This document shows, piece after piece, positions 1 to 15,041 of a stretch of 15,041 nt of DNA. Where the stretch lies: positions 1 to 15,041 of the forward strand of contig JAEORO010000090.1 in assembly GCA_016840855.1 (NCBI GenBank), given 5' to 3'. Position 1 is the first letter of the stretch. Every line of letters begins with the position of its first letter. The stretch is from Candidatus Thorarchaeota archaeon. Its GTDB lineage: Archaea > Asgardarchaeota > Thorarchaeia > Thorarchaeales > Thorarchaeaceae. The notes below the pieces were generated by a model. The model was not told the origin of the DNA, did no database searches, and worked only from the letters and a program-made list of their open reading frames with translations. Both the position numbers and the translations under genes were made by a program.

Positions 1-5
1 ATAGC

Positions 6-974
6 TCAAGTAGTCGAGATTCCTAACTTCTCAACCATTTCCTTGTAGCGATTTCTCACGGTGACCTCAGTCACACGTGCAGTTCGAGCAATCTCAAGTT
101 GGGTCCGTCTAGCACCTGTAAGAATGCTAGCAACATAGATTGCTGCAGCCGCCATTCCTTTGGGATCCTTACCAATGGTAAGTCTTTGTTCCCTCGCTAA
201 CTCCAAGATATCAATGGCCTTTTTCTTCGCCTCACCTGGAAGTTCCAGTTCTGTGCCAAATCGGTGAACAAATTCGGCAGGGTTGCTATGGGGTATCTTT
301 AGATTAAGATACCGAAGAATGAGTCGAACGCAAAGGCTGAGTTCCTTCCGCGTAATGTGTATCTGTTCAACAATTTCCTCAAGCGGGCGTGGAACCTGGT
401 GCACACGACAGGCAAGGTAAAGCGAGGCTGCTATCATCCCTAGAATAGTACGACCACGGGTCAGCCTTTTTCTCAAGGCTTTCCTGTAAATCACGGCGGA
501 GGTCTCTCGAATTGAATAGGGGATACTCAACTGAGAGCTAATTCTATGAAGCTCAGTCATCGCAACAGCTAGGTTGCGTTTGTCAGAAGAGTGCACTTTG
601 GTTCGAATTTGCCATTTCCTAAGTCTGTGAATCTCTGCTCTTCGAGTTGAAGTCAGTTTTCTTCCGGATGCGTCAACATTCTGTCGACCAATAGTAGTAG
701 TTAGACCTTGGTCAAACTTGCTCCAGTCTGTAGGACCTCCTACACGCTGTCGAGCATTTTGCTCATCTGATGTAAAGGCCCTCCATTCTGGCCCCATATC
801 TATGGAACGGTCTGAAAGAACAAGTCCGCAACTAGAACAAATAACTTCTCCACGAGTGTGGTCGATATATACATCCACACAGCTGCAGGCATTACAGACA
901 TAGCTGGCCGAACCAATGGGCTCTCTCTTTTTTTGGGTCTTTGAGTGTCTGCTGGCCAGTCCAATCATCTCCAT
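6..974 (-). CDS. tfb: Transcription initiation factor IIB (archaeal TFB)
   Basis: N-terminal Zn ribbon (CNAC...GEVICSSCGLV), B-reader GPEWRAF, RLRKWQ linker and two cyclin repeats ending GKDPKGMAAAAIY...RTQLEIARTARVTEVTVRNRYKE. Exact start is uncertain because an SD-like GGAGATGA overlaps the first codons. Confidence 0.97.
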   Translation of the reverse strand: MEMIGLASRHSKTQKKREPIGSASYVCNACSCVDVYIDHTRGEVICSSCGLVLSDRSIDMGPEWRAFTSDEQNARQRVGGPTDWSKFDQGLTTTIGRQNVDASGRKLTSTRRAEIHRLRKWQIRTKVHSSDKRNLAVAMTELHRISSQLSIPYSIRETSAVIYRKALRKRLTRGRTILGMIAASLYLACRVHQVPRPLEEIVEQIHITRKELSLCVRLILRYLNLKIPHSNPAEFVHRFGTELELPGEAKKKAIDILELAREQRLTIGKDPKGMAAAAIYVASILTGARRTQLEIARTARVTEVTVRNRYKEMVEKLGISTT

Positions 975-1100
975 GCAGGCTCACTCTGCGAGTGACACTG
1001 CGGTCAGAGCTGTGAGTAGATCGAATGCATCGACTCCCTCTGGCGCGAAGGAGTCCTTGTCATTTGTGGCGCAAGTGATTCGTCCAACGGGAGAACGAAC
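975..1100 (-). other. Structured GC-richer 5' leader (or small ncRNA) upstream of tfb
   Basis: Several inverted repeats: 1032-1055 (minus strand GACTCCTTC-gcgcca-GAGGGAGTC, 9 bp with one G-U), 1079-1099 (TTCGT/ACGAA) and 980-1016 (CTCAC/GTGAG enclosing CTCTG/CAGAG). Confidence 0.4.
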
Positions 1101-1122
1101 AGGAATGCCCACACAAAAATGA

Positions 1123-1136
1123 ATATAAAGCCTTTG
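1123..1136 (-). promoter_or_regulatory. Putative BRE/TATA promoter for tfb
   Basis: Minus strand reads CAAAGGCTTTATAT(T): a purine-rich BRE-like segment followed by TTTATA, at the edge of the AT-rich divergent intergenic region about 150 nt upstream of the tfb ATG. Confidence 0.5.
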
Positions 1137-1359
1137 TAAATTAATCAAATAATTCTTTGTTTAATTGATGTATATATTAGATGTTTTAATCTTGGTTTTA
1201 TTTGATGTATAAGTTTTGAAAAGCAGCTGCGAAACTATATCCCATCTTGAAACTACTACTGTTTCTAGGTCGGTTTGGGCGGACTGAAATCAACCCCTAT
1301 GTCTGAGCGTTTCATTTATGAAGATTCGTTGATGATTCTCTCCTGTATATTGGTGAGAT

Positions 1360-3270
1360 GTGTTGACAACGATTTCATCTAATCCTTGGAAAACTGCTAG
1401 ACAGTCAATAGTGAGATTGCTGTCTGAAGTATTTTCAGTCCCTCCTGAAATCGTTGCGGAATCTATCGAGATACCTCCAGATTCAGCATTGGGAGACCTT
1501 GCATCAACAATTGCATTTTCTCTTGCAAAGAAGCTTAAGAAGAGTCCAGTCGCAGTCGTCAATGAATTTCAGCTCAAGTTGGAAGCTCAATCAAAACGGG
1601 AACCAATAATCAAAGAAATCACAACCAAAGGACCATACATCAACATCTTCATTGACCATGGACAGATGGCAAAGTTGACAGTTGAGAGCGTTCTTGATTT
1701 AAGTGAATCATATGGACATAGCCAGGAATTTGAAGGTATGAGAGCATTGGTTGAGTATCCCGCAGTTAATCCCTCAAAACCTTGGCATATTGGTCATGCA
1801 AGAAACGCAATTCTAGGAGATACCCTTTGCAACATTCTTGACTGGGTCGGATATGATGTAATCCGACTCGATTATGTGAATGACTTAGGTCTTCAGATTG
1901 CACAACTAATTTGGAAACTTATGCAGATTGATGACCAGGATACAGAAGCAAAGTATGATCATTACTTGGGACATTTGTATGTTGATGTACAGAGCGCATT
2001 TGACACTAGTGAATTGGTTCAAGAAGAGGTCAGGGAAGTTTCCAGAAAACTGGAAAATCTTGATAGTAAAGAAGCCATGCTGAGCTCTAAAATGGTGACT
2101 CGATGTCTTAATGCGCAAAATGAAACATCGTATCGACTTGGCATCTATCACGATTATCAGGTGTGGGAAAGCGCGATTGCACATAGTGGCATTCTAGAAT
2201 TGGCTCAGAAAATGATGTTGAAATCAAAGAATATCTTGAAACTGAATGAAGGCGAGAAAGCAGGTTGCATAGTTGTGGATCTATCGGTGATTGATGAGTT
2301 CAAGGACATGAAGGATCCTTTCAAAGTCTTATTCAGATCTGATGGTACAAGGACGTACACGGGTGCTGATGTTGCGCTTCAACTCTGGAAATTTGGAATA
2401 ATTGAAGACCCATTCAAGTACTCGCTATTTGAAAATCAACCAAATGGAAAGCCAGTCATGCGAACTGATCTCAAAGGTAAGACAGCGAGTTTGGGTAAGT
2501 TTGATATCGTGATGAATGTCATTGGGTCTGAACAAGCGCATCCTCAAAGGATGGTATATACTATCTTGGATATTCTTGGATATTCCAAAGAGAGTGAAAA
2601 TTCACATCACATTGCATACGAATTTGTAACGCTTGAAGATACTGAGTTCTCTGGTAGACATGGGACATGGATTGGGTATTCGACCGATGATGTTCTCGAT
2701 AAAGCAACAGAGCTTGCTAAGATTGAAGTCGAAAAGAGAAATCCAGACGAAGATGATGCATTCAAAAACATCGTAGCAAATCAGGTGGGTGTTGGAGCTG
2801 TGCGTTATTTTATGCTCAATGCCTCACCAGATAGAAAAATCACATTCAGGTGGAACGAAGCTCTTGATTTCAATGGTGATGCAGCCCCATATCTCCAGTA
2901 CTCATATGCAAGAGCCCAAAGGATACTAGAGAAAGCAGAGAATGAATCTAAAGAAAAGATTGACCTAAAGCTTCTATCAACTGATGCCGAGTTTGCTCTG
3001 GTTAAAGCAATCGCGCAGCTACCAGAAGAAATCCTCGAGGTTGCTAGATCTCTGAAAAAGAATGTATGGGGTACTAGTTTCAATGCCAATAGAATCACAG
3101 CATATACATATAGTTTGGCTTATCTGTTTAGCAAATTCTATGATTCATGTCCAGTACTAAAAGCAGAGCCAGAGATTAGAGCATCAAGGTTAGCACTTGT
3201 ACATGTCTTTAAGATTACAATGGCTAACTGTTTAACAGTCTTGGGCATACCCATTGTCGACCGTATGTAG
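1360..3270 (+). CDS. argS: Arginine--tRNA ligase
   Basis: Class I HIGH motif in VEYPAVNPSKPWHIGHARNAILGD, plus GDLAS, RSDGTRTY, FSGRHG, GDAAPYLQYSYARA and the C-terminal LGIPIVDRM typical of ArgRS. SD GGTGAG lies upstream; start is GTG 1360 or TTG 1363. Confidence 0.98.
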   Translation: MLTTISSNPWKTARQSIVRLLSEVFSVPPEIVAESIEIPPDSALGDLASTIAFSLAKKLKKSPVAVVNEFQLKLEAQSKREPIIKEITTKGPYINIFIDHGQMAKLTVESVLDLSESYGHSQEFEGMRALVEYPAVNPSKPWHIGHARNAILGDTLCNILDWVGYDVIRLDYVNDLGLQIAQLIWKLMQIDDQDTEAKYDHYLGHLYVDVQSAFDTSELVQEEVREVSRKLENLDSKEAMLSSKMVTRCLNAQNETSYRLGIYHDYQVWESAIAHSGILELAQKMMLKSKNILKLNEGEKAGCIVVDLSVIDEFKDMKDPFKVLFRSDGTRTYTGADVALQLWKFGIIEDPFKYSLFENQPNGKPVMRTDLKGKTASLGKFDIVMNVIGSEQAHPQRMVYTILDILGYSKESENSHHIAYEFVTLEDTEFSGRHGTWIGYSTDDVLDKATELAKIEVEKRNPDEDDAFKNIVANQVGVGAVRYFMLNASPDRKITFRWNEALDFNGDAAPYLQYSYARAQRILEKAENESKEKIDLKLLSTDAEFALVKAIAQLPEEILEVARSLKKNVWGTSFNANRITAYTYSLAYLFSKFYDSCPVLKAEPEIRASRLALVHVFKITMANCLTVLGIPIVDRM

Positions 3271-3271
3271 T

Positions 3272-4621
3272 CTATCCTGAAGTGACAGTGGCGTTCTCTA
3301 CAACAAATGAAGGAGTTATCATGGCAAGCGTGGTCTTGGAGTCGTCACCGATTCGACCAATCCTCTTTAACAAGTCAAGCATGTTTATTCCAACAAGTGT
3401 ATTCTTGAGTGGATGCTGGATCTCACCCCTTTCGATGTAGAAACCCTCGTAGAGCATTGCACTGAGATCACCGGTTGTCATGTTGGGTCTATCGGCCGTG
3501 TTCCTACAAAGAACGCCCCGGTCTATCTCTGAAATTATGTCATCTAGATTTCCTCGTCCTGGTTTAATAATGAAGTTCGAGGTGGAGATTGAGGGGAGCC
3601 CTGAGTACGATGGTCTGCTAGCATTACCAGTATTTACCACATCATCTTTGAATGCAGTATAGGAGTTGTGAAGCAAGCCTTTTAGAACACCCTTTTCAAT
3701 TATCGAGGTTCGTTGCGAGGGGACCCCTTCTGCATCAAAGGATCGTGAACCAAGTCCTGCTGTTAATAGACCGTCATCAATTATATCGAGATTCTCTGAT
3801 GCAATAGAGGCACCGATTGAATCTGCAATGTAGGAACGTCCCTTCTGAACCTCCTCCGCACTCACTGCGCCTGCAAACCCATATCCTATGACGGTCCCGC
3901 CGCCAAGTGGAGCAAAGACCACTGGCATCTCACCGCCTTCGATGGTCTTTGGTCCCAGCATACTGAGAGTCAACTCAGCTGCATTTTTACCAACTTGTTC
4001 TGGATCAATCTCATTTAGGTTTCGAGTGAATTGATAATCATAACTTGTTGTTTGGTCATCTGCTCCTTTAACAACAGGCGAAGAAGAAAGGAAGATGGAG
4101 GTTCTTGGCTCCGAGAACGAAATGCCTAGAGAATTCACAACAGCGCTAATACCAGAAGAACTCTGAACACCAGCTGCTATGGCATACTTGCGGCCTTCAA
4201 GGACTTGTTTCGACGCATCTATTATTCTAATTATCGTTTCTGCAATTGTTTCTGAAGGAAGTTCAGCAATGTTCTTGTCAAAGAGACCATTCACTTTGGG
4301 ATGCGAGTTACTGTTAGATGGAAGACTCACAAAGTCGGGATCTGGAAAAGAAGCTTTCGCGAGCTTAACTGATTTTCTGACCGCCTCATGCACATCCTCC
4401 TTGGAGAGCGTAGTTACAAACGCAAAACCGATTCTTTTGCCTATTACCGTTCGAATACCTATACCAGCGTCACGTTTCTCTTCTGCGTTTCTAATAGCTG
4501 AGTTTTCAGCTTCAATAGCAAAAGAGCGAAACTGCCCCACATACGCTTCAGCCTGAGATGCTCCAAATTTCTCAGCTATCTTAACAGCAGATTCCGCTAT
4601 CTCGAGGAGATTTTCCTCCAT
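3272..4621 (-). CDS. pmbA: TldD/PmbA family protein, non-catalytic PmbA/TldE-type subunit
   Basis: GIGIR...GKRIGFA, FDAEGVP, IIEKGVLKGLLHN and TGNASR motifs, with no HExxxH. Start moved from the ORF-track 4660 to ATG 4621 (MEENLL), which follows GGAGGT and lies 1 nt after the tldD stop. Confidence 0.92.
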   Translation of the reverse strand: MEENLLEIAESAVKIAEKFGASQAEAYVGQFRSFAIEAENSAIRNAEEKRDAGIGIRTVIGKRIGFAFVTTLSKEDVHEAVRKSVKLAKASFPDPDFVSLPSNSNSHPKVNGLFDKNIAELPSETIAETIIRIIDASKQVLEGRKYAIAAGVQSSSGISAVVNSLGISFSEPRTSIFLSSSPVVKGADDQTTSYDYQFTRNLNEIDPEQVGKNAAELTLSMLGPKTIEGGEMPVVFAPLGGGTVIGYGFAGAVSAEEVQKGRSYIADSIGASIASENLDIIDDGLLTAGLGSRSFDAEGVPSQRTSIIEKGVLKGLLHNSYTAFKDDVVNTGNASRPSYSGLPSISTSNFIIKPGRGNLDDIISEIDRGVLCRNTADRPNMTTGDLSAMLYEGFYIERGEIQHPLKNTLVGINMLDLLKRIGRIGDDSKTTLAMITPSFVVENATVTSG

Positions 4622-4622
4622 T

Positions 4623-6008
4623 TCACATACCTCCCACAGGCACTTGCCTGATTCGTGCATGAGGACCTCCAGTCATGGTTGGAACACTCTGTCCATCCTT
4701 TCCGCAAGTTCCTCCTTCCAATTCAAAATCTTTCCCGATGGCGTCAATCTTTGCCAATATTTCTAGGATGTTCCCAGCAAGCGATACATCTCGAACCATA
4801 GTACCTTTCTCGCCATTATGAATTAGATATCCGTGACTAGCTTGGAACATGAATTGTCCTTTTGCTGATTGTGTATAGCCATAATTGAAACTGCACAGAA
4901 GTATGCCATTCTTTGTGTCTTCAATTAGTTCATCTACAGCCCAGTCCTTTGGTTCCATGAAGGTGTTGCTCATTCGTGGAAGAGGGATATGCATGTATGA
5001 CTGAGCTCTTGCGGCACCGTTCGGTTGTTGTTCCAACCGACTTGAAGTTTCCAAACTGTGAAGTAGGTCTGTCAAAACACCATTCTTCACCAAGCACCTT
5101 TTCTTTGTTTCAGTGCCTTCCCAGTCATATTCCGTGGAACCTCTCATTCCAGGCAAAGTTGGATCATCACTAATGCTGAGATATTCAGGACCAACTTCTT
5201 TGCTTACCATGTCTTCAAGCACTGTTGAATGAGCTGGCCAATTATCAGCTTCGGTGGCATGGCCAAAAGCTTCATGGGTTACGACACCATTAAGGGCCGG
5301 GTCCAATACAACATCGTATATCCCTCCTTCAGCCATTTTTGATGATAAGAGCTCGATAGCGAGTTGAGCAGCTTTGGCACCAATGTTTTGCGCCGCTTCA
5401 GTTTCCATTTCTTCGAATCCACTCCGAAGACTTATAGACTGTTGAGTTCGTTGTCTGTTCGGACCTTCTTTTGCTGTCGGAACGGAAATAATGCGAGGGA
5501 TTGAATTTTGGAGATAGATTTGTGTTCCTAAGGAATTTGCAATGAGAAGTTCTGAAGTCAGTTCTCCATATATCGTCCGGGTTGATACGATTCGCTCGTC
5601 AAAATCGCGCGCTTGATCATCAATCATTTTAACAAACTGCATCTTTTCATCAATTGAAACACTTTCGAATGGTTTTTTCACATTCAGAATGACTTTGTCC
5701 TCAAAGACTGGACCATCAATTGTAAATCGCTCTGCAACTTTCTCTTGAGTGGCAATGGCAAGTTTCGCTACTGATTCGCCAGTTGTTCTCATCCCGTCAG
5801 GGGTTAAGTTTGTCGTCTGAGCAAATGCCCAAGCCCCATCAATGAATGCACGGATTCCAGCACCTTTCATTCGAGATGCCATAGATTGTCTTGTGATGCC
5901 ATCATTGAGTTCGATGATTGTTGTGGTTGAGTTTTCTATTCGCACATCAGCGAATGTGACTCCAGTTTTAATAGCTGCATCAAGGGCTGCCTGAGCAAGG
6001 TCTTCCAT
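4623..6008 (-). CDS. tldD: TldD family metalloprotease, catalytic subunit
   Basis: HEAFGHATEAD metal-binding motif, DDPT, YDWEG, NGAARA, PRMSNT and the C-terminal CGKDGQSVP...GGPH. Start moved from 6122 to ATG 6008 (MEDLAQ), where family similarity begins, after GGGGA. Confidence 0.95.
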   Translation of the reverse strand: MEDLAQAALDAAIKTGVTFADVRIENSTTTIIELNDGITRQSMASRMKGAGIRAFIDGAWAFAQTTNLTPDGMRTTGESVAKLAIATQEKVAERFTIDGPVFEDKVILNVKKPFESVSIDEKMQFVKMIDDQARDFDERIVSTRTIYGELTSELLIANSLGTQIYLQNSIPRIISVPTAKEGPNRQRTQQSISLRSGFEEMETEAAQNIGAKAAQLAIELLSSKMAEGGIYDVVLDPALNGVVTHEAFGHATEADNWPAHSTVLEDMVSKEVGPEYLSISDDPTLPGMRGSTEYDWEGTETKKRCLVKNGVLTDLLHSLETSSRLEQQPNGAARAQSYMHIPLPRMSNTFMEPKDWAVDELIEDTKNGILLCSFNYGYTQSAKGQFMFQASHGYLIHNGEKGTMVRDVSLAGNILEILAKIDAIGKDFELEGGTCGKDGQSVPTMTGGPHARIRQVPVGGM

Positions 6009-6174
6009 GAGTATCCCCTTTGAATTGAGCCTCAGGCAATTAAATTGGATATAACTGATATGGCCTGAACATTCTTTCGCAGCAAAGTTAGGCGATACCT
6101 GAATGTTTCCCGAATAATACACGGGTTATTCTTGGATAACTCCTCGATGTAAGTAGACTACCGGAGGTACTCAC

Positions 6175-7755
6175 TTGACAGAAGATTCCTCAGCTGGACA
6201 ATGTAAATCCTGCCAGTCGAACAGAGCGACACATATGTGTGAAGATTGTGGAGCGGCTTTATGTTCCGAATGCTTAGAATCAAGATCTAGTGAGTACACC
6301 GTCTGTAGTGAGTGCCATCATACACTTGGGACTCCAATACCTGGAGAAAAGTTCGAAGAGTGTCCACAATGTGAATCAAAGGAGTTGAGCAAGGGAAGAA
6401 AGACTGTCGACATCTGTCCAAGATGTCATTCGTCAAGGGTATCATTTCTTGAAGACCGAAGAAGATCCTTGGCATTAGACATGCGTCATGCAATCATGAC
6501 AGTTCAATATGGTCATACAAAGCTCAGAGAGTTCACAAACAAGCTCGCAGGGGTGAAGAGACTGCTTGTGTCTCTTAGGATGGCAAACTTCTTGCATTAT
6601 AAGTGGATAGAAGAAAAGATTGAGGCTATTCAGAATGAACTTCCAGCAATTAAGAATAGAATAGCCAGTCAGGCTGAAATCATAGCTAAGAGGATGGCTG
6701 CAGAAACAAAAGGGTACATTGACTACACCCAATGGAATCCGACCCAATTCCCATTCATTGAAGGAATCACCAATAGAATTACAGAAATGGGAATCCATTA
6801 CAAACAGAATGTCGATGAATCACTGGAGCCTTTGAGAAGCACACTAAAAGATGTCAGAAGGCAGCTCGATGGACTCGACTACTATAAGGGACAGTTTGCA
6901 TCATTCTATGAACACTGTCAACTTTCAGTAGGAGAACTCCCTGTCTGTGCACTTCCTGATATTAAGATTGCAGGAAGTGATTTTCTCAAGAATGACAAGG
7001 CTCTTGGAACTCTATTCATCACAAACAAAAGACTCCTTTTCATTGCAGAAACCGGACGAGTCAGGAAAAAAATGGATACAATCTTTGACTTTCCATTAAT
7101 CTACTTGAAATCAATTGAAGAAGACGGAAGATTGCGAAAACGCCTAGTCTTGAAACTAAAGCAAGGAGAGATTAGAGCAACCTGCTCAGACCAGACAAAG
7201 AGGGTTCTCCCAGATTATATCGAGATTGCACGAAAGTTCGAGAAATACATTCAGACAGATATGCAAAGAGTCAGAAAAATCGAACAAAACGAGGTCAGTA
7301 CAAGTGACGTGAGACTCAAGATTGAAGGAATGGTATATTCACTCCTCTCTACCAATGACCAGTTAGAATATGATGAAAATGCATCCTTAATGAAACCTGG
7401 TCCAAGACCTAGAATAGGGACCTGGGAATCAAGTCCTATTCGTCGTAATCCCTATGACAGCTACTACAGGAAACCTGAGTCATTTCGTGATGAGCTCGAC
7501 CGAGTAATTGGAAGATACGATCAGACACAGAATACTCCACCACCAATCTATGATGCAAGTCCTCGGATGCAATCATTACGTAGAGATGCAGTATCCATTG
7601 ATAATGCAATCAAAGATACGGTGCATATGCTTAGAAGTGGACAACTAATTGCTGAAGATTTCATTCGAAGATATAAAGATCTGATGAGAAACTCATATCA
7701 CAATAAACGTGAGATTGAACGCGTATCACGAGACAATCGTGACAATCTTTGGTAG
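6175..7755 (+). CDS. Multi-domain protein: six CxxC Zn-finger motifs, coiled coil, PH/GRAM/GLUE-like domain and C-terminal steadiness-box-like domain (putative ESCRT-I Vps23/37-like subunit)
   Basis: TTG start after SD GGAGGT. CxxC at aa 10, 22, 30, 44, 63 and 81; helical heptad-like aa ~92-245; GTLFITNKRLLF (aa 278) typical of GRAM/GLUE-type PH folds; C-terminal NAIKDTVHMLRSGQLIAEDFIRRYKDLMRNSY resembles the TSG101/Vps37 core hairpin. The CDS is secure; domain calls are by eye. Confidence 0.7.
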   Translation: MTEDSSAGQCKSCQSNRATHMCEDCGAALCSECLESRSSEYTVCSECHHTLGTPIPGEKFEECPQCESKELSKGRKTVDICPRCHSSRVSFLEDRRRSLALDMRHAIMTVQYGHTKLREFTNKLAGVKRLLVSLRMANFLHYKWIEEKIEAIQNELPAIKNRIASQAEIIAKRMAAETKGYIDYTQWNPTQFPFIEGITNRITEMGIHYKQNVDESLEPLRSTLKDVRRQLDGLDYYKGQFASFYEHCQLSVGELPVCALPDIKIAGSDFLKNDKALGTLFITNKRLLFIAETGRVRKKMDTIFDFPLIYLKSIEEDGRLRKRLVLKLKQGEIRATCSDQTKRVLPDYIEIARKFEKYIQTDMQRVRKIEQNEVSTSDVRLKIEGMVYSLLSTNDQLEYDENASLMKPGPRPRIGTWESSPIRRNPYDSYYRKPESFRDELDRVIGRYDQTQNTPPPIYDASPRMQSLRRDAVSIDNAIKDTVHMLRSGQLIAEDFIRRYKDLMRNSYHNKREIERVSRDNRDNLW

Positions 7756-7757
7756 CG

Positions 7758-8375
7758 TTACACACCAAGTTCTTTTTCTAAAGCCTTGATGTCTTCCTCA
7801 AGGGTCTCAGCTTCACCAACAGGTCTTGCAACTGTTGCAGCATCAGCTAATCCTGCTTCAGCATCAATCTCTTGAAAAGCAAAGCTGAGGTCTTCAGAAG
7901 ACACTTCCATTGTCGAGTCTAGTGCTTCGTCTGAGATACTAGCCTCAATCTCAAATTCCTCTAGGCGTCGAGCAATCTCATCCACATTAGCAACAAGTTT
8001 TGTAGCATCGGTCCCATCACCAAGCATTCCAAGGATTTTAGCAACTTCTTGAAGGGCTATCGACGTTTTTGCAGATGTCTGAGCACGATTCAGGTGAGCT
8101 AGAATCTTCAGTATCTGCAAACGCGATTTATCAACAGACAGAGCATATCTACGAAACCGTACCATCTCGGTAGCATATGTTCGATAAGCTTCCATTTGGC
8201 TACCTTTTCGTGCTCGGACTGCTCGTGCCTTTGCATCACGTTCTTCTTTTTCTAACTTGTTTCTTTGGCGCGCCAGTTGTTTTGATAGAATCCTGAGGCG
8301 ACTTGATATCTCACCGATGTCTGGTTTCTTTCTACCCCAAGAAAACGCCTTTCTAATTGAACCCAAGAATCTCAC
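7758..8375 (-). CDS. ESCRT-III (Snf7-domain) protein, Vps2/24/46 class
   Basis: Basic N-terminal helical hairpin (LRILSKQLARQRNKLEKEE...AYRTYATEMVRFRR, like Did2/Vps24), acidic C-terminal half, terminal amphipathic helix LEEDIKALEKEL (MIM1-like), and position next to Vps4. Start is GTG 8375 or TTG 8366. Confidence 0.92.
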   Translation of the reverse strand: MRFLGSIRKAFSWGRKKPDIGEISSRLRILSKQLARQRNKLEKEERDAKARAVRARKGSQMEAYRTYATEMVRFRRYALSVDKSRLQILKILAHLNRAQTSAKTSIALQEVAKILGMLGDGTDATKLVANVDEIARRLEEFEIEASISDEALDSTMEVSSEDLSFAFQEIDAEAGLADAATVARPVGEAETLEEDIKALEKELGV

Positions 8376-8518
8376 CTAATTCTAGGAGCTTTAGCTCCAT
8401 TCTCTCAAAGGGAAGATAGCGTTTAAACCTTCGCAGTTCGAAGATGATATCATGTATGTATATGCTGGGTATGACAGAAATTCTTAACACCTTTTGAACA
8501 GTGTTCACATGAACTCAC
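8376..8518. promoter_or_regulatory. Divergent promoter region between ESCRT-III and vps4
   Basis: 143-nt head-to-head gap with palindromic GTTTAAAC (8421-8428), GAAATTCTTAA about 30 nt before the vps4 ATG, and a small inverted repeat GGAGCT-tt-AGCTCC (8385-8398). Confidence 0.45.
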
Positions 8519-9736
8519 ATGGCGGATCGCGTTGATCATGGGCTGAAAGCATTGCTCACAAAGGCAATAGAGCTGGATCAGAGGGGTATGAAAAAAGATG
8601 CTTGCCAAGAGTATCTCAAGGCAAGTAAGATACTTATCAAATTATCAAACTCTGCAGCATTACCCTCTGTCAAAAAGCACTATCTTGACCGAGCTCAAGA
8701 ATGCGTAGACCGGGTAAGGTATCTCTCAGGAATCAAGAAGAAAACACAGGGACCTATAGATGGACTTGTTGTACCTCCAAAAATGGATATAGGCTCAGCA
8801 GAACCTGTTCCAATCCAAGAGACCTCAAAGGCAGATGTAGAGTTAGATGATGATGAAAAAAGACTCAGAGAGATGATATCTGACACCATCATCACTGAGC
8901 GACCGAAAATCAAGATGTCTGAAGTCGCAGGTCTAGGAGATGCAAAACAAGCAATTGATGATGCAATTTTGGCACCCATGAAACACCCAGAACTCTTCAA
9001 AGGAAAAGCACGTCAACCATGGCGGGGCATTCTTTTCTACGGACCTGCAGGTTGTGGTAAGACCCTTGTTGCCAAAGCTGTCGCTTCTGAGGTCAATGCT
9101 ACTTTCTTCAATGTTTCAGCTGCAAACATTGTAAGCAAATGGTTAGGAGAATCGGAAAGGCTAGTGATGAGTCTGTTTGAATTGGCTAGAAAGAACCAAC
9201 CGGCAATCATCTTCATTGATGAACTCGATTCCATTGGGGTTTCCAGATCAGGGGATGACGTGGGAGGTGAACGACGTCTGAAGACGCAGTTGCTTACAGA
9301 ACTGCAAGGATTAGCTAGCAATGAGGAAGACCGTATCACACTCATTGGAGCAACGAACCTCCCATGGGAATTGGATTTTGCTTTACGTTCAAGATTCGAA
9401 AAGAAAATTCATGTTCCTCTACCGGACAGGGAAGCCCGAACAAAGATTTTCGAAATTCATATGGATGATGTAGAAATTTCACCCACTGTTGAATATGAAG
9501 AGCTCGCGGATCTTACAGAGGGATATAGTGGAAGAGACATCAGTGTGGTCTGCCGTGAGGCTGCGATGGAGCCAATAAGGGATTTGCAGCGTTCAGGTAG
9601 AATGGATGATGAGCAGGAGATCCTTGATATTCGTCCTGTATCGAGAGATGATTTCCTATATGCGATAGAAAATATCCGTCCTGCAACTCCCCCAGAGGAT
9701 GTCAAACGATACATTGACTGGGCGGAGGGTTCCTAA
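8519..9736 (+). CDS. vps4: Vps4 AAA+ ATPase with N-terminal MIT domain
   Basis: MIT-like three-helix N-terminus (KAIELDQRGMKKDACQEY...YLDRAQE), PWRGILFYGPAGCGKT Walker A, SKWLGESERLV pore loop 1, IIFIDE Walker B, GATNLPWELD SRH and TEGYSGRDI. Located in an ESCRT context. Confidence 0.95.
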   Translation: MADRVDHGLKALLTKAIELDQRGMKKDACQEYLKASKILIKLSNSAALPSVKKHYLDRAQECVDRVRYLSGIKKKTQGPIDGLVVPPKMDIGSAEPVPIQETSKADVELDDDEKRLREMISDTIITERPKIKMSEVAGLGDAKQAIDDAILAPMKHPELFKGKARQPWRGILFYGPAGCGKTLVAKAVASEVNATFFNVSAANIVSKWLGESERLVMSLFELARKNQPAIIFIDELDSIGVSRSGDDVGGERRLKTQLLTELQGLASNEEDRITLIGATNLPWELDFALRSRFEKKIHVPLPDREARTKIFEIHMDDVEISPTVEYEELADLTEGYSGRDISVVCREAAMEPIRDLQRSGRMDDEQEILDIRPVSRDDFLYAIENIRPATPPEDVKRYIDWAEGS

Positions 9737-9739
9737 AGA

Positions 9740-10477
9740 TTGGGCGTTCGAGAGAGAAAGAGAGAGAAAGAAAAAACAAAGGAATCAGCAGAAACTATAG
9801 AACAGGAACCAAAGGAACCAAAATCAACTTTTGAGAATTCTAAGACCGAGGAAGTAGCACATAGTCCTGATGTTGTTTTGGAAATCACAGAATCAATTGG
9901 AATTGTAGAATCTGGGAACCATGAGGAAGCTACAGAAGAATCAATCGCAGAGGTTGTGATGACCGAACCAGAGTTCGTAATGCCAAGTTGGGGAGATATT
10001 GAGGAAACTGAATGGATGTATGGGATTCCAACAAGAGAAGACGACAAAGGACTTTGGGCAGGAGAATGGGCTGATTACATATTAGAATGGGCTGAGAGAA
10101 GAAAGGTACATGTGCTCTCAGTTGCTACTTTCATTAGTGAACCACCATTCAAAGACTTGAGAAACAAAGTTGATTCATTCAAAGCGATTTCTGAGGTCCT
10201 TATAGAGAAAGAAGTTGCTGAGTGGATAGATAAGAAAAAACGACAGCTTAGAGTCTATTGGCGACCTCTTGAGGATTGGGCAGATATCCTCTATCAATGG
10301 GCACTCAAAACAGGAAAGCTACGGCTTGATGTGAAGTCAATAGTCATTCAGGAAGTAGAAGAAGACTTTGCGAGTTTGCCAGAGAAAGATATACACATTG
10401 TACTAGCTTTAATGGTGAAGAAAGGGCAAGCCAGCTGGATTGATGAGAAGAAAGGTGCAATTCTAATCTCCACTTAG
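9740..10477 (+). CDS. vps25: ESCRT-II Vps25-like tandem winged-helix protein with acidic N-terminal extension
   Basis: EWADYILEWA, AEWIDKKKRQLRVYWRPLEDWADILYQWA and LALMVKKGQA match the Vps25 pattern (human LEWLDKSKSSFLIMWRRPEEWGKLIYQWV). Starts 3 nt after the vps4 stop. Confidence 0.88.
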   Translation: MGVRERKREKEKTKESAETIEQEPKEPKSTFENSKTEEVAHSPDVVLEITESIGIVESGNHEEATEESIAEVVMTEPEFVMPSWGDIEETEWMYGIPTREDDKGLWAGEWADYILEWAERRKVHVLSVATFISEPPFKDLRNKVDSFKAISEVLIEKEVAEWIDKKKRQLRVYWRPLEDWADILYQWALKTGKLRLDVKSIVIQEVEEDFASLPEKDIHIVLALMVKKGQASWIDEKKGAILIST

Positions 10478-10479
10478 CA

Positions 10480-11247
10480 TTAGAATGCGCTATTGTTTCT
10501 TGGATCAGAGCTATCACGAGCCCTGAGTCCAGGGAAATAGTATCGACCCCCTGTGGAAAAACGAATGTCTGCAACAGCCATGCCTGCATCAACTAAACTA
10601 GTTAATACTTGACGAGCGTGATCTTCAGACCATTTGAGCTGTAGAATGACTTCCTCCAAAGAAACATATCCTTTGGCAGCTGCTAGGTTAATCACATCAG
10701 CTTGATCTCTGCGTAGTTCAAGTGGTCGAAGTTCAACGACCTTCACCCCACCTCTGAGAGTTCGAATACCAGGGATGAGACCATTATCAGCCAAACGATT
10801 GACTGATTCTATTACATCATTGTATGTCACAGATTCAAGCTCTGGAAGACGTCTAACAACCTCAACAATCAGCTCAGCCAGCCCCATGATCCCCTTTGAC
10901 GAATGTTCTGTTGCTACATCAAGTATTGCTAGACCGATATAATCGTAGAATTGGTCTAATGTCATGCCTTGGAGTGATCGTCGTGGAGCATGATTAGTAA
11001 GACGGAGCATGTTTGAGGCTTCAGGAAACACTTCGATAATTCGTTCAGATGATACAAAAGTGCCAATATCAAGACCCATCCTTCGCATGTTCTCAATTTG
11101 TGAACGAACATCGTGTAAGAGAGCTGTTGACTCTCTTTGATATGATCGAATATCCACTGCGCCAAGATCATAGAGCTTCTTCAATTGATCAAGAGTAGCA
11201 ATCGAAGCATAGAGTTCCGAATGAAGTCGCTCGTGCATTGGATACAT
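10480..11247 (-). CDS. Vps22/Vps36 (EAP30)-like ESCRT-II subunit with a fused N-terminal Vps28-N-like domain
   Basis: aa ~98-242 (FYDYIGLAILDV...PLELRRDQADVINLAAAKGYVSLEEVILQLKWSEDHARQVLTSLVDAGMAVAD...YYFPGL) aligns by eye with SNF8/Vps22. aa ~4-82 (SELYASIATLDQLKKLY...SYQRESTALL...FPEASNMLR) resembles the Vps28 N-terminal core. Confidence 0.85.
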   Translation of the reverse strand: MYPMHERLHSELYASIATLDQLKKLYDLGAVDIRSYQRESTALLHDVRSQIENMRRMGLDIGTFVSSERIIEVFPEASNMLRLTNHAPRRSLQGMTLDQFYDYIGLAILDVATEHSSKGIMGLAELIVEVVRRLPELESVTYNDVIESVNRLADNGLIPGIRTLRGGVKVVELRPLELRRDQADVINLAAAKGYVSLEEVILQLKWSEDHARQVLTSLVDAGMAVADIRFSTGGRYYFPGLRARDSSDPRNNSAF

Positions 11248-11363
11248 TCCCTTTGTATTCTAATCCGCACTAGGTCGGTAATTGATGTTGAACTGCTAGT
11301 GCTTTAAGAGGGAGTATTATGAGATTATACATAACATCCAATAGGATCACGTAGAACATTGCT

Positions 11364-11375
11364 GAAACTTATATT
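11364..11375 (+). promoter_or_regulatory. Putative BRE/TATA for a leaderless YbjQ-family transcript
   Basis: GAAACTTATATT ends about 22 nt before ATG 11397, and there is no SD. This geometry is typical of archaeal leaderless mRNA. Confidence 0.55.
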
Positions 11376-11396
11376 CCTACATTTTCAACAAGACGT

Positions 11397-11735
11397 ATGA
11401 ACGAAGGAATTATAGTAGTAACACTACCACATTTACCAGGCTATAGAATCATTAGGATAATAGGGATTGTCCATGGACTAACAGTAAGAACTCGAGGCGT
11501 AGGTGGAAAGATTTCTGCTGGTATTTCTGGGATATTTGGAGGTGAAGTGCACTCCTACACTGAGGAATGTGAGAGGTCTAAAGCTGAAGCGTTGATGAGA
11601 CTGCAAGAGAATGCGCTACGCATGGGTGCCAATGCAGTAATTGGTGCAGACTTTGAAACAAGTGATATTCTCGCTGGGACTGCCACGGTTTTTTCAGCTT
11701 ACGGGACTGCGGCTATCGTAGAAGCTGAATACTAG
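11397..11735 (+). CDS. YbjQ/UPF0145 family putative heavy-metal-binding protein
   Basis: LPGYRIIRIIGIVHG, IFGGEVHSYT, ALRMGANAVIG and AYGTAA motifs; 112 aa. Confidence 0.93.
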   Translation: MNEGIIVVTLPHLPGYRIIRIIGIVHGLTVRTRGVGGKISAGISGIFGGEVHSYTEECERSKAEALMRLQENALRMGANAVIGADFETSDILAGTATVFSAYGTAAIVEAEY

Positions 11736-11863
11736 AACTCAGTGATGTGGTCCTTTGGAGTAATATGTAGCGAATTTCCATCAAAGATGCAGTCAATTCC
11801 TTGACGAGGATGCATTCTCGGCGAAACAGTACTCTCAGACTGGGCTTTGAGAGAGAATTTAAT

Positions 11864-13222
11864 TTAGGGTGTTAAACGATCTCGATCACGAGGTAGTAGA
11901 GTTACTTCTCTGATGTTTTCAATGCCCAGAAGTTGCATGGTCATCCGTTCGACACCAAGTCCCAACCCACCATGAGGTGGAGCACCATATTTGAATGGAT
12001 CAAGGTAGAATGAAAAATTATCGGGATTGAAGCCTTTTGCTTTGAATCTTTCAACAAGTAAATCATACAAATGGATACGTTGACTACCAGTTGTTATCTC
12101 CATCCCCTTGTAGGTTAGGTCAAAGCTCTCAGTCATACCTTCATCAGTCATACTTGGCATTGTGTATGCGGGTCTGAGCTCCAATGGATAATGAGTTATG
12201 AACACCATATCAGTGCCATACCTTTCTGGAAATATTTCTCCCAAAATACGTTCACATTCAGGGTCTAGGTCATCAGTGATTGAGAGGTTCTTACCAGCTT
12301 CGTTCACAAGATCAATTGCCTCTGCATATTTTATTCTCTTGAATGGTACTTTTGGAACAGCGAGGTCAACACCTAATAGCTCCAATTCAGCAGCAGCCTT
12401 CTTCTTGGTCATTTTAAATGAATGATGAAGCATGTTTTCCTCCATCTTCATGACATCTTCAACACCACTAATCCATGCCATCTCATAATCGAATGAAGTG
12501 TACTCATTGACATGACGCTTGGTGTTATGTTTCTCAGCTCTAAATACAGGTGCAATCTCATAGACTCGTCCAAAACCAGCGAGGAGCATCAACTGCTTGT
12601 AGAACTGTGGACTCTGAGCGAGGTATGCTTTCCTCTCGAAGTACTTAACCTCGAATAAATTGGCTCCGCCTTCTGTAGCTTCAGCGACGAGTTTAGGTGT
12701 GTGTATCTCAACAAAGTCGTTGTCTTCTAAAAATGCTCTTGCGTAACGAACAAGGCTATGTTGAACCTTGAAGATGGCATTGACTGATGGTTTTCTGAGG
12801 TCGAGAACTCTATAGTTGAGTCTTGTGTCAAGATCAACGTCAGTTCTTCCTTCAACAACATCTATAGGAAGTCGTTCAGACGTGTTCAAGATTCGTATTT
12901 TCAGTGGAATCACTTCAGCACCGGAAGCAACTTGATTTGTGGCAACAACTTTACCAGTGACTGCAACTGCAGTTTCAGGCTTTAAGTTTCCAGAGGTAAC
13001 GAAGACATCCTTTGACACTTTCTTTTCAGGAATAGTGACTTGGACAGTTCCACGCTCATCTCTTAGAACGAGGAACTTGATTTTACCCTTGTCACGGAGT
13101 ATGTGAGTCCATCCCATTAAGACCACTTCAGTCCCTGCTAATTCAGCGGTAATTTGATCACTGAAGTGCGTTCGAACTTCTTCACCAATTTGTTCAGTGC
13201 CTGCAGCTTTATAGAAATCCAT
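11864..13222 (-). CDS. aspS: Aspartate--tRNA ligase, archaeal type (probably non-discriminating)
   Basis: OB-fold GWTHILRDKGKIKFLVLRD, RVLDLR, ATEGGANLF, LAQSPQFYKQ, motif 2 FRAEKHNTKRH and motif 3 GAPPHGGLGLGVER...PRDRDRLTP. Confidence 0.97.
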   Translation of the reverse strand: MDFYKAAGTEQIGEEVRTHFSDQITAELAGTEVVLMGWTHILRDKGKIKFLVLRDERGTVQVTIPEKKVSKDVFVTSGNLKPETAVAVTGKVVATNQVASGAEVIPLKIRILNTSERLPIDVVEGRTDVDLDTRLNYRVLDLRKPSVNAIFKVQHSLVRYARAFLEDNDFVEIHTPKLVAEATEGGANLFEVKYFERKAYLAQSPQFYKQLMLLAGFGRVYEIAPVFRAEKHNTKRHVNEYTSFDYEMAWISGVEDVMKMEENMLHHSFKMTKKKAAAELELLGVDLAVPKVPFKRIKYAEAIDLVNEAGKNLSITDDLDPECERILGEIFPERYGTDMVFITHYPLELRPAYTMPSMTDEGMTESFDLTYKGMEITTGSQRIHLYDLLVERFKAKGFNPDNFSFYLDPFKYGAPPHGGLGLGVERMTMQLLGIENIREVTLLPRDRDRLTP

Positions 13223-13302
13223 CCTTCATGCCTCAGTCTAAGTTCAATCTGCAGAAACGCGAGTACATTATGAGGCTTTTGGAACCATTAAGATTACGAG
13301 TT

Positions 13303-13338
13303 GAAGATGGTCTGGGAAATTTCCCAGAATCCACCTTC
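13303..13338 (-). repeat. Intergenic inverted repeat with a perfect 18-bp palindromic core (hairpin or operator)
   Basis: TCTGGGAAATTTCCCAGA (13311-13328) is its own reverse complement. The flanks GAAGATGG and CCACCTTC extend the stem, with a G-U pair on the minus strand. Confidence 0.8.
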
Positions 13339-13354
13339 TAGATCACTGTTCCCA

Positions 13355-13588
13355 TTACATGGGCGCTCGAACCAGCTCGTAGACCCGCTCCCTCGCGTCG
13401 TTCTCATGTTCTTCTTCCCGAATGAGACCTAGAGCCTTTAATCTACTAAGACCATAGTTCACTGTTCTAGGAGGAAGGTATGTGTTGCTAATTAGGTCTT
13501 GCCGGGACATTCGTCGCCGGTTCTTAAGCAGCACATATAGGAACTTCGCAGAAGGAGGTAGAGACAAGAATGAGCGTCTGGCAAACAT
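13355..13588 (-). CDS. Small winged-HTH (MarR/TrmB-like) transcriptional regulator
   Basis: LPPSAKFLYVLL...LPPRTVNYGLSRLKALGLI...DARERVYEL matches the widespread archaeal 'LPPSAK...DARQ' wHTH family. SD-like AGGTGGGA lies upstream. Confidence 0.85.
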   Translation of the reverse strand: MFARRSFLSLPPSAKFLYVLLKNRRRMSRQDLISNTYLPPRTVNYGLSRLKALGLIREEEHENDARERVYELVRAPM

Positions 13589-13695
13589 GATCCCACCTTA
13601 GAATTGTAACCATGTGTTTAATACCTCCGTATGATTTTCGTTTTCAGATACATATCAACAAATAAGAGTTGGCATTTCGGTGATTACAGGTTAAT

Positions 13696-14967
13696 TCAGT
13701 GTGTAGGCACATGCTGTTCAGTCGCAGGCATACTCGGTCGCTCATTGACCTGCCAAAAGTCTACTATCTTTTTCAATAGTTCAGTGATTCCTTGGCCAGT
13801 TATTGTTGAGGTTTCAATAAAGAAGAGTGGATGAGATTGACCATTCTCACCTAGAGATTTTGCGACCTCATCGCAATATTTGCGAGCTTCCTCTGTTGAA
13901 ACGGGAATATCGATTTCATCATCCTCATCATCATAGACTGGGTGATCACGTAAATCAGTCTTGTTCCCGACAATAATTATCGGAGGAGGAATCAAGAAAG
14001 CATTGGATAGTTCACGCACCCAGAAGTCGAGACTGTCAAAGCTCCATCTATCAGCTACTGAATACACAAGTACTGCAATCCCTGATCCTGTGTAGAACTC
14101 TGTTTTGGGTATTTTTGCCTCCATACTCTTCGGGAATGTCCATGCATCAACTCGAACATTTGACCCGTTATGTTCAATGATGTTGCTGAAGGTGAATGGC
14201 TTGGTGGGGGATAAGTCAAGAGAAGAGTAGTCATTTCCAAGCTTCAGATTACATTCAAAGATTATACTATTAACCCCAACTCCTTCCTCTCCAAGGAATA
14301 AGACTTTGAGATCCAATAAGTCTGAGATTGCCTCAGGTGAAGATTTCGCTTCTTCAGAAACATCTTCTAATGACGCTACAATCTCAGGTTCGTCCCAAAG
14401 GAATTTCACTGGTCTATCTGTGTCAGATGATTGTGTACGGGGTGTAGGAGTGCTTTCTGGAATATTCTCTGCATGGAAGGAATACACTAAGCCTTTGACT
14501 TCCTCACTTAGTGGGACATCCCAGATACTCATTGTCTGTGGGGCGGGAGTGTCTGTCTTTAGATCTTCAAGCTGATCTTCAAGCTGGTCTTCAAATTCAG
14601 GCGTTGCGACTATTACATTACTTTTGATCTCGTCAGAGATTTTAATTTTGCCAGTGGGAGAGAGGAATTCATCTTTTAAGCTATCAAGAGTGTTCAAAGC
14701 GCGTGAGAGTTCCAGCAAATCTTCCTTTGTTAACTCATCCTCTCCAGGAATCAAATCAACCTCGGGGAGTCCAACTCTTTTCAAAATGAACTTCAGAATC
14801 GGGTGAGGGACATTGAATCCGCGCAAATACGCAAATCGTTGCACCTCATCCATGATGTCTTTGAAGGATTTACCAGCAAACGTAAGTCTTCGAGTAACAG
14901 CGGGGTCCTTAATGTAGATACGATTGACCTTGAGACTTATGTCGATATTTGTCCCTGGGATTTGCAT
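13696..14967 (-). CDS. Protein with an uncharacterised N-terminal domain, an acidic linker and a C-terminal degenerate Rab/Ras-like small GTPase domain
   Basis: From aa ~219: LKVLFLGEEGVGVNS (G1-like), FYTGSGIAVLVYSVADRWSF, PIIIVGNKTDL (G4) and FIETSTITGQGITELL (G5). Confidence 0.88.
   Translation of the reverse strand: MQIPGTNIDISLKVNRIYIKDPAVTRRLTFAGKSFKDIMDEVQRFAYLRGFNVPHPILKFILKRVGLPEVDLIPGEDELTKEDLLELSRALNTLDSLKDEFLSPTGKIKISDEIKSNVIVATPEFEDQLEDQLEDLKTDTPAPQTMSIWDVPLSEEVKGLVYSFHAENIPESTPTPRTQSSDTDRPVKFLWDEPEIVASLEDVSEEAKSSPEAISDLLDLKVLFLGEEGVGVNSIIFECNLKLGNDYSSLDLSPTKPFTFSNIIEHNGSNVRVDAWTFPKSMEAKIPKTEFYTGSGIAVLVYSVADRWSFDSLDFWVRELSNAFLIPPPIIIVGNKTDLRDHPVYDDEDDEIDIPVSTEEARKYCDEVAKSLGENGQSHPLFFIETSTITGQGITELLKKIVDFWQVNERPSMPATEQHVPTH
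14563..14594. repeat. In-frame 12-nt tandem repeat (~2.7 copies) encoding EDQLEDQLED
   Basis: ATCTTCAAGCTG ATCTTCAAGCTG GTCTTCAA, within the linker of the GTPase-like gene. Confidence 0.75.
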
Positions 14968-15023
14968 CTTACGACAACCACGCCTTCCTCTTCATAAGTA
15001 ATTATATGAGGTATGAATAATTA

Positions 15024-15041
15024 CTATTTTTATATATTAAA
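15024..15041 (-). promoter_or_regulatory. Putative TATA element for the GTPase-like gene
   Basis: Minus strand TTTAATATATAAAAATAG, 60-75 nt upstream of ATG 14967; truncated by the window edge. Confidence 0.4.

Follow-up and report, generated by a model that had tools for sequence, protein, structure and literature searches.

A conserved ESCRT gene cluster in a Thorarchaeota genome in which eukaryote-type ubiquitin was not found

Can five neighboring genes of a Thorarchaeota-type MAG provide a complete ESCRT-I/II/III/Vps4 chain, and could such a chain work independently of ubiquitin? Both ideas were put forward in an initial annotation of the window, a 15,041-nucleotide stretch of DNA that is the whole of contig C19. 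We asked what the genes encode, how widely their arrangement is shared, and which parts of the ubiquitin system are found in the genome and its relatives.

Gene content and conservation of the cluster

The cluster covers positions 6175-11247 and consists of five contiguous genes, located precisely at the coordinates first assigned to them:

6175-7755, plus strand: ZnPHSB (ORF6175), a protein with Zn ribbons, coiled coil, PH domain and steadiness box, 526 aa
7758-8375, minus strand: ESCRT-III subunit, assigned by sequence to the Vps2/24/46 (ESCRT-IIIA) class, 205 aa
8519-9736, plus strand: Vps4 AAA+ ATPase (MIT, AAA, lid, Vps4_C), 405 aa
9740-10477, plus strand: Vps25 (ESCRT-II), 245 aa
10480-11247, minus strand: Vps28N-Vps22 fusion (SB-fused Vps22, ORF11247), 255 aa

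The flanks are housekeeping genes (TFIIB, ArgRS, two TldD/PmbA genes, YbjQ and AspRS). Open reading frames, Pfam, profiles and models agree with the initial description of five contiguous ESCRT genes between housekeeping genes, and the window holds no ubiquitin-system gene, also as first described.

The clustered ESCRT-III matched Pfam Snf7 at 38.9 bits (cut-off 27.3), and its best PDB matches were CHMP1B (9.2e-8), CHMP2A (1e-5) and then CHMP3, with Snf7 itself at only 0.014-0.045, which places the subunit in the Vps2/24/46 class. Vps4 matched AAA (135.5 bits, 1.9e-39), AAA_lid_3 (9e-14) and, over the cut-off of 21.3, Vps4_C (22.1 bits, 1.5e-4); the MIT match (22.6 bits, 1.1e-4) was below its cut-off of 30, and NCBIfam CdvC, at 266.5 bits, was under the equivalog cut-off. 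Vps25 begins 3 bases past the Vps4 stop and is the sole PF05871 (ESCRT-II/Vps25) gene in its genome, matching over residues 109-194 with 59.1 bits (cut-off 27; 7.1e-16). Its N-terminal ~100 residues are acidic and poorly conserved, and matches to orthologues often start at residue 18-47.

Linkage of ORF6175 to ESCRT genes in its relatives had been proposed as a test of the assignment, and the linkage is found. We recovered 27 relatives (51-92% identity), all from Thorarchaeota-type MAGs, and gene order was conserved in 27/27 loci up to each contig's reach. ESCRT-III adjoins ZnPHSB in 26 of these loci, the 27th contig stopping within ZnPHSB, and all five genes are present in the 21/21 loci that extend far enough. 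Because the housekeeping flanks are equally conserved, synteny inside Thorarchaeota is weak evidence of function. Among 20 non-Thor Asgard loci hand-picked to span 17 families, ESCRT-III was in the same locus (up to 20 kb) as the ZnPHSB homologue in 15 and some other ESCRT gene in 16, while no ESCRT gene was seen within that distance in the remaining 4. We conclude that the cluster is real and conserved.

A reading of ZnPHSB as an adaptation to ubiquitin-free life was rejected, since the family is present in 165/201 Asgard genomes, most of them bearing ubiquitin; a ubiquitin gene lies within 20 kb of it in 4 of the 20 fetched non-Thor loci. The family matches by description, in its order of three Zn ribbons, coiled coil, PH and SB, the Znr_CC_PH_SB family (asCOG cog.011556) of Makarova et al. 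2024 (mBio, PMC10936438), which is presented there as a likely ESCRT-I component, ancestral in Asgard, with a PH domain expected to be membrane-associated. The 165/201-genome survey agrees with that ancestral status.

Domains of the two hairpin proteins and their predicted pairing

ZnPHSB, by residue, is organized as follows:

10-84: three Zn ribbons with six CxxC motifs (12 Cys in all)
92-241: helical coiled-coil region
256-353: PH/GLUE-like domain
363-403: helices
398-458: disordered linker
463-525: C-terminal Vps23-type steadiness-box (SB) hairpin

In the AF2 model (mean pLDDT 85.1) the Zn ribbons are accompanied by three long helices, a domain with the PH fold and the C-terminal hairpin. 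As a single sequence ORF6175 gave only sub-threshold Pfam matches and nothing at E <= 0.01. The SB domain first proposed for it was recovered by a family profile of 28 members, which matched the yeast Vps23 steadiness box (2p22_A, 1.4e-5; 2f66_A, 1.6e-5) and TSG101 (6.9e-4), and by an SB profile whose matches to Asgard UEV-Vps23 proteins (8e-10 to 3e-13) fall on their C-terminal hairpins. By Foldseek the PH domain resembles known PH domains, among them the GLUE domain of EAP45 (2hth_B, TMt 0.56) and the PH domain of Vps36 (2cay_A, TMt 0.55). The N-terminal Zn module is weakly B-box/RING/FYVE-like, with Pfam zf-B_box matched in 10/28 family members and the RNF4 RING matched by the family profile at 2e-4.

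The fusion protein ORF11247 probably starts at its second ATG (M4), where its orthologues begin. Its N-terminal region and what follows are arranged as below:

H3-27 and H33-56: Vps28-N-type hairpin
61-81: short helices, followed by two winged-helix domains

Pfam EAP30 matched at 52.3 bits (cut-off 26.8) over profile positions 75-218 only, and a weak, sub-threshold VPS28 match (E 0.025) aligned residues 10-66 with profile positions 2-60. Against PDB, the ORF11247 profile found human Vps22 (7.1e-20, positions 90-242) and the yeast Vps28 N-terminus (0.08-0.12, positions 6-70). The AF2 hairpin has pLDDT above 90, and Foldseek returned Vps22 (9.3e-8) and the ESCRT-I headpiece chain 6vme_V (TMt 0.62). 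The initial identification of a Vps28-N hairpin on Vps22 is backed by a Thorarchaeota Vps22 N-terminal profile, which matched 6/6 Pfam-confirmed Asgard Vps28 N-termini (1.7e-11 to 5.5e-16) in alignments spanning profile positions 4-6 to 76-84 of 85, and matched none of the non-Thor Vps22 proteins. By description, ORF11247 corresponds to 'Vps22#' (cog.002769), in which an SB hairpin is likewise fused to Vps22 winged helices (PMC10936438).

The two hairpins had been suggested to pair, and complex modeling predicts that they do: ZnPHSB with the Vps22 fusion gave an ipSAE of 0.85 in 3/3 runs, whereas none of 3 controls rose above 0.00. The runs have at least 98% of contacts in common, and partner pLDDT is at least 84. 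The pass mark was reached by 58/80 solved complexes and 2/110 mismatched pairs, counts that are only rough here because self-made alignments were used. At the interface, conservation is somewhat higher than elsewhere in each hairpin (0.80 versus 0.68 and 0.81 versus 0.70). The model speaks for a hairpin-to-hairpin contact between ZnPHSB and the fusion, although the pass may instead be recall of the solved ESCRT-I headpieces (2f66, 2caz, 2p22, 6vme), reflecting likeness rather than binding.

That caveat bears on another arrangement, in which the ZnPHSB hairpin self-associates or binds some other partner and the Vps28-N hairpin of the fusion serves Vps22 dimerization. Self-association has precedent in Hatano et al. 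2022 (Nat Commun, PMC9192718), where Thor Vps22 is reported to interact with itself and Odin Vps23 to form a homodimer, and further candidate partners are encoded in the genome: a second Vps22-like protein of 777 aa on contig C53 and a weakly Vps28-like helical protein of 413 aa. We nevertheless consider this arrangement distinctly improbable, given the separation of the predicted score from the controls and given that six-frame profile searches of the genome located no Vps23-type hairpin outside ORF6175 and no Vps28-N-type hairpin outside ORF11247; neither the 777-aa nor the 413-aa protein shows a hairpin of either type. The same study reports a Thor yeast two-hybrid interaction of a steadiness-box protein with 'Vps28', a pair that may correspond to ORF6175-ORF11247.

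The 413-aa protein (P0215, contig C110) was itself considered as a Vps28 because it matched VPS28 weakly and below threshold (E 0.0016 to 0.0096); PDB and hhalign checks gave no support.

The ubiquitin system in the genome and its relatives

Searches for ubiquitin, E2/UEV and full Vps28 found none in the genome or its family and were positive in most other Asgard genomes. PF00240 gave 0 in the genome and 0/43 in the family, compared with 139/201 in the phylum sample; PF00179 gave 0 in the genome, 0/6 in the family and 47/61 in the phylum sample; PF05743 gave 0 in the genome; and PF03997 was over the cut-off in 0/17 family versus 82/121 phylum genomes. With the source genome at 92% completeness and 6.3% contamination, these absences mean 'not found' only. 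The genome-wide search suggested initially for ubiquitin and UEV, extended here to E2, thus found no eukaryote-type member of any of them, with positive controls, and the cluster probably works without canonical ubiquitin.

Independence from ubiquitin in the wider sense, as first proposed, does not follow, since the genome also encodes five ThiS/MoaD-fold ORFs, one E1-like ThiF (229 bits) and one Prok-JAB/JAMM (76.7 bits). An archaeal ubiquitin-like protein of the SAMP/Urm1-type ThiS/MoaD fold could serve as the tag, attached by ThiF, removed by JAMM and read by the Zn-ribbon or GLUE-like PH module of ZnPHSB; the latter module is similar to EAP45's GLUE domain, which binds ubiquitin. We think this very unlikely: the genes lie away from the cluster (contigs C72, C127, C209, C257, C247, C110 and C57), and they are general sulfur-carrier or housekeeping genes common to most control genomes (ThiS/MoaD in 11/14, ThiF in 12/14, Prok-JAB in 8/14).

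The lack of detected ubiquitin, E2 and UEV also fits a Cdv-type division or abscission (or membrane-repair) machine that reads no tag and sorts no cargo, with ZnPHSB as a CdvA-like membrane-bound recruiter acting through a CdvA/SB-like helical hairpin. The SB hairpin is reported to be similar to CdvA by HHpred (PMC10936438), Pfam CdvA matched weakly (0.0059) in 1/28 ORF6175 family members, and CdvB and CdvC are the best named NCBIfam matches, though far under cut-offs. Elsewhere in Asgard, however, the ZnPHSB family occurs in ubiquitin-ESCRT clusters with UEV-Vps23 and Vps28, which argues for a sorting-type ancestry, and the PH domain is GLUE/GRAM-like; we regard the Cdv-type reading as unlikely but worth keeping in view. 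It is compatible with the same protein wiring.

Proposed wiring and relation to known systems

The reading we favor, and consider fairly likely, is that of a standard Thorarchaeota ESCRT cluster encoding a reduced, domain-permuted Asgard ESCRT-I/II/III/Vps4 set in a lineage without eukaryote-type ubiquitin, E2, UEV-Vps23 and full-length Vps28. By analogy with Vps36, the Zn-ribbon and GLUE-like PH modules would place ZnPHSB at the membrane or target. Its C-terminal hairpin is predicted to pack onto the Vps28-N-type hairpin of the Vps22 fusion, a single contact that would replace the eukaryotic Vps23-Vps28-Vps36 relay. The winged-helix part of Vps22 would bind Vps25, as solved eukaryotic ESCRT-II and published yeast two-hybrid results suggest, and Vps25 would recruit a Vps20/32/60-class ESCRT-IIIB from another contig; the clustered ESCRT-IIIA could then enter the polymer and bring Vps4 for remodeling and recycling. 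The initial proposal of a complete chain from five proteins alone fails at this point, because the Vps20/32/60-class paralogue expected to be nucleated by Vps25 sits on contig C32 and the clustered subunit is of the other class. The cluster is not self-contained, and within ESCRT-II the fusion protein could be replaced or accompanied by its 777-aa Vps22-like paralogue.

The cluster is ordinary for its lineage and already known, its parts having been published (PMC10936438) along with the observation that ESCRT-I/II/III genes are retained in Thorarchaeota although these archaea 'seemingly lack ubiquitin homologues' (PMC9192718). The consulted sections of PMC10936438 do not state the mutual pairing of the hairpins or the Vps28-N type of the Vps22-fused one, and the explicit wiring is our sole, modest addition.

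[quoted passage not shown] Unlike eukaryotic ESCRT-I/II, the set comes without UEV, Vps37, Mvb12, the Vps28 C-terminal domain, a separate Vps36 and ubiquitin, and its Vps36-like head is on the Vps23-type hairpin and its Vps28-N on Vps22. Other Asgard ubiquitin-ESCRT clusters (loci L042-L045 and L060) similarly have the ZnPHSB family, Vps4, Vps25 and Vps22 in one neighborhood, with both ESCRT-III classes. In contrast to Thorarchaeota, they also hold UEV-Vps23, full-length Vps28 (PF03997 over profile positions 2-176 or more) and ubiquitin, and their Vps22 matches the entire EAP30 profile (2-218), whereas the Thorarchaeota fusion matches 75-218.

Conservation of the five-gene ESCRT locus

The initial annotation placed five contiguous ESCRT genes at 6175-11247 between housekeeping genes, and ORF calls, Pfam, profile searches and AF2 models confirmed this arrangement in the metagenome-assembled genome (MAG; 3.36 Mb in 259 contigs, completeness 92%, contamination 6.3%). 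The window makes up contig C19 in full (15,041 bases). The five ORFs fill the interval with hardly any gaps between them, and Pfam names four of the five above its own cut-offs.

Genes of the ESCRT locus
6175-7755, + strand: ZnPHSB (ORF6175), 526 aa, Zn ribbons, coiled coil, PH domain and steadiness-box (SB) hairpin
7758-8375, - strand: ESCRT-III (Snf7, PF03357), Pfam 38.9 bits (cut-off 27.3) over residues 25-178
8519-9736, + strand: Vps4, Pfam AAA 135.5 bits and Vps4_C 22.1 bits (cut-off 21.3), MIT sub-threshold
9740-10477, + strand: Vps25 (ESCRT-II, PF05871), Pfam 59.1 bits (cut-off 27)
10480-11247, - strand: EAP30/Vps22 (PF04157), the Vps22 fusion (ORF11247), Pfam 52.3 bits (cut-off 26.8)

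The Vps4 protein has an N-terminal MIT domain (residues 11-69, 22.6 bits against a Pfam cut-off of 30), a single AAA+ domain and the Vps4 C-terminal helix, and Vps25 is present as the sole copy in the genome. NCBIfam returned sub-threshold CdvB and CdvC and nothing further, and a sigma-70 promoter and terminator scan of 6000-11500, using a model not applicable to archaea, gave 10 sites against a shuffle mean of 10.7. The locus is flanked on the ZnPHSB side by TFIIB, ArgRS and two TldD/PmbA genes, and beyond the fusion by YbjQ, AspRS, a 77-aa MarR-like winged-helix protein and a Ras/Roc GTPase. The YbjQ-family gene (11397-11735, + strand; Pfam 4.6e-30), between the fusion and AspRS, has a counterpart in none of the 27 Thorarchaeota-type (Thor) loci, suggesting an insertion specific to this genome; five of those loci (L010, L021 and L025-L027) carry 0.5-1.2 kb of different sequence at the same spot. 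The MarR-like gene (13355-13588, - strand) is 77-100% identical across Thor loci and comes after AspRS in all that extend that far. A match to the GTPase (13696-14967, - strand), which has an N-terminal extension of ~220 residues, was found in 10/27 Thor loci, with two copies in L011 and L012.

Thor loci keep the order TFIIB, ArgRS, TldD, TldD, ZnPHSB, ESCRT-III, Vps4, Vps25, fusion, AspRS as far as their contigs extend. ESCRT-III abuts ZnPHSB in 26/27, and the five genes are complete in all 21 loci whose contigs are long enough. Synteny within Thor alone says little on function, as the housekeeping flanks are just as fixed. A profile of the ZnPHSB family matched at E ≤ 1e-8 in 165 of the 201 genomes surveyed across the phylum, including 42/43 in the same family. 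Twenty non-Thor loci from 17 other families were hand-picked from this survey list for family spread rather than at random. Local profiles detected ESCRT-III alongside the ZnPHSB homologue in 15 of these loci and at least one ESCRT gene of any kind in 16, often directly adjacent to ZnPHSB. The linkage of ZnPHSB to ESCRT genes is therefore conserved across the phylum.

ESCRT-I-type hairpins in ZnPHSB and the Vps22 fusion

ORF6175 had no Pfam match at E ≤ 0.01 as a single sequence. An exhaustive HMMER search recovered 94 representative clusters under an E-value limit of 1e-3, of which 73 also satisfied 1e-10, with most matches spanning residues 9-395, and a species-representative genome collection held 27 relatives of 51-92% identity, all from Thorarchaeota-type MAGs. 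When the profile built from 28 family members was searched against the PDB, the best matches were to the yeast Vps23 steadiness box (2p22_A 1.4e-5, 2f66_A 1.6e-5, 2caz_A 1.1e-4), followed by TSG101 (6vme_B, 6.9e-4); VPS37B (0.052) and the Vps36 PH domain (0.093) matched weakly. Pfam Vps23_core was found in 6/28 family members, the window protein itself having no match at E ≤ 0.01. The AF2 model of ZnPHSB (mean pLDDT 85.1, pTM 0.63) is built as follows.

Segments of ZnPHSB in the AF2 model
Residues 20-91: beta-ribbons
Residues 92-136, 144-177 and 189-241: helices
Residues 256-353: beta-sandwich with C-terminal helix
Residues 398-458: disordered stretch
Residues 463-487/493-525: hairpin

Foldseek matched ZnPHSB to PH domains, including EAP45 GLUE (TMt 0.56), Vps36 PH (0.55) and MTMR2 GRAM-PH, and residues 10-84 contain 12 Cys arranged as six CxxC pairs. 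We conclude that ORF6175 carries a C-terminal hairpin of the Vps23/TSG101 steadiness-box type and, likened by domain layout, is of the Znr_CC_PH_SB architecture, with three Zn ribbons, a coiled coil, a PH domain and a C-terminal SB. Pfam found neither UEV nor UQ_con in ORF6175, which is thus not a Vps23 orthologue. In the available text of Makarova et al. 2024 (PMC10936438), Znr_CC_PH_SB (cog.011556) is a likely ESCRT-I component, ancestral in Asgard, and SB-fused Vps22 proteins (cog.002769) are also described.

Two further features of the ZnPHSB family were observed. The N-terminal Zn module (residues 1-91; 6175-6450) is weakly B-box/RING/PHD/FYVE-like by sequence, with zf-B_box found in 10/28 family members and family-profile matches to the RNF4 RING (2e-4) and FYVE (0.006-0.03). 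A 604-aa member from another Asgard family (L054:9392-11203, + strand, genome G053) combines a Zn/coiled-coil/PH head with EAP30 winged helices in a single fusion, and Pfam Vps36_ESCRT-II matches in the PH region at 1.8e-4; this is a Vps36-like architecture, maybe of the cog.002441 type of Makarova.

The Pfam EAP30 match of ORF11247 is restricted to profile positions 75-218, so that the canonical Vps22 N-terminal helical region (positions about 1-74) is not recognized, whereas two non-Thor Asgard Vps22 proteins match positions 2-218 and 2-219. Residues 10-66 instead show a weak single-sequence Pfam match to VPS28 positions 2-60 (E 0.025). A profile of 30 ORF11247 orthologues searched against the PDB matched human Vps22 (SNF8) at 7.1e-20 over positions 90-242; over positions 6-70 it matched the Vps28 N-terminus in four chains of yeast ESCRT-I core structures (0.08-0.12). 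AF2 modeled a hairpin (H3-27/H33-56, pLDDT >90) followed by two winged helices, for which Foldseek ranked Vps22 first (3cuq_A, 9.3e-8) and also returned the ESCRT-I headpiece chain 6vme_V (TMt 0.62). A profile of Thor residues 4-88 matched the N-termini of six proteins from other Asgard families (1.7e-11 to 5.5e-16), aligning from positions 4-6 to 76-84 of 85; Pfam confirmed five of the six as VPS28 (positions 2-176 or more), and the sixth lies in L054. The same profile matched no non-Thor Vps22 even at E ≤ 10. These reciprocal matches indicate that a Vps28 N-terminal hairpin occupies the place of the canonical Vps22 N-terminal helices in the Thor lineage, and with the Vps23-type match of ZnPHSB they bear out the expectation that both helical domains would find ESCRT-I counterparts. 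The assignment of the Vps22-fused hairpin to the Vps28-N type specifically is a useful outcome of the analysis.

The Vps28 C-terminal four-helix bundle binds ESCRT-II, while the N-terminal hairpin joins the ESCRT-I headpiece. ORF11247 had no PF03997 match above VPS28 profile position 60, and Vps22 winged helices follow after about residue 90. It is therefore the Vps28 N-terminal module only and not a Vps28, the C-terminal bundle being missing. A homologue search with ORF11247 gave Thor-type orthologues alone, and no distant relatives, among the 120 matches listed of the 136 that passed, the weakest listed having 62% identity.

A predicted hairpin contact in a genome without detected canonical ubiquitin

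Six-frame profile searches of the genome placed the Vps23-type hairpin in ORF6175 only and the Vps28-N-type hairpin in ORF11247 only. ZnPHSB residues 455-526 were folded with fusion residues 1-92 in three runs, alongside three controls. The ipSAE was 0.85 in 3/3 runs compared with 0.00 for the best control, partner pLDDT was at least 84, and at least 98% of contacts were common to the runs. The pass mark is reached by 58/80 solved complexes and 2/110 mismatched pairs, rates that apply only approximately here because our own alignments were used. On the ZnPHSB side the predicted interface spans about residues 483-512, on the fusion side about 6-43; its residues are slightly more conserved than the remaining hairpin (0.80 vs 0.68 and 0.81 vs 0.70). 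Solved structures of Vps23-Vps28 headpieces exist, and the high score may therefore be recall of them; the complex model shows the likeness of this pair to the ESCRT-I headpiece, not binding. A Thor steadiness-box protein that may bind 'Vps28' is among the yeast two-hybrid interactions in the available text of Hatano et al. 2022 (PMC9192718). We found no statement of SB-to-Vps28N pairing in the accessible text of the Asgard ESCRT literature, whose figures or supplements may hold one. A useful outcome is a concrete, testable contact between ZnPHSB and the fusion.

Profile counts for ubiquitin-system proteins and VPS28
PF00240, ubiquitin: own genome 0; own family 0/43; phylum sample 139/201
PF00179, UQ_con (E2, also detects UEV proteins): own genome 0; family 0/6; phylum sample 47/61
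PF05743, UEV: own genome 0
PF03997, VPS28 above cut-off: own genome 0; family 0/17; phylum sample 82/121

The genome, 92% complete, accordingly holds no detected ubiquitin, E2 or UEV reader with which ESCRT could be coupled to ubiquitin. The phylum sample serves as positive control for PF00240 and PF00179; for UEV, Pfam found the domain in three Asgard proteins, and UEV proteins are also caught by UQ_con. The absence of ubiquitin reproduces a published statement, Thorarchaeota being seemingly without ubiquitin in the consulted text of Hatano et al. 2022 (PMC9192718); UEV-Vps23 is missing from Thor- and Lokiarchaeia according to the part of a 2023 preprint available to us. Other contigs encode five ThiS/MoaD-fold ORFs, one ThiF and one JAMM protease, so that "ubiquitin-independent", a phrase we did not find applied to Asgard ESCRT in the accessible literature, is safe for canonical ubiquitin only. 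VPS28 matches in the own family and genome are weak alone (E 0.001-0.01). A 413-aa all-helical protein (C110:33837-35078, equal to L069:7838-9079, + strand) matches almost the whole VPS28 profile below threshold (E 0.0016-0.0096); it gave no Vps28 in a PDB search and nothing by hhalign against the ORF11247 orthologue alignment. Two further Thor genomes (G069 and G055) show similar-sized matches.

We also considered ZnPHSB as specific to lineages lacking ubiquitin. This was rejected, because the genomes that carry it include ubiquitin-bearing families. A ubiquitin gene lies within the same locus in 4/20 non-Thor loci, and full ESCRT clusters were found with ubiquitin (L042, L044, L045) and without it (L060). 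The interpretation as a whole finds partial support: its wiring is plausible and came through every test applied, but ZnPHSB is not tied to ubiquitin absence.

Among prokaryotes, Asgard ESCRT systems are most closely related to the eukaryotic sorting machinery, and Thorarchaeota offer a natural case of ESCRT-I/II-like parts persisting without ubiquitin. Since the literature already covers the gene set, both unusual architectures and the lack of ubiquitin, the locus itself is no discovery. We tentatively suggest, at somewhat under even probability, that Thorarchaeia run a domain-permuted, ubiquitin-free ESCRT-I/II. A Vps36-like Zn-finger/GLUE-PH head would be carried on a Vps23-type hairpin, which would dock directly on the Vps28-N hairpin that replaced the Vps22 N-terminus, and this single hairpin-hairpin contact would substitute for the Vps23-Vps28-Vps36 relay. 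The Zn/PH head would choose targets by contacting lipids or by binding cargo directly, possibly helped by a lineage-specific 777-aa Vps22/36-like paralogue. If true, Thorarchaeia would offer a natural, minimal upstream ESCRT module on which to test the role of ESCRT-I/II before or without ubiquitin.

ESCRT components on other contigs

Against the PDB, the ESCRT-III protein of the locus best matched CHMP1B (9.2e-8) and CHMP2A (1e-5), then CHMP3, with Snf7 at 0.014-0.045, and by best-hit ranking is putatively of the Vps2/24/46 class (ESCRT-IIIA). A second Snf7-family gene (C32:30810-31487, equal to L040:7810-8487, - strand; Snf7 62.8 bits, 1.6e-16) matched Heimdall ESCRT-IIIB at 3e-11 and yeast Snf7 at 7.8e-6, a ranking that points to the Vps20/32/60 class (ESCRT-IIIB). 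Its neighbors are a HAD hydrolase, inositol monophosphatase-like genes and a Na/Ca exchanger, with no ESCRT company. In other Asgard families ESCRT-IIIB adjoins ESCRT-IIIA and ZnPHSB, whereas here it lies apart on C32; as the two classes usually sit side by side next to ZnPHSB in non-Thor loci, the Thor separation looks secondary. Eukaryotic Vps25 nucleates ESCRT-III of the Vps20/32/60 class. Asgard yeast two-hybrid data also link Vps25 to ESCRT-IIIB (Hatano et al. 2022, PMC9192718, in the text available), and together these suggest that the nucleating partner sits outside the window.

At its C-terminus, a 777-aa protein (C53:9397-11730, equal to L039:6398-8731, + strand) carries a tandem winged helix resembling that of Vps22 (local profile 2e-20; 36% identity to ORF11247 over 139 residues; Pfam EAP30 1.6e-4); it also has a CarboxypepD_reg-like stretch and a long N-terminus. 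The protein falls in a cluster of 137 members confined to Thor and could be a Vps36-like second ESCRT-II stalk subunit. Of the wiring drawn in the initial annotation, the predicted hairpin pairing thus stands as plausible, and the proposal that the cluster forms a self-contained chain is rejected, with the Vps20/32/60-class ESCRT-III and a second Vps22-like protein encoded on other contigs. This outcome is of practical use, as reconstitution should take both. A weak EAP30 match on contig C236 is actually MCM, by translation and size. The gene adjoining that for the 777-aa protein encodes a 128-aa product with a B-box-like Zn finger.

Follow-up and report, generated by a model that had tools for sequence, protein, structure and literature searches.

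The DNA analysed here, called the window below, is a stretch of 15,041 nucleotides from Candidatus Thorarchaeota archaeon (GenBank assembly GCA_016840855.1, contig JAEORO010000090.1, positions 1 to 15,041 of the forward strand). It carries a gene encoding a chimeric protein, in which a Vps28 N-terminal domain is joined to the winged helices of Vps22, in a cluster with the genes for Vps25, Vps4 and an ESCRT-III subunit, listed in Table 1; the grouping of a Vps22 gene with these three recurs at other Asgard loci. The Vps25 encoded here has an acidic N-terminal extension of about 100 amino acids. The source assembly is of the metagenome type and consists of 259 contigs, with a contamination of 6.3%.

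Table 1. Genes and protein domains of the ESCRT cluster, with their positions in the window.
Feature	Positions	Strand	Remarks
Thorarchaeal Vps28N-Vps22 fusion, whole ORF	10480..11247	-	255 aa; stop codon 10480-10482
Vps28 N-terminal (headpiece/steadiness-box) domain	10993..11241	-	Residues about 3-85; hhalign, VIA, Foldseek, model
Junction/linker	10960..10992	-	Residues about 86-96; sequence variable across the family, low model confidence
Vps22-type tandem winged-helix domains	10525..10959	-	Residues about 97-241; phmmer, Pfam, Foldseek, hhalign
Vps25 (ESCRT-II)	9740..10477	+	Pfam ESCRT-II PF05871, 59.1 bits; convergent with the fusion gene
Vps4 AAA ATPase (MIT, AAA, Vps4_C)	8519..9736	+	Pfam
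ESCRT-III (Snf7 family) subunit	7758..8375	-	Pfam Snf7, 38.9 bits
Zn-ribbon/coiled-coil/PH protein, 526 aa	6175..7755	+	Conserved C-terminal helical hairpin; Znr_CC_PH_SB-like architecture

Translation of the fusion gene probably starts at the ATG at 11238, which gives a protein of 252 amino acids, since most homologues begin three residues later than the longest reading frame. Residue numbers given below are those of the 255-aa frame. The closest database relatives of the protein are Thorarchaeota, as judged from their source names. In the structural model, the N-terminal domain consists of a hairpin of two helices (residues 3-27 and 33-56) and, after it, three shorter ones (61-67, 70-73 and 75-81). 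The string SELYASIATLDQLKK...NMLR, quoted as residues 4-82 in the original prediction from the letters alone, is present and ends at residue 82 as claimed, but it starts at residue 10 rather than 4 (residue 7 when counted from the ATG at 11238). The short linker that had been expected near 10960-11000 does fall there, and its residues 86-93 have pLDDT values below 50 in the AF2 model of the whole protein.

The part following the linker is a Vps22-type tandem of winged helices, in agreement with the original prediction. Pfam EAP30 (PF04157) matches residues 69-227 with 52.3 bits (cut-off 26.8), and human SNF8 (3cuq_A, 2zme_A) aligns to residues 97-241 with an E-value of about 1e-15 when the protein is compared with solved structures by phmmer. 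By hhalign, a profile made from 16 canonical Vps22 sequences, Asgard and eukaryote-like, matches the fusion family with an E-value of 2.7e-42, the alignment running from residue 67 on. In a phmmer search of 1.84 billion representatives, the matches to canonical Vps22 start at about residue 97. The AF2 model of the whole protein (pLDDT 77.5) has two winged helices past residue 97, for which Foldseek finds Vps22 and Vps36 chains (3CUQ, 2ZME, 1U5T) as the best matches, the rest being generic winged-helix proteins. The E-values are 1.9e-9 for 3cuq_A and 7.3e-7 for 1u5t_A, with a TM-score of about 0.3, which is low because the orientations of the domains differ. The canonical N-terminal helical domain of Vps22, corresponding to positions 1 to about 75 of the EAP30 profile, is absent: the Pfam match opens at profile position 75. 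Other Asgard Vps22 proteins cover this profile from position 1 or 2.

What, then, stands in place of these helices? The original prediction took residues from about 1 to 85 for the N-terminal domain of Vps28, and both sequence and fold bear this out. By hhalign, the profile of the fusion family matches eight Asgard Vps28 proteins over residues 3-85 with a probability of 99.0% and an E-value of 2.6e-18; three of the eight were scanned with Pfam, and all three lie above the VPS28 cut-off across the whole profile. A full-length Asgard Vps28, P0247 (252 aa; Pfam VPS28 E-value 2.3e-11, profile positions 2-186 of 188), aligns with residues 8-86 at 37% identity and an E-value of 4.6e-6 in the phmmer search of 1.84 billion representatives, and with the fusion at 1e-14 in a pairwise BLASTP comparison. 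The likeness of the N-terminal domain to Vps28 is far beyond chance. The Pfam VPS28 profile (PF03997) itself gives 14.8 bits on the fusion alone (residues 10-66, aligned to positions 2-60 of the 188 in the profile), below its cut-off of 24.5, and this match was set aside as a stand-alone proof. The homologous fusion from a sister family (L011) lies above both cut-offs, with 55.4 bits for EAP30 and 26.9 bits for VPS28. When the N-terminal domain was compared with PDB sequences by phmmer, the solved Vps28 chains had E-values of 1.3-1.4, the alignment with yeast Vps28 (2f66_B; query residues 10-59, E-value 1.3) being not significant. The top row of this comparison, a SNAP-25/alpha-SNAP chimera with an E-value of 0.0088, was rejected as a match of helical composition.

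Since Foldseek with the model of the whole protein shows winged helices only, residues 1-95 were folded separately (pLDDT 85, pTM 0.73). Among 48,161 chains compared by VIA-align, the highest score belongs to 6vme_E, which we take to be VPS28 (Z 11.9 over 81 residues, at an rmsd of 2.2 Å); 2caz_E follows at Z 9.7 and the chain after it at Z 8.3, with CdvA at Z 7.8 and Vps23 hairpins at Z 7.5-7.6 over about 60 residues; all of these scores fall below about 13, a range that can be generic among helical folds. In Foldseek, the best dozen or so of the rows listed (ranks 1-10 and 12) are all chains of the ESCRT-I headpiece or core, with TM-scores of 0.51-0.71 and weak E-values of 0.15-1.1. The chains 2caz_B, 2f6m_B, 2f66_B and 2p22_B are annotated as Vps28. 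Structure prediction, which had been proposed as a check on the domain assignment, is in its favor, the best structural matches being solved Vps28 N-domain chains. In this Thorarchaeota genome, the canonical N-terminal helices of Vps22 are replaced by the headpiece domain of Vps28. As had also been predicted, the reading frame has no C-terminal four-helix bundle of Vps28: Pfam, the model and hhalign all show winged helices after the linker, and in Pfam and the model the winged-helix tandem makes up the rest of the chain. The fusion protein is a carrier of the Vps28 N-terminal domain, not a Vps28.

In eukaryotes, the N-terminal domain of Vps28 packs against the hairpins of Vps23 and Vps37, its C-terminal four-helix bundle contacts ESCRT-II, and the N-terminal helical domain of Vps22 packs against Vps36. 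The Thorarchaeota fusion probably hard-wires these two membrane-sorting complexes, in a way that can be outlined as follows. The winged helices would, by homology, bind Vps25, which would in turn recruit ESCRT-III and Vps4, all three being encoded next door. The hairpin of the Vps28 N-terminal domain is predicted to pack on the C-terminal hairpin of the Zn-ribbon/PH protein, just as Vps28-N packs on Vps23-C in the eukaryotic headpiece. A membrane- or cargo-binding stalk resembling ESCRT-I would thereby be wired covalently to ESCRT-II, dispensing with the non-covalent contact made by the Vps28 C-terminal domain.

A controlled complex prediction suggests that the N-terminal domain may bind this adjacent hairpin. 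With residues 440-526 of the Zn-ribbon/PH protein and residues 1-95 of the fusion, the score was 0.84, compared with 0.02 for the highest of three controls; this mark is attained by 58 solved complexes out of 80 and by 2 of 110 mismatched pairs, and the score could stem from a resemblance to solved Vps23-C:Vps28-N structures rather than from binding of these particular copies. The runs agreed in at least 98% of contacts, with a pLDDT of at least 83 for the partner, and the predicted interface lies between residues 483-512 of the Zn-ribbon/PH protein (window 7621-7710) and residues 2-43 of the fusion. The gene of the putative partner is conserved and syntenic, and its C-terminal hairpin is highly conserved. 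The own matches of this C-terminus (hhalign to Vps28, 8.7%; yeast Vps23 chains, E-values of 0.6-1.0) are too weak to count as an identification of a steadiness box. The Vps23_core profile (PF09454) has a best E-value of 0.74 in the window's own genome; it misses even the C-terminal hairpin of this neighbor and is uninformative. Two-hybrid contacts between a free-standing steadiness-box protein and a "Vps28" have been described for Loki- and Thorarchaeota in the text of Hatano et al. (2022; PMC9192718).

Alternatively, the hairpin might serve mainly for self-association of Vps22, taking the place of the lost canonical helices, with no bridge to an ESCRT-I-like partner. This is rather unlikely, though it has some foundation: steadiness-box hairpins are oligomerization modules by nature, and the text of Hatano et al. 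(2022; PMC9192718) reports a self-interaction for Vps22 of Thorarchaeota and places one dimer contact of a Heimdall Vps22 at residues 41-47, within the N-terminal helical region. Against it stand the heteromeric prediction with the neighbor's hairpin, which scored 0.84 where the best control reached 0.02, and the conservation and synteny of the partner gene. Self-association and bridging could also coexist. Another Vps22-like protein has to be considered in this connection. The same genome encodes a protein of about 780 amino acids (contig C53) that ends in a Vps22/36-type module of helices and winged helices and matches canonical Vps22 by hhalign with a probability of 99.8% and an E-value of 1.2e-29 over columns 41-258; among the matches listed, such a long paralogue is found in most genomes of the order. 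As a paralogue with the canonical helices is retained, the fusion did not simply replace all of the canonical Vps22 function.

Could the N-terminal 85 residues instead be the ordinary Vps22 helices, the likeness to Vps28 being that of any helical hairpin? The length of the region would fit, as query residue 97 pairs with residue 93 of human SNF8 in the phmmer alignment, so that the 96 amino acids in front of the winged helices are as many as in SNF8, and helical hairpins do score middling in structural comparisons with many proteins. However, canonical Vps22 aligns from residue 67 only, whereas Vps28 covers residues 3-85, and the Vps28 profile matches the canonical Vps22 profile with a probability of only 0.3% in a control by hhalign. 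Moreover, the rows that Foldseek and VIA list for the N-terminal domain model include no chain of Vps22 or Vps36, and these same residues find Vps28 proteins in other families of the phylum. This objection, which had been anticipated in the original prediction, fails, and we regard it as very improbable.

Across the phylum, residues 1-95 match 209 of 400 genomes. Among the matches listed, most of those in the window's family fall in reading frames of some 250-320 aa, a few shorter ones being truncated, and most of those in other families fall in frames of some 205-235 aa or some 470 aa. Eight loci were examined: seven encode a Vps28 with its C-terminal domain, in one case (L014) as a UEV-Vps23-Vps28 fusion of 468 aa, and the eighth, from a sister family within the order, has the window's fusion, with the junction at the same place (alignment A1). 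The survey of Asgard lineages that had been suggested as a check thus finds, among the matches listed, the fused form in the window's order only (families f1, the window's own, and f2, the sister family) and a separate Vps28 with a C-terminal domain in others.

Does a Vps28 C-terminal domain persist elsewhere in these genomes? A profile of this domain finds it in 236 of the 400 genomes of the phylum and in none of 86 genomes of the window's family; in the phylum-wide run it finds none in 85 genomes of f1, in the single genome of f2 or in the single genome of a further family, f3. The profile was built from seven Asgard Vps28 C-terminal domains, all from outside Thorarchaeota, so that a very divergent domain could escape it, and its reach is such that distant matches with E-values of 1e-4 to 1e-10 are included. 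The rows of the profile came from seven of the 236 positive genomes, which makes the positive control independent only in part. A separate Vps28 was also sought in the window's own genome with P0247 as the query, which finds the fusion gene alone. A 413-aa coiled-coil frame on contig C110, the best match to PF03997 in this genome (E-value 0.0016), is not a Vps28, with an hhalign probability of 0.2%. The original prediction held that the covalent link removes the need for the C-terminal domain. The survey, with no match in 86 genomes of the family and matches in 236 of the 400 phylum genomes, fits this claim, while physical bridging itself stays at the level of a prediction. The fusion argues that the Vps28 C-terminal domain is mainly a tether, replaceable by a peptide bond.

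The gene order in other Asgard archaea suggests how the fusion might have arisen. At all seven non-Thorarchaeota loci, vps28 lies upstream of a canonical vps22 on the same strand, with a gap of less than 500 nt at six loci and of less than 100 nt at four (about 5-65 nt at these four, about 330 and 450 nt at two, and 1.7 kb at one). A convergent Vps25-Vps4 pair like that of the window is found at three of the seven and at the fusion locus of the sister family. The fusion gene occupies the place where other Asgard archaea have vps28 followed by canonical vps22. Because vps28 precedes vps22 at every one of the seven loci, the fusion looks like the product of an in-frame deletion: a single event between the two adjacent, co-directional genes, from the end of the Vps28 N-terminal domain to the first winged helix of Vps22, would yield the observed length and order of domains and would have removed both the C-terminal bundle of Vps28 and the N-terminal helices of Vps22. 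The fusion looks like a derived, lineage-specific state of one order.

The opposite polarity, in which an ancestral fusion was later split into Vps28 and Vps22 in eukaryotes and in other Asgard archaea, draws on general Rosetta-stone logic only, with nothing specific to this case. Among the matches listed, the fused form is seen in f1 and f2 alone, and in the other matching families Vps28 is a protein of its own and retains the C-terminal domain. In addition, a split needs two independent gains, of the C-terminal bundle of Vps28 and of the N-terminal helices of Vps22, whereas a single deletion between neighboring genes suffices for the Thorarchaeota state. An ancestral fusion is therefore hardly probable. 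The original prediction saw the fusion as relevant to ESCRT evolution; as a clue to the ancestral state it is not borne out, since, as what looks like a derived simplification within one order, it tells nothing about the machinery ancestral to that of eukaryotes.

The fusion is conserved throughout the order. Database searches list at least 120 clusters at 62-100% identity to it; among the clusters listed, 117 of 120 cover at least 92% of the query, and the other three, which are short fragments, cover 77-86%. When the whole protein served as the query, a single contiguous match over both domains is found in 77 of the 87 genomes of the order, that is, in 76 genomes of the window's family, its own genome included, and in the sister family's one genome. 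Fragments occur in four further genomes (G363, G373, G378 and, in three pieces, G334). The remaining six, with completeness values of 62-93%, comprise five with the longer paralogue only and one without any match.

The stretch is present in sequencing runs of six studies. The junction was checked on assembled contigs of two other runs from two other studies: a contig of 973 nt from run X7 spans 10536-11400 and a contig of 472 nt from run X8 spans 10575-11046, both including the junction and both without a difference from the window. Run X2 has no contig across 10633-11002, and such a hole proves nothing. A second, co-occurring strain (runs X2 and X8) differs by 16 nucleotide changes within the N-terminal domain, of which 14 are silent and two conservative (T41A and S67T). 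A metatranscriptome contig of 156 nt (11078-11233) was rejected as evidence of expression, as DNA can occur in such libraries. An assembly chimera or a mis-called frame, the former having been named in the original prediction as a possible pitfall, can be dismissed as extremely improbable, given independent contigs across the junction at about 10960-10992, substitutions that are mostly synonymous in frame, and the same architecture in 77 of 87 genomes.

Taken as a whole, the observed architecture together with a deletion origin and a bridging function is, in our judgment, quite likely the right explanation of this gene. As a Rosetta-stone case, the fusion speaks for a direct working contact between Vps28 and Vps22 in Asgard archaea. 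It also offers a biochemical handle on the archaeal link between an ESCRT-I-like complex and ESCRT-II, for which two or three small soluble proteins suffice. We know of no full Vps36 in Asgard archaea. Available passages of two reports describe Thorarchaeia as lacking UEV-Vps23 (preprint 10.1101/2023.07.25.550441) and Thorarchaeota as seemingly lacking ubiquitin (Hatano et al., 2022; PMC9192718). A wider and more tentative reading, to which we give somewhat less than even chances, is that Thorarchaeota have a collapsed, ubiquitin-independent ESCRT-I/II machine. In such a machine, a weld born of a deletion would have made the Vps28 C-terminal domain dispensable throughout the order, the Zn-ribbon/PH protein would provide the stalk, the contact to membrane or cargo and the partner hairpin in one, and the protein of about 780 aa would play the role of Vps36. 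If this is true, Thorarchaeota represent a natural experiment in which the contact of the Vps28 C-terminal domain with ESCRT-II turns out to be a tether only.

The architecture is already in the literature: the main text of Makarova et al. (2024, mBio 15:e00335-24, PMC10936438; preprint 10.1101/2024.02.06.579148) describes an Asgard Vps22 family, cog.002769 or "Vps22#", whose members carry a fused steadiness box, and the family name Znr_CC_PH_SB comes from the same paper. As far as that text describes them, Vps22# and the present fusion are alike in having a steadiness-box hairpin, then two winged helices, and an Asgard ESCRT neighborhood, and they show no difference in kind; the fusion almost certainly belongs to cog.002769. 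The finding is a correct rediscovery of a known architecture. On four points the available text of Makarova et al. (2024) is silent, although its Table S3 and Figs. 2 and 3C may cover them: the identity of the hairpin as a Vps28 N-terminal domain, its displacement of the canonical helices of Vps22, the restriction of the form to Thorarchaeota, and the lack of a Vps28 C-terminal domain there. Likewise, no main-text treatment of a Thorarchaeota-specific Vps28N-Vps22 form was found in the literature, and the supplements of Makarova et al. (2024) and Hatano et al. (2022) may hold one. The points added here are incremental: the order-wide absence of the Vps28 C-terminal domain, a deletion origin based on synteny, a controlled complex prediction with the neighboring hairpin protein, and a check of the junction on independent assembled contigs.

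Among the established families, the fusion shares with Vps28 (PF03997) the sequence and fold of the N-terminal domain, and it is predicted to pack on a partner hairpin as in Vps23-C:Vps28-N; Vps28 of eukaryotes and most Asgard archaea, however, continues into a C-terminal four-helix bundle, where the fusion has winged helices instead. With Vps22/SNF8/EAP30 (PF04157; 3CUQ, 2ZME, 1U5T) it has in common the tandem winged-helix core and the adjoining Vps25 and Vps4, but it is without the canonical N-terminal helical domain. A further likeness is to the UEV-Vps23-Vps28 fusion of Heimdallarchaeota, as described in the text of Hatano et al. (2022; PMC9192718), in which a Vps28 module is likewise in one chain with a neighboring ESCRT subunit. 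Judging from that description, the Heimdallarchaeota fusion stays within ESCRT-I and keeps the whole of Vps28 with its C-terminal domain, whereas the Thorarchaeota fusion crosses from ESCRT-I to ESCRT-II and has dropped that domain.

A second Vps22/36-like protein is encoded on another contig of the same genome (C53), and the last ~215 residues of this ~780-aa protein align to canonical Vps22 (hhalign 99.8%, E 1.2e-29), with the alignment taking in part of the N-terminal helical region and ~560 residues preceding the Vps22-like end. Paralogues of this type are present in most genomes of the order, among the matches listed, and the protein is a possible Vps36-like partner.

In f22, one family of the phylum, the Thorarchaeota Vps28 N-terminal domain (fusion residues 1-95) matched in none of the 135 genomes, and a profile of seven Asgard Vps28 C-terminal domains gave weak matches in 100 of them (E 1e-4 to 1e-10), in frames of about 212-260 aa. 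Two readings of the matching protein are possible: a Vps28 that has diverged, or one consisting of the C-terminal domain only.

For the stretch 11019-11191, which lies inside the part of the fusion gene encoding its N-terminal domain, two contig variants were found in each of the sequencing runs X2 and X8: one is identical to the window and the other differs at 16 positions, 14 of them silent. The samples of both runs contain a pair of closely related, co-occurring strains. In one family genome, G334, the fusion gene (G334:C13:104460-105193) appears broken up into three segments that are read in different frames, and it contains an in-frame TGA. Possible explanations are a frameshift in this copy, another disruption of it, or a fault in the assembly.

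Features of the window and of contig C53
Feature	Location	Strand	Basis or detail
PmbA/TldD-type metallopeptidase paralogue, one of tandem pair	3272-4660	-	
PmbA/TldD-type metallopeptidase paralogue, one of tandem pair	4623-6122	-	
526-aa Zn-ribbon/coiled-coil/PH protein	6175-7755	+	domain layout, Pfam
Vps25	9740-10477	+	Pfam match (ESCRT-II domain) from residue 109
423-aa protein with Ras/Roc-type small GTPase domain	13696-14967	-	domain at residues 221-402
Second Vps22/36-like protein, 782-aa frame	own genome contig C53, locus L004 1-2067	+	hhalign

Vps25 carries an acidic, probably disordered N-terminal extension of ~100 aa ahead of its ESCRT-II domain. The Ras/Roc-type GTPase gene lies near the ESCRT cluster, and a region of ~220 aa precedes the GTPase domain in its product. 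The ORFs of the PmbA/TldD-type pair overlap by 38 nt.

Many homologues of the Zn-ribbon/PH protein start 20 or 54 residues further in, and thus the TTG start codon of its ORF may be wrong. At its N-terminus are Zn ribbons, followed by a coiled coil and then a domain resembling bacterial PH domains, where residues 274-325 match Pfam bPH_3 weakly; the C-terminus is a hairpin that is very conserved. This is the architecture of the published Znr_CC_PH_SB family (Makarova et al., 2024; PMC10936438).
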